From an uncultured Pseudomonadota bacterium (lineage in GTDB: Bacteria; Babelota; Babeliae; Babelales; CAIQNR01), in the NCBI GenBank assembly GCA_964433415.1, contig CAYSQM010000005.1:10449-74448 (forward strand): DNA of 64,000 nucleotides, written 5' to 3'. This document shows, one piece after another, positions 1 through 64,000 of the stretch. Both the position numbers and the translations under genes were made by a program. The notes beneath the pieces were generated by a model. The model had not been told where the DNA came from, did no database searches, and saw only the letters and a list, made by a program, of their open reading frames with translations. The first letter of the stretch is position 1. The number at the start of each line of letters is the position of its first letter.

Positions 1-1
1 A

Positions 2-226
2 CATTCAACAGAAATGCGTGGATTTATTACGGTGCAAGATACTGAAACACAAGAGTATGCAGAGGTTGCTTTGCATGATAAAAAATTAAATTTATTTTTA
101 AAAACAGAACAGGTAAAAACAGCAGATCTCTTAAAGCGCTGTGGTGTTGATTTGTTGGATGTACCAGTAGATCAACCTTTTATTGGAGAAGTAGTACGAT
201 TTTTTAGACGACGTATGTCTTATTAA
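2..226 (+). CDS. 3' end of a gene entering from upstream of the window; C-terminus resembles DUF58-family (MoxR/Bat-operon associated) proteins
   Basis: The frame is open from base 2 to the TAA at 224-226; the track shows only the part after an internal Met at 14. A DUF4381-like membrane ORF, the usual DUF58 neighbour, follows 22 bp later. The family call is from memory of the pattern, not a search. Confidence 0.4.
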   Translation, partial: HSTEMRGFITVQDTETQEYAEVALHDKKLNLFLKTEQVKTADLLKRCGVDLLDVPVDQPFIGEVVRFFRRRMSY

Positions 227-248
227 ATAATTTTTAGGTAGTAATGTA

Positions 249-755
249 ATGAATGTTTCTGAAGGTAACCAATTAGAACTGCTTGATATTTATGATGTAT
301 GGTATAATCCATGGTGGCATCAAACATGGTTTATAGTAGCAAGTAGTCTTATTTTGGTAGGTTTTATTTTTCTTGGGTTTTATTTTATTTATAAAAAATT
401 TTTCGTGTCTATTGTTATTAAACAGCCATGGCAAAAATTACTTGATGAACTTAAAATCTTATCGACATCAGATTTTGATGATCAGAAAAAGTTCTACTCC
501 CGTCTAACTTCTGCATTAAAACAGTATATTCAAGAGAGCTATAGCTTGCAGCTTGTAGATAAGACTGACACTGAATTTATTGATGCTTTAGAGTATTGTC
601 CTACTATCCCAGCGCACGTTACTCAAGAACTTAAAACTATTTTTGATGGTGTTATGCTTATTAAATTTGCTCATCAAAAAACAGTGCATGAACATATGTC
701 TTCTTCGTTAAAAGCAGCAGAGGCTTTAGTTAAAGAGATACGGGATCAAAAATAA
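249..755 (+). CDS. small membrane protein, DUF4381-like (Bat/MoxR operon type)
   Basis: 168 aa. It has an N-terminal W-rich segment (YDVWYNPWWHQTWF) followed by one TM helix (IVASSLILVGFIFLGFYFIY) and then a soluble tail. It lies directly after the DUF58-like gene end. Confidence 0.45.
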   Translation: MNVSEGNQLELLDIYDVWYNPWWHQTWFIVASSLILVGFIFLGFYFIYKKFFVSIVIKQPWQKLLDELKILSTSDFDDQKKFYSRLTSALKQYIQESYSLQLVDKTDTEFIDALEYCPTIPAHVTQELKTIFDGVMLIKFAHQKTVHEHMSSSLKAAEALVKEIRDQK

Positions 756-1133
756 TTACTATTACTTCTCACCTTTAAGCATTTGTAGTGCTGCGCGTGA
801 TTACTTAGATCGTTTTGGGGTATTTTGTTGTTCTGATGCATTTAGATTGCTTAATAAACAAGCAATTAATAGCTGCTTATTGTATATTTTTTCATAACTT
901 AATCTTCAGTTTTTAAATTTATCGATACTTATTTTAATTATACAGATAGAATTAAAATAATAAACTGGAGGGAGTTTTGGCTTATTCTATGAAGAATAGA
1001 AGAATAAAAAAGATGCTTAAAGTGAAGAGTTGAGAGGAACTTATTTGCTCTCATTGTTTTAACTTGAATGGTCAGTATAAGTCGTGTATTATAAGTTCTT
1101 TCTGTCATTTAACGGTAATTTTGGAAGGATTGT

Positions 1134-2288
1134 GTGCGTTACAACGTTCAGGTTGATACCCGCTCACTATATATACATTGGCCTTTTTGCCCTTATAAGT
1201 GCCACTATTGTCCATTTGTGGCCATAGCTGGACATGATCAATTTATGAGTGATTATCATACATCTTTGATGGTTGAAATAGAAACATTTGCCAGTCAGGT
1301 ACCTAAAAAATTATCGTTAGATACTATTTATTTGGGCGGAGGTACGCCAAGTACTTGGCCTAATGAGCTACTACTTGACATGTTTGGTAGACTAAGAGCT
1401 ATCTTCTCTATGGAAGCGATCTCTGAAATTACTCTAGAAGCAAATCCAGGAACCGTTGAACCAGGAAAACTTGAAGTCTGGAAAGAAGCTGGTATTAATA
1501 GAATTAGTATTGGTGTGCAAAGTTTAAATGATGAAGTATTAGCTAATTTAAATAGGCATCAAAAAGTATCAGATGTTTATAAATTAATTCATAATGCGGC
1601 GCCACTTTTTAATAATCTTTCTATTGATCTTATTATTGGGTTACCAGGGGTAAGTGCACAGGAATGGAAAAAGATGGTTGTTGAAATATGTCACTGGCCG
1701 ATTACTCATATATCATTATATTTCCTTTCGATACATGAAGAGACACCTTTATATTTTAGAATTAAGAAAAAAGAAATTACTATTATTCCTGATGATGAAA
1801 TGGTAGATCTCTATTATTGGTCTGTAGAAACTTTAAATAAGTATGGACTAATGCAGTATGAAATTTCTAGTTTTGCACGTGCTGGTTATGAATCAAAACA
1901 TAATCAAGTCTATTGGGATAGAAAGCCGTATAAAGGATTTGGAATGGGAGCCTGTTCATTTGATGGGATTGGTCGGTTTCAAAATGAAAAAAATTTGTCT
2001 CGCTATTTAATTAATGCTCAAAAAGGTGAAGATCTAACCATTAGTGGCGATCAATTAACACAAGAAGAAGTGCGCCTTGAAAAATTAATGCTGGGATTGA
2101 GACGAAAAAATGGAGTGATAATGTCAGAAGTAATAGGTGAGTTACCTGCAGAAAAACAGGCGCTTTTTAAACAACGAGTTGCTGAACTTGAAAAAGGTTC
2201 ATTTGTTCGTTGTGATGGAGATAAACTCTATCTTATGCCAACTGCTCTTGCAATGGAAAATGAGATAGCTGTTACATTATCTGTGTAG
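1134..2288 (+). CDS. hemW: radical SAM HemN-like protein (heme chaperone HemW / oxygen-independent coproporphyrinogen oxidase family)
   Basis: 384 aa with a GTG start. It carries the CxxxCxxC radical-SAM cluster motif (FCPYKCHYCPF), a GGGTPS motif and a HemN C-terminal-like domain. Confidence 0.85.
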   Translation: MRYNVQVDTRSLYIHWPFCPYKCHYCPFVAIAGHDQFMSDYHTSLMVEIETFASQVPKKLSLDTIYLGGGTPSTWPNELLLDMFGRLRAIFSMEAISEITLEANPGTVEPGKLEVWKEAGINRISIGVQSLNDEVLANLNRHQKVSDVYKLIHNAAPLFNNLSIDLIIGLPGVSAQEWKKMVVEICHWPITHISLYFLSIHEETPLYFRIKKKEITIIPDDEMVDLYYWSVETLNKYGLMQYEISSFARAGYESKHNQVYWDRKPYKGFGMGACSFDGIGRFQNEKNLSRYLINAQKGEDLTISGDQLTQEEVRLEKLMLGLRRKNGVIMSEVIGELPAEKQALFKQRVAELEKGSFVRCDGDKLYLMPTALAMENEIAVTLSV

Positions 2289-2342
2289 ATAAGTAAGTAA
2301 AAATAATTAATTTAATGAATATTTCATGGAGATAAAAAAATT

Positions 2343-2804
2343 ATGGCTAAACATGTTGGCGTTAAGTTACCAGAAGATTTAGTAAATATTCTTAAAGCAG
2401 GAAAAACTGTTGGCGTTTTGGCAACCTTTTCAGAAAAAGGATTACCACATACAACACCTATTCAGTGTATCTATCCAAAGGGACTTGAAAGTATTTTAAT
2501 TTCTATTCATAAAGATCATACTGGCTATCATAATATGGTATGGCAAAAAAAAGTTATGATCTGTTTTCTGGATGAAGGTAATGTTGCATACAGTGTTCTT
2601 GGCCGTGCTGGTGTTGTTCGTGCACCTTCAAATGTTCATCCATTGATCAATGTTGTGCGTATTGATATTATCGATATTAAAAGTGATAGATCGGTCCTTA
2701 GTCGTGTAGAATCTGGTGTGCGCTGGAGTTATACTTCATGGGAAGCTGAAGAGCTGTCGAAAAGTTTATTAAATGAGTTGAAAGAGCTTGCTCAGACGCT
2801 CTAA
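2343..2804 (+). CDS. pyridoxamine 5'-phosphate oxidase-like (FMN-binding split-barrel) family protein
   Basis: 153 aa. The pattern VGVLATFSEKGLPHTTPI ... VMICFLDEGN ... VLGRAGVV resembles the PNPOx-like fold signature. A GGAG-type RBS lies upstream. Confidence 0.45.
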   Translation: MAKHVGVKLPEDLVNILKAGKTVGVLATFSEKGLPHTTPIQCIYPKGLESILISIHKDHTGYHNMVWQKKVMICFLDEGNVAYSVLGRAGVVRAPSNVHPLINVVRIDIIDIKSDRSVLSRVESGVRWSYTSWEAEELSKSLLNELKELAQTL

Positions 2805-2828
2805 TTAATGTGCGGGGAGTTTTTAATA

Positions 2829-4385
2829 ATGAAGAAGCAAACAAGTTTATTTTTGACAATAATTAGTCTGTGGGGTATCCAGGTACAACTAATGGTTGCT
2901 CCACCAGCTGATTTTTCTACATCAGCTGAGCGCAATAATACCTCTCTTAAAACATCTGAAAATAATCAAGGTCCTCGATCAGAAGGGGAACATTCTTCTT
3001 TTGGGCAACGTGTAAAACCAGCAAAAGAAACTGCTGAAGAAATTAACGAAGAAGCTTCAGAGCAGGTAATACAAGTTGATAAAAAATCACATCATTCAGT
3101 GACCAGTGGTATTGATTTTGATGATAAAGAAGAAGCGGAAAATCTAGGTGTTATTGATACAAGCGACTCAACTTCTGGCGGTAATTGGCTACTTAAACGT
3201 ATTTGGGGTGAAAAAACGGAAGATGTTTTTAGCCAAATTAAAGATGCAGTTAAGAAAATAATGGAAATGCGTATAGCATTTTTTAATGAGCGAAATGATA
3301 TTGATAAAAAATTTGATCAATTTTATCAACAACTTGGATTTGAGCAAGGCTCATTTGAAGATATTTTAAATTTTGCACTTGAAGTCTATGATAAAGCAAA
3401 ACAAAATGGTCTTTCTGAAAAAGAAAGAATTTTTTACCAAGCTATTCAAGAAAAACAATCAAAGATTGAGCAATTAAAAAAAGATGTTGAAGCGATTATT
3501 GTTCTTGATGGAAAAATTAATGACGCGCTTGATGTTTTATTAAAGCAAATTGATTTGTCTAATAAATATGAAGATCAGGCTTGGGAAAATTTTCGAGATA
3601 TTTTACGTGAATTGAATGATAAAGAAGCGCGTATTAAATATTACGAAACGAAAGGCATTTTAGATGATGTTAATAAAATAGCTCTTTATTTGTCTGGCCC
3701 ATTTAGTCAATATTTTTCTCAATCAACACAAAGCGCAAAAGAACATATGAAAAATATTTTATCTCAAACTGATCTTTTGAAAAAAGATGGTGTTGATTTA
3801 AAAAAAGAAGCTAATTTATTAGAGAAAGAAGATGAAGAAGCTACTCAAAAAGCATTTCAGGAAAAAGTAGAAGAACAAAAAGAACAAAAAGAAAAAGCAA
3901 TGGCAGCAAAGAATAAGCCAGTCATTGTTGAAAAAGAGGCTTGGTGGTCTGTGGTTCCAAATTTTTTTGTAACTCTTTATAAAAAAAGTATTGAAGGCGT
4001 TATGAGTCTTTTTGGTGGTAATAAGAAAGCTGTACAAATAAAATCAATAGAAAAAAAAGAGCAGGCTAGAGATCAGTTAAAAGTAGTAAAAAAAGAGACT
4101 AGTTTTAAGCGAACTTTTGGCGGTTGGTTGAATAAAAGTGCTGAGTTTTTTGTGTCAATGTATCATAGAATTATTGATATATTCATGAATTTTTTTGGTG
4201 GAAATAAAAAAACTGATACAGCAAAATTTATGCCAAAAAAAATAGTAGAAATGCAAACTCATCAACCTTCTATGCCTGAAAAAGAGATGGAACAAAAGAT
4301 GCAGTCAAAGATTGTGAAACATGCAATTGAAGATGAAAGTATGCAGCAAAGTGCGCATATAACTACAGAAGCAATAAAGCATTAA
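2829..4385 (+). CDS. hypothetical secreted coiled-coil protein with an internal C-terminal repeat
   Basis: The preferred start is ATG 2829 (MKKQTSLFLTIISLW..., preceded by GGGGAG) rather than the track start at 2808. It has a signal-peptide-like N-terminus and a K/E-rich helical body. The motif FFV(T/S)xY...FGGNKK occurs twice. Confidence 0.6.
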   Translation: MKKQTSLFLTIISLWGIQVQLMVAPPADFSTSAERNNTSLKTSENNQGPRSEGEHSSFGQRVKPAKETAEEINEEASEQVIQVDKKSHHSVTSGIDFDDKEEAENLGVIDTSDSTSGGNWLLKRIWGEKTEDVFSQIKDAVKKIMEMRIAFFNERNDIDKKFDQFYQQLGFEQGSFEDILNFALEVYDKAKQNGLSEKERIFYQAIQEKQSKIEQLKKDVEAIIVLDGKINDALDVLLKQIDLSNKYEDQAWENFRDILRELNDKEARIKYYETKGILDDVNKIALYLSGPFSQYFSQSTQSAKEHMKNILSQTDLLKKDGVDLKKEANLLEKEDEEATQKAFQEKVEEQKEQKEKAMAAKNKPVIVEKEAWWSVVPNFFVTLYKKSIEGVMSLFGGNKKAVQIKSIEKKEQARDQLKVVKKETSFKRTFGGWLNKSAEFFVSMYHRIIDIFMNFFGGNKKTDTAKFMPKKIVEMQTHQPSMPEKEMEQKMQSKIVKHAIEDESMQQSAHITTEAIKH

Positions 4386-4473
4386 AAAATAAATAGTTTT
4401 AAAAAGCTATAGTTTGCGTTTGATAAGCGTTTAAAAATCTGATAAAGTGACGTTCGAGATGTAGTTAAGAATG

Positions 4474-4559
4474 GCCGAAGTGGTGAAATGGCAGACACAC
4501 AGCCTTGAGGTGGCTGCGGGAGAAATCCTGTGGGGGTTCGAGTCCCTCCTTCGGCACCA
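4474..4559 (+). tRNA. tRNA-Leu (anticodon GAG), class II with long variable arm, CCA encoded
   Basis: The acceptor GCCGAAG pairs with CTTCGGC. The anticodon stem CAGCC/GGCTG encloses the loop TTGAGGT. A long variable arm (CGGGAGAAATCCTGTG) and the T-loop GGTTCGAGTCC are present, and it ends in ACCA. Confidence 0.9.
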
Positions 4560-4601
4560 AATCTTTTAATGAAGAATAATCAATATCTTTGGGAGAAGTT
4601 T

Positions 4602-6167
4602 ATGATAAGTCTAACATCGCGTCGCGGTGGTTCAATAATTGGTCTTTTGGGATGGATAGCATTTGCTGCTATTGGTACTTATATTGTGTGGCCCCTTAAG
4701 GATCGTCCTCGTAGAGGGATAGATTTAGTTGGCGGTTATTATATTACTTTAAAAGTTAATATAGATGCAGCAGTTAAAGCTGAATTAACTGAAATTATGC
4801 AAGATAATTTAAAGCAACTCTCTGAAGCTGGTTTAGCTGATAATGTTTCTTCTAAAATTGTTGATAATTCATTGATATTTTCTTTTAAAGATTCAGTTGA
4901 TGCAATTGCTGCAGTTGACTTATTAAAATCACGTAGATTATCATTAAAAATAACACAAGAAGCAGATTCAGTTACTTTAGAAATGCAAGCTCCTGAAATG
5001 ATTGCATTAAAAGAGCGTGCGGTAAATGGTAATGTTGAAATTTTGAGAAAAAGATTGAATAGTTTGGGTGTTGCAGAAATTCCGGTATCTCGTCAAGGTG
5101 AAGTAAATATTAGTATTGAATTGCCAGCAGTAGAAGATTCAGCGGCTGCAAAAAAAATGATTGGGACTACTTCTCATTTAGAAATTAAGGCAGTAGAAGC
5201 AGTTGGCGCTACAGAAGATGATCTTCTTGATAAATATGATGGCGTACTTCCTGAAGGAATGATTATTATTCCTAGTGAACGTGAACGAGATGAAAAACGT
5301 TCGCTTTATTATTTGGTGCCAGATTATACAGATTTAACCGGTAAAGATCTGAGAAATGCTTTTGATGGTCTTGGTGGGCAAGCAGGGGCAGAGCCTGTTG
5401 TAAATTTTGAATTTAGTAGTGAAGGTGGTGATAAATTTTATGATTTAACTACTAAAGCTACTGGTAAGCAAGTTGCTATTATTATTGATGGTAAAGTGAT
5501 TTGTGCACCAAGAGTTGCTGCTCCATTAAGAACAAATGGTTATATTCATGGGAATTTTGATCAGGCTTCTGCGCAAAGTCTTGCAACCATGTTGCGCTCA
5601 GGTGCATTTGTTGCTCCAGTGACTTTTGAAGAAGAGCGTCGTATTGGGCCTTCATTGGGTGCTGAGTCGATTCAAAAAGGTGTGTTTGCGTGCCTTATTG
5701 GCTTGCTAGCATTGTTTTTATTTAGTATTATTATTTATAAGGTTTCTGGGTTATTTGCATTTATCGCATTGTTGTATAATTTATTACTTATTCTTTTTGC
5801 AATGTACTGGATTAATGCAACGTTAACACTTCCTGGTATTGCTGGATTAGTATTAACACTTGGTATGGCAATAGATTCTTCTGTATTAATTTACGAACGA
5901 ATTCGTGAAAGTTTAGCAGAGGGTGTAACCTTTAAAAAAGCAGTTGATATAGGTTTTTCAGATGCAATGACTGTTATTCTTGATGGGAATATTACAACGT
6001 TCTTAGCAGGTGTAGTGTTATATAAATTTGGAACAGGTCCTATACAAGGATTTGCAGTTACTTTAATGTTAGGTATAATAGCAACATTAGTGACTGGTCT
6101 TTTCTTTTTGAGATCATTGTTTAATGCAGCCTTTGTATTGTTTAAGGTTGATAAAATAAGTATTTAA
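4602..6167 (+). CDS. secD: protein translocase subunit SecD
   Basis: The start is moved to ATG 4602 (RBS GGGAGAAG) because the track ORF start at 4530 lies inside tRNA-Leu. It has an N-terminal TM, a large periplasmic domain and C-terminal 5-6 TM helices with SecD/RND-like motifs (GPSLG, LPGIAGLVLTLGMAIDSSVLIYERIRE). No secF is adjacent. Confidence 0.85.
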   Translation: MISLTSRRGGSIIGLLGWIAFAAIGTYIVWPLKDRPRRGIDLVGGYYITLKVNIDAAVKAELTEIMQDNLKQLSEAGLADNVSSKIVDNSLIFSFKDSVDAIAAVDLLKSRRLSLKITQEADSVTLEMQAPEMIALKERAVNGNVEILRKRLNSLGVAEIPVSRQGEVNISIELPAVEDSAAAKKMIGTTSHLEIKAVEAVGATEDDLLDKYDGVLPEGMIIIPSERERDEKRSLYYLVPDYTDLTGKDLRNAFDGLGGQAGAEPVVNFEFSSEGGDKFYDLTTKATGKQVAIIIDGKVICAPRVAAPLRTNGYIHGNFDQASAQSLATMLRSGAFVAPVTFEEERRIGPSLGAESIQKGVFACLIGLLALFLFSIIIYKVSGLFAFIALLYNLLLILFAMYWINATLTLPGIAGLVLTLGMAIDSSVLIYERIRESLAEGVTFKKAVDIGFSDAMTVILDGNITTFLAGVVLYKFGTGPIQGFAVTLMLGIIATLVTGLFFLRSLFNAAFVLFKVDKISI

Positions 6168-6178
6168 AATTTGGTTGA

Positions 6179-6255
6179 GGCGACGTAGCTCAGGTGGTTA
6201 GAGCAGCGGAATCATAATCCGAAGGTCCGGGGTTCAAGTCCCTGCGTCGCTACCA
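6179..6255 (+). tRNA. tRNA with CAU anticodon (elongator Met, or Ile2 if lysidinylated); not initiator-like
   Basis: The acceptor GGCGACG pairs with CGTCGCT. The anticodon loop is ATCATAA, the T-loop is GGTTCAAGTCC, and CCA is encoded. It lacks the three G-C pairs in the anticodon stem that are typical of initiator tRNA. Confidence 0.85.
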
Positions 6256-6295
6256 TATATTCAACAGCATAAGGTTAAAGTAGGAGGTATTTGTT

Positions 6296-6865
6296 ATGAT
6301 AACAGTTTCTCTTTTTTTAACTATCATGCGATTAATTTTTTCACTTACGCTTCTTCCGTATTTTCTTATTTCTTTTATGCCTGGTGCTGATTATTTAACG
6401 GCAAAATTATTAGTTCTTTTTGTAGGATTACTTTGTTTAACCGATTTTTTTGATGGGTACTGTGCACGTCTTTGGCATCAAGAATCAAAAATTGGTGAAA
6501 TTCTTGATCCTTTAGCAGACAAAGCTTTGGTAATTGTGACCTTATTGATTTTTGTTTATCTTGATAAAATCTTGTGGTACTGGGCTTTAATTTTAATTGC
6601 AAGAGAAATACTAGTAACAGTATTACGTTATCTATTAAAAAAATTGGGTAAGAATCTGCCAGTTTCTTCTGGCGGTAAATTTAAATCAACCATGCAATAT
6701 ATTTATATTTGCATGGTTATTGGTAAACCATATAGTTTTGGCAATAGTTACTTAATAAGTATAGAGCAGACTTTAGAACAGATGGTTTTAATGGGTGCTG
6801 TTACTCTCTCATTAGTTTCATTATTGCACTATGGTAGTCTTTATGTTCGCCGAATAAATAAATAA
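6296..6865 (+). CDS. pgsA: CDP-alcohol phosphatidyltransferase (phosphatidylglycerophosphate synthase-like)
   Basis: 189 aa, multi-TM. It carries the signature DGx2ARx8Gx3Dx3D (DFFDGYCARLWHQESKIGEILDPLADK). Confidence 0.8.
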   Translation: MITVSLFLTIMRLIFSLTLLPYFLISFMPGADYLTAKLLVLFVGLLCLTDFFDGYCARLWHQESKIGEILDPLADKALVIVTLLIFVYLDKILWYWALILIAREILVTVLRYLLKKLGKNLPVSSGGKFKSTMQYIYICMVIGKPYSFGNSYLISIEQTLEQMVLMGAVTLSLVSLLHYGSLYVRRINK

Positions 6866-6915
6866 AAAAATCTATAAAAAATAATTGGAAATAATTATAA
6901 AAAAAAGAGAGCTAT

Positions 6916-8655
6916 ATGAAGTTTAAAGAAGTTGCAATTGTTTTTGATGAGATAGAAAAAGAAAGTTCACGAACTTTAATTACAGAAAAACTTGCTTATC
7001 TTTTTCAAAATGCAACAGTTTCGCAAGCTTCTCATCTAGCTTATCTTTGCCTTGGAGAACTTAATCCACCATATATTGGCACACAGTTTGGCATTGCGAA
7101 AAAAAATATGCTTAAAATTGTTGCACGCTTAGTTAATCAACCAGAATTAGTTATAGAAGAGTTGATAGTTAAAACTGGAGATGTTGGATCGGTAGTACTT
7201 TATTACCCTTGGAAAACTGATAATTCACTTACATTAAGTGAAGTTTTTGACACATTAAGTATCCTTGAAAAGTTTGAAGGTACTGGCTCACAAGAACAAA
7301 AATCAGAATTTCTTTATACTTTTTTATTAAAATTGGATCCTATTTCTGCTAAATATGTCATTCGTATTGTTATGGGTACTTTACGCCTTGGTTTTTCTGA
7401 TATGACAATGATTGATGCATTTTCATGGATGTTAACTGGTGATAAATCATTAAAAAAACATTTAGAAGATGCCTATAATATATGTGCTGATGTAGGGCTT
7501 ATTATTCAAACACTTAAAGAATTGGGTATTGATTCCATTAAGGCAATGAATATTCATGTTGGTATTCCTGTTAGGCCATCAGCAGCTGAACGTTTACCAG
7601 AAGCGCAAGCAATCATTGATAAAATTGGTGATTGTGTTGCGCAGCCAAAAATAGATGGATTTCGTGTGCAAGTGCATGTAGATAAAACTAATGATCAAGA
7701 AGTTATTCGTTTCTTTTCGCGTAATTTACTTGATATGTCAGCCATGTTTCCAGAGTTGGTTGAGGTATGTAAAGCATTGCCAATAGATTCGATTATTCTT
7801 GATGGTGAAGCAATGGTCTATGATCCAAATACTGAACAATTTATGCCATTTCAAGAAACAGTAAAACGACGAAGAAAACATGAAATTGATAAAACTGCAA
7901 CAGAATTACCTTTAACATTACATGTTTTTGATCTCTTATATTTAAATGGTCAAAGTTGTTTAGATAAGCCTCATTCAGTCCGTAGAGCTTTATTAAAAGA
8001 TCTTTTAGATAAAGTGAATAGTAAATCAATTAGATTAATTGATGAAATTAAAGTGACTACTGCAGAAGATCTTCTTGTTTATTTTGATCAAGAAATTGCA
8101 GCAGGGTTGGAAGGTGTTGTAGTAAAGCGTCCAGACGCACATTATCAACCAGGTAAACGTAATTTCAATTGGATAAAATTAAAGTATCAAGCTTCTCAGA
8201 AATTAGAAGATACGCTTGATGTAGTAATTTTAGGATATTATAGTGGTCAAGGTAAACGGGCAAAATTTGGAATAGGTGCTTTATTAGTCGGTTGTTATGA
8301 TCTGCATAATGATTGTTTTGAAACCATAGCAAAAATTGGCACCGGTTTTACAGATCTTGAATGGGTAGAAGTAAAAAGACGTTGCGATGAAATAAAGGTT
8401 CTAGAAAAACCATATAATATAGTTTGCGATAAAAGTTTAACCCCATCAGTTTGGGTTAATCCAGAGATAGTGTGTGAAGTGTTGGCAGATGAAATTACTA
8501 TTTCTCCAGTTCATTCTGTTGGTAAGGCAAAAGGAGCTCATTTTGGGCTTGCGCTTAGATTCCCTCGTTTTTTAAGGTATCGTTTAGATAAATCAGCTTA
8601 TCAAACGACTTCTGTTGAAGAGCTTAAAAAAATACAAAAAATTTCAATAGTTTAA
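6916..8655 (+). CDS. lig: ATP-dependent DNA ligase, three-domain Lig1/archaeal type
   Basis: 579 aa. Motif I is KIDGFR, motif III LDGEAMV, motif IV FDLLYLNG, motif V EGVVVKR and motif VI LRFPRFLRYRLDK. An N-terminal DNA-binding domain of about 230 aa precedes them. Confidence 0.9.
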   Translation: MKFKEVAIVFDEIEKESSRTLITEKLAYLFQNATVSQASHLAYLCLGELNPPYIGTQFGIAKKNMLKIVARLVNQPELVIEELIVKTGDVGSVVLYYPWKTDNSLTLSEVFDTLSILEKFEGTGSQEQKSEFLYTFLLKLDPISAKYVIRIVMGTLRLGFSDMTMIDAFSWMLTGDKSLKKHLEDAYNICADVGLIIQTLKELGIDSIKAMNIHVGIPVRPSAAERLPEAQAIIDKIGDCVAQPKIDGFRVQVHVDKTNDQEVIRFFSRNLLDMSAMFPELVEVCKALPIDSIILDGEAMVYDPNTEQFMPFQETVKRRRKHEIDKTATELPLTLHVFDLLYLNGQSCLDKPHSVRRALLKDLLDKVNSKSIRLIDEIKVTTAEDLLVYFDQEIAAGLEGVVVKRPDAHYQPGKRNFNWIKLKYQASQKLEDTLDVVILGYYSGQGKRAKFGIGALLVGCYDLHNDCFETIAKIGTGFTDLEWVEVKRRCDEIKVLEKPYNIVCDKSLTPSVWVNPEIVCEVLADEITISPVHSVGKAKGAHFGLALRFPRFLRYRLDKSAYQTTSVEELKKIQKISIV

Positions 8656-8769
8656 AAATTGCAGTATTGAATTAATGTTGTAAGTTGACTAAGCTTTAGT
8701 TTCTACTAGAATACAATATAAATCTAAATTTGTATCTGTTTATAATTATAAAATATTTTACGAAAAATT

Positions 8770-10377
8770 ATGGAGAATCATCTTATGAAATTAAAATATC
8801 TTTCACTTATATGTAGTATTGGGTTTTTTAATATTTATGTGCACGCTGCAGAATTAGCTCATCTTTCAGATGAGCAATTTGAAATGCGATTAAAACTATT
8901 TGCTCAGGAATGTGGAGTTGAAGTGTCAATTTCAGATGAGGATTTTAAAGAGGTTCAGCTGGAAATGATTGATCTCTCATTAAAACAAAAATTTAATACT
9001 AAATATACTAAAAGCAAAAAAAACAAAAAAAAATCATATAAAACAGTAAGGCCGGATAATTTTGATCAAGATTTGTATTTTTTGGTCAGAATAAAAATAG
9101 ATCAATTAAATCAAGAAAATATTTTAGATATTAAAGATAAATTAGAAGCTCGTATTAAATCGGCAGATGCTGTTTTAATAGCAGGCAATCGTTTGCCTCA
9201 AGATGTTTTACTTCATTTAAAAACTATTAATAAGCTTTTAGATGAAATAAAAGTGCGGTGTGCTTTGTTTGAAAAAGAAGAAAAGAGGGCAAAGCAACAA
9301 GAGCGAGAATTCTCTGAAAAAATTAAAAAATGGACTCTAATATTAAATTCTATAGTTGATTCTATGAGAAGTGTATTACAAGAAAAAAAAGAGATTGTAT
9401 TATATAAAGGTATTGAAAAGGCAAATAAATTATTATTAAAAAATTTAAAAAAATCTAAAGATTTAATGAGCAGATTTATTTCCTTACAGTCAAAAATTCC
9501 CGCAATTATTGAATTGCAAAATAGTGATGTTAAAGAATTAATCAAAGAATTCAGTCTTGATTATGAAAAACTTGATTCTATGTTTAATCCTACCTTGCAA
9601 ACAATAGATAATATGAAAGAGTTTATAAATATTTTACATGATGTTAATTCACTTGTTTTACAGTATCAAAAAGAGAGTTTATTTTATTTTTCTGATTCTA
9701 ACAATATATCTATTGAAGATGTGAAACTGTTTAATAGTCAAATAAAAAATAATATTGTTTTTTTAGATAAAAAAATTGATAAATTAAAACTTAAATTAAG
9801 TAAATTAAGTTTTACTGACTTTAATAGAAAAAATATTGAAAAAATTATTTTGGGTATTGAAAATACGCGAGATATAATTGAATATTATTTGAATGTTGAA
9901 ATTAAAAAGAAATATTTTAAAGAAAATTCAGAATGTTGTTTTGATTGTTTTTTGCGAGATGAATTCAAGATTGGAAGGGGTGGAATTAAATCATTTAAAG
10001 AATCAGTGGCTAAATATTTGAATTATGATCCTTATTTTGAAATCAGCGAAAATTTTTTAAAGGAAAATAAATATCTTGCTCAAGATATATATTGTATGAT
10101 TTTGAAAAAAATTAAATTTTTTAATAAATTGATTTCAAAATCAATTATTAGAGAAGTATCAGTCGAAAAAGATAAGAAGTCTTTTGATGATGATGATCAT
10201 TTACTAGATAATGTTGATGAGTCTTTTGAAAAGGTTGAGTTTGAAAAAGAGAGTCAGCACTCTACTAATAGTGATGACAGAGCTCATGAATTTTATGAAG
10301 ATTTAAAATGCGGATCAGATCATGATAATTTTGGTGATAATTTAGGTGAAGAATTCCCTGAATTTACAGAATTTTAA
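8770..10377 (+). CDS. hypothetical secreted K/E/N-rich protein with acidic C-terminal tail
   Basis: 535 aa. The N-terminus is hydrophobic (LKYLSLICSIGFFNIYVHA) and the composition is very AT-biased. A strong terminator lies downstream. The start could instead be the Met at 8785. Confidence 0.55.
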   Translation: MENHLMKLKYLSLICSIGFFNIYVHAAELAHLSDEQFEMRLKLFAQECGVEVSISDEDFKEVQLEMIDLSLKQKFNTKYTKSKKNKKKSYKTVRPDNFDQDLYFLVRIKIDQLNQENILDIKDKLEARIKSADAVLIAGNRLPQDVLLHLKTINKLLDEIKVRCALFEKEEKRAKQQEREFSEKIKKWTLILNSIVDSMRSVLQEKKEIVLYKGIEKANKLLLKNLKKSKDLMSRFISLQSKIPAIIELQNSDVKELIKEFSLDYEKLDSMFNPTLQTIDNMKEFINILHDVNSLVLQYQKESLFYFSDSNNISIEDVKLFNSQIKNNIVFLDKKIDKLKLKLSKLSFTDFNRKNIEKIILGIENTRDIIEYYLNVEIKKKYFKENSECCFDCFLRDEFKIGRGGIKSFKESVAKYLNYDPYFEISENFLKENKYLAQDIYCMILKKIKFFNKLISKSIIREVSVEKDKKSFDDDDHLLDNVDESFEKVEFEKESQHSTNSDDRAHEFYEDLKCGSDHDNFGDNLGEEFPEFTEF

Positions 10378-10501
10378 CCTATTGACTGGTCAAGCATTCC
10401 GAATTTTGTTGAAGAAATTGATTAAGAAAGAAGTGGATCTAATGATGAAGAGATAGCTTAAATTTTTTTTATCCTGACATCTTTTAAAGATTAATTAAAA
10501 A

Positions 10502-10548
10502 AGCATTGTTTTAACGTAATTATTACTAAAAAAACAATGCTTTTTTTT
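10502..10548 (+). terminator. rho-independent terminator
   Basis: The arms AGCATTGTTTT / AAAACAATGCT form a hairpin followed by a T8 run. Confidence 0.7.
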
Positions 10549-10653
10549 GTAATTAATTTTTAAGACATTGAGATTTCTTTTGTGATTATGGTAAAAAAAA
10601 TAATAAAAGAAATATTATTGAGTTGTATTAAGTCAAGTAAGCAGGGGACGAGG

Positions 10654-13600
10654 ATGAATAATGGGCAATTGTTAAGACCAATTTTATTTGGTTTTTTTTT
10701 ATTATTAATAAGTATTTCAAAAGAAATTATAGCGCCACCTTCTTCTGGGCATACTACTCATACTATTCCAACTGGCGGTGGAGGTGGTTCTACTAATCCT
10801 CCAATAGTGCCTGCTTCACAAGCAACTGGCATTTATGCTGAACCAAGTTACATAACATCTGCAACGCAAATGGGTCAATTGTTAACTATTATTACTCAGT
10901 ATATAAATAATAGCCTTGGTCAAATAAATACCACTTATTCTATTCCAGCAAATGGGGTTACTGTGCAGTATGGGTATTTACCAATAAGAGCTCAAGAAGT
11001 TCCATTACAGACAGTTTTTCAGAATTTTTACAATCAGATTTTTAGCGGAACGGCTCTTCCTTCAACATCTGCCCCAGCAGTTTCTTATCCATCAATTTTT
11101 AATAATTTATTATCATTATTTCAAAGTCAAAGTGGCGGTGATGATTTTGGTTTAATATTTGTTCCAGCAGGTGGATTATACACAGGGCCATTAGATCTAT
11201 TTAATAATGTACAAAGTGAAATAGTTAAATATGTTGACCTAGCAACAAAAAATATTACAGAACTAAATTATGCAACAGATGATGCAATTAATTTTGTAGG
11301 AAATGGTAGTTTTTTTTCAACTACGCCAACAAGTACAGTAGTTGGGCCAAATCAAGCATCTAATTCGTTAACCTGTCCTAATGCAGCGACAGGAACACAA
11401 CAATCATGTGTGCCATTACCTACGCCACCATTACCCGATTCATATGTTGCACAATTAAATAACTTTGTTAATGGACAATTATTTACCCCATTAAGTACTG
11501 CGTTTACTACATTTCAAAGTAGCCAAAGTGCTTCATCTTCAACAATAAGCGCTACTGTTGCACAACAAAATTATACTAATGCTTATAATAATTATTTATA
11601 TCAAGTTAGTAATCTTCTTGCTAATTGGGGATATGGGGTTATTAATCAACTTGCATCAATTTATAATCCACAAATATATTTAAGTGGCGCATCTAGTGTA
11701 CATAACCCAAATGCTGATTATTTAGGTATTCCAAACTGTGCATTATTAGATAATTATGGAGCACTTACTATAACAGCAGTGAATCAACTTGCATTGGCTG
11801 CACAGTCTTTGAATTTAAGTGCAGTAGTTAAAGACATATCGTTTCAGGGTACATTAACTTCTTCAGCTACAGGGTTATCTTCTAGTGGCCAAAATTTTGT
11901 GGTGCAGTTAGATGATATGATTTATACTAATCTTGCTCAAATAGCAGGTTATGCAGCTTTTAGAAGTCTTGAATTGGCTGGACAATATTCAAATGGTAGA
12001 GCAATTCCGCCAACAGTTTCTTCAAATGGGTCTCCAACTATAGTACAAAATAGTACTAGTGCTATTAATCCGCAACAGGCCGCGCAAAATCTTTCGTCTA
12101 CGGGGGCTTTAGAATTACAAAATAAGACCGTTACTCAAGCTCCTCCATCAGTAGATCCGTCAGTTATAGCACAAGCAGTTTTAGAATCAGTAATGGATGC
12201 TTATCAATATTTTTCCTTAGCTTCTAAGTATTATACAGTTATTAATAATACATTAATGGGGCAATTTTATGCTTCAAAATCGAATAGTCTTCAGACTTTA
12301 TTGTCTACTTGGATGGTAGGAATTCAAGCTATCAGTAATGCACCAAGCCCAAGTTCAAGCGCTGCTGCTTTGGAATCGTATATGGCTGATTTTAGGAGTG
12401 CGCAATCTAATTTTAATACGACCGCTGAACTTTTTAATCAAATTGGTCAATCAAGTTTAGGATTATATCTTCAAAGAATGTCAGCTCAAGCTGGTATTAT
12501 TGAATATCAAGAAGTATTGAATGCAACTGTAATAGAGTATGCACCTTATATAAGTAGTTTGGGTGGTTATATCAACTATGCCAATGCAGAACCAATAGTA
12601 TCAACAGATCAATGGGTATCTAATGTATCAAATGCATCACAGCAAGAAACAACTTTTGAAACAGTAATGAGTTATATTCAACAGCAAGTTGCAGGTGCTC
12701 AAGCTGTCTATTCAGAAGAATTAAGCTTTTATGATTCTTTAGGTGTTAACGCCACAGCAAATGATAAACAAGTTGCAGCAGATTTATTAGCAACAACTGA
12801 AATTTTTGAAAATCTTTCTTCCGGTCTATCAATTCTTGGTTATTTGACTGACCTGCTAGGTACTAATTATGCTACAGCAACTAGTTTTCCTTCTGTGCTT
12901 GATACTATTATTTCATCAGAAAGTTTATTTATTCAGGCGCTTAATCAATTACAAAAAGCTGATACATTAATTGCTCAAGCAACTCCTGGTGTTCTTTCTT
13001 ATGTTCAGATTCAAAATATTTTTGCAAATCAAGATTCAGGCATTTATAGTTTAAGTACTAGTGATGGATTACCTTTAATAACTACTTTTTATAATTTAGC
13101 TTATTTGCATAGAGCGCGTCTTTGCTATCATGCTGGGCAAATTCTTGCAGCAGCGCAAGAGCCCTTAGCATTATATCTTTTTTGGGTTTCTTTTACTTTG
13201 TATGAAGAGCTTAGCTTAAATGATCCTAATGCCCAAAATTCACCTTATAGTTGGGCATATAATAATCAAAGTAAAGTTTATAATAATACTATTGCTCCTT
13301 ATATGAATGAAAATCTAAATCTTTCTAGTTCTTTATATTCACAGGCGCAAGCTTTATCTAGTTCTTTACAAACAGCACAGAATAGTACGTCTAATTCGCC
13401 TCTTAGCGCTCTAGACATTTCTCTTATGTATCAAAAAATTATGAAACTATACTTTACTTTATTTGTAGCAGAAAGTGATCCTAATGCATTTACTGCTTTT
13501 GTTAATGATGCAAATTCTGCAATTAGTTGGTATCAAAGTTCAATTGGTCAAACCGTTCCTTATGCGAATTTACAGTTAGCTATGATTTATTATCAGCTTT

Positions 13601-16600
13601 ATTTAATAACTTATTCTAATAATCAGACATTAGATGCTACATCTTTTTCTAATGCACAAGCAGCATTAGTTTCTTTTAAAACAGACAATCAAATTATGCC
13701 AGGTTCTTCTAGCACACCAATAATTATTCCTACTGAACCAACAGAAGCTCAATTTAATCAATTGTCGACTACGTTAGAATTGCAAGCGAATGCTCTTTTA
13801 GCAATTGAACAGGCTAAAATTAGTCAAGCATTGTTAGAAGCATATTATTATTTGACGCCTGGCACAGTACAAGAATTAGATTTTTCTCTATTAAATGTTA
13901 ATTTTTCAGAGCAATTAGGGACTCTTTATTATAATTATGCAAGCTCATTGTTAGCTTCAGCTAAGACTAATTTTAATGCTGGGCAATCTTATAATAATAC
14001 TACTAATAATGAGACCTATAGTACTATAATAAGTACTTATCAACAAGCAGCTCAATACTTTAATCAGGCTGGTATGGCAGCTCAATCATTACAAGCTCAG
14101 CAGGGAATAAGTAGTGCTGTAGCATGGGAAATTTATTCTTGGATTATTCCTCTACGTATGTGTAATCTTGCAACTATCACAAATGATCCGACTTCGTTAG
14201 GGGTAATTCCTTCTACCTGGTGTCAGACTGATACTCAGTTAATTCAATCTTATACTGCCAATCCTACGTGGCCAGATTATGTTTTAAATTATTCAGAAAC
14301 ATTAATTCCCTCTTCTTTAATAAGTGCTGCTCAGCCATATCTTAATAAGACAGTTACTACAACCGATATATTGACTAATTTAGTAATTCCTCTTAAAGAA
14401 TATATTTATAATCAAGCACTTCAATTATCAGGGAAAGTTGTTAATTTGCAGCCATTCCTCACTCAGGATCAAATATTTGCAACTGCTCTTTTGCAGGGTT
14501 CAGTTAAAGCAAGTGCTGGAACGGTACCATTAATAAGTTCTTATTCTGTAATTACTAAAATTGACCCTATTACTAACGCTATTGATTATTATTTGATAGG
14601 GAATAATACCCCATTATCATCTATGCCGCGGTTTGCTGGAGAAATAGAAACTGCTTTTTATTATTATTCACAAGGAGCATTACCTATTTTTGAACCAGGT
14701 ACTCAGCCAGTAAATGTATCAGGTCAATTATTACTTCCAGCGCCAGATGAAACAGGAGTTGTATCAATTAATGCGGCATTATTTAATGTTAATTATTTAG
14801 CTGTATTGTCATGTCAGTCACAATTAAATCAATTATTAGTTAATCCTACTTATACAGCGCTTACTCAATTAACTCCACAGCAATTATTGACTATGACAAG
14901 TTCAGAAAATGTTTCGATGCTTACTACATATAATAATTTTTATAATAATCAGTTGAATTCTGTACTAATTGATTTATTGGCTAATTATCAAAATACTGTT
15001 TGTTTTGCAAAAACAATTACGAGTCAACCTTCATTGGCAACATTTATGCAAACTCAGGAAGTAAAGGCTTTTATTCAGTGGATTTCAATAGGAAAACAGT
15101 TTTTATTTGGTGATCCAACTGCATCAGATAATATGTATAAGTTTTATTTGAGTCCATTATTGAATTGTAAAGATGAAGCTTTGGCTTTGTTTTTAAATGG
15201 TGGTGTTATTGAAAGTGAGGCATTATCTTTAAATAATCAATTGATTTCACTTATAGGAGGTGTTTTAGAAAATACAGGAGATATTTTAGTAACTATTTCA
15301 ACAACATTTCCTACAGTAAATTATCCAACTTCAACATCTATATATCCTATAATTCCTAGCGGGTTTGGCTCTTTGAAAAAATGGCAAGACGCTATAAATT
15401 ATTATTCTGTAGCCCTTAGTGAATATACAGCAAATTATCAATTAACCGCAGGAACCATTCCTACTTATGGTGCGCCAAGTGTATCATTTGCTAATGATAC
15501 GGCTTTAAGGTTGCATGGTAAATTGTCATTAGCAACTTATAATGATGCAATTTATCGTTTGGCAATATTTGGAAATAATGCATTTCAGGAATGTAAGTGT
15601 AAACTTTATTCAGGTCCTTTAGCTATAACGACTCCTGCAACATCTACAACTGCTTCAGTTACAACGACTACAAATGTAAGTAATGTATTTGAAACAGTAG
15701 CTATGGCTCAAATTGTTGAGTTGAACTCTTTATGGCATCAAAATCTTGATTTAGCAATTAATAGTAGTACAAGTCCAGTTAGTCAAGGCAATATTGTTTG
15801 TAATTCTGTTAATGGGTATCCTTTGTCAACATCTTTATTTTCAGGAATAACATTTTCAACAAATATTTATGGATCATATCAAGGAGTTGCGGTTCAGTTT
15901 ACTCCATTAATGATACAATTTTTAGCAGCTGCTAGTTCTCAGTGTTCTACAGAAACTTTTAATGCTGGTCCAGGTTCTTTAACTTGTTTGCCAAATGCTG
16001 TTCAAGCTGGAAATTGTTTGCAAAATCAATATCTTTTGCAAGCAATTTCATCATTATCATTATTAGCAAGTCCAGGGGATTCGAGTAATCCTGCTCCCTT
16101 ACAAAGTATTCAAAATCTTATGGATTTAGCTAACAAAAATATAGAAACTTATAATGCGGTTAATGTTTATTTATGTGGATCTTTCACCCAAGATGCAACA
16201 ACAGAGGCAATTACTATTTCTCAATCTGGTGTTTTTAATTCAAATCCTGGTTTTTCAACAAATGATCAAATTATTGCCGCAGGGTTAACTACTAACCCTG
16301 TTCCATTAATTTATCCTGCATTGTCAATTTTTGAAAATGTTGAAACTGCTAATGGATCTAATCAATCGACAGAAAAGATTTTACCTATAGTTTTCGGCTC
16401 TCAACTTAATCCTGGGCCTACAACTCAGTCTTTACAAGGGGGAGGGAATATTTTATCTAATGGGGCAACTTTATATACTTCAACAATAGAGTATTGGAGC
16501 TCTTTATTACGATTTTTAGGAGATTTGCAGGCACCAATAAATTTATGGTTTGGAAATCCTTATGCAGAAAATTTTACACCAATAGATCCAGCGACTTTTT

Positions 16601-16758
16601 TTTCATGGGTAAATGGTCTTAATATTATAGCCCAAAATGTATATGGGAACGTTTATTTACCTTTATATTCAGGGACAGACCTTTATCAACAGATTAATAT
16701 AGCGTTGTCTCAGCTATCACAAAATAATAACTCAAATGCTAATCAATATGTTGGATAA
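10654..16758 (+). CDS. giant secreted/surface protein (about 2,035 aa), N/Q/S/T/A/Y-rich, no recognisable domain
   Basis: This is an uninterrupted 6.1-kb ORF. The preferred start is ATG 10654 (RBS AGGGGACGAGG), giving MNNGQLLRPILFGFFLLLISISKEIIAPP, which looks like a signal peptide. A G-rich linker (TGGGGGSTNPP) follows. The body has very few charged residues. Confidence 0.8.
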   Translation: MNNGQLLRPILFGFFLLLISISKEIIAPPSSGHTTHTIPTGGGGGSTNPPIVPASQATGIYAEPSYITSATQMGQLLTIITQYINNSLGQINTTYSIPANGVTVQYGYLPIRAQEVPLQTVFQNFYNQIFSGTALPSTSAPAVSYPSIFNNLLSLFQSQSGGDDFGLIFVPAGGLYTGPLDLFNNVQSEIVKYVDLATKNITELNYATDDAINFVGNGSFFSTTPTSTVVGPNQASNSLTCPNAATGTQQSCVPLPTPPLPDSYVAQLNNFVNGQLFTPLSTAFTTFQSSQSASSSTISATVAQQNYTNAYNNYLYQVSNLLANWGYGVINQLASIYNPQIYLSGASSVHNPNADYLGIPNCALLDNYGALTITAVNQLALAAQSLNLSAVVKDISFQGTLTSSATGLSSSGQNFVVQLDDMIYTNLAQIAGYAAFRSLELAGQYSNGRAIPPTVSSNGSPTIVQNSTSAINPQQAAQNLSSTGALELQNKTVTQAPPSVDPSVIAQAVLESVMDAYQYFSLASKYYTVINNTLMGQFYASKSNSLQTLLSTWMVGIQAISNAPSPSSSAAALESYMADFRSAQSNFNTTAELFNQIGQSSLGLYLQRMSAQAGIIEYQEVLNATVIEYAPYISSLGGYINYANAEPIVSTDQWVSNVSNASQQETTFETVMSYIQQQVAGAQAVYSEELSFYDSLGVNATANDKQVAADLLATTEIFENLSSGLSILGYLTDLLGTNYATATSFPSVLDTIISSESLFIQALNQLQKADTLIAQATPGVLSYVQIQNIFANQDSGIYSLSTSDGLPLITTFYNLAYLHRARLCYHAGQILAAAQEPLALYLFWVSFTLYEELSLNDPNAQNSPYSWAYNNQSKVYNNTIAPYMNENLNLSSSLYSQAQALSSSLQTAQNSTSNSPLSALDISLMYQKIMKLYFTLFVAESDPNAFTAFVNDANSAISWYQSSIGQTVPYANLQLAMIYYQLYLITYSNNQTLDATSFSNAQAALVSFKTDNQIMPGSSSTPIIIPTEPTEAQFNQLSTTLELQANALLAIEQAKISQALLEAYYYLTPGTVQELDFSLLNVNFSEQLGTLYYNYASSLLASAKTNFNAGQSYNNTTNNETYSTIISTYQQAAQYFNQAGMAAQSLQAQQGISSAVAWEIYSWIIPLRMCNLATITNDPTSLGVIPSTWCQTDTQLIQSYTANPTWPDYVLNYSETLIPSSLISAAQPYLNKTVTTTDILTNLVIPLKEYIYNQALQLSGKVVNLQPFLTQDQIFATALLQGSVKASAGTVPLISSYSVITKIDPITNAIDYYLIGNNTPLSSMPRFAGEIETAFYYYSQGALPIFEPGTQPVNVSGQLLLPAPDETGVVSINAALFNVNYLAVLSCQSQLNQLLVNPTYTALTQLTPQQLLTMTSSENVSMLTTYNNFYNNQLNSVLIDLLANYQNTVCFAKTITSQPSLATFMQTQEVKAFIQWISIGKQFLFGDPTASDNMYKFYLSPLLNCKDEALALFLNGGVIESEALSLNNQLISLIGGVLENTGDILVTISTTFPTVNYPTSTSIYPIIPSGFGSLKKWQDAINYYSVALSEYTANYQLTAGTIPTYGAPSVSFANDTALRLHGKLSLATYNDAIYRLAIFGNNAFQECKCKLYSGPLAITTPATSTTASVTTTTNVSNVFETVAMAQIVELNSLWHQNLDLAINSSTSPVSQGNIVCNSVNGYPLSTSLFSGITFSTNIYGSYQGVAVQFTPLMIQFLAAASSQCSTETFNAGPGSLTCLPNAVQAGNCLQNQYLLQAISSLSLLASPGDSSNPAPLQSIQNLMDLANKNIETYNAVNVYLCGSFTQDATTEAITISQSGVFNSNPGFSTNDQIIAAGLTTNPVPLIYPALSIFENVETANGSNQSTEKILPIVFGSQLNPGPTTQSLQGGGNILSNGATLYTSTIEYWSSLLRFLGDLQAPINLWFGNPYAENFTPIDPATFFSWVNGLNIIAQNVYGNVYLPLYSGTDLYQQINIALSQLSQNNNSNANQYVG

Positions 16759-16835
16759 ATAAACTACAAGATAAGTACGATAAGTTTGAAAGTTTATTTT
16801 GAGGTGCAAAAATGTTTAATTTTCTTAAATGATAG

Positions 16836-17462
16836 TTAGATGTTTTTGCACTTTTCAAAAAAGAATTGAGCTTCTGCTAAAGGGTTTTCATGTTCAGTTA
16901 TTGCTCGTCCAATTATAATTCCATCGGGCTTTAGGTGTAAGATTTGATCAAGTGTTTCGCGAGTAATTTTTGCAGATACAAAAATCGGCAAATCAGTATT
17001 TCCACGAACCATTTCCCAATGCTCAAGAATAGAAAGACCGCCAGATTCATCATGCGCTTGATGAAATAAAAGGGCATCAGCTCCAAGGCTATTTGCTTCA
17101 AGAGCTGCTTGACCAGGTGAATTAGAGTCAATAAGATCTAAAATAACTTTTTTCCCTAAATCATGAGCTTTTGAGCAGGTACCATGGATAACGTTTCGAC
17201 TAGTTCCTCCCATAACAGAAAACCAATCGGCGCCAGCTTGAGAAAAAATACTGGCAACATCTCTACCACGATCTACTACTTTTGTATCAGCAAGAATAGT
17301 TTTGTTCGGAAACTCTTGTCGAAAACGTTCAATTGCATGGCTTCCATGCTTAAAAATAGGAAGGGTTCCTACTTCAAAAATGTCAGCATAATTGATGAGT
17401 TGTTTTGCAATTTTTATCTGTTTTTCTACATCAATTAAATCAAAAGATATTTGAAATTTCAT
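16836..17462 (-). CDS. hxlA: 3-hexulose-6-phosphate synthase / 3-keto-L-gulonate-6-P decarboxylase family (OMPDC superfamily)
   Basis: 208 aa. It aligns by eye to HPS: FDLID..., DIFEVGTLPIFKHG (HPS has ELGTPLIK) and LADTKVVDRG (the DxKxxD motif). The C-terminal GRAIT segment resembles the phosphate-binding segment. Confidence 0.7.
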   Translation of the reverse strand: MKFQISFDLIDVEKQIKIAKQLINYADIFEVGTLPIFKHGSHAIERFRQEFPNKTILADTKVVDRGRDVASIFSQAGADWFSVMGGTSRNVIHGTCSKAHDLGKKVILDLIDSNSPGQAALEANSLGADALLFHQAHDESGGLSILEHWEMVRGNTDLPIFVSAKITRETLDQILHLKPDGIIIGRAITEHENPLAEAQFFFEKCKNI

Positions 17463-17567
17463 ACTCTTCCTCTAAAAAAATAGTGGGGTACCGAATTATT
17501 TGTTTAAAGCTATACCATTTTTTGATCTTGGCAAAATAATTCTTAACGTTTGCTTAAAAAATATTAT

Positions 17568-18215
17568 CTAATCTACTCTAAATACACGGTGAACAGGAGA
17601 AAAAAAGTCATTCATTTGAAGAAAAGTAAGAGCATTTACAGGGCTTGTTATCGTAGATTTTACATAAACTAATGGGAGTACTATTTGTTCTCCATTTTGT
17701 ATAAGAGAGACGCCTTCAGGAAGATAAATTCCTTCAGAATTTGCGTGAATAATTATTGTATTGAGAGGAATGGCTCTATTAGCTGGTAATTCTTTTTTTT
17801 CTACATTCCATAAAACTTTTTTAGTTTTTTGATGGGTGAATTGGCTTATTTGGTAAAATAAAAAAGAACTATTTTTAGGGACTTCCCAATGATGAATAGT
17901 ATTGCCGATATTAAAAACAGGAAGAGGGTCCTTGCATACTAAAATAGTAAAAGAAGGATCAGTTTGTTTTAAAGGGAAAAGAACTTGACCGTTATGGTCA
18001 GAAATTGCTTTATAACCATAATAGGATACAAAAATCCCTGTATTAGATCTAGTAGAAGCGCTTTGATCAGCAGTAACATTTGTAGTATCAGGAGTAGTTT
18101 GTTTTAGTGTAGGATATGGTTGAAAAAAGATGGTTACAACATGTGATGGCGCGCTGTAAAGAGTTATTATGGTAAAGTGTAAAAAAAATACTAAAATTTG
18201 TAATAATTTTTTCAT
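17568..18215 (-). CDS. hypothetical secreted protein
   Basis: The preferred start is at MKKLLQILVFFLHFTIITLYSAP (Met 8 of the track ORF). It has a signal-peptide-like N-terminus and no recognised motif. Confidence 0.55.
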   Translation of the reverse strand: MKKLLQILVFFLHFTIITLYSAPSHVVTIFFQPYPTLKQTTPDTTNVTADQSASTRSNTGIFVSYYGYKAISDHNGQVLFPLKQTDPSFTILVCKDPLPVFNIGNTIHHWEVPKNSSFLFYQISQFTHQKTKKVLWNVEKKELPANRAIPLNTIIIHANSEGIYLPEGVSLIQNGEQIVLPLVYVKSTITSPVNALTFLQMNDFFSPVHRVFRVD

Positions 18216-18390
18216 AGCCTGATCTCCCCCCATCATTTTTATAAAGATTCACCACTCATTCTATATCTTAGAATAACAATAAATGAAAGCATAAAAAAAG
18301 AAAATTAATTATTTATTCTATTCTGGCCTTCAATAATCTATTATTGTTGCTCATTATTGATAAATTATCTACTCTAAAGATCGTTATTTA

Positions 18391-19803
18391 ATGATTCCAA
18401 GGAGTTTTGTGAAAAAATTAATTCGTGAATACCTTTATCCTTCTTCTTTATCAACAGTAGGGGAAAGCTATGGGACTATTTTTAAATATTTTATGCCTGA
18501 GTATATTATTGCTTTGATTCTGTATTCAATGCCTTATGTAGTAGATGCTCGATGGGTTGCTTCTTTGGGGTCAATGGAGGCATATGCAAGTCTTGGCATT
18601 ACTAATACCTGGCTTCATTTTATTGTGAAAATTATTGAAGGTGTTTCTATTGGAACTGTTGTATTGACAGGCCAAGCAAATGGTTCAAAAAACTATGAAT
18701 TTGCAGGCGAAAGGTTAGTAAATTCATTTTGGAGCATGGTTTTTATGGGTGCAGGAATTTCTGCATTTTTATTTTTTGGAGCAAATTACTTCTTTTATTG
18801 GTATCGTGTTTCAGATGCAGTGGCGGTTTATGGTATTCCTTTCTTAAAATTACGTTCTATTGGAATCTTTTTTACTTGTCTTTATTTCGCACTTATAGGT
18901 TTTTTAAAAGGAATAAAAAAAGTACGCGAATCAATGTATATCTTTGTTATTGGTTGTGTTTTTTTTCTTTTTTTTGATTATGCGTTAATTTTTGGGATGT
19001 GGGGTTTTCCTGCAATGGGCGTGCAAGGTTCGGCTGTTGCAACTATTATTCAGTATATAAGTATGTGTTTATCTGCCGCTATTTATATATTTTTTTCAAA
19101 GGATTTAAAAAAATATTCTGTTCAGCTTTTTTCTGTTTTTACTACCAGGCATCAAATTAAAGAACTTTTTTTATTAAGCTTGCCAGTTATGATTGATAAA
19201 GCAGCTTTAAGTGCATCATATGTATGGCTTGGTAAGTGTTTGGCTCCTATGGGAACCTCTACTCTTGCAGGTTTTTCTGCTTTAAAAGATGTTGAAAGAT
19301 TTACTTTTTTACCAGCAATTGCCTTGGCTTCAGTGGTTACTTTTTTAGTAAGTAATGCATGGGCTCAAGAAGATTGGGAAGGCATTAAAAATACTATTAA
19401 GCGAGTAATTATTGTAGCAGCACTAATGGTTTTTGTATTGGCATTTATTTGTTGTTTATATGCAGAGAATCTTTTGTCTATTTTTGATACTAAGGGTGAA
19501 TTTTCTCATTGGACGGCAAAAACACTTCCTATCTTAAGTGTGCTTATTTTCTTGGACTTAACTCAGATAATACTTTCAGCAGCATTGCGTGGTTTGTCAG
19601 ATGTTAAAACGGTAATGTGGACACGTTTAGTAGTTTGTTTAGGGTTTTTTGTTCCTGTTTCTTATTTTTTTTCAACGCTTGAAATTTCTAATACTGTATT
19701 AAAATTTGTGTTAATTTATGGTTCACTTTATCTTGCTGATGGTATTATGACTTTAATTTATGTCCGTCGATTTTATACTGATGAGTGGAAGATTAAAAAA
19801 TAA
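18391..19803 (+). CDS. MATE family efflux transporter
   Basis: 470 aa with about 12 TM helices. The two-fold repeated topology and the length are typical of NorM/DinF-type MATE proteins. Confidence 0.75.
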   Translation: MIPRSFVKKLIREYLYPSSLSTVGESYGTIFKYFMPEYIIALILYSMPYVVDARWVASLGSMEAYASLGITNTWLHFIVKIIEGVSIGTVVLTGQANGSKNYEFAGERLVNSFWSMVFMGAGISAFLFFGANYFFYWYRVSDAVAVYGIPFLKLRSIGIFFTCLYFALIGFLKGIKKVRESMYIFVIGCVFFLFFDYALIFGMWGFPAMGVQGSAVATIIQYISMCLSAAIYIFFSKDLKKYSVQLFSVFTTRHQIKELFLLSLPVMIDKAALSASYVWLGKCLAPMGTSTLAGFSALKDVERFTFLPAIALASVVTFLVSNAWAQEDWEGIKNTIKRVIIVAALMVFVLAFICCLYAENLLSIFDTKGEFSHWTAKTLPILSVLIFLDLTQIILSAALRGLSDVKTVMWTRLVVCLGFFVPVSYFFSTLEISNTVLKFVLIYGSLYLADGIMTLIYVRRFYTDEWKIKK

Positions 19804-19813
19804 AAGGTGATAT

Positions 19814-20098
19814 ATGCAGATAACGAGAGAAGAATTACTTAAAATAGCAAAAATAGCACGTATAGCAGTCGATGAGCTTGAGGTAGAACTTTATATAAAA
19901 CAGTTGCAGGATGTCCTTTCTTACGCTGCATGTGTAAAAAAAATAGCAGCAGAAATCGATGAACAAGTTTCTTGGAAAAATATAAATGTTGTTCGTGAGG
20001 ATGTTGTTAAAAGATTTGATTCTGAAGAAATATTAAAAAGAGCTCCAGATAGACAAGAAGATTATTTTGTAGTGCCACGTATTTTAGAAAACAAGTAG
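19814..20098 (+). CDS. gatC: Asp/Glu-tRNA amidotransferase subunit C
   Basis: 94 aa. It has the typical GatC pattern (LAKIARIAV...EL..., REDVV, VVPRILE) and lies immediately upstream of gatA. Confidence 0.85.
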   Translation: MQITREELLKIAKIARIAVDELEVELYIKQLQDVLSYAACVKKIAAEIDEQVSWKNINVVREDVVKRFDSEEILKRAPDRQEDYFVVPRILENK

Positions 20099-20108
20099 GA
20101 GAGGTAGA

Positions 20109-21545
20109 ATGAGCAAATTAGCATTTTGTACTATAAAAGAATTACGTCATTTACTTGATACTAAAGAAGTTTCATGTGAAGAGGTCCTTGATTATTATCT
20201 AGGACAATCAGAAAAACATAAAAATATTAATGCAACCATTGAAGTTTTCGATAAATTATCAATTAAATGTGAAAATACGCAGGGGCCATTGTCAGGTATT
20301 CCTGGTTACTTAAAAGATAATATTGTACAAAAAGGGAGAAATGCTTCTTGTGCTTCAAAAATGTTGCAAGATTTTAATTCTCCTTATGATGCTACGGCAA
20401 CTCTTCGTTTAAAATCAGCTGGAGCTTTATTGCTTGGTAGGGCAAATATGGATGAATTTGCTATGGGTTCATCAGGTGAAACTTCAGCATTTGGAGTTAC
20501 TAAAAATCCTTGGAATACAGAATGTGTAGCAGGTGGTTCAAGTAGTGGCTCTATCGCATCAGTTGCTGCAGGAATGGCATGTTGGGCATTGGGATCAGAA
20601 ACAGGTGGGTCTGTTAGATTGCCAGCAGCACTTTGTGGTTTGGTAGGTCTTAAGCCAACCTATGGTGCGGTTTCTCGTTTTGGATTAATTGCTTATGGTT
20701 CATCACTTGATCAAATTGGGGTAACAGCTCGTACGGTGTATGATACTGCGCTAGTATTTTCAGTAATTGCAGGTAATGACCCTCATGATTCTTCAACTCT
20801 TTCGCGTGAGGGGCAAGATTATACTAAGTCATTAGATGGTTCTTTTAAAAAGGGACTACGTATTGGCGTAGTGAAAGAAACACTTGATGGCCAAGGATTA
20901 AACTCAGAAATTAAAGAAGCTGTAGAAGTAGCTTTAAAAAAGTATGAAGAAATGGGCGCTGTACTTGTGCCGTTGTCTATGAAAACTTTGGAATATGGTG
21001 CTGCATGTTATTTTATTATTAGTCGTGCAGAAGCTGCTTCAAATTTAGCTCGATTTGATGGAGTTCGTTACGGAACACGTGCAAAAGATACAAAAAATTT
21101 AATTGATATGTACGAAAAAACTCGCCAAGAACTGTTTGGGCCAGAAGTTAAAGCGCGCATTTTAATTGGAAATTATGTACTTTCTGTTGGGCATGCAGAT
21201 GAGTTTTATATTAATGCACAAAAAGTTCGTACCGCTATTAGAAAAGAATTTATGGATGTTTTTAATGAAGTCGATCTTATTGCAATGCCAACTCATTCAA
21301 TGCCAGCTTTTAAAATTGGTGAATTTGATAATGATAAATTAGCGATGGATTTGCAAGATTACTTTACTGCTCCAATGAATTTAGCAGGAATTCCAGCACT
21401 TTCTATTCCAGTTGGTCAAACGCATGACAAAAAACCTATAGGTATGCAATTAGTCGGTCCTCATTGTTCTGAAGAATTGCTTTTTCAGGTTGCGTATGCT
21501 TATGAACAAAAAACTGTTTGGCATAAGTTGCATCCTAAAATATAA
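20109..21545 (+). CDS. gatA: Asp/Glu-tRNA amidotransferase subunit A
   Basis: 478 aa. It carries the amidase signature GGSSSGS...GSETGGSVRLPAA and is collinear with GatA throughout. Confidence 0.92.
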   Translation: MSKLAFCTIKELRHLLDTKEVSCEEVLDYYLGQSEKHKNINATIEVFDKLSIKCENTQGPLSGIPGYLKDNIVQKGRNASCASKMLQDFNSPYDATATLRLKSAGALLLGRANMDEFAMGSSGETSAFGVTKNPWNTECVAGGSSSGSIASVAAGMACWALGSETGGSVRLPAALCGLVGLKPTYGAVSRFGLIAYGSSLDQIGVTARTVYDTALVFSVIAGNDPHDSSTLSREGQDYTKSLDGSFKKGLRIGVVKETLDGQGLNSEIKEAVEVALKKYEEMGAVLVPLSMKTLEYGAACYFIISRAEAASNLARFDGVRYGTRAKDTKNLIDMYEKTRQELFGPEVKARILIGNYVLSVGHADEFYINAQKVRTAIRKEFMDVFNEVDLIAMPTHSMPAFKIGEFDNDKLAMDLQDYFTAPMNLAGIPALSIPVGQTHDKKPIGMQLVGPHCSEELLFQVAYAYEQKTVWHKLHPKI

Positions 21546-21633
21546 TTTCATATTGAAATAATTATTGCATTTTTTATTTTATTTCTCTTAAACTTATAAG
21601 TAAGAACTACTTAAGTAGTGAAGGGGAAGTGGG

Positions 21634-22572
21634 ATGAGAAATAGAAAAAATAGTTTTAATATATTTATTATTTTTTTAATTGTAATAGTTAATTGTCAGG
21701 GTTCGCGTGAACGGATTTTTGTAGAAAGAGGATCATTGTCGCATATTAAGGATTCAAAAGATACTTTTTATAAAAAACGTAAAATGACTGTTTCGTTGCC
21801 GATTTCTTGTTATTCAAAAGAGAGTCCTTTAGCTAGAATAACTCCCTATAAAGTGAGTAATTTTATTAAAAAATCATATGTGGATTTTAGGGATATTTTT
21901 ACTGACATTCCAACTTTTGATACATTAAAAACTATTACAGCCTTTGTGCCATTTTATCTTATTGGGCGTAAAGTTGACGATGGTCTACATAAAGTTTTTT
22001 ATGATGCAGACAATCACAAAAATATTAATCAGCCACCAAAATATATGGAAATTGTTTTAAATGATCTATTTTTCCCCTTGCCATTTATTGCGTTAGGTTC
22101 ATTGGCATTACTACATAAAGATCCTTATGAGCGTCGTACTTCACAAGTATTTGCAATGGGAGTTTTTGCAACATGGGCTACTAAGTCCTTAATTAAGTCT
22201 TTAAAGGTTGATGCAGGATTGCGCCCATTAAATGAACATTTTGATCCAGATTTTCGTGTTCATGGAGGAAATCCTTCTGGTCATACGGCTCTTGCTGCAT
22301 TTATGGCAACCTATTATGGTTTCTATAAAGGTAAAAATTATGGGATACCTTTAGGCTTATATACTGGATTAGTCGGAGCTTTAGCTGTTACTGTTAATCG
22401 GCATTATTTTTCACAATTAGTTGCGGGTGCAGGATTGGGGGTTATGTTTGGCATAGCTGCTCATAAAGTAAGATTAAAACTTGATAATGAAATATATGAA
22501 AATAGAATTTCATTTGGTATGACAACTGATTGTTATGGAGCAACAGCATTTGGGTTAGCATATAATTTTTGA
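21634..22572 (+). CDS. PAP2-superfamily phosphatase (membrane)
   Basis: 312 aa. The three PAP2 motifs are present: KxxxxxxRP (KSLKVDAGLRP), PSGH (NPSGHT) and an SR..H...D-like motif (NRHYFSQLVAG). Confidence 0.7.
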   Translation: MRNRKNSFNIFIIFLIVIVNCQGSRERIFVERGSLSHIKDSKDTFYKKRKMTVSLPISCYSKESPLARITPYKVSNFIKKSYVDFRDIFTDIPTFDTLKTITAFVPFYLIGRKVDDGLHKVFYDADNHKNINQPPKYMEIVLNDLFFPLPFIALGSLALLHKDPYERRTSQVFAMGVFATWATKSLIKSLKVDAGLRPLNEHFDPDFRVHGGNPSGHTALAAFMATYYGFYKGKNYGIPLGLYTGLVGALAVTVNRHYFSQLVAGAGLGVMFGIAAHKVRLKLDNEIYENRISFGMTTDCYGATAFGLAYNF

Positions 22573-22822
22573 AACTATTGAGCTTAAAGATATACTAAGA
22601 CAAGGTAGTTGAACTTTATTTTTGAAACATAGAGCTTTTGTTTATCTTTTTTATAAATATATTTTAAAATAAGCTCTTTTTTTATTAAAAATTGCATAAT
22701 ACAAAATTTTATTGAGTTTGTTTTTTTTCTTATGGTACCATCGTAGTATAATCTTAAATAAGGTTATTAGATAATAGTGAATTGTTAAATAAATAATATT
22801 AGGCTTAAATTAAGGAGAGATC

Positions 22823-22981
22823 ATGGAAGGATATTGCGTAAAATGTAAGGCAAGACGCGAGATAATAGATGCTAAAGATGTGCAAATGAAGGCAAAGGGT
22901 GGAAAAGAGCGTCCAGCTATAAAAGGTAAATGTCAAACCTGCGGTACTGTTATTTTTAGAATTATGCCTTCAAAGAAATAA
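22823..22981 (+). CDS. small zinc-ribbon protein (DUF5679-like)
   Basis: 52 aa, below the ORF-track size cutoff: MEGYCVKCKARREIIDAKDVQMKAKGGKERPAIKGKCQTCGTVIFRIMPSKK. It has two CxxC pairs and a strong RBS (AAGGAGAG) 4 nt upstream. Confidence 0.6.
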   Translation: MEGYCVKCKARREIIDAKDVQMKAKGGKERPAIKGKCQTCGTVIFRIMPSKK

Positions 22982-23054
22982 AATCCCCTTTTTCAAAATA
23001 AGTTCCTGTGGTATCTTAGAGGCAGTTAGTCTATAAGATTTTGCAGGGGGATGC

Positions 23055-24032
23055 ATGGAAGAATATTGGCAGGGGAAGTTTAAAATAGGTAATCTGGAAG
23101 TTCCACGTTTTATTGGGGGGCCGTTGGATGGGATTACTGATTCTCCGTTTAGAAAATTGGTTCGTAAGTTTTCTAAGGATGAGTTGCTTTATGGAGAAAT
23201 GCGCCATGTAGCATCTATTGCTAATGATAAAGCAGGAATAAAGGCATTACGATTTGAACAAGTTGAGCGCCCTTTTAATTTTCAAGTTTCTGCAAACAAA
23301 ATCGATTATATAGAAAAAGCTTGCGAGCGAATTCTTGCTGCGCAGGTTGATTGTCTTGATCTTAACATTGGATGTCCTGCTAAGAATGTAGTTAAATCGC
23401 AGGCAGGATCATTTTTAATGAGTGATCCAGTAAGACTTAAACATATTCTTACACTTTTTAGAAAATTAGTTCCTATTCCATTTACTGTAAAAATTCGTGC
23501 TGGATTTAAGCAAAAGAATGCGATAGATATTGCCCAATTAATTCAAGATTGTGGTGCTGATGCAATAGCTATTCATCCTCGTTTGCAAACGCAAATGTTT
23601 CAAGGGGTGCCAGATTATGCTTTGGCTGCTGAAGTCAAAAAAAGAATTTCTATTCCTGTTTTATTATCCGGTGGTATTGTTAATTGGAAAACTGCCAAAA
23701 ATGCTTATGAAATGACAGGTGTAGATGGATTTTTAATTGGTCGTGGTATTTGGGCAAAGCCTTGGAAATTACATGAATTAAATGAGCATGCAGCAGGAAG
23801 AGAGTTCATTGTTTCGCCAGAAGTTATTTTAGAATGTGCGCTTGAGCAACTAGAGAGTATGGTTGAATATTATGGAGATCAGGGTCTGTATGCTTATCGT
23901 AAGCATTTGCCATTTTATATAAAAGGTAAACCAACTGCTTCAGAAGTTCGCGCTCGGTTAGTGCAGTCAAATTCAATTGAAGAAGTTAAAGAAGGATTAA
24001 GGAGTTTTTTCTGTCGTGAAGATCTTGAATAA
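23055..24032 (+). CDS. dus: tRNA-dihydrouridine synthase
   Basis: 325 aa. It has a TIM-barrel Dus pattern: PLDGITDSPFR, LNIGCPAKNV (catalytic Cys) and VKIRAG. Confidence 0.85.
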   Translation: MEEYWQGKFKIGNLEVPRFIGGPLDGITDSPFRKLVRKFSKDELLYGEMRHVASIANDKAGIKALRFEQVERPFNFQVSANKIDYIEKACERILAAQVDCLDLNIGCPAKNVVKSQAGSFLMSDPVRLKHILTLFRKLVPIPFTVKIRAGFKQKNAIDIAQLIQDCGADAIAIHPRLQTQMFQGVPDYALAAEVKKRISIPVLLSGGIVNWKTAKNAYEMTGVDGFLIGRGIWAKPWKLHELNEHAAGREFIVSPEVILECALEQLESMVEYYGDQGLYAYRKHLPFYIKGKPTASEVRARLVQSNSIEEVKEGLRSFFCREDLE

Positions 24033-24891
24033 AAAAAATAATCTGTTGTTCTTTTTTTTTGCTGCGTTATTTATAGGATTATCTTATCTAGCGGGCAGTC
24101 TTTTTTTTAAGAATTCATTTAATCAAAAACCAGAAGAAGTAGGTTTTTTTGATACTATTGCATCTTCTTGCATCTATCCATTATTAAAGATACAGCAGGC
24201 ATTTGTTGATCCGTTTAGGAAGAAAATTTCTTATCATATTGCTCATGAACAGCTTTATAAAAAGGCTTTACTTATTCAGGAAGAAAATGATTCATTAAAA
24301 GCTCATATAATATCTCTTGAAGCAACTGCTGTTTTTGCTGAAAAGATAAAGGAAGTGGTTGAATTTCAATCTCGTTATACTACTGATTATGCAAAGCTTG
24401 CTCGTGTTATCATGCGTCATATCAGTACTGATGAGCATAGCTGTCTTATTGATAGTGGGAGTATGCAAGGTGTGCAAAATTCTATGGCTGTGATTCATAA
24501 AAATAATCTTATTGGTAAAGTAACACATGTTTATCCTTATTATAGCAAGGTTTTATTGATTACTGATCAACGATGCCCAGTTTCTTGTTATTGTATTAAA
24601 ACAAAAACAGAAGGTATTTTTCAGGGGGTTAATTCAACTGAAATTGGTCAAATGCTTCATGTTGATAGATTACATGAATTAAAAGTTGGTGATACATTGA
24701 TTTCAAGCGGTGAAGGACTGATATTCCCTGAAGGGTTTGCTATCGGTACGGTAACAGCCTTTAATCCTGATGGGATACATTTTTCTATTCAGGTTGCGCC
24801 ATTTGTTGATCTTTATACCATTGATTATTGTTATGTCATCCAAAAAGGACAGGGCTTTTCTCATTATTCTGAATCAGAAGTTGTTTCATAG
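24016..24891 (+). CDS. mreC: rod shape-determining protein MreC
   Basis: 291 aa with a GTG start that overlaps the end of dus by 17 bp. It has an N-terminal TM, a coiled coil, and an MreC beta-domain pattern (LIGKVTHVYPYYSKVLLITD..., SGEGLIFPEGFAIGTV). Confidence 0.75.
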   Translation: MKILNKKNNLLFFFFAALFIGLSYLAGSLFFKNSFNQKPEEVGFFDTIASSCIYPLLKIQQAFVDPFRKKISYHIAHEQLYKKALLIQEENDSLKAHIISLEATAVFAEKIKEVVEFQSRYTTDYAKLARVIMRHISTDEHSCLIDSGSMQGVQNSMAVIHKNNLIGKVTHVYPYYSKVLLITDQRCPVSCYCIKTKTEGIFQGVNSTEIGQMLHVDRLHELKVGDTLISSGEGLIFPEGFAIGTVTAFNPDGIHFSIQVAPFVDLYTIDYCYVIQKGQGFSHYSESEVVS

Positions 24892-25607
24892 TTATCATTT
24901 ATAAAATAATTATTTTTATCTGAAATCCAAATGATAGTTCCTTCTAATGGAGCTAACTTTTGTAAAGTGGCAAGGACTAAATGAAAAGAATCTGTTGCGT
25001 CAATAAGATAGTTATTCAATGCTTGTTTCCCTGTGAAAATTGTACCATTTGACCATAATTTTTGATCATTAAGTGGTAGATTTCTTGCTTGAGCAATAGA
25101 AGTTATTAGTTCTGTATAGGCGTCAAGAGAAGCTTGCTCTACAGTGAGATTTTTATCAGAGATATTAAATAGGGTATTGCTGTCATTATTAATATCGCCA
25201 ATAAGGCTTCCTGGCATTGCAATGAGATAGTCAGTGGCAGATGCAATATAGTAATTATTTGCAAAACAAAAGTTTTCTATAAAACCAATGATCGGTTTTG
25301 GGTATTGTTTTTTTAATCTATTAATAGTCATAAAAATTTCTTGGGAACTTCCTAATGATCCGTTATCTTTGCAATTAAATTTTAATAAAATTGCTTTCAT
25401 GGAGTGATCTTTAAAAAATTTAGTTAAAGTGTTTCTAAAGGGTGCTGCATTGGTAACAGGTTCATTAAATTCTATCACTCCTATCTTTGTATGATGAGTA
25501 AGGTAGCCTTTATAATCATTTTTTATTGAGTCTAAGAGTGATGGTCCAAATTTAAGAAAAATGAAAATAAAAAAGATGGTGATTAATGTATTTGCTAAAA
25601 ATTTCAT
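24864..25607 (-). CDS. SppA (S49 signal peptide peptidase)-like membrane protein, probably non-catalytic
   Basis: 247 aa. An N-terminal TM is followed by a ClpP/crotonase-fold pattern collinear with B. subtilis SppA. Where SppA has AASGGYY it reads CFANNYY, so the nucleophile Ser is Ala. Its 3' end overlaps the mreC 3' end by 28 bp (convergent). Confidence 0.55.
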   Translation of the reverse strand: MKFLANTLITIFFIFIFLKFGPSLLDSIKNDYKGYLTHHTKIGVIEFNEPVTNAAPFRNTLTKFFKDHSMKAILLKFNCKDNGSLGSSQEIFMTINRLKKQYPKPIIGFIENFCFANNYYIASATDYLIAMPGSLIGDINNDSNTLFNISDKNLTVEQASLDAYTELITSIAQARNLPLNDQKLWSNGTIFTGKQALNNYLIDATDSFHLVLATLQKLAPLEGTIIWISDKNNYFINDNYETTSDSE

Positions 25608-25710
25608 GATAAAAACCTCATAAAGCTATTAATTTTTAATTTAAACGTAATTATAACAATTTTTTTTGACTTTCCCATTTCTTTGCTTTACAATTTTGAC
25701 TCATAATAAA

Positions 25711-25786
25711 GGGCGGTTAGCTCAGTTGGTAGAGCATCAGTCTTACAAACTGGGGGTCGCAGGTTCGAGTCCCGCACCGCCCACCA
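25711..25786 (+). tRNA. tRNA-Val (anticodon TAC)
   Basis: The acceptor GGGCGGT pairs with ACCGCCC, the anticodon loop is CTTACAA, the T-loop is GGTTCGAGTCC, and CCA is encoded. Confidence 0.9.
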
Positions 25787-25860
25787 ATATTCTGAATAAT
25801 TTATTTCAGAATTTAGGTTGTTAAATTTAAGATTGATGAAAAAGTTCTTTTGAAATTTGT

Positions 25861-25936
25861 TCCTCGATAGCTCAGCTGGTAGAGCAAATGACTGTTAATC
25901 ATTGGGTCGCAGGTTCGAGTCCTGCTCGAGGAGCCA
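25861..25936 (+). tRNA. tRNA-Asn (anticodon GTT)
   Basis: The acceptor TCCTCGA pairs with TCGAGGA, the anticodon stem is AATGA/TCATT with loop CTGTTAA, and CCA is encoded. Confidence 0.9.
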
Positions 25937-25954
25937 TTCAATTAAAATGGTAGA

Positions 25955-26031
25955 GGAGCTGTAGCTCAGTTGGTTAGAGCGTCCGCCTGTCACGCGGAAG
26001 GTCGCGAGTTCGAGTCTCGTCAGCTCCGCCA
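25955..26031 (+). tRNA. tRNA-Asp (anticodon GTC)
   Basis: The acceptor GGAGCTG pairs with CAGCTCC, the anticodon stem is TCCGC/GCGGA with loop CTGTCAC, and CCA is encoded. Confidence 0.9.
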
Positions 26032-26148
26032 TTTTAATTTCTTTATAAAAATCTTATAATTTTTTGATTATTCAAATTTAATTAATTTCTATAAGTGATA
26101 TACTTTCTTATTTTTTTTTAAATTTCAGTTTAATAAGTTAGCGAAATT

Positions 26149-26862
26149 ATGAAAAAGTTATTAACTTTTTGCCTTATTTTTTTTAGTCTGCAGGCATCTG
26201 AATTAGAAAAATTTTATGAAAAATATAGATTACCAGAAGATAAAGTTTCTACTTTTTATACTGATTCTGATATGATTTTTTTTTCAAAGTATTATGAAAG
26301 ATTTAAACTTTTGCCAGAATTTTTTATTAAAGATGAAAAAATAGGTAGACTTATTAACGCAGAGCGTATGCGTCGAGTCATTGAAAATAATAATCTTATC
26401 TACTTGGATGTTCCGCAAAAATATATTTATAAATCTTTAAATAAGATTAAAATCTTAGCAGATACCATTGAAGCTAGTGATCTTGGTCATCTATCTTTGC
26501 AAGAAGTAAAAGCAATAGTAACCTTTATTGAAAAGACTGGTTATCATGATTGGCATAGCGCGAATATCTTAAGAAATATAAAAACTAATAAGTTGACTCT
26601 TATTGATACAGAAAATAATGCTTTTGTGAAAAATAAAGAAGAGCTAGGTTGTTTTTATAGAGAAGATTCTGATGGGATTTTCTTTTTATTTGAAAATTAT
26701 ATGCTTCCAGCAATGCAAGAAAATGCCTTGAGTTGGTTTAAGACTTATTTAATAGAGCGTAAGGTTGAAGATGTTCTGTCTAATTTTAAACCTTTACCTG
26801 TTAATCAAGAGCATGATGATGCAATAGGAATTGATTTTGAAGTAGTGAAGGCTGAATATTAA
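26149..26862 (+). CDS. hypothetical secreted protein with protein-kinase-like/APH-like catalytic motifs
   Basis: 237 aa with a signal peptide (MKKLLTFCLIFFSLQA). YHDWHSANIL matches the kinase catalytic loop (D..H..N, as in HRDLKPENIL or HGDLHPGNIL). LTLIDTE, 19 residues later, matches the Mg-binding IDxx/DFG position. Confidence 0.5.
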   Translation: MKKLLTFCLIFFSLQASELEKFYEKYRLPEDKVSTFYTDSDMIFFSKYYERFKLLPEFFIKDEKIGRLINAERMRRVIENNNLIYLDVPQKYIYKSLNKIKILADTIEASDLGHLSLQEVKAIVTFIEKTGYHDWHSANILRNIKTNKLTLIDTENNAFVKNKEELGCFYREDSDGIFFLFENYMLPAMQENALSWFKTYLIERKVEDVLSNFKPLPVNQEHDDAIGIDFEVVKAEY

Positions 26863-26914
26863 GCAAACACTAAATCTCAATCTAAGTTATAAAAATATAA
26901 AAAAATTAAGTGAT

Positions 26915-26946
26915 AAAAAAGGCTCGAGTTGAATCGAGCCTTTTTT
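26915..26946. terminator. bidirectional rho-independent terminator between convergent genes
   Basis: The hairpin GGCTCGA-GTTGAA-TCGAGCC is flanked by A6 on the left and T6 on the right. Confidence 0.75.
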
Positions 26947-27004
26947 ACTTGATCAAAATTGATCTTGTGTGGTGCGTTTTCACGCGCTATTTGTTGCCTC
27001 AGGA

Positions 27005-27535
27005 TTATTGAGCAGCAATAATATCAATATCAAAAATCAAATCAGCATTTGCAGGAATAATATCTCCTGCTCCAGCTGCACCATAACCAAGGGCTGCAGG
27101 GATTAAAACTTCACGTTTTTCACCAATGCTCATAGATAAGACTGCTTCATCCCATCCTTTAATCACTTGCCCAACGCCTACAACAAACTTAAATGGCTGA
27201 CCACGGTCAACTGAGCTATCAAACTTAGTTCCTTTTTGGCCATTTTCACTTAACCAGCCTGTGTAATGAACAGTAACTACTTGGCCTTTTTGTGGTTTTG
27301 CAGCATCAGCTGGTGCTGGAGTAATTTCTTTAAATTTTAATTCAGAATTATTTGTTTGCATTGAATTTTCCTCTTGACCATTTTCTACGGTCATTACCGC
27401 TTCTGGAGACCCTGCGACAGCATTTGATGTTTGTTCTTCAGAAGTATTAGTTACCACTTCTTGAGTATAATACCAATAACCAGCGCCTGCGCCACCAACA
27501 GCCATACATAATATAACAACATAACGATTATTCAT
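27005..27535 (-). CDS. FKBP-type peptidyl-prolyl cis-trans isomerase, membrane-anchored
   Basis: 176 aa. An N-terminal TM is followed by a canonical FKBP domain (VTVHYTGWL...GTKFDSSVDRGQPFKFVVGVGQVIKGWDEAV...IPAALGYG...IPANADLIFDIDI). Confidence 0.88.
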   Translation of the reverse strand: MNNRYVVILCMAVGGAGAGYWYYTQEVVTNTSEEQTSNAVAGSPEAVMTVENGQEENSMQTNNSELKFKEITPAPADAAKPQKGQVVTVHYTGWLSENGQKGTKFDSSVDRGQPFKFVVGVGQVIKGWDEAVLSMSIGEKREVLIPAALGYGAAGAGDIIPANADLIFDIDIIAAQ

Positions 27536-27700
27536 TTTTTCTCCCTTGTTTATGAATAAGCCTATTTTTCTATTAGGATAAGGTTTTTTTAGAAAAAAAC
27601 TAGCATTGTCTTTACTTTTTTGTACAGTTAATAACTATTGATTCTATAATTGTTTAGAGAGTATGTATGTTTTTAAAACATACAAAGCGATAGGGATGCG

Positions 27701-29368
27701 ATGATACCATTTTTTACATTGTCTGGAGACTCTCTTATTTCATTAGGTTCTAATGGAATTTTTACGGCACAGTGTGCCTTATTTTTAGCACTAATTTTAT
27801 TAGGGACCTTCTTTTTGGGGAAATTATTTCGTTCTCTTTTGGGTATTCCGGTTATAGCTGGGCATATTTTAGGGGGTATAATATTAGGACCATCTTTTTG
27901 TGATATTCAGCATTTTTCACTTTTTTCTACCCCATTATTATTAGAAACTTCTGTGACTTCTCTTCAGGTGTTTCCTGCAGATGTCTGTCTTTTGTTTCTT
28001 GGATTATTAGGCTCTGTTATTACAGTCCCGTATCTTTTGTGGTTAGCCGGTTACGAAACTAATATAAAAGATCTGCTAAAAGTAGGTATTGGCGCTTTAT
28101 TAGCTGGGGCACTAGGCGCATTAATATCTATTATTGGTGTAGTTACCCTTCTCTATTATTTTTATGGTATAGCAACCTATTCATTAGTTTCTATGATTGG
28201 GTTTGGAATTGTTTTTGCAGCAACAAGTGTTTCTATTCCTGTTGCGGTTTTAGTTTCTTCTCATAGGATGCATTTGAAAAGTTCACAAGCCACTTTGGGT
28301 GCAGCTATTGTAGATGATATTATTGCAGTAATTTTATTATCCTTGTTTATGATGAGTTTGCAAACAGGTATTTTTGGTATTACATCAACTAGTATAGTAA
28401 GCAGTTCTGGTGGTGTTGGTAGCCTTGGTATTTCCCTAGTTTATATGGTTATGTCCGCATTGGTTATTGGAAGTTTTGGTTATTTTGTTATCCCACCTTT
28501 AGTTCATTTATTAAAGCAGTGGAAAATGCAACATCTTTTTGCTCCACTTGCAACAGGGTGTATGTTTTTATATTTTAGTTTTGCAGAATTAGTTGGTGGT
28601 CTTGCAGGGATTACTGGTGCTTATTTTGCTGGTTTGTTTCATCAAAAATCTGATACAAAACGTATGGCAGAACGTATTATTGCGCCATTTGTGAATGCAT
28701 TATTATTACCATTATTTTTAGGGGCTATTGGATTACATGTTAACATTAGAACATTATCATTGTCGCAGTGGGTGCTTGTTGGACTTTTGGCAATAGTGGT
28801 AGTGATTGCAAAATTGGCTGGTTGTTTTATTGCAACACGTGCAAGCAATATTTTCAATAAAGATATCTCTATGAATTGGACCGCCTTAGAAACATATCTG
28901 TTTGGGGCATCTATGGTTGCTCGTGGTGAAGTTTCATTAGTTGCAGCGACCATTTTTAAAGGGGCTCATTTAATCAGTATGCAAGATTATAGTGTCTGTG
29001 TAGTAGTGATTATTTTAACAACGTTATTATCCCCTATTATGCTTGCAGCCGGTTTTTCTGTATTAGATCGTTATGAACAAGAAAAAAAAGGTGATGTCTA
29101 TTCTATTAATTTGGGTTGCTTTAATGCGATTGGCACAGGGCATTTATTTTCTATTATTGGTACTCATTTTGAACATGAAAAAAAAGCGTCTATTCATGTG
29201 AGTTTTTCTGAAGAAGAGAAGATTATTGAAGTTGAAGGACTTGCTATTCGTGTTATTTTTTCCCCTCACAAGGGCATTACGTTAGAAGGTAATCAAGAAG
29301 AGATTGAGCAGTTATTGCATGATATTAAACTTGAAGTGATTCATGATATCGAACGTATTAGTAAGTAA
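27701..29368 (+). CDS. monovalent cation:proton antiporter (CPA2 / Kef-NapA type) with C-terminal soluble domain
   Basis: 555 aa. It has about 12-13 TM helices with the Na+/H+ exchanger family pattern (GHILGGIILGPS, AAIVDDIIAVILL), followed by a hydrophilic tail of about 110 aa. Confidence 0.75.
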   Translation: MIPFFTLSGDSLISLGSNGIFTAQCALFLALILLGTFFLGKLFRSLLGIPVIAGHILGGIILGPSFCDIQHFSLFSTPLLLETSVTSLQVFPADVCLLFLGLLGSVITVPYLLWLAGYETNIKDLLKVGIGALLAGALGALISIIGVVTLLYYFYGIATYSLVSMIGFGIVFAATSVSIPVAVLVSSHRMHLKSSQATLGAAIVDDIIAVILLSLFMMSLQTGIFGITSTSIVSSSGGVGSLGISLVYMVMSALVIGSFGYFVIPPLVHLLKQWKMQHLFAPLATGCMFLYFSFAELVGGLAGITGAYFAGLFHQKSDTKRMAERIIAPFVNALLLPLFLGAIGLHVNIRTLSLSQWVLVGLLAIVVVIAKLAGCFIATRASNIFNKDISMNWTALETYLFGASMVARGEVSLVAATIFKGAHLISMQDYSVCVVVIILTTLLSPIMLAAGFSVLDRYEQEKKGDVYSINLGCFNAIGTGHLFSIIGTHFEHEKKASIHVSFSEEEKIIEVEGLAIRVIFSPHKGITLEGNQEEIEQLLHDIKLEVIHDIERISK

Positions 29369-29452
29369 AGATGGCTTATGCAGTCATTCTGAGCAGCCCG
29401 AAGAATTAAGGTTTATTTAATAAAAAGTCAAAATTGTTAATTTAGGTAGTAT

Positions 29453-30379
29453 ATGCAAAAACCATGGGTACCGCAGTTTGAAATTACTGAACAATTAATT
29501 AGATCACTTATTACTGAGCAATTTCCTGAGTTATCAATTAATTCACTAAAATTTTTTGGTTCTGGATGGGACAATACTTTATATCTTCTGAACTATGAAT
29601 ATGTTTTTAGGTTGCCACATAGGTTTGAAGCTTTAAAATGGCTTGCCATAGAAATGCACGCATTGCCTGAGTTAGCAACTTATTGTTCGATGCCTATTCC
29701 AATTCCATTGTTTAGAGGTAAAGCAACTGAAGAATATCCTTATATATTTTATGGTTATAAGTTATTGCCTGGTAAATCTATTGGAAATTTTGAACTCAAT
29801 GCTCAAGCATATAAAAAATTAGCAACTAACCTTGGTTTATTTTTAAAAGAGTTGCATGGTGTATCTTTAGATTTTGCACAAAAAAAAGAGCTTATGTCAG
29901 AACCTGCAAAAGTTGATTTTGAGTTTTGTGTTGTACGAGGACTAGAAGCGTTTGAAAGTTCAATTGCTCATGATTTAATTCCGGTGCATTTCGATAAAAA
30001 TCGCATAAAAATGTTTATAGAATCTTGGGTAGAGTTAGAAGTGCCAAAAAAACAGGTTATTTTGCATGGAGATCTTTATGCTCGCCATGTCCTTATTAAT
30101 AAAATGGGCGATATAGTAGGCATTATTGACTGGGGTGATTTACATATTGGTTGTATTGGTGTTGATCTTGGTGTTGTATATTGGATGTTACCATTAGAAT
30201 TTCATGATAGCTTTTTTGAAGTCTATGGCGCTGTCCCTAATGATACATTAAAAATTGCACAGTTTAGGGCATTTTATGTTGCAATACGTTTATTAATCTA
30301 TGGGTATGAAATGCGCGATGATCTTATAATGTGTGAAAGCTTGTTTTCTATTGAAAATATTTTAAAAGTATTGTCGTAA
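29453..30379 (+). CDS. aminoglycoside phosphotransferase (APH)-family kinase
   Basis: 308 aa. It has GSGWDNTLY (nucleotide loop), the catalytic HGDLYARHVL and GIIDWGD. Confidence 0.75.
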   Translation: MQKPWVPQFEITEQLIRSLITEQFPELSINSLKFFGSGWDNTLYLLNYEYVFRLPHRFEALKWLAIEMHALPELATYCSMPIPIPLFRGKATEEYPYIFYGYKLLPGKSIGNFELNAQAYKKLATNLGLFLKELHGVSLDFAQKKELMSEPAKVDFEFCVVRGLEAFESSIAHDLIPVHFDKNRIKMFIESWVELEVPKKQVILHGDLYARHVLINKMGDIVGIIDWGDLHIGCIGVDLGVVYWMLPLEFHDSFFEVYGAVPNDTLKIAQFRAFYVAIRLLIYGYEMRDDLIMCESLFSIENILKVLS

Positions 30380-30394
30380 GAATTAGGAATTTAT

Positions 30395-30913
30395 ATGCAA
30401 AAATCTGTGTTCAGTCTTTATTCAGATTTATTAGTTGTTCAAGAAATTGCGTATAGTTCTAATCGATTAATTGTTGAAAATTTTATACAAAAAATTGAAA
30501 GCAAAGAATATTCCGCATGTACATTTGAACTTAATAATCAACGTATATGTTATAGATTAGCAAAAATTACTCCAAAAAAAGTTGGACAATTTGTTACATT
30601 TTGGAAGAGAAGCTCAAATGGTTTAACGGTACCTTATGATTTAAGTGATTCTATTGATCTTTTTGTTATAACTTTACGTAATGGCGAAAAGATTGGTCAA
30701 TTTATTTTTCCTAAAGAAATACTTTATGAAAAAGGCTTTGTATCAAAGGAACAACAGGGTGGAAAACGTGGCATGCGAGTCTATCCTATTTGGGATAAAG
30801 CTGAAAATATGCAGGCTATTAAAACACAAAAATGGCAGCTGTTATATTTTTTTGAAATTCAACCAATTCTTGATGCTATTAAAATGAGACAATTATTTAA
30901 TACTGAAAAATAA
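30395..30913 (+). CDS. MepB-family protein
   Basis: 172 aa. The pattern RLAKITPKKVGQFVTFWKR ... DLFVI ... GQFIFPKEIL ... GKRGMRVYPIWD matches my recollection of the MepB domain. No search was done. Confidence 0.55.
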   Translation: MQKSVFSLYSDLLVVQEIAYSSNRLIVENFIQKIESKEYSACTFELNNQRICYRLAKITPKKVGQFVTFWKRSSNGLTVPYDLSDSIDLFVITLRNGEKIGQFIFPKEILYEKGFVSKEQQGGKRGMRVYPIWDKAENMQAIKTQKWQLLYFFEIQPILDAIKMRQLFNTEK

Positions 30914-31152
30914 GAGAAAATCTATGAAAAATAAGTTATTGATTATTGGGTTATGTGGAGCGTTAAGTTGTAATGTTAGTCATAGTAGTCAAAAATTTGT
31001 ACAAAAAATAGGTAAAACATTAATAGCGAGTCAATAAAAATTATTAGCTCAAAATGTGGAAAAATAGATTGTTTGGGTTGTTGCTTGTAGGATCATCATT
31101 GGCTGCTTCAGGTGCTTATGTGGCTTTTAGTAATTATGTAGATAAATTGTTT

Positions 31153-31806
31153 TTATAAAATAATGTCTAAAAGCTTTTTGAGCTGTTGCGTGTCAGTACA
31201 TTGTTCAATGGCATATTTGACGGTTTGTTGGAAAAGTTTTTGCAATTTAGCTGGATAATCTTCTAAAATGGCAATCATTTTATCTCCTTCATCACATGAA
31301 AATTCAGTATTGGTAGTTGTTGCTAGGTGACGTGCTTGCTCAAGTTTTTGTACTGAAAGAGCAGAAAATTCTATTTCGCTTGGTATAGTATCGTGACTAT
31401 ATTTGATGTAATTAACTAAATTTTGGTCTTTAAATTGTGCAATATTTTTTTCTATGGTTATTACTAAACTTTTAATGATTTTTTTGGTGACTAAAATCTG
31501 TTGCTCTTGTTTGAATCGTAATTCTTCAAGTCGTTTTTGATTCTGTAATGATTCCTCTATTTCTAATTCTTTAATAATTTCTTCTTTTCTCGTTTCTTTA
31601 AAAAGGTCTTCTTGCACTTGTTTGCCATCTATAGACCAGCTTCCTTTAAGGGAGCCATTTGTAACATCAATACGAGAAGAAAATAGTTTTCCATTAATAC
31701 GTTCTTCAACAAGGTCAACTGACACTTTTCTTTCTATTTTTTTTGTAATAACCATATTTTTTGTTAAAAGCATGATAAATAGTAGTGTTAGGTGGCTATT
31801 CTTCAT
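31153..31806 (-). CDS. hypothetical secreted coiled-coil protein
   Basis: 217 aa with a hydrophobic N-terminus (LTLLFIMLLTKNMV) and an E/K/Q-rich heptad-like body. Confidence 0.55.
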   Translation of the reverse strand: MKNSHLTLLFIMLLTKNMVITKKIERKVSVDLVEERINGKLFSSRIDVTNGSLKGSWSIDGKQVQEDLFKETRKEEIIKELEIEESLQNQKRLEELRFKQEQQILVTKKIIKSLVITIEKNIAQFKDQNLVNYIKYSHDTIPSEIEFSALSVQKLEQARHLATTTNTEFSCDEGDKMIAILEDYPAKLQKLFQQTVKYAIEQCTDTQQLKKLLDIIL

Positions 31807-31958
31807 AATTTTACAGGGCCCTTTAAATTTTTTTTGTTAAACGGTAGAAATGATTTATTATAGAAAACATGGTACACTTTTTTACTAAAGACCTCAAAAC
31901 TATAAAGAGAGTTTTTGTGGGATAGTAATAGTTTTTAACGGTTTTACCAGGAAATGAT

Positions 31959-32411
31959 ATGAAACGTAGAAAAGCCTTTTTTTCGATATCAGCAGTTGCT
32001 GAAATGTTTGCTATTCATCAGCAAACCATTCGATTATATGAACGGGAAGGATTAATTACGCCTAAACGCTCAGAGGGGAATACACGATTATTTTCTGAAG
32101 ACGATGTTAATAAGCTAGAAGAAATTATTTATTTGACTCATAAGCTTGGTATTAATCTTGCTGGAGTTCAGATGATTTTAAAGCTTCAAAAACAAATTCA
32201 AAAAATGCAAAAAGATATGAATAAAATTTTTGATGAAACAAGAATGGATTTAACTAAAGAAGAAGAGGTCCATAAGGCTGAAGTTCGTTTGGCAGCGCGG
32301 CAACTTGCACAGTTTAAAGCGAGTAATTCAATGCCGGTAACTGGGGAGTCAAAAGAAGGCTCTCTTGATCCTGAAGAAGAAAATTGGGAAGTAGAGTACG
32401 ATGAATTATAG
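31959..32411 (+). CDS. hspR: MerR-family heat-shock transcriptional repressor, HspR-like
   Basis: 150 aa. The N-terminal wHTH is ISAVAEMFAIHQQTIRLYEREGLITPKRSEGNTRLFSEDDV, and GINLAGVQMIL is typical of HspR. The C-terminal tail is acidic. Confidence 0.7.
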   Translation: MKRRKAFFSISAVAEMFAIHQQTIRLYEREGLITPKRSEGNTRLFSEDDVNKLEEIIYLTHKLGINLAGVQMILKLQKQIQKMQKDMNKIFDETRMDLTKEEEVHKAEVRLAARQLAQFKASNSMPVTGESKEGSLDPEEENWEVEYDEL

Positions 32412-32534
32412 AGTTCTGTCTTATTTATTAAAGAACTCTTATTAACACGATATGAAAACATTTTATTTTGTGGGTGAAATCGGGTATTCTTTCGCATAAA
32501 GATATAAACATTAATTTTTTGGCAGGGGGTAAAC

Positions 32535-32978
32535 ATGAATGAAGAAATAAGCCAGTTAACGCTGTCATATGAATTGTTATACCTTATTCAATGGCTTGTT
32601 GAAAATGAGCCAGATCAATTAAAAGAGATTATTGCACAAGCATTTAACTCTGGTCTTAAAGAGAAATTTAAGAAAATATATATGACAGAGCAAGTTGCCT
32701 CAGATTCCATGCATTATGGCATTATTGATTTTTTGGGTCTTCTTGAAATTTTATTACATGAAGTGACTGAAGAACAGCAGATGCAAGAATTGGTTCATAA
32801 AAAGTTGTTGCCTGCAATTGATCATATTGATGGTGCTGAATATCCTGCACAATTAGTTCAATCTTCTTTGGAGAAAGTTTCTTCAAAATTGGAAAAAAAT
32901 CCTACAAAAAACCCTCAAGAGCTCTTGTTTCAGGAATTGTTAAGAAGCTGGAACCCGTCAAAAAAAACAGCAAATTGA
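32535..32978 (+). CDS. hypothetical protein downstream of hspR
   Basis: 147 aa, helical, no recognised motif. It is on the same strand as hspR with a 123-bp gap. Confidence 0.5.
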   Translation: MNEEISQLTLSYELLYLIQWLVENEPDQLKEIIAQAFNSGLKEKFKKIYMTEQVASDSMHYGIIDFLGLLEILLHEVTEEQQMQELVHKKLLPAIDHIDGAEYPAQLVQSSLEKVSSKLEKNPTKNPQELLFQELLRSWNPSKKTAN

Positions 32979-33065
32979 CTTCTTGAAGAAAGATTCATCC
33001 AGAACAGAGTAAAGCCAAGTTTAAGAGCGTTGTTGAAATAATAAAAATATTTATCGTTTTTTGAT

Positions 33066-33104
33066 AGCAAAAAGCCCTACTTTGCATAAAGCTTAGCAGG
33101 GCTT
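33066..33104 (-). terminator. rho-independent terminator of csp copy 1
   Basis: On the minus strand, AGCCCUGCU...AGUAGGGCU forms a 9-bp stem followed by U5. A near-identical copy lies at about 33467-33506 after csp copy 2. Confidence 0.65.
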
Positions 33105-33135
33105 TAACTATTTTTCTTTTGGATCGAAAAATTAT

Positions 33136-33336
33136 TTAGATAGTAGAAACTTCTACTGCAGTCAAACCTTTAGGTGACTCTTGTATAGCGAATTCTACTT
33201 GATCGCCTTCGCGCAATGCTCTGCCGATTACAGCATTTTTGTGAACGAAGATATCAGGATTGTTTGGATAAGAAATGAATCCAAAACCTTTAGTAGTGTT
33301 GAACCATTTAACTGTTCCAGTTTCTCTTTTTGACAT
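33136..33336 (-). CDS. cspA: cold-shock protein (CspA family), copy 1
   Basis: 66 aa from MSKRETGTVKWFNTTKGFGFI, with the RNP1 motif KGFGFI and the RNP2 motif VFVH-like IFVHKN. The track start (33351) is an upstream in-frame Met without an RBS. Confidence 0.9.
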   Translation of the reverse strand: MSKRETGTVKWFNTTKGFGFISYPNNPDIFVHKNAVIGRALREGDQVEFAIQESPKGLTAVEVSTI

Positions 33337-33529
33337 TTTAATCCTAGTCATTAAGAAGGGTATAAAAAATAGTCTCGCTTAAAAGCGAGGACTTGTAACA
33401 AACGTTACATCATTAACAATGATAATGATACCATATTTGCCAAAGAGAGCGAGGTTTATTTTTGATAGCAAAAAGCCCTACTTTGCATTTAAGCTTAGCA
33501 GGGCTTTAATTATTTTTCTTGAGAAAAAT

Positions 33530-33730
33530 TTAGATGGTAGAAACTTCTACCGCAGTCAATCCCTTAGGAGACTTTTGGATAGCAAATTCTACTTTGTCGC
33601 CTTCGCGCAATGCTCTGCCGATTACAGCATTTTTATGAACAAAGATATCAGGGTTATTTGGGCGTGAAATAAATCCAAAACCTTTAGTAGTATTGAACCA
33701 TTTAACGATCCCAGTTTCTCTTTTTGACAT
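33530..33730 (-). CDS. cspA: cold-shock protein (CspA family), copy 2
   Basis: 66 aa. It differs from copy 1 at 4 residues (T8I, Y23R, Q46K, E53K). The extension in the track ORF (to 33796) is unlikely to be coding. Confidence 0.9.
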   Translation of the reverse strand: MSKRETGIVKWFNTTKGFGFISRPNNPDIFVHKNAVIGRALREGDKVEFAIQKSPKGLTAVEVSTI

Positions 33731-33970
33731 TTTAATCCTAGTCATTAAGAAGGTATAAAAAAATAGTCTTAGCTTGAAAGCAAAGACTTGTAACAAGAGT
33801 TACATCACCAACACGAGGAATAATATCATATCTATAAAATATGTGAAGTTGAATTTGGCAAAAACGCGATTGGTCTTGCTAAATCTTGTCTTCTTGGGCT
33901 ATTAGAGGTATCATGTTGGGAACAGAATTTAAGGTGACGGAACCAGATTTTTAGATAAAGGATATCAGGT

Positions 33971-36742
33971 ATGGCGATTGAACAGGACGGCACAAAAGTA
34001 AGTAATGGTATAAGGCCGATTGTCATAGAAGATGAACTTAAAAGTTCATTTCTTGACTATGCTATGTCAGTGGTAGTAAGTCGTGCTATCCCCGATGTTC
34101 GTGATGGATTAAAGCCTGTTCACAGACGTGTTCTCTATGCAATGCATGAATTGGGCTATCATTATAATAAACCATATAGAAAATCAGTTCGTATTGTTGG
34201 GGACGTACTTGGTAAGTATCATCCTCATGGTGATCAAGCCGTGTATAATACGATGGTTGGTATGGTGCAAGATTTTGCAAAAAGACATCCATTGCTTGAT
34301 GGACAAGGGAACTGGGGCTCTGTAGATGGTGATAATGCTGCTGCAATGCGTTATACTGAAGTTAGAATGCAAAGAATTACTCAAGAAATTTTAGCTGACA
34401 TTGATAAAAATACGGTTCCTTTTGTGCCGAATTTTGATGAATCAACCGTTGAACCTGTTATTTTGCCAAGCAGGCTTCCTAATTTATTGGTTAATGGAAC
34501 TGCGGGTATTGCTGTTGGTATGGCAACTTCTATTCCGCCGCATAATTTAGGTGAAGTTATTGATGGTTGTCTTGCTTATTTAGATAATGAAGCAATCACT
34601 GATGATGAACTTATTGAGATAATTCCAGCACCAGACTTTCCAACGGGTGGTATTATTTGTGGACGTGGATCTATTATTAAAGCATATAAAACAGGTCGTG
34701 GCAGCGTATTAGTACGTGGTGTGACTGAAATTCAAGAAAGTAAACGTGGAAACGTTATTATCATCACTGAATTGCCTTACCAAGTTAATAAAGCAGAGTT
34801 AATTATTAAGATTGCTGATTTGGTTAAAGAAAAAATTATTGAAGGCATTACCAATATTCGTGATGAGTCAGATAGACGCGGTATGCGTGTGGTGATCGAT
34901 ATTCGGAGAGGTGATATTCCTGATGTAGTATTGAATCAATTATATAAACATACGTCATTACAGACATCAATTTCTATTTTAATGTTAGCGTTACTTGATC
35001 ATCGTCCAATGGTTTTTTCATTACGTGGTTTAGTAGAGCAGTTCTTATCTCATCGTGAAACAGTGGTGTATAAACGTACCATGTTTGATCTTGAAAAAGC
35101 ACGTGAACGTGAACACTTATTAGAAGGTTTTATTATTGCGTTAAGTAATATCGATGCAATAGTTCAGCACATTAAACGTTCAAAAACTGCTGAAGAAGCA
35201 ATTGCTGTTCTTGAGCGTGAATATGCTTTGTCATCTGAGCAAAGCAAAGCAATTCTTGAAATGCGTTTACAGCGTTTGACTGGTCTAGAGCAAGAAAAAA
35301 TTCATGCAGAAATTATAGAATTAAAAAAGAAAATTACTTATTTACTTTCTATTATTGAAGATCGCGTTGTATTAAAACGTGAAATTAGAGAAGAACTTGT
35401 AAGTATTAAAGAAACATATAGTAATCCTCGTCGTACCAAAATAGAAAATGTTTTTGAATCATTAACAGATCAAGATTTAATTCCGGATGATGAAGTTGTA
35501 GTTACTCTTACTAAAAAGGGTTATATCAAGCGTGTTCCATTGATTACTTACGAAGTGCAACATCGTGGTGGTAAGGGTAAGATGGGTATGCAAAAACTTG
35601 ATGATAATGATGATGTTGTGACCGATTTATTTGTTGCAAAAAATCATGATGAATTATTGTTTTTCACCACTTTAGGCCGTGTGTACAGTATGAATGTTTA
35701 TGAAGTAACTGAAGGTTCAAGGACATCAAAAGGTCGCGCTGTTATTAACTTGCTACCGTTGGTTGAAGGCGAATCTGTAGTTAAATTGCTTTGTATGCGT
35801 GGTATGGAAAATAAACAAATTGTGATGGTGTCTAAGCAAGGTATCATCAAGAAAACTGATGCAATGGCCTTTGCTAAGATTCGCGTTTCTGGTATTAAAG
35901 CGGTTGGTCTTAACGATGGTGATGAACTTGCATTCTGTTCTGTAAGCTCTGGAGATGATACTATTGTTCTTGCAACTGCATTTGGTCAAGGTATTCGTTT
36001 TAAAGAATCAGAAGTGCGCTCTATGGGTCGTCAAGCAGCAGGTGTTATCGGCATTAGGTTAAAAGAAAAAGATCATGTTGTAGGTATGGAAGTTATTGCA
36101 GATGAAGATAAGAATCTATTATTTGCTACATCAAATGGGTATGGTAAGCGTACACGAGTAGGTGATTTCCGTATTGCGCATCGTGGTGGCATGGGTGTTC
36201 GCACTATTCCAACGGATAGACGTAATGGTGATGTAGTTGGTTTGGTTATCGTTGGTGAAAACTCGCATATCTTATTGATTGATGATAATGGTAAAATTAT
36301 TCATTTATTGCCAACTGAAGTACGTACTATGGGCCGTCAAGCAAAAGGGGTGCGTTTAATCCGTCTTGATGTGAGTAGGAAATTAGCATCTTGTGTTGCA
36401 TTTGAATCTGATGAAGAAGATGGTAAGGAATCAGATAATTCTGATGATAGCGATAATTCTGGAAATAATTCAGATAATTCAGTGAAAGTAAAAGCAAAAG
36501 TAAAGCTTGATGGAGTCGATGGTCTTGATGGTTATGAAGGTATTGCATTAGAACGTGATTTTGATGAGGTAGGTGTGAATGAACAAGAAACTTCATATGG
36601 AAATTTAGAAGGTCCAACAAATGTATCTTCTGGCCCATTAAGTTTTGATGGTTATTCATCAACAAAAGCGCTTGAAGATGATCAATCTAATAATCAGGAT
36701 GATGATAATGACTCGTTTGATAAGCAAGTTATGATCTTTTAA
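33971..36742 (+). CDS. gyrA: DNA gyrase subunit A with extended acidic C-terminal tail
   Basis: 923 aa. It has DGLKPVHRR, the active-site region AAMRYTE (catalytic Tyr) and a QRDR-type segment HPHGDQAVY. The GyrA-box region is followed by beta-pinwheel repeats. The last 115 aa or so are D/S/N/E-rich. Confidence 0.95.
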   Translation: MAIEQDGTKVSNGIRPIVIEDELKSSFLDYAMSVVVSRAIPDVRDGLKPVHRRVLYAMHELGYHYNKPYRKSVRIVGDVLGKYHPHGDQAVYNTMVGMVQDFAKRHPLLDGQGNWGSVDGDNAAAMRYTEVRMQRITQEILADIDKNTVPFVPNFDESTVEPVILPSRLPNLLVNGTAGIAVGMATSIPPHNLGEVIDGCLAYLDNEAITDDELIEIIPAPDFPTGGIICGRGSIIKAYKTGRGSVLVRGVTEIQESKRGNVIIITELPYQVNKAELIIKIADLVKEKIIEGITNIRDESDRRGMRVVIDIRRGDIPDVVLNQLYKHTSLQTSISILMLALLDHRPMVFSLRGLVEQFLSHRETVVYKRTMFDLEKAREREHLLEGFIIALSNIDAIVQHIKRSKTAEEAIAVLEREYALSSEQSKAILEMRLQRLTGLEQEKIHAEIIELKKKITYLLSIIEDRVVLKREIREELVSIKETYSNPRRTKIENVFESLTDQDLIPDDEVVVTLTKKGYIKRVPLITYEVQHRGGKGKMGMQKLDDNDDVVTDLFVAKNHDELLFFTTLGRVYSMNVYEVTEGSRTSKGRAVINLLPLVEGESVVKLLCMRGMENKQIVMVSKQGIIKKTDAMAFAKIRVSGIKAVGLNDGDELAFCSVSSGDDTIVLATAFGQGIRFKESEVRSMGRQAAGVIGIRLKEKDHVVGMEVIADEDKNLLFATSNGYGKRTRVGDFRIAHRGGMGVRTIPTDRRNGDVVGLVIVGENSHILLIDDNGKIIHLLPTEVRTMGRQAKGVRLIRLDVSRKLASCVAFESDEEDGKESDNSDDSDNSGNNSDNSVKVKAKVKLDGVDGLDGYEGIALERDFDEVGVNEQETSYGNLEGPTNVSSGPLSFDGYSSTKALEDDQSNNQDDDNDSFDKQVMIF

Positions 36743-36760
36743 ATTAATAAATATAAAATA

Positions 36761-36804
36761 AGAAAAGTAGAGAGACTGGCTTAATGTGGCTCTTTACTTT
36801 TCTT
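36761..36804 (+). terminator. rho-independent terminator after gyrA
   Basis: AGAAAAGTAGAGAG pairs with CTCTTTACTTTTCT (one mismatch) and is followed by a T-rich stretch. Confidence 0.55.
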
Positions 36805-36855
36805 ATTAGAATATTGACTCTTACTATTTTATAAAATAGTAATACACTGCAAAGT

Positions 36856-38052
36856 ATGAATAAAAATATCATTTTGCATCTTTCGCTTATTTCGGGAGTT
36901 GGCCCTGCAACAGTTGAAAGACTGATTCAGGTACTTTCTGAAACAGCCCATGAAGCAACCCAGAAAAATATATATAAATGGCAATTACATGATTTTTTGC
37001 GTGTTGGTATTTCAGAAAAAAATGCCTACGCATTAATTACAGGATTAGCTGATAAAACAGTACTAGATAAAGAATTATCGCTTATTGAAGAGCATGGTGT
37101 TAATTGGATAACAGTATTTGATGATGAGTATCCGGAGTTATTAAACACTATCCATTTACCGCCTGTTGTACTCTATTGGTTTGGACCATTAACCACTCTT
37201 TTGCCTTCTAAGAAAGCAGTTGCATTAGTTGGTGCACGTAAAGCAAATGCCTATGGTAAGAAGATAGTCCATATGTTGGTTCCATCTTTGGTGGAAGCTG
37301 GTTGTGTAACTATTAGTGGTGGGGCTTATGGCATTGATGAGTTTGCTCATGAAACTACTATTAAAAGTGGTGGTAAAACGGTGGTGGTGCTTGGTTCTGG
37401 GCTTTTAAATCTTTATCCATCAGGTAATAAAAAATTATTTGAACAAGTTATTAAAAATGGTAGCGTGTTATTGAGTTCATTTCCTTTAACAATGAATGCA
37501 TTACCAGGAAATTTTCCTGCACGTAATCGGATAATAGCAGGCTTATCTCATATGACTATAGTAGTTCAAGCGGCTCAAAAAAGTGGTTCTCTTATTACGG
37601 CACGTTTTGCTTTGGATCAGGGACGTTTGGTTGGGGCAGTGCCCGGCTTAATTGATGATGAATTAAGTCAGGGACCACATAAATTATTAGCATCAGGGGC
37701 ACGTCTTATTGGGAGTGTAGATGATATTTTTGATGAATTAGGGGAGTATCAATTTATTAAAAAGTCTTTGATTGATGAAAAATCTAGTGAAAAGCATGAA
37801 AAGTTAGTAAAAAAAATTAATCAAGAAGCAGCTCAGTTAAACTGTTTTGTTGGTAATTCTGTCAGCGGTTCAGTGGCTGGCCAGGTAATTATAGGGGACC
37901 CTATAGTTTATGCTTGTCGTACTCCTAAAGGGGTTGATGAGCTTGTTAAAGAGCTTGGAATAGTTGAAACTGAGCTTAAGGATAGGTTGTTTATGTTACA
38001 ACTTGAAGGTGAAATTGAACAAAATTTTGCGGGTCTTTGGTATAAGATTTAA
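36856..38052 (+). CDS. dprA: DNA processing/protecting protein DprA (Smf)
   Basis: 398 aa. It has a Rossmann-like DprA core (VALVGARKANAYGK, SGGAYGIDEFAHE, NFPARNRIIAGLS, VVQAAQKSGSLITA) and a C-terminal winged-helix-like domain. Confidence 0.85.
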   Translation: MNKNIILHLSLISGVGPATVERLIQVLSETAHEATQKNIYKWQLHDFLRVGISEKNAYALITGLADKTVLDKELSLIEEHGVNWITVFDDEYPELLNTIHLPPVVLYWFGPLTTLLPSKKAVALVGARKANAYGKKIVHMLVPSLVEAGCVTISGGAYGIDEFAHETTIKSGGKTVVVLGSGLLNLYPSGNKKLFEQVIKNGSVLLSSFPLTMNALPGNFPARNRIIAGLSHMTIVVQAAQKSGSLITARFALDQGRLVGAVPGLIDDELSQGPHKLLASGARLIGSVDDIFDELGEYQFIKKSLIDEKSSEKHEKLVKKINQEAAQLNCFVGNSVSGSVAGQVIIGDPIVYACRTPKGVDELVKELGIVETELKDRLFMLQLEGEIEQNFAGLWYKI

Positions 38053-38261
38053 TGCTGATAATGGTTTTCGCGATTGTTTTTTGCTTTTTTTGCCTCTTTT
38101 GTGTATCTTTTTCTACAATTGAGTTTTGATGAAAAGTAGCGGTCTTGGTTAAATGAATAAAGGCTTACACTTGTCATCTTGAGGTAACGAAGAATCGAAA
38201 TATTTTTTTGATGTTAAATAGTACAGAGTTTATTTGATTACAAGACAACAAGGAGTTTGTC

Positions 38262-38543
38262 ATGACAGTACCAAAACGTAAACGTTCCCGAGCTCGTAGG
38301 GATAAACGTTTTGCTAATAAAGCATTAGCAGTAAGAATGTTCACCACTTGTGGTAATTGCACTGAAATTCTTATGCCTCACCAAGTATGTAAGGCTTGTG
38401 GGCATTACAAAGGACGTAAAATAGTTGAAACAAAGACTGAACGTGAATCAAAGCGTACTGGTCTACGTACAGAAATTGCTGCTAAAGTAGCAAAGCGTGC
38501 GGGAAGTTCAGAAGCATTAGATGCATCAGCTCAAAACGCATAA
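38262..38543 (+). CDS. rpmF: 50S ribosomal protein L32 with a C-terminal extension of about 35 aa
   Basis: It begins MTVPKRKRSRARRDKR and has a zinc-ribbon CGNC...CKACG pattern. At 93 aa it is longer than the usual length of about 57-60 aa. Confidence 0.85.
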   Translation: MTVPKRKRSRARRDKRFANKALAVRMFTTCGNCTEILMPHQVCKACGHYKGRKIVETKTERESKRTGLRTEIAAKVAKRAGSSEALDASAQNA

Positions 38544-38613
38544 GTTTTAAGGTGATGGTTAAGTAAAAAAAAAGAGAGTAGAGTTCAATAATATTAATAT
38601 TGAAGGTCAAGCA

Positions 38614-39321
38614 ATGGTACGTGAATTGGTAGTTGGATGGTTTGGTGATACAGTACGTGCAACAAAAAAACGTAAATATGTAGTGTATGCAGGGGCTGGA
38701 TTATTAACGTTATTATTGATATTTGGCGTCTGGAAAGGTAAAAACTGGTATGTTGCTCACCGTGAAGGTAAAGCTCAGCTTGCTTTTTCAGATGCATTAG
38801 ATAGTTATCAAGCAGCACTGTATTATGCGGTTGCAAAACCGGAAGATAAAGATGCGGTAGCGGATCATATTAAAGATGCTTTAGTAGATTTTACTTCCGT
38901 GATTCAAAAACATTCAGGTTCGGCATTATCTAATTATGTCCAAGCATTTATAGCTGACTTGTATACCTTAAATGGTGAGCATGACAGGGCACTTGAAACG
39001 TTAGAAAAAGCATTAACTCATATGAGTAACAATTCACCATTGTATGGTGTTTATAAAACTAAAGCGGCTTTGTTATTATTTGATAATGGTAGAGAGGCTG
39101 AAGGTATTGCAGCTTTGCAAGCATTAATGATTGATCAGAAAAACAAACAAAGTGATGATGCAGCTTATTATTTAGGTTCTTATTATTGGTCAAAACAACA
39201 GTATCAAGAAGCAGCTCAAGCATGGGGGCGCTTTAAGCAAGAAACTATAGAAACGCAAGAGAGAGATTCTGTTTCTCCGTGGGCTATGGTAGTTCAACAA
39301 AAACTTGCACAAGTTAAGTAA
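38614..39321 (+). CDS. membrane-anchored TPR-like protein (YfgM-like architecture)
   Basis: 235 aa. One N-terminal TM (YAGAGLLTLLLIFGVW) is followed by helical repeats with TPR-like A/Y/L spacing. Confidence 0.5.
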   Translation: MVRELVVGWFGDTVRATKKRKYVVYAGAGLLTLLLIFGVWKGKNWYVAHREGKAQLAFSDALDSYQAALYYAVAKPEDKDAVADHIKDALVDFTSVIQKHSGSALSNYVQAFIADLYTLNGEHDRALETLEKALTHMSNNSPLYGVYKTKAALLLFDNGREAEGIAALQALMIDQKNKQSDDAAYYLGSYYWSKQQYQEAAQAWGRFKQETIETQERDSVSPWAMVVQQKLAQVK

Positions 39322-39339
39322 TTAAAAAAGGAACTTGAC

Positions 39340-40779
39340 ATGACAAAAGAACAAAAAGTTCGTGTTCGCTTTGCACCATCACCAACAGGGAATCTCCATA
39401 TTGGTGGGTTAAGAACAGCACTTTTTAATATTTTGTTCGCTCGTCATATCAAGGGGGCTTTTTTAATTCGTATTGAAGATACAGATCTAGAACGTTCTAG
39501 TCAGGAGTATGTTAATTCTCAATTGGCATCACTTTCTTGGGCTGGAATTACAAGCGATGAACCATTGGTTTATCAGTCTCAGCGTACTGCTATTTATAAC
39601 ACGGTATTAGATGATCTTTTTACGCGTAAAAAGATCTATCGTTGTGTGTGTTTGCCAGAAGAAATAGAGGCTCGTGTTCGTGCTTCTGGGGTGACTGATC
39701 AATTTTATAAGTATGATGGTCATTGTAAAAATAAAATTATTCAATCCGATAGCTCTAAGCCATTTGTTATTCGATTTGCTTTGCCATCTGACCAAGATCG
39801 AATTGTTATTAATGATTTAATTTATGGCGAGCTAGTTTTTGAAATAGCTCAATTAGATGATTTTATTATTATTCGTTCTGATGGAACTCCCACCTATAAT
39901 TTTGTCGTGATTGTTGACGATCATGCTATGTTTATTACGCATGTTGTACGTGGTGCTGACCATATTTCAAATACTCCAAAACAGGTTTTATTGTATCAAG
40001 CATGTGGTTATACGCCACCTTTATTTGGGCATATTCCGATTATTGTTAATGCTGATGGAACTAAAATGAGTAAACGTGATGGTGCAGTAGATGTTTTGAA
40101 TTATAAGGCAGAGGGGTATGTTTCTGATGCATTTATTAATTATATTGTCCGTTTAGGATGGGCACATGGTGATCAAGAAATTTTTACTCGTCAAGAATTA
40201 ATTGATAGTTTCACTTTAGAAGCTGTTGGCAAAAAGGCTGCAGTTTTTGATGTTCAAAAATTACAATGGCTTAATGGTCTTTATATTCGCGCAATGAGTG
40301 CAACAGCTTTGCGTACTACTCTATTAAATGAGGTAGATCCAGAATTTGATACACGTTATTCTAAAGGGTTGTCTTGGACAACTGAGCAGCTTGAAACAGC
40401 TATTGAGTTGTATAAAGAACGGGTAAAAACAGGAAAAGAACTTGTTGAAGCCCTTGATATACTTTATAAAGGTCCTACAGAATATGGGCATGATGATTAT
40501 AAGCAATGGATCAATAAGGAAGCAATCGATTTCCTTGGTTTAGTTGCTCAAACATTACAAAATCTTGTAAGCTTTTCTAGCAATGAAATTTCAGGTGCGC
40601 TGAAAGCATTATGTAAAGAGCATGATATAAAGCTTGTTACTATTGCACAACCGCTGCGTATTGCTCTTCTTGGCCATACATCAAGTCCTGGTATTTTTGA
40701 ATTAGTAGCATTTCTTGGTAAGTTAGAAAGTTTAGCACGAATTCATAGACTTCAACGATACGCAGAATCATATTCATAA
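39340..40779 (+). CDS. gltX: glutamyl-tRNA synthetase
   Basis: 479 aa with the class I motifs HIGG (PSPTGNLHIGGLRTALFN) and KMSKRDG. Confidence 0.92.
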   Translation: MTKEQKVRVRFAPSPTGNLHIGGLRTALFNILFARHIKGAFLIRIEDTDLERSSQEYVNSQLASLSWAGITSDEPLVYQSQRTAIYNTVLDDLFTRKKIYRCVCLPEEIEARVRASGVTDQFYKYDGHCKNKIIQSDSSKPFVIRFALPSDQDRIVINDLIYGELVFEIAQLDDFIIIRSDGTPTYNFVVIVDDHAMFITHVVRGADHISNTPKQVLLYQACGYTPPLFGHIPIIVNADGTKMSKRDGAVDVLNYKAEGYVSDAFINYIVRLGWAHGDQEIFTRQELIDSFTLEAVGKKAAVFDVQKLQWLNGLYIRAMSATALRTTLLNEVDPEFDTRYSKGLSWTTEQLETAIELYKERVKTGKELVEALDILYKGPTEYGHDDYKQWINKEAIDFLGLVAQTLQNLVSFSSNEISGALKALCKEHDIKLVTIAQPLRIALLGHTSSPGIFELVAFLGKLESLARIHRLQRYAESYS

Positions 40780-40844
40780 AAATTATTTCACCTAAGAATA
40801 GTGATAGCGGCTGTACAGTACAAGCAATAAGAAAGGGACGTCTT

Positions 40845-41858
40845 ATGAAAGTCGGCATTATATTTCCAGGGTATGGAAGTCAATTTATTGGAATGGGTAA
40901 GGAATTTTACGATAGCTCTCGAACCATGCAAGAAATGTTTGAAGAAGCTACACAATGTTTAGATCTTAATTTTACAAAACTTTGTTTTGGTTCGTCTTCG
41001 TCTGAACTTGCCAAGTTTGAAAAAGGGTATCTCGTTCTCTTTGCAACAACTTTTGCTATTGCACAGATTATGAAAGAACGGGGTATTAATATTTCATTAG
41101 TTGCAGGTTATGATATTGGTGAATATGCAGCAATTGCAGTTGGTTCTGGTATATCATTACCAGATGCTCTTTATTTGCTTACTAAATATGCAACAATGTT
41201 TAATGAACTTTTAGAAGAAAAAAAGTATGAATCTATCCGTGTGTGTGGTCTTTCAGAAGATGAACTAAGAAAAATATGTCTATTTTGTACTAATGGAAAC
41301 CAAGTTTCTTATATTTCTGTGCAGGAACTTGAAAATCAATTTGTAGTTTCTGGAACATTAGATTCTATGAATATGGTTGTTGACCATCTAAAAAAGAATA
41401 CAAAAGCACAAATATTACCGGCCCTTGTGGGAAGTGGATTACATTCACCTTTAATGGATGATGTGGTGAAAAAAATCAAAATGTATTTAGAAAAAGTAGA
41501 TTTTAAAACAGTTTCTATTCCTTTTGTTGCCAGTGTTACTGGGCAAGCACTTAAAGATGGCGATGCAGTTCGAGCAGCAGTTATGCAACAGATTCATGCA
41601 CCATTGCGCTGGCGTGAAACTATGGAAGCATTTGTCTATTGTGATGTTATTGTAACTATTGGTGACTGTGGTTTAACGAGAGAATTATGTGCACGGTTGT
41701 ATCCTGATAAAAAAGTTTTTTGTGTGGTTAAGCCAGAAGATCTTGATGAGCTTATCAAGTTATGCGGTACTATTTGTTGTCAAGAGAGAGCTCAAAATGA
41801 ATTAAAAGAACAGAGTAATGAGCAAGATAATAGTACGCATGAAACATTAAAGAATTAG
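40845..41858 (+). CDS. FabD (malonyl-CoA:ACP transacylase)-like protein with substituted catalytic residues
   Basis: 337 aa, collinear with E. coli FabD. It reads FPGYGSQ where FabD has FPGQGSQ, GYDIGEY where FabD has GHSLGEY, and LLTKYATMF where FabD has LVEMRGKFM. GLHSPLM retains the His. APLRW replaces NPVQW. A Q/E/N-rich tail of about 35 aa is added. Confidence 0.75.
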   Translation: MKVGIIFPGYGSQFIGMGKEFYDSSRTMQEMFEEATQCLDLNFTKLCFGSSSSELAKFEKGYLVLFATTFAIAQIMKERGINISLVAGYDIGEYAAIAVGSGISLPDALYLLTKYATMFNELLEEKKYESIRVCGLSEDELRKICLFCTNGNQVSYISVQELENQFVVSGTLDSMNMVVDHLKKNTKAQILPALVGSGLHSPLMDDVVKKIKMYLEKVDFKTVSIPFVASVTGQALKDGDAVRAAVMQQIHAPLRWRETMEAFVYCDVIVTIGDCGLTRELCARLYPDKKVFCVVKPEDLDELIKLCGTICCQERAQNELKEQSNEQDNSTHETLKN

Positions 41859-41867
41859 GAAATAGTT

Positions 41868-42101
41868 ATGGCAGATATTTCTGTGAAAATTTCACAAATA
41901 ATAGCACAAGTCTTACATAAAGGAGTTGGGGATCTTGAAATGGACACACTCTTTGCAGATCAAGGCATTGATGAATTTGATGTTATTGAAATTATTATGA
42001 AACTTGAAGATCATTTTGGAGTGATTATGGAAGAAGCTCAAGTTTCTGCTTTCAGTACCTTACAAGATATGATTGATCATGTTATAAATTTGGTTGAATA
42101 A
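41868..42101 (+). CDS. acyl carrier protein-like protein lacking the phosphopantetheine-attachment serine
   Basis: 77 aa, 9 bp after the fabD-like stop. FADQGIDEFDVIEIIMKLEDHFG aligns to E. coli AcpP [23 protein letters not shown], so the DSL Ser is Glu (codon GAA at the aligned position). Confidence 0.7.
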   Translation: MADISVKISQIIAQVLHKGVGDLEMDTLFADQGIDEFDVIEIIMKLEDHFGVIMEEAQVSAFSTLQDMIDHVINLVE

Positions 42102-42102
42102 A

Positions 42103-42157
42103 AATATTATTTAATAATTAGGTAGTTATCATAACTACCTAATTATTAAATAATATT
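42103..42157. terminator. 55-bp perfect palindrome (27-bp arms); probable bidirectional terminator
   Basis: The left arm AATATTATTTAATAATTAGGTAGTTAT, a central C, and the right arm ATAACTACCTAATTATTAAATAATATT form an exact reverse complement. It lies between convergent genes. Confidence 0.6.
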
Positions 42158-42206
42158 AAATATGTTTTATAATTTTTTATAAATTACATACCTTTATAAG
42201 TTAAAT

Positions 42207-43025
42207 TTATTGGAAAGTAATTGTTTCAATATAGTTTTTTATTTCATTGAGTATTTTTAATCCATTAGGTTGGGGTATGTATTCAAATGGATTATCATTC
42301 CATAGCTCATAAGGAAAGTATTTAATAATTCTTTCTTCTGGTCTGGCATTAGAGTATTTAGCAATAAAATTATAATAATCTCTATAAATTATTTTTTCTT
42401 GAGCCCATTCAGGCATGTTATGAATTAAAGATTCTTTTATTGGCATTACAAAAAAATAAAAATTGAATTTTTCATGTAAAACTTTTAAACCTATTTCTTT
42501 TCCTAGTCTTTCTGAATAATACTTTTCAAGTAAGTTCATAAAGCCTATTACAGTGTTTCCTGTAGCTATCATATCAATAATTACAATGTTTTTTTCGCTT
42601 TCACTGACTTCTATTGGATTAAGTCCAATAGAATCTAGATAATTATAAAATGATTCTTTTAAAGGTTTGAAATCTTTAAATAATAATGCTTGAGGTAGTG
42701 GCATCTGTCCACGACTTAATGCTATATGTTTATAATCTTCAGGTTGTGCTTGAACCATAAGTTGTAACATTGCAATTAAAGGAGCAGGGGTATTTCCAAG
42801 ACCATAGATAGTACAGCTTTTGTAGGGATAAAGATCAAATATTTCCTGAGTAATTAAAAGCATTTCATCTAAATCAGCTTGTTCAAAAAATGGTTTTTCA
42901 TCATTATTTTGTTCATCAAAATTTTGTTCAGATAATAATTCTCTGTAATTGATAAATATAGAATGTGTGTAGCTTGTAAACCCAAAAATTAATAATAATA
43001 AACTTAAATATTCTTTTTTTAACAT
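42207..43025 (-). CDS. hypothetical secreted protein with phosphoribosyltransferase-like PRPP-loop motif
   Basis: 272 aa with a signal-peptide-like N-terminus (LSLLLLIFGFTSYTHS). KNIVIIDMIATGNTV resembles the type I PRTase PRPP-binding motif (four hydrophobic residues, acidic, ..TGxT). The upstream TIYGLGNTPAPLIAML resembles the PPi loop. Confidence 0.5.
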   Translation of the reverse strand: MLKKEYLSLLLLIFGFTSYTHSIFINYRELLSEQNFDEQNNDEKPFFEQADLDEMLLITQEIFDLYPYKSCTIYGLGNTPAPLIAMLQLMVQAQPEDYKHIALSRGQMPLPQALLFKDFKPLKESFYNYLDSIGLNPIEVSESEKNIVIIDMIATGNTVIGFMNLLEKYYSERLGKEIGLKVLHEKFNFYFFVMPIKESLIHNMPEWAQEKIIYRDYYNFIAKYSNARPEERIIKYFPYELWNDNPFEYIPQPNGLKILNEIKNYIETITFQ

Positions 43026-43100
43026 AATAACCTCCTGATATATTATAATTCCATTTGAATTAAGTATAGCAGTAGGTTAATTTTATGCAACCGACAGTTT

Positions 43101-43817
43101 TTAGATATCGATGTTGCCTTTAAGGCTTTTAAGTTTTTCAATTTCTTTTATAGTAAGATAACGCCATTTTCCAGATAAAAGGCCACGTTTTGAAATACCA
43201 GCAAATGAAGCACGGTCAAGATGAATAATAGTATACCCCATAGATTCAAATAAGCGGCGTATAATTCTGTTTTTACCACTATGAATAGTTACTCGAACAC
43301 TATTGCGTTTAGGTGCTCTGGTGATCGCATCGACTTTAAGCGGACCATCTTTTAAGAAGACGCCTTTTTCTATTTTTTGAAAATGTTCATCAGAAAGATC
43401 ATGAGAAAGGGTTACTTGATAGATTTTTTTAGCTTCAAACTTTGGATGAGCAAGCTTATGGGTTAATTCACCATCATTAGTAAGTAACAAAATACCGGTT
43501 GTTTTTAAATCAAGACGACCAATAGGAAAAAGACGTGCTTTAATAGGAGCAATAAGATCAAGAACAGTAACCCGTCCTTTTTCGTCTTCAGCGCTTGTTA
43601 CCGCACCTTCAGGCTTATTAAGTACAACATAGACTGGATGAGCGTTCTTTAAAATTATAACTTCTTTTTTACAGCGTACAGTATCTTTTTCTTGAACTTG
43701 ATAGCTAGGTTTAAGTTGAGCCATATGATTAATAGTAATTTCTCCTGCCCTAATAAGCTCATCAGCTTTACGACGAGAACAAAAACCAGCATGAGAAATA
43801 TACACATTAAGACGCAT
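43101..43817 (-). CDS. rRNA pseudouridine synthase, RsuA/RluB family
   Basis: 238 aa. An N-terminal S4 domain (RLNVYISHAGFCSRRKADELI) is followed by the catalytic motif GRLDLKTTGILLLTNDG. Confidence 0.85.
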   Translation of the reverse strand: MRLNVYISHAGFCSRRKADELIRAGEITINHMAQLKPSYQVQEKDTVRCKKEVIILKNAHPVYVVLNKPEGAVTSAEDEKGRVTVLDLIAPIKARLFPIGRLDLKTTGILLLTNDGELTHKLAHPKFEAKKIYQVTLSHDLSDEHFQKIEKGVFLKDGPLKVDAITRAPKRNSVRVTIHSGKNRIIRRLFESMGYTIIHLDRASFAGISKRGLLSGKWRYLTIKEIEKLKSLKGNIDI

Positions 43818-43921
43818 TTTTACACCAATACAAAATTAAAAGAAACTAATGATATTATAGATGTTTTAAGTATAGATCTTTTTAGAATTTTTGCTAGGGA
43901 GGTTTTGGTAGAGAGGTGTTT

Positions 43922-43967
43922 AAGGTATAAAAAAGCCGAGACTAGAATCTCGGCTTTTTTATACCTT
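43922..43967. terminator. long hairpin terminator (20-bp arms) downstream of the 718-aa minus-strand gene
   Basis: AAGGTATAAAAAAGCCGAGA-CTAGAA-TCTCGGCTTTTTTATACCTT. The arms include A/T runs, so the hairpin works in both orientations. Confidence 0.7.
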
Positions 43968-44000
43968 AAAAGAAGTTTGTAAGCATCTATTATATTATTA

Positions 44001-55257: not shown

Positions 55258-55292
55258 GTGCTCAAATTTTTAATAATAAGTTTAAAATAAAT

Positions 55293-55394
55293 AAGTACGT
55301 GATAAGGTCTACACGCGAGGGTGAGCCAAACGCGAATTCCCAGAGTTTACCCCTCCTGATCCTGCCTTGAAAGGCATAACAAAGACTTTGAATT
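55293..55394 (+). repeat. GC-richer intergenic repeat, copy A
   Basis: The sequence runs AAGTACGTGATAAGG...GAGCCAAACGCGAATTCCC...CCCCTCCTGATCCTGCCTTGAAAGGCATAACAAAGACTTTGAATT. It is alignable with the copies at 56981-57015 (+), 59187-59213 (inverted) and 59397-59561 (+). Confidence 0.7.
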
Positions 55395-55530
55395 ATTTAG
55401 ATTTTTTACAGTTAAATGGATTCAACAGTTACATTACATTAAGTTTTTGGATAACTAGTGAAAATTTATTGACCTTGAATTTATTAATATTTTCTATTTG
55501 TATTCACTAATTAGCTTGTATTTCCCCCTT

Positions 55531-55558
55531 TTGACCATTTGTCTTACTTTGCTAAACT
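55531..55558 (+). promoter_or_regulatory. candidate sigma70-type promoter of paralog 1 (TTGACC-N16-TAAACT)
   Basis: Both hexamers, the 16-nt spacing and the downstream leader of about 85 nt are conserved with the copy at 57107-57134, while the flanking sequence diverges. Confidence 0.4.
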
Positions 55559-55645
55559 TGTTTCATATAAGTACGCAGAGGCTGTGTTGGCTTCTAGGGC
55601 GTGCAAAATGTAAAATGGTTTCCAAAAAATCATATGGAGGAATAT

Positions 55646-56797
55646 ATGAAAAAGAAACAATTAGGTAATCTATTTACTGTAGCATTACTTTTATCAACGC
55701 CGTTATTTGCATCAGAAGATTCAGTGCCAAGACATATTTTAAGAGGAAATGACATTGCCCCTTCTACTCTTCTTTCTAATGCTGATTATTTTTCATTACT
55801 AGCAGATTTTACATTAAATAATATTGAGCATCCTGGTCTTACTTTTGCTAAACAATTTGGTATAAATAAAAAAGAATCTTTTATTAATGCTGCAAGAGCA
55901 CAATTTGCTGTTTTTATGCAAAAAGCTAAAATTAAAGCTGCTATAGCTGCCGGTACTTATGCTGCTTACGATGCAGTAAAAATGGTGCCTGCTGTTAATG
56001 TTGATGACTCTGCAACAATGAAAACTGTTAAATATGCTGGTAAAGCTGTTGTTGGTTCATCTGCTTTTGCAACTCAATTTGCTGCTATTAAGTTCTTAGT
56101 GTCTAATTGGAATGTATTGTTACACCCTATGCAAGATAAAGTAAAAACCGCAAAAGTTCTTGCTGTTGCATTAGCTAATATTGCTTATTACACGCCTCAA
56201 GTTCGTGCTTTAGTAGTTAAAGCTGCGTCTTATATTGATTCAAATGTATTTGTTATTGCTCCTAACATAGCTCCTCAAGTTCAAGGGCCAGTTGTAACTG
56301 AAGATCAAGATGGAGCTTCAACCAGTTCTGATGAATCATCGACTGATGCGGAATATTTTGAAGCTAGAGAAGAAGCAAGTTCTCAAGAAAAAGAAGAGGA
56401 TAGTGGAATACAAGAAGAAGCAAAAGCTATAAGAAACCCAAATGAAATAAAGTTTATTAATGACGCTATTAATGCCTGTGACAAAAGTTCAAATTCACCA
56501 TTAAAAAAACTGTTTTCATCTGCATTATTGTCTTGTAACGATAAAGAATATATTGAAAATTATAAGGCAAGGCTTACTAATATATATGTATTATTAGAAT
56601 TATTACCTGATACATATGCTTCTGAATCAGTTGGTATGCATTATATGGGTACTAGTGAGAAAGTCCGTGCCTTAGTAAATAGTTTGTTAAAACATTATAT
56701 GGTTAATTCATTAACACTAACCGAAGATTGTCCTTCGGATAAGATAATAATTAATACTGAAATTACTAGAATAATTACTGAATTAGAAAACATGTAA
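55646..56797 (+). CDS. hypothetical secreted protein, tandem paralog 1
   Basis: ATG 55646 follows GGAGG and gives MKKKQLGNLFTVALLLSTPLFA. A central block of about 130 aa is about 70% identical by eye to the 57221 paralog (e.g. FLVSNWNVLL.PMQDKVKTAKV.AVAL.N.AYYTPQVRALVVKAASY). This copy has an acidic S/E/D-rich insert. Confidence 0.65.
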   Translation: MKKKQLGNLFTVALLLSTPLFASEDSVPRHILRGNDIAPSTLLSNADYFSLLADFTLNNIEHPGLTFAKQFGINKKESFINAARAQFAVFMQKAKIKAAIAAGTYAAYDAVKMVPAVNVDDSATMKTVKYAGKAVVGSSAFATQFAAIKFLVSNWNVLLHPMQDKVKTAKVLAVALANIAYYTPQVRALVVKAASYIDSNVFVIAPNIAPQVQGPVVTEDQDGASTSSDESSTDAEYFEAREEASSQEKEEDSGIQEEAKAIRNPNEIKFINDAINACDKSSNSPLKKLFSSALLSCNDKEYIENYKARLTNIYVLLELLPDTYASESVGMHYMGTSEKVRALVNSLLKHYMVNSLTLTEDCPSDKIIINTEITRIITELENM

Positions 56798-56848
56798 AAA
56801 ACAAGATAAGTAATTTTATAAGTTATTAATACATCTAGTTAAAGCAAT

Positions 56849-56886
56849 AAAAAAGGCTCATGATTTAGTTCATGGGCCTTTTTTGT
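56849..56886 (+). terminator. rho-independent terminator of paralog 1
   Basis: The hairpin AGGCTCATGA-TTTAGT-TCATGGGCCT is followed by a T-run. Its 5' flank (ATACATCTAGTTAAAGCAATAAAAAAGG) is duplicated at 58340-58396. Confidence 0.65.
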
Positions 56887-56980
56887 ATTTGTAGTATCAT
56901 TTTAATAATAAATTATTCGCATTTTCTTTTAATGCATTATGGACAGTTTAAAAAAACTTGTCATCCAGGCTCTTCTTTAT

Positions 56981-57015
56981 GGTGCCAGTGAAAAGCATAG
57001 CAAAAGACTTCAATT
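56981..57015 (+). repeat. intergenic repeat, partial copy D
   Basis: GGTGCCAGTGAAAAGCATAGCAAAAGACTTCAATT aligns with the 3' part of copy A. Confidence 0.55.
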
Positions 57016-57106
57016 GTAATGTGACGAGTACAAGGCTGCTCATATAAAGCTTAAAACACTTAATAATTTCTCATTGAAACTATTGATAAGCCTGTTTGAC
57101 CCCTCT

Positions 57107-57134
57107 TTGACCAGTTGTTCTTCTCTGCTAAACT
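57107..57134 (+). promoter_or_regulatory. candidate sigma70-type promoter of paralog 2 (TTGACC-N16-TAAACT)
   Basis: This is the conserved counterpart of 55531-55558. Confidence 0.4.
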
Positions 57135-57220
57135 TGTTTCATATCAGTACGTAGAGGCTGTGTAGGCTTCTACAATGTACAGAATGTAAAATGGTTTCCA
57201 AAACTCATATGGAGGAATAT

Positions 57221-58330
57221 ATGGAAAAGAAACAATTGCGTAATGTATTTACTATAGCATTACTTTTATCAACCCCACTATTTGCATCACAAGATGCGGT
57301 TAGTTTGACTCGTGTTCAAGCGGCTAAAGCAGTTGCTGAGCAAAATTTACAAGTTGCTAAAGCAAAAATGCAAGCTGGTCTTGCGGTTGCTAAGCAATTT
57401 GGTATAGACAAAAAAGATGTTTTTGTTGCTGCTTCAAAGGCACAAGCTGCTACTTTTATGCAAAGTCCAAAAGCAAATTCAGCTGCTATAGCTGCTGGTT
57501 TGTATGCTGGTTATGATGCAATGAATATGGTTCCTGCTGTTAATCCTACTGATTCTAGAACTGTTAAAGGTGCTAAAGTTGTTGGTAAAGTTGCTGCTGG
57601 TTCAGTTGCTTTTACGTCTCAATTTGCTGCTGTTCAGTTCTTAGTTTCTAATTGGAACGTATTATTGAACCCTATGCAAGATAAAGTAAAAACTGCAAAA
57701 GTTGTTGCTGTTGCATTAGTTAATCTTGCATATTATACGCCACAAGTTCGTGCTTTAGTAGTTAAAGCTGCTTCTTATGTTGGTTTAAATGCATTTGCTC
57801 TTGGAAGCACTGTAGTTGCTAAGATGCCTGCAATGCTTACATTAAAACGTTCAGCTGTAACTGAAAATATTCCTGTTGTTGCTCAAAATGCTGGTATTGT
57901 ATCTTCTATAGCGTCAAAAGTTTCAGCTGCTGCAAGTACTGTAACTGGTGGTAAAGTTGGTACGTCAACTGCTAAACAAAGACAAGCTCAGTTTATTGCT
58001 GATGCAATTAACGTTCTTCATGAATCTTCTAATTCAGTATTAAAAAACATGTTTAAGGCTTCATTAGACAAGGTTGTCACAACTAACATTTATTTCCGTC
58101 AACAAGGTGCTAATGTTATCCTTAAGGAATCAATATTAAGTAATGTGTTTGCTACAGAAGTAGATCTTGGTATTTTTTATGCAGGTACTTCTGCTAGAGT
58201 CCTTGATTTAGTAAATAAATTGTTAAAATTGTATACAGTTAAGAGATTGAATTTAACAAAAGGTAATCCTGACTATATTAAATATATGAATAGTGAAATT
58301 GATACAATAATTGCTGAATTGCAAAGTTAA
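57221..58330 (+). CDS. hypothetical secreted protein, tandem paralog 2
   Basis: ATG 57221 follows GGAGG and gives MEKKQLRNVFTIALLLSTPLFA. It shares the central block and a C-terminal motif with paralog 1 (F I.DAIN....SSNS.LK..F; LV N.LLK.Y.V..L.LT). Confidence 0.65.
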   Translation: MEKKQLRNVFTIALLLSTPLFASQDAVSLTRVQAAKAVAEQNLQVAKAKMQAGLAVAKQFGIDKKDVFVAASKAQAATFMQSPKANSAAIAAGLYAGYDAMNMVPAVNPTDSRTVKGAKVVGKVAAGSVAFTSQFAAVQFLVSNWNVLLNPMQDKVKTAKVVAVALVNLAYYTPQVRALVVKAASYVGLNAFALGSTVVAKMPAMLTLKRSAVTENIPVVAQNAGIVSSIASKVSAAASTVTGGKVGTSTAKQRQAQFIADAINVLHESSNSVLKNMFKASLDKVVTTNIYFRQQGANVILKESILSNVFATEVDLGIFYAGTSARVLDLVNKLLKLYTVKRLNLTKGNPDYIKYMNSEIDTIIAELQS

Positions 58331-58359
58331 GTAATTAATATACATCTAGTTAAAGCAAT

Positions 58360-58396
58360 AAAAAAGGCCTATGATTTAGTTCATGGGCCTTTTTTG
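58360..58396. terminator. bidirectional terminator shared by paralog 2 (+) and grpE (-)
   Basis: The hairpin AGGCCTATGA-TTTAGT-TCATGGGCCT has an A-run on the left and a T-run on the right. Confidence 0.65.
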
Positions 58397-58418
58397 CGTT
58401 TTTTTGTTTATTATTTTT

Positions 58419-58982
58419 TTATTGTTGTGCGGCTACGCTTACTTTTGAGTGCCTTAAAACTACACCATTACACATAAAACCAGGTTGTAATACCGTAATA
58501 ATATCACCTTCTTGTTTACCTTCTGCTTGAGTTTGCATTACTGCTTCATGCAGTTCTGGGTCAAAAGTGGTGTGTTGTGCAATTGGTGTTACCCCATTCT
58601 TTTTTAGGTAGTCATAAAACATTTTGTGAATTAATTCATACCCTTGAAGGAATTGGTTTAAAGAACTGGATCCCACGCTGGTGCTTTGGATGGCAGTTTG
58701 TTCAGTTAATTCTGTTATGCGCTTTGATTCTTGCATTGCTCTATCAAAGTCATCAACTATAGGGAGCAATTGCAATAAGAGTTCAGCACGTGTTGTTTGT
58801 GTCCATAAAGAACGGTCTTTTTCTACTCGTTTTTTGTAATTCTGAAAATCTGCACCCAAACGAACGAGTTGGTCTTTTGTTTGAGCTAGTTCATCAGCAG
58901 TTGCTTGGCATTCTTCTTGGGTAGTTTCTTCTTTATGAAGTTCATCATAAAGATCTTGTCCATTAAAGTTGTTATCTTCCAT
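58419..58982 (-). CDS. grpE: nucleotide exchange factor GrpE
   Basis: The preferred start gives MEDNNFNG..., preceded by GGGGGA; the track start is a TTG further upstream. It has a coiled-coil N-terminal half (LVRLGADFQNYKKRVEKD) and a C-terminal beta-domain (FDPELHEAV...V.QPGF). Confidence 0.85.
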   Translation of the reverse strand: MEDNNFNGQDLYDELHKEETTQEECQATADELAQTKDQLVRLGADFQNYKKRVEKDRSLWTQTTRAELLLQLLPIVDDFDRAMQESKRITELTEQTAIQSTSVGSSSLNQFLQGYELIHKMFYDYLKKNGVTPIAQHTTFDPELHEAVMQTQAEGKQEGDIITVLQPGFMCNGVVLRHSKVSVAAQQ

Positions 58983-59144
58983 GAGTATCCCCCGATAATT
59001 TTTATTATTTTTATGAGTTTTTATAGATCCCAAGAATAGGGCATTTTCTTTGAATTTTCAATCTACATTAAGAGAAATATGTTTAAAATCCTCATCCAGA
59101 GCAAGCAGTGCAAAGCAATATGAAGAGTAGGGTCCATTTAACGG

Positions 59145-59260
59145 TAAAAAGTCTTCTTAAAAATCATATTAAATTCAATATCTCTTTAATGCCTTTCCAG
59201 GCAGGACCAGGAGGTTTCTTGCCATACGGCTGCGCCATCTCAACCAAAAGAAGCTAGTTT
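59145..59260 (-). repeat. intergenic repeat, inverted copy B
   Basis: The reverse complement of 59187-59213 (CCTCCTGGTCCTGCCTGGAAAGGCATT) matches the copy A core CCTCCTGATCCTGCCTTGAAAGGCATA. The flanks are weakly alignable. Confidence 0.6.
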
Positions 59261-59396
59261 AGATTTCCAGTAAGAAAATTACTGGGTTTTATTTAGCGTG
59301 CCGATTATGCATGGTAATGTTTTCTTTAAAGTCCAGTCTACGGCTTTCCTGGCTCAGAAATTCTGCATATTTATTAACAATTATAAAAGTATGTGT

Positions 59397-59561
59397 AAGT
59401 ACGTAATCAGGTTATCCTGGGAGGGGAAGCCAAAGGCGAATCCAAAAGTAGAGCCGTTCTTGGCGTTTCTTAAGGTGCAGCTTTAAGTGCCCAGATTCAA
59501 AAGAGGGGTGGCAAGACCCCTCTTTGCACTGCCCGTGGAGGGCATTAAAAAGACTTTGATT
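59397..59561 (+). repeat. intergenic repeat, long copy C (about 60 bp extra relative to copy A)
   Basis: The sequence runs AAGTACGTAATCAGG...GAAGCCAAAGGCGAATCC...CTGCCCGTGGAGGGCATTAAAAAGACTTTGATT. The insert contains the hairpin AGAGGGGTGGCAAGACCCCTCT. Confidence 0.7.
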
Positions 59562-59629
59562 AATAAATAGTGTACTTTAAATAGCCCATTGCTTGATGAC
59601 AGAGTACGAAATTTATTATTAAGGCAAAA

Positions 59630-60859
59630 ATGTTTAAAAGAAATCTATTTGAAAAACTGAAAAAACTACTTTCTTGGAGTCCTGTTGTACTTTTAACCGG
59701 TGCGCAAAAAACAGGAAAAACTCTTTTAATAAAAAAAGTATGCCCTCAAGCGCTTTATACCTATATTACTTTTGAAGACCAAGATGTCCTATTATTAGCA
59801 AAAAATGACCCGGAAGCTTTTATAGAAAGTCTTACTAAACCAGTTATTCTAGATAAAATAGAACGTGTGCCAGAACTTTTTTTGCCAATTAAACAAGATG
59901 TTCAAAAAAATCGTCAAAGTCGCATGTATGCACTAGTCAGTTCTGTTGATCTCTTATTAATCCCGGAATTAAGTGACCTGGTTGTTGGTCAAATGGAAAC
60001 TATAGAACTCTTTTCTTTTTCGCAGGCCGAGCGTATTGAAGTAAAAGAAAATTTTATTGAAAACATTTTTAAAGGTATAACGCCAAATGTTGAGTGTGAT
60101 GCCTTACAAGAACAAGAAGATTTGTATAAAAGAATTGCTCTTGGTGGCTATCCTGAACTTATTATTGCACAACAAAAAAATGGTTACTCAATTGTTATAC
60201 CATGGTTTGATGAGTATTTAATGAGCCTTCTAAAAGAGTATGATGCAATTTTATTACGTAAAATTCTTACGTGTCTTGCAGCGCATGCAGGGGACGTTCT
60301 GGTTATTGCTGATCTGGCAAAAGAATTAACTATTTCTGAAGAACTTTTACAACAACAGGTAACATTGTTAGAAGCATTATTTTTAGTGAGTTTTGAACAA
60401 CCATGGTTAGGTAATGTAACTAACTATGAAGAGCAGTATTTGCCAAAGATCTATTTTAATGATACCGGGTTATTGTCCTTTTTATTGGGTATTAATCTTG
60501 AAACTGACTGCATAGAAGAAAGTATATTTGCGCCTTTGCTATTGAAAAATTTTGTTATTTCAGAACTCAAAAAGCAGGTAAGCTGGTCACAAAAACGTGT
60601 GCAAATTTATTATTATAATGTGATAAATGGAAAAAAAGTTGACCTAATAGTTGAAGATTTTCAGGGTAATATAATTGGTATTGTTATTAAAAATAGTAAC
60701 AGTATTTCTTCTGAAGATTTTGAAGGGGTACACTATTTGCAAGAAAATTTTCAAAATAGATTTGTGCAAGGTATTGTTTTATATATTGGACAAGAGTCAG
60801 TGCAGTTTAGTGATAAATTATGTGCGTTGCCTGTTAATGCTTTATGGGCCTTGTCTTGA
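59630..60859 (+). CDS. AAA+ ATPase of the AAA_14/DUF4143 type
   Basis: 409 aa. It has Walker A GAQKTGKT, a Walker B-like VILDKIERVP, and the typical C-terminal DUF4143-like region (YFNDTGLLSFLLG ... K.VDLIVE). Confidence 0.7.
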   Translation: MFKRNLFEKLKKLLSWSPVVLLTGAQKTGKTLLIKKVCPQALYTYITFEDQDVLLLAKNDPEAFIESLTKPVILDKIERVPELFLPIKQDVQKNRQSRMYALVSSVDLLLIPELSDLVVGQMETIELFSFSQAERIEVKENFIENIFKGITPNVECDALQEQEDLYKRIALGGYPELIIAQQKNGYSIVIPWFDEYLMSLLKEYDAILLRKILTCLAAHAGDVLVIADLAKELTISEELLQQQVTLLEALFLVSFEQPWLGNVTNYEEQYLPKIYFNDTGLLSFLLGINLETDCIEESIFAPLLLKNFVISELKKQVSWSQKRVQIYYYNVINGKKVDLIVEDFQGNIIGIVIKNSNSISSEDFEGVHYLQENFQNRFVQGIVLYIGQESVQFSDKLCALPVNALWALS

Positions 60860-61090
60860 TTTTAATTAAATTGTCCTTGATCTCACGGCTTCATTATATT
60901 TCGCCTCTGGATGACGAGTGTTAGTCTTTTTTGTTTGAATAGGTAATATCCCTATGGATGACGAGTTTGGGCATATTTCTTTCTGTGTGATAAAAAAAAC
61001 AAAATAAACTTCTTTACTTTTAAATTTTAATTTTTTAGATCTTATGCAGTAGTTAGAAGTTTTATTAATCACAAAAAAGGGGAAGTCTCT

Positions 61091-62356
61091 ATGAAAAAGA
61101 CGCTCTTTACCAGAGTGACGTTTGTACTTTCATTATTGCTCGTACCAGTGTCAGCTCTTGGCTATCGTTATTCTTATCGAGGTGGGCCATATAATCATGA
61201 ACCACGTTTCGATCGTAATTATCTTTCGACCTTTGACGTTTCTGTTATGGGAGGTTCTGCAAAGAACGGGCATAATGGAAGTGGCACTAAAACGAACGTT
61301 TTAAATATTTATGGCGTTCATAATATTGCTAAATTAGGTCAAAGCGTTCCAGGTTTAAATCCACTTAACGCAATCGATCTTAATTTAATTCAACTTGCTG
61401 CGTTACCTAGTAACGGCAATTTTGGGCAAGTAGTTTTTAACGGTAAGTTTGGTTACTTAGGTGCAAATTTTGGTTTTGTACAAAACTATAAATATGGTTT
61501 TTTCTCTCAAATCAATGTTCCGGTAGAAAATGTTAAAGTAAGCGATATTTCATTTGTTGATCAATCTCCAACAGCAGGTGTGCCTAACATTACTGATCCT
61601 ATTTGGACACAATTTTTAGCTAATTTTGATGCAACATTGAATCGTTTTGGTATTGATAAAGGTAACTTTAGTTATACCAGCGTAGGTGATATTCAAACCT
61701 ATATCGGTTGGACCTATAACAACGATAATTTAAAATCAATCGACTTTTTTGATACTACTATAAAAGTTGGTGTTACTAGTCCAGTAGCAGATCGTCGTGA
61801 TAGATCTAAAGCATTTGCAATACCATTAGGTTACAATGGTCATGGTGGTGTTTCAGTTGATTTTGATGCAGCAATTGGTTTTCTTGATTGGGTAAGTCTT
61901 GGTTGGCATGTTGGTGGATTATTCTTCTTTGACGATATACAAACAGTTCGCATGAAAACTAATAGCTTACAAAGTGGCTATATTAAATTAGCGCAAGGTG
62001 TTGCAAAAGAAAAAATGGGTAATTTATGGGATATCGGCACTTTCTTAAAAGCTGACCATATTGCTGCTGGATTCTCATTTGGTGTTGGATACACTTACAC
62101 AAGCCAAGAAGATACAACATTAGTTCCAGAAGATACGGTTGCCTTTAGTTCTGTAATTGTTAATAGCGATGAAATGCTTAAAGCTTGGAGAAAGCATGTT
62201 ATCAATATTAGTGCAGACTATGACTTTGCAAAAGAAGGACGCTGTTTTAACCCTCGCATAGGTTTGTTCTATAATAGACCAGTTGGCGGTAAACGTATCT
62301 TTACAACAGATATTGTTGGTGGTTCTTTTGGTGCTAATATCACTTGGAATTTTTAA
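61091..62356 (+). CDS. outer-membrane beta-barrel protein (porin/major OMP-like)
   Basis: 421 aa with a signal peptide (VTFVLSLLLVPVSALG). It has alternating-hydrophobicity, G/Y/F-rich strands and a C-terminal beta-signal ending ...GANITWNF (terminal Phe). Confidence 0.65.
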   Translation: MKKTLFTRVTFVLSLLLVPVSALGYRYSYRGGPYNHEPRFDRNYLSTFDVSVMGGSAKNGHNGSGTKTNVLNIYGVHNIAKLGQSVPGLNPLNAIDLNLIQLAALPSNGNFGQVVFNGKFGYLGANFGFVQNYKYGFFSQINVPVENVKVSDISFVDQSPTAGVPNITDPIWTQFLANFDATLNRFGIDKGNFSYTSVGDIQTYIGWTYNNDNLKSIDFFDTTIKVGVTSPVADRRDRSKAFAIPLGYNGHGGVSVDFDAAIGFLDWVSLGWHVGGLFFFDDIQTVRMKTNSLQSGYIKLAQGVAKEKMGNLWDIGTFLKADHIAAGFSFGVGYTYTSQEDTTLVPEDTVAFSSVIVNSDEMLKAWRKHVINISADYDFAKEGRCFNPRIGLFYNRPVGGKRIFTTDIVGGSFGANITWNF

Positions 62357-62392
62357 TATTCACTTAAGATTCAATTCATTAAGGAGTTTTTA

Positions 62393-64000
62393 ATGGAAAA
62401 ACGAACAAAATTGCGATTAGGGCTTCTTCTAAGCACGTTCGTGTGTGTCCCTTCTGCGCAAGCTATTATTTCTTCACTAGATGCTGCCGGTCTTGTAACT
62501 AATGGTACTATGAAAGTTGGTATAACTGGTAGTGTTCTTGATAAAAAAACAGGTGACTTCTATGTTGGTACTGGTGCTGGTCCTGGTTCTGGTGCGTTAG
62601 CTTTGATGGGTGCTACTTGTAGTATTGCTAAATTTTCAGTGCCAACGGGAAGTGTGATAACAGGGACTGCTATTTCATCTGCAGCAGTAAATGATGCTGT
62701 TTCTGCAATGGCAGTTTCAAATCTTACCGCATTACGTTTTGCTTGGTCAAATTCAGCGGGTACCAATATTGATTTTATCAATGTAACTGATGGAATTACT
62801 ACGGGTACTATGCTAGCAGCAGTAACTGATGCTGCCGGTGCTGTTGGTGGTGATATTAAAGGTTTGGCTGTTAATGATACTCATGCGTTTTCTTTAGTTT
62901 CAGCAAATGGTGCGGCTTTTCTTGCCAACAATACTGCTTCAGGTTTGAATTCGCATGCGCTTAATGCTACAACTTTGGTTCCGGCAGCTGCGGCTTCAAC
63001 AACAGTTTTTAGTCTTGCTTCTGGAGTAGCAAATGGCTTAGGTCTTGGTATTGCAGTAACGGCTATTAATCCAACTGCAACGCCAAAAATGGTATATGAT
63101 CCAATATTTGATAAAATATATGTTGGTATTAGTTGCACTTCAGGGGCTTTAAATACTAATGGTGCTCGTTCTTTAATTATAGTAAATAATACCGCTGGAG
63201 CTTTAGCTGGTGTTGCTATTAATGGATCAGCAGATACTGCATGGGCGGATTTTGCTGGGACAGGTACTAGTAATATAGTGGGGGTGCTGAATACAGCGAC
63301 TAATCCTGCAGCTAATATACTTAAGGTAAATTTTATTGATATTATGCATACAAGTACTGGACTTAGTTATTTGATACTTAATGGTGGTATCGCAGCTACT
63401 GATATTAAAAATAATCGAGTATGGGCGTTGCCGTTGGTAACTAAAGGGTTTACTAACGAAGGTACATTTGCAGATACAACAAGTCCTATGTTTAATACGC
63501 AAGCAGCATCTGCTATAACAATGTATACAGAAACAAGTATTCCAGCGATAGTTGGAAATAGTGCGGCACCATGGCAAAATGTTGTTGGTTCAGTACCTTC
63601 TGATATGCATGTTGTTGGGGATACAGTTTATATTTCTAGTGCTACTAATCTTGCTAACACTGATGAAAGCGGAATATTGTATTCACAAGCAATCTTTGGC
63701 GCTGAAGGCAAGATTGTTCGTTGGACACGTTGGGAAAAAGCTGTACCTACAGGAATGGGGACAAATGCAGCAGATGGTTCGATTAATTCATTTGGTGTAG
63801 ATGCTCGTTCAGGAAGAATTTGGTCTGTACCTGAAGATGATGGAACTGCTGCTCGTATAGTACGTATTTCAAGTTGGGCAAATTCTACTGTTGCAACAAC
63901 ATTGCAAGGTGCAGTAGCAGCCGCACTTCCTGAAGGGGTATTTTCAATGTATAACCTTGGTCGTTCTTCTTTTAATTTTGGTGCTGAATCGCAAGGGCGT
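62393..64000 (+). CDS. 5' part (536 codons) of a large secreted G/A/T/N-rich protein; continues beyond the window
   Basis: Not in the ORF track, presumably because it has no in-window stop. ATG 62393 lies 6 nt after AAGGAG. The signal peptide is MEKRTKLRLGLLLSTFVCVPSAQA. I translated the frame by hand and found it open through base 64000. Confidence 0.75.
   Translation, partial: MEKRTKLRLGLLLSTFVCVPSAQAIISSLDAAGLVTNGTMKVGITGSVLDKKTGDFYVGTGAGPGSGALALMGATCSIAKFSVPTGSVITGTAISSAAVNDAVSAMAVSNLTALRFAWSNSAGTNIDFINVTDGITTGTMLAAVTDAAGAVGGDIKGLAVNDTHAFSLVSANGAAFLANNTASGLNSHALNATTLVPAAAASTTVFSLASGVANGLGLGIAVTAINPTATPKMVYDPIFDKIYVGISCTSGALNTNGARSLIIVNNTAGALAGVAINGSADTAWADFAGTGTSNIVGVLNTATNPAANILKVNFIDIMHTSTGLSYLILNGGIAATDIKNNRVWALPLVTKGFTNEGTFADTTSPMFNTQAASAITMYTETSIPAIVGNSAAPWQNVVGSVPSDMHVVGDTVYISSATNLANTDESGILYSQAIFGAEGKIVRWTRWEKAVPTGMGTNAADGSINSFGVDARSGRIWSVPEDDGTAARIVRISSWANSTVATTLQGAVAAALPEGVFSMYNLGRSSFNFGAESQGR

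Follow-up and report, generated by a model that had tools for sequence, protein, structure and literature searches.

Proposed local duplication of spacer units with terminator-like structures, and a dispersed two-box repeat, at the OMP-grpE locus of a Babeliales genome

Genes and spacer units at the locus

We analysed a 64,000-nt stretch of DNA (the window, G+C 0.33) from an uncultured member of the Babeliales, in which grpE, on the minus strand, and an OMP gene lie on either side of a segment carrying an AAA-ATPase gene, next to secreted-protein cassettes in tandem. The ATPase gene (AAA_14 + DUF4143; 59630..60859, plus strand) matches the PADLOC candidate defence family PDC-S01 with an E value of 4e-98. 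Between the terminator of cassette 1 and the spacer unit B described below, the final ~50 nt of a DUF4143 ATPase gene survive as a relic (56898..56950, plus strand), whose similarity to 60803-60847 has a z of 9.6, with 0/500 shuffles at that score. In this region the sequence of the window agrees at 100% identity with three independent assemblies, and the organism is present in the DNA runs SRR13608704, SRR13608705 and SRR13608733.

Four spacer segments, here called units A to D, had been described in an earlier note as a family of G+C-richer repeats. They are present at the coordinates and in the orientations given there, and every copy is intergenic and points to the next start codon. As delimited here, the units are A at 55285..55464 (+), B at 56969..57033 (+), C at 59141..59275 (−) and D at 59389..59566 (+). 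The local alignments also hold against 500 dinucleotide shuffles, none of which reached the observed score for A-C (z 17.5), A-D (z 11.4), C-D (z 10.6) or the weaker A-B (z 5.4), and the similarity of B to C and D is at chance level (z 1.4-1.6). As judged from these alignments, the A, C and D copies are homologous (z 10-17), and B is a weak, heavily deleted remnant that resembles A only. The enrichment in G+C is clear for A (0.45) and D (0.47) and weaker for C (0.385) and B (0.39), compared with 0.23-0.36 in other spacers. Pairwise identity is 76% for A-D and 78% for A-C, and the single long unit of the close relative L026 is 80% identical to C over 200 aligned columns and 79% identical to D.

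The full unit is known from D and from the copy in L026. It runs from a G+C-richer 5′ part through two internal hairpins to a terminator-like stem-loop of 10-11 bp with an A-run on one flank and a T-run on the other, and then through a 5-bp hairpin with a 4-5-nt loop and an AT-rich linker to a copy of the repeat m2. In D, the sole full-length copy in the window, the 5′ core starts at 59397 and is followed on the plus strand by a long hairpin (59429-59464), the hairpin CTTAA..TTAAG (59469-59487), the terminator-like hairpin AAAGAGGGGT-GGCAAG-ACCCCTCTTT (59500-59525), the small hairpin TGCCC-GTGGA-GGGCA (59530-59544) and AAAGACTTTGATT (59549-59561). A search 3′ of D gave no statistically detectable m2 match, and a possible remnant at 59570-59615 is without statistical support. 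Part of D had been read as an insert of ~60 bp; because L026 also has this stretch, it is A and C that carry deletions, and the two are, on this comparison, deletion derivatives of a full unit like that of D and L026.

In unit A the middle part is missing, and of the terminator hairpin the 5′ half is gone. The unit consists of a D-like 5′ core (55293-55345), the small hairpin TGCCT-TGAA-AGGCA (55363-55376), AAAGACTTTGAATT (55381-55394) with an AT-rich linker after it, and a decayed long-form m2 (55412-55464; 12.2 bits, E 8e-4), all on the plus strand; with its 5′ part D-like and its 3′ part C-like, A is by alignment a mosaic. Unit C is orthologous to the L026 element but has lost ~75 nt internally, between TGGCGAG and TGGCAAT; this deletion removed the middle hairpin along with the terminator's 5′ half, and the small hairpin TGCCT-GGAA-AGGCA (59190-59203, −) is retained. 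Its homology to L026 extends upstream to ~59330, and with the adjoining m2 it spans 59275-59082 on the minus strand. What is left of B, on the plus strand, is a decayed small hairpin (56983-56997), AAAGACTTCAATTG (57003-57016) and a weak remnant of the m2 3′ box, TGACGAGTACAAG (57022-57033). The explanation that we favour, with about even weight, takes all four segments to be paralogous versions of a single composite, non-coding unit of ~180-290 nt.

BLAST and nhmmer profiles found no further copy of the 5′ or 3′ core in the 850-kb genome, so that there are four local copies only, and the bin of L026 holds the core at one copy and an adjacent fragment and nowhere else. A DNA search of 40 relatives with D returned only short AT-rich matches at chance level, and when metagenomes were scanned with the OMP protein, all the relatives recovered were of ~50% identity, too distant for use. 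Since the genome has no other copy and Rfam gave no match, the core is not a dispersed family and is, in these searches, restricted to the locus. The unit is found only in lineage-specific accessory DNA, namely the inserted ATPase segment and the neighbouring secreted-protein cassettes. Taken alone, the four-copy family is ordinary local duplication debris.

The dispersed m2 repeat and the inverted ATPase segment

The repeat m2 has two boxes, CCTGGATCCCACGC...CTCTGGATGACGAGTG, and is 35-60 nt long; the end boxes are conserved and the middle varies, with 4 nt in the short form and 12-23 nt in the long form. There are 22 nhmmer matches at E < 0.01 and 24 model matches at E <= 0.01, across all eight contigs, and m2 or a remnant of it lies next to each of A, B and C. 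In spacers m2 is mostly sense relative to the flanking genes, some copies sit at a gene end and are followed by a T-run, and the genes beside the copies have no common theme. The family accounts for three features of this genome: the fragment at 59090-59120, the inverted repeat in the leader of trkH and the paired TGGATGACGAGT upstream of OMP. The resemblance noticed earlier between 59090-59120 and 56961-56997 is real, as both are minus-strand m2 3′ boxes; one belongs to the m2 copy upstream of grpE (59082..59140, −; 24.8 bits, E 9e-8) and the other is the isolated box CTGGATGACAAGT (56955..56968, −; E 0.054 in a 16-kb search), which is weak alone.

Two m2 matches lie inside coding genes. A short-form m2-like sequence in the grpE coding region, antisense to grpE (58660..58696, +; 15.5 bits, E 7.6e-5; nhmmer E 0.0018), coincides with a 13-residue insertion in GrpE that is absent from 13 Babeliales GrpE homologues. 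Likewise, a 19-aa insert (57 nt) in a YfiH-like protein coincides with an m2 match and is absent from 13 homologues. Each insert has a length divisible by three and extends the protein by a peptide, with the frame intact. To judge by these insertions, m2 was once mobile. The palindrome is weak in this genome, with one 4-bp helix, ATCC/GGAT, and one of 2-3 bp, and only the relatives G014, G009 and G005 show a clear palindrome of two helices. The second helix covaries (GCC/GGC, GGC/GCC, and GGCGC/GCGCC in G014), and over 30 m2-like palindromes of G014, nearly identical to one another, are set in inverted pairs, in the manner of MITEs. A GIY-YIG gene that is bracketed by m2-like repeats in G014 is absent from this genome.

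Several other readings of m2 were considered and dropped. A conserved RNA fold beyond 4+3 bp showed no consistent covariation. A sigma-54 promoter would need a GG-GC spacing of 10 nt, and the spacing is 12 nt or variable. A sigma-32 type promoter (CTTGAAA ... CCCCAT-like) extending over the small hairpin and m2 would be wrongly and variably spaced, and the genes downstream have no heat-shock theme. A small peptide from the ATG in GGATGAC has no ribosome-binding site, and its frame is broken by indels.

In at least 18 other Babeliales loci the OMP gene lies directly beside grpE, in divergent orientation, and no element of this kind is present, so that the ATPase segment is an insertion into an ancestrally adjacent pair. 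It lies between inverted m2 copies, the one upstream of grpE on the left and the best-scoring m2 of the window on the right (60869..60924, +; 42.8 bits, E 2e-13), beyond which is a lone m2 3′ box (60953-60969, 7.9 bits). The alignment with L026 shows this segment, with the inverted m2 at its ends, in opposite orientation in the two genomes, and this comparison with the one close relative available fixes no direction or order of the rearrangements. In L026 the single long unit, at the same locus, is oriented towards OMP instead of grpE, and no D-like unit accompanies the ATPase gene there. The segment might have flipped by homologous recombination between the inverted m2 copies, and m2 appears to have driven the rearrangements around grpE. 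As homologues of the ATPase in other genomes of the family have no m2 beside them, the bracket may also be coincidental, and we rejected the view of the ATPase gene with m2 as a general mobile cassette.

Hairpins, transcription signals and candidate functions

Two hairpins of the unit keep their pairing through compensatory changes. The small hairpin has 93% of its cells paired, with two of the five pairs changed on both sides, and the terminator stem reads GGGGT/ACCCC in D and GGGTT/AACCC in L026. A terminator scan predicted the L026 hairpin as a terminator on both strands; the homologous hairpin of D received no such call because its T-run is weak, being short and interrupted. Like Rho-independent, including bidirectional, terminators, the central hairpin of D and L026 has a G+C-cored stem of 10-11 bp with an A-run before and a T-run after it; unlike them, D has the T-run just described and A and C have half of the stem deleted, and the terminator role is a predicted one. 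Such compensated structures could serve as transcriptional punctuation where divergent or tandem genes are tightly packed, whether as a bidirectional terminator, as an insulator or as a hairpin that protects an RNA end. In spacer DNA, C and D are 79-80% identical to the L026 unit, more than the ATPase gene, which is 67-69% identical at the DNA level. This identity, together with the compensatory changes, hints at a sequence-level function beyond punctuation.

A rival reading is that D and the L026 unit are small-RNA genes or cis-acting attenuators, with A, B and C as pseudogene copies; a weak promoter, a structured G+C-rich RNA of ~130-180 nt and an intrinsic terminator would then form one transcription unit. 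We regard this as possible and rather doubtful. The G+C-rich islands in a genome of 33% G+C, the two stems with compensatory changes and the identity to the relative in non-coding DNA fit it, and in L026 a promoter-like TTGTCG-17-CATAAT, ~10 nt upstream of the unit, and the terminator called on both strands frame ~180 nt. However, the −35 of this site is not conserved in C, D has no terminator call, and of the four copies in the window three lack the terminator. Compared with shuffles, D has the better fold (z −2.2), but equally so on both strands. The 5′ halves of D and of L026 and C are barely alignable and have no common fold, and RNAalifold kept only the small hairpin. At the Rfam gathering score only tRNAs were found in the window, and even at E <= 10 no match in 55100-59700 overlapped A to D, the only matches there being terminator-like ones at the cassette terminators and one inside a cassette gene. 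Given the Rfam result, cobalamin riboswitch, SRP RNA, 6S RNA, RNase P RNA, 5S rRNA and group II intron domain V, all considered by eye, were dropped. Thus, of the idea that the copies are remnants of non-coding RNA genes, the two compensated hairpins and the promoter-like site and terminator of L026 survive, and a family known to Rfam and a conserved fold of the 5′ part do not; D may still have a small-RNA role. It would be a bold conjecture, and we think it improbable, that the intact units of D and L026 encode a structured RNA of ~130-180 nt that is a regulator or partner of the candidate-defence AAA-ATPase/DUF4143 (PDC-S01), the cassette being a flip-prone, repeat-bracketed mobile module of Dependentiae.

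The direction of each copy towards the next start codon had also suggested that a shared promoter or 5′-leader module might regulate grpE, the ATPase gene and the cassettes together. By eye, A and D have a hexamer TTGAAT/TTGATT 3′ of the small hairpin with a −10-like hexamer 16-18 nt on, and one site of this type was also listed by the promoter scan; yet promoter-like sites in the region are no commoner than in shuffles. The gene association is not kept in L026, where the unit faces OMP, and other Babeliales grpE genes are without the element. The cassettes have their own conserved promoter-like TTGACC-16-TAAACT (55531, 57107) downstream of A and B, and the promoter-like sites of grpE fall within the ancestral 99 nt beside its start. 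CIRCE, a heat-shock element bound up with HrcA, is an inverted repeat upstream of chaperone genes; the motif (TTAGCACTC-N9-GAGTGCTAA) has no match in the window at <=3 mismatches. The motif AAGTACG, once taken as recurring in the cassette leaders, is there at chance level (z 0.6-1.5) and occurs 78 times genome-wide. With these results, and with the lack of a theme among m2-adjacent genes, the proposal of a leader shared with grpE is not supported; co-regulation by such a module is very improbable, and on the best reading the unit is not a grpE co-regulatory leader.

Origin of the units and comparison with known repeats

We favour, at about even confidence, a reading of the units as locally duplicated, rearranged accessory spacer DNA with terminator-like structures. 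The copies would have arisen through segmental duplication at the locus, with recombination among the repeated modules and deletions by slippage, and not by transposition of the unit. Each copy has its borders where m2 ends or the tandem cassette duplication has its own. These same borders speak against the alternative that the long unit is a full-length non-autonomous mobile element, that the scattered m2 are its truncated derivatives and that the local copies transposed. An m2 or m2 remnant at the end of every long unit, the former mobility of m2 and the inverted pairs of G014 would suit such an element, but the long unit is confined to this locus in both genomes, and inspection of the A, C and D borders saw no terminal inverted repeats or target-site duplications; we hold this alternative to be unlikely. 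Of the earlier suggestion of decayed MITE-like ends, what remains is the dispersed, formerly mobile palindromic m2 at the 3′ ends and the inverted m2 bracket of the flipped segment, and what does not is a mobile core of 35-100 nt.

In-frame selfish repeats in housekeeping genes are a textbook oddity of Rickettsia. Like the palindromic elements of that genus, m2 is a short non-coding repeat scattered in the reduced genome of an obligate intracellular bacterium, present in spacers and as in-frame inserts in unrelated housekeeping genes (GrpE and the YfiH-like protein). It differs from them in its weak palindrome in this genome, in its host phylum, Dependentiae (Babeliales) and not Rickettsia, and in its length of 35-60 nt, as Rickettsia palindromic elements (RPEs) are short repeats of ~100-150 nt (PMC10969869). 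The long unit, which is not dispersed, is unlike RPEs in that respect. Hence m2 works like an RPE and is not a member of the RPE family; it is a functionally similar, unrelated and much shorter counterpart in Dependentiae (TM6).

Other spacer repeats offer further comparisons. Pneumococcal BOX elements have the structure boxA-boxB(n)-boxC, and REP/BIME repeats are built on a palindrome of 20-40 nt that is tagged with GTAG or CGTC, and have RAYT as their cognate transposase. With BOX, REP/BIME, ERIC and Correia elements m2 shares conserved end boxes, a variable middle, the spacer location and inverted copies as substrates of rearrangement. Unlike these families it has only ~24 copies, with no terminal inverted repeats or target-site duplications seen, and unlike REPs it has no GTAG or CGTC tag visible in its consensus. 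By analogy, the in-frame m2 inserts suggest that an RPE-like phenomenon may recur in reduced genomes of amoeba-dwelling intracellular bacteria. The locus also offers a concrete case of repeats shaping a genome, in which a candidate-defence segment was inserted in the conserved OMP-grpE pair and is flipped between sister genomes.

Local copies of a composite spacer unit

The own genome comprises 850 kb in 8 contigs with 33% G+C, and the window corresponds to C5:10449-74448. Over 52419-64000 the window is matched at 100% identity by Logan contigs from three runs, thus the arrangement of the locus is not an assembly artefact. Unit A (55285-55464) lies downstream of a secreted-protein gene (54442-55185) that has its own terminator, and cassette 1 (55646-56797) of the tandem secreted-protein cassettes, together with its own terminator, separates A from unit B (56969-57033). 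Cassette 2 (57221-58330) lies between B and the convergent grpE gene (58982-58419, minus strand), with which it has a terminator in common; beyond grpE are unit C (59275-59082, minus strand), unit D (59389-59566), an AAA_14/DUF4143 ATPase gene (59630-60859) and an OMP-like gene (61091-62356).

The earlier note had placed the four segments correctly, and the similarity that it described stands for A, C and D: local alignment against 500 dinucleotide shuffles for each pair gave z values of 11.4 for A-D, 17.5 for A-C and 10.6 for C-D, and no shuffle reached the observed score. A-B was weaker (z 5.4), and the B-C and B-D alignments were at the chance level of 500 such shuffles. The G+C content of A and D (0.45 and 0.47) was indeed high compared with the window (0.33) and neighbouring spacers (0.23-0.36). 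AAGTACG recurs in the leaders of the cassettes at chance level only. The copies are real. They represent paralogues of one composite spacer unit, local to an accessory locus that is prone to rearrangement.

In L026 (= L107), the sole close relative contig, the unit is 80% identical to C and 79% identical to D. The segment of ~60 bp that had been taken for an insert in D is also present in the L026 unit and is missing in C and A, thus A and C are deletion derivatives. Two short direct repeats, TGGCGAG and TGGCAAT, flank the ~75 nt that C is without, and a similar stretch is missing from A. The 5' end of A resembles D (76%) and its 3' end resembles C (78% overall, with a higher value in the core, the 35-100-nt stretch aligned previously); B keeps only ~65 nt of the unit. 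Pairing of two stems was kept despite substitutions. In the small hairpin, A and C have the stem TGCCT/AGGCA, D has TGCCC/GGGCA and L026 has TGTCT/AGACA, with 93% of cells paired and two of five pairs changed on both sides, and the terminator-like stem is GGGGT/ACCCC in D versus GGGTT/AACCC in L026. Both strands of the L026 hairpin were called as a terminator, and just upstream of that unit is a promoter-like site; the terminator scan made no call at the D hairpin.

A dispersed two-box repeat at the unit ends

The core does not form a dispersed family: neither short-word BLAST nor nhmmer profiles, built for the 3' core (from A, B, C and D) and for the 5' core (from A and D), found further copies in the own genome. 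Dispersal is instead a property of m2, a short two-box repeat; reading of the L026 contig showed that m2 or a remnant of it comes after each unit. Its boxes are, in order, CCTGGATCCCACGC and (G)CTCTGGATGACGAGTG, separated by 4 or 12-23 variable nt, and 22 copies at E < 0.01 (nhmmer) or 24 at E <= 0.01 (sequence-only covariance model) are distributed across all eight contigs. The covariance model placed copies at 60869-60924 (+, 42.8 bits), at 58660-58694 (+), at 55412-55464 (+, directly after A) and at 59082-59140 (-), and lone 3' boxes at 60953-60969 (+) and at 56955-56968 (-), the latter within the previously described B region. A further fragment reported with the core at ~59090-59120 belongs to the m2 copy at 59082-59140. 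The TGGATGACGAGT direct repeat upstream of the OMP-like gene (60908-60919 and 60955-60966) is made up of two 3' boxes, one from a full and one from a truncated m2 copy. In the glyQS-trkH spacer (C7:29506-29551) the 5' box of m2 is replaced, and ACACTCGTCAT...ATGACGAGTGT form a perfect 11-bp inverted repeat.

These data bear on the roles proposed for the units. No function is shared by the genes neighbouring m2, and convergent genes flank some of the copies, thus m2 is not a regulon motif; co-regulation of the copies' genes with grpE, suggested in the earlier note, fails the comparative test. The MITE-like origin suggested there holds for the tail of the unit, which is m2, and not for the rest. 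It is unlikely that the intact copies encode a small RNA or an attenuator. Single-sequence folds were unremarkable, D alone reached a z of -2.2, which favours such a reading though it was equal on both strands, and the Rfam scan proposed for the copies gave no match on A-D even at E 10.

Past mobility and relatives of m2

Sequence comparison shows that m2 was formerly mobile. A 37-nt m2-like sequence at 58660-58696 (+, antisense to grpE, 58419-58982) matches a 13-residue insertion in GrpE (around ...TEQTAIQSTSVG...), which is lacking in 13 other GrpE proteins of Babeliales, and a long-form m2 in sense orientation at C2:60702-60758, inside a YfiH/PgeF-like gene (C2:60485-61264), constitutes a 19-residue (57-nt) insertion not present in 13 homologues from related genomes. 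In-frame insertion in protein genes is known from Rickettsia palindromic elements (PMC10969869), which m2 resembles in both genes, and the grpE sequence is an insertion of this type. Two further copies within ORFs are candidate insertions only: a double Ddl-like protein carries one in its C-terminal tail (C3:63712-63766), and a secreted protein carries the other right behind its signal peptide (C8:10229-10268). At each of the three sites comparable between the own genome and its sister L026, both carry m2, thus the family is old and by now mostly static.

The exact m2 motif was not found among 40 relatives. The covariance model detected m2-related palindromes in four other same-family genomes; the underlying two-helix palindrome is visible in relatives, and its second helix covaries across genomes. 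G014, one of these four and from another genus of the family, carries at least 34 near-identical CCTGGATCCTCACGGCGCTTGGATCGCGCCTCAGGATGACGAG copies (loci L116-L123), many as inverted pairs ~180 nt apart in a MITE-like manner, which look to be an m2 relative with recent activity. A small GIY-YIG nuclease gene lies within one such pair (L123). In another Babeliales MAG (locus L023), an inverted m2-like pair (2392-2439, -, and 2564-2612, +) lies immediately downstream of grpE.

An ATPase gene between OMP and grpE

The OMP and grpE genes are direct, divergent neighbours in at least 18 other Babeliales loci, none of which has m2 between them, and the ATPase gene intervenes only in the own genome and in L026. 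From this gene order, the ATPase gene (59630-60859) is an insertion. It was matched to candidate defence family PDC-S01 of PADLOC (E 4e-98), and homologues occur patchily in the bacterial family, in 7 of 16 genomes with 23-29% identity. The 9-kb L026 contig is the closest relative among those compared. This contig (RGPR01000075.1) is labelled Gammaproteobacteria and is Babeliales-like by 90% amino-acid identity of its OMP protein and by the same gene order; its place in a 2.1-Mb mixed bin is probably a binning error.

Inverted m2 copies, with their 3' boxes outward, border the inserted segment in both genomes, and its interior, including the ATPase gene, is oppositely oriented in the own genome versus L026. 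Recombination between the inverted m2 repeats would be the simplest cause of this flip. A ~50-nt relic of the ATPase 3' end at 56898-56950, between the cassette-1 terminator and B, is 78% identical to 60803-60847 (z 9.6) and points to a further putative duplication and deletion. A different repeat of ~35 nt (CTTTGCCTTAAGCAAACCCCTGTAGACTGTTTGTG-like) occurs in three copies around the ATPase gene of L026 (3075-3165 and 4745-4780), with a weak counterpart at ~59340-59365 of the window.
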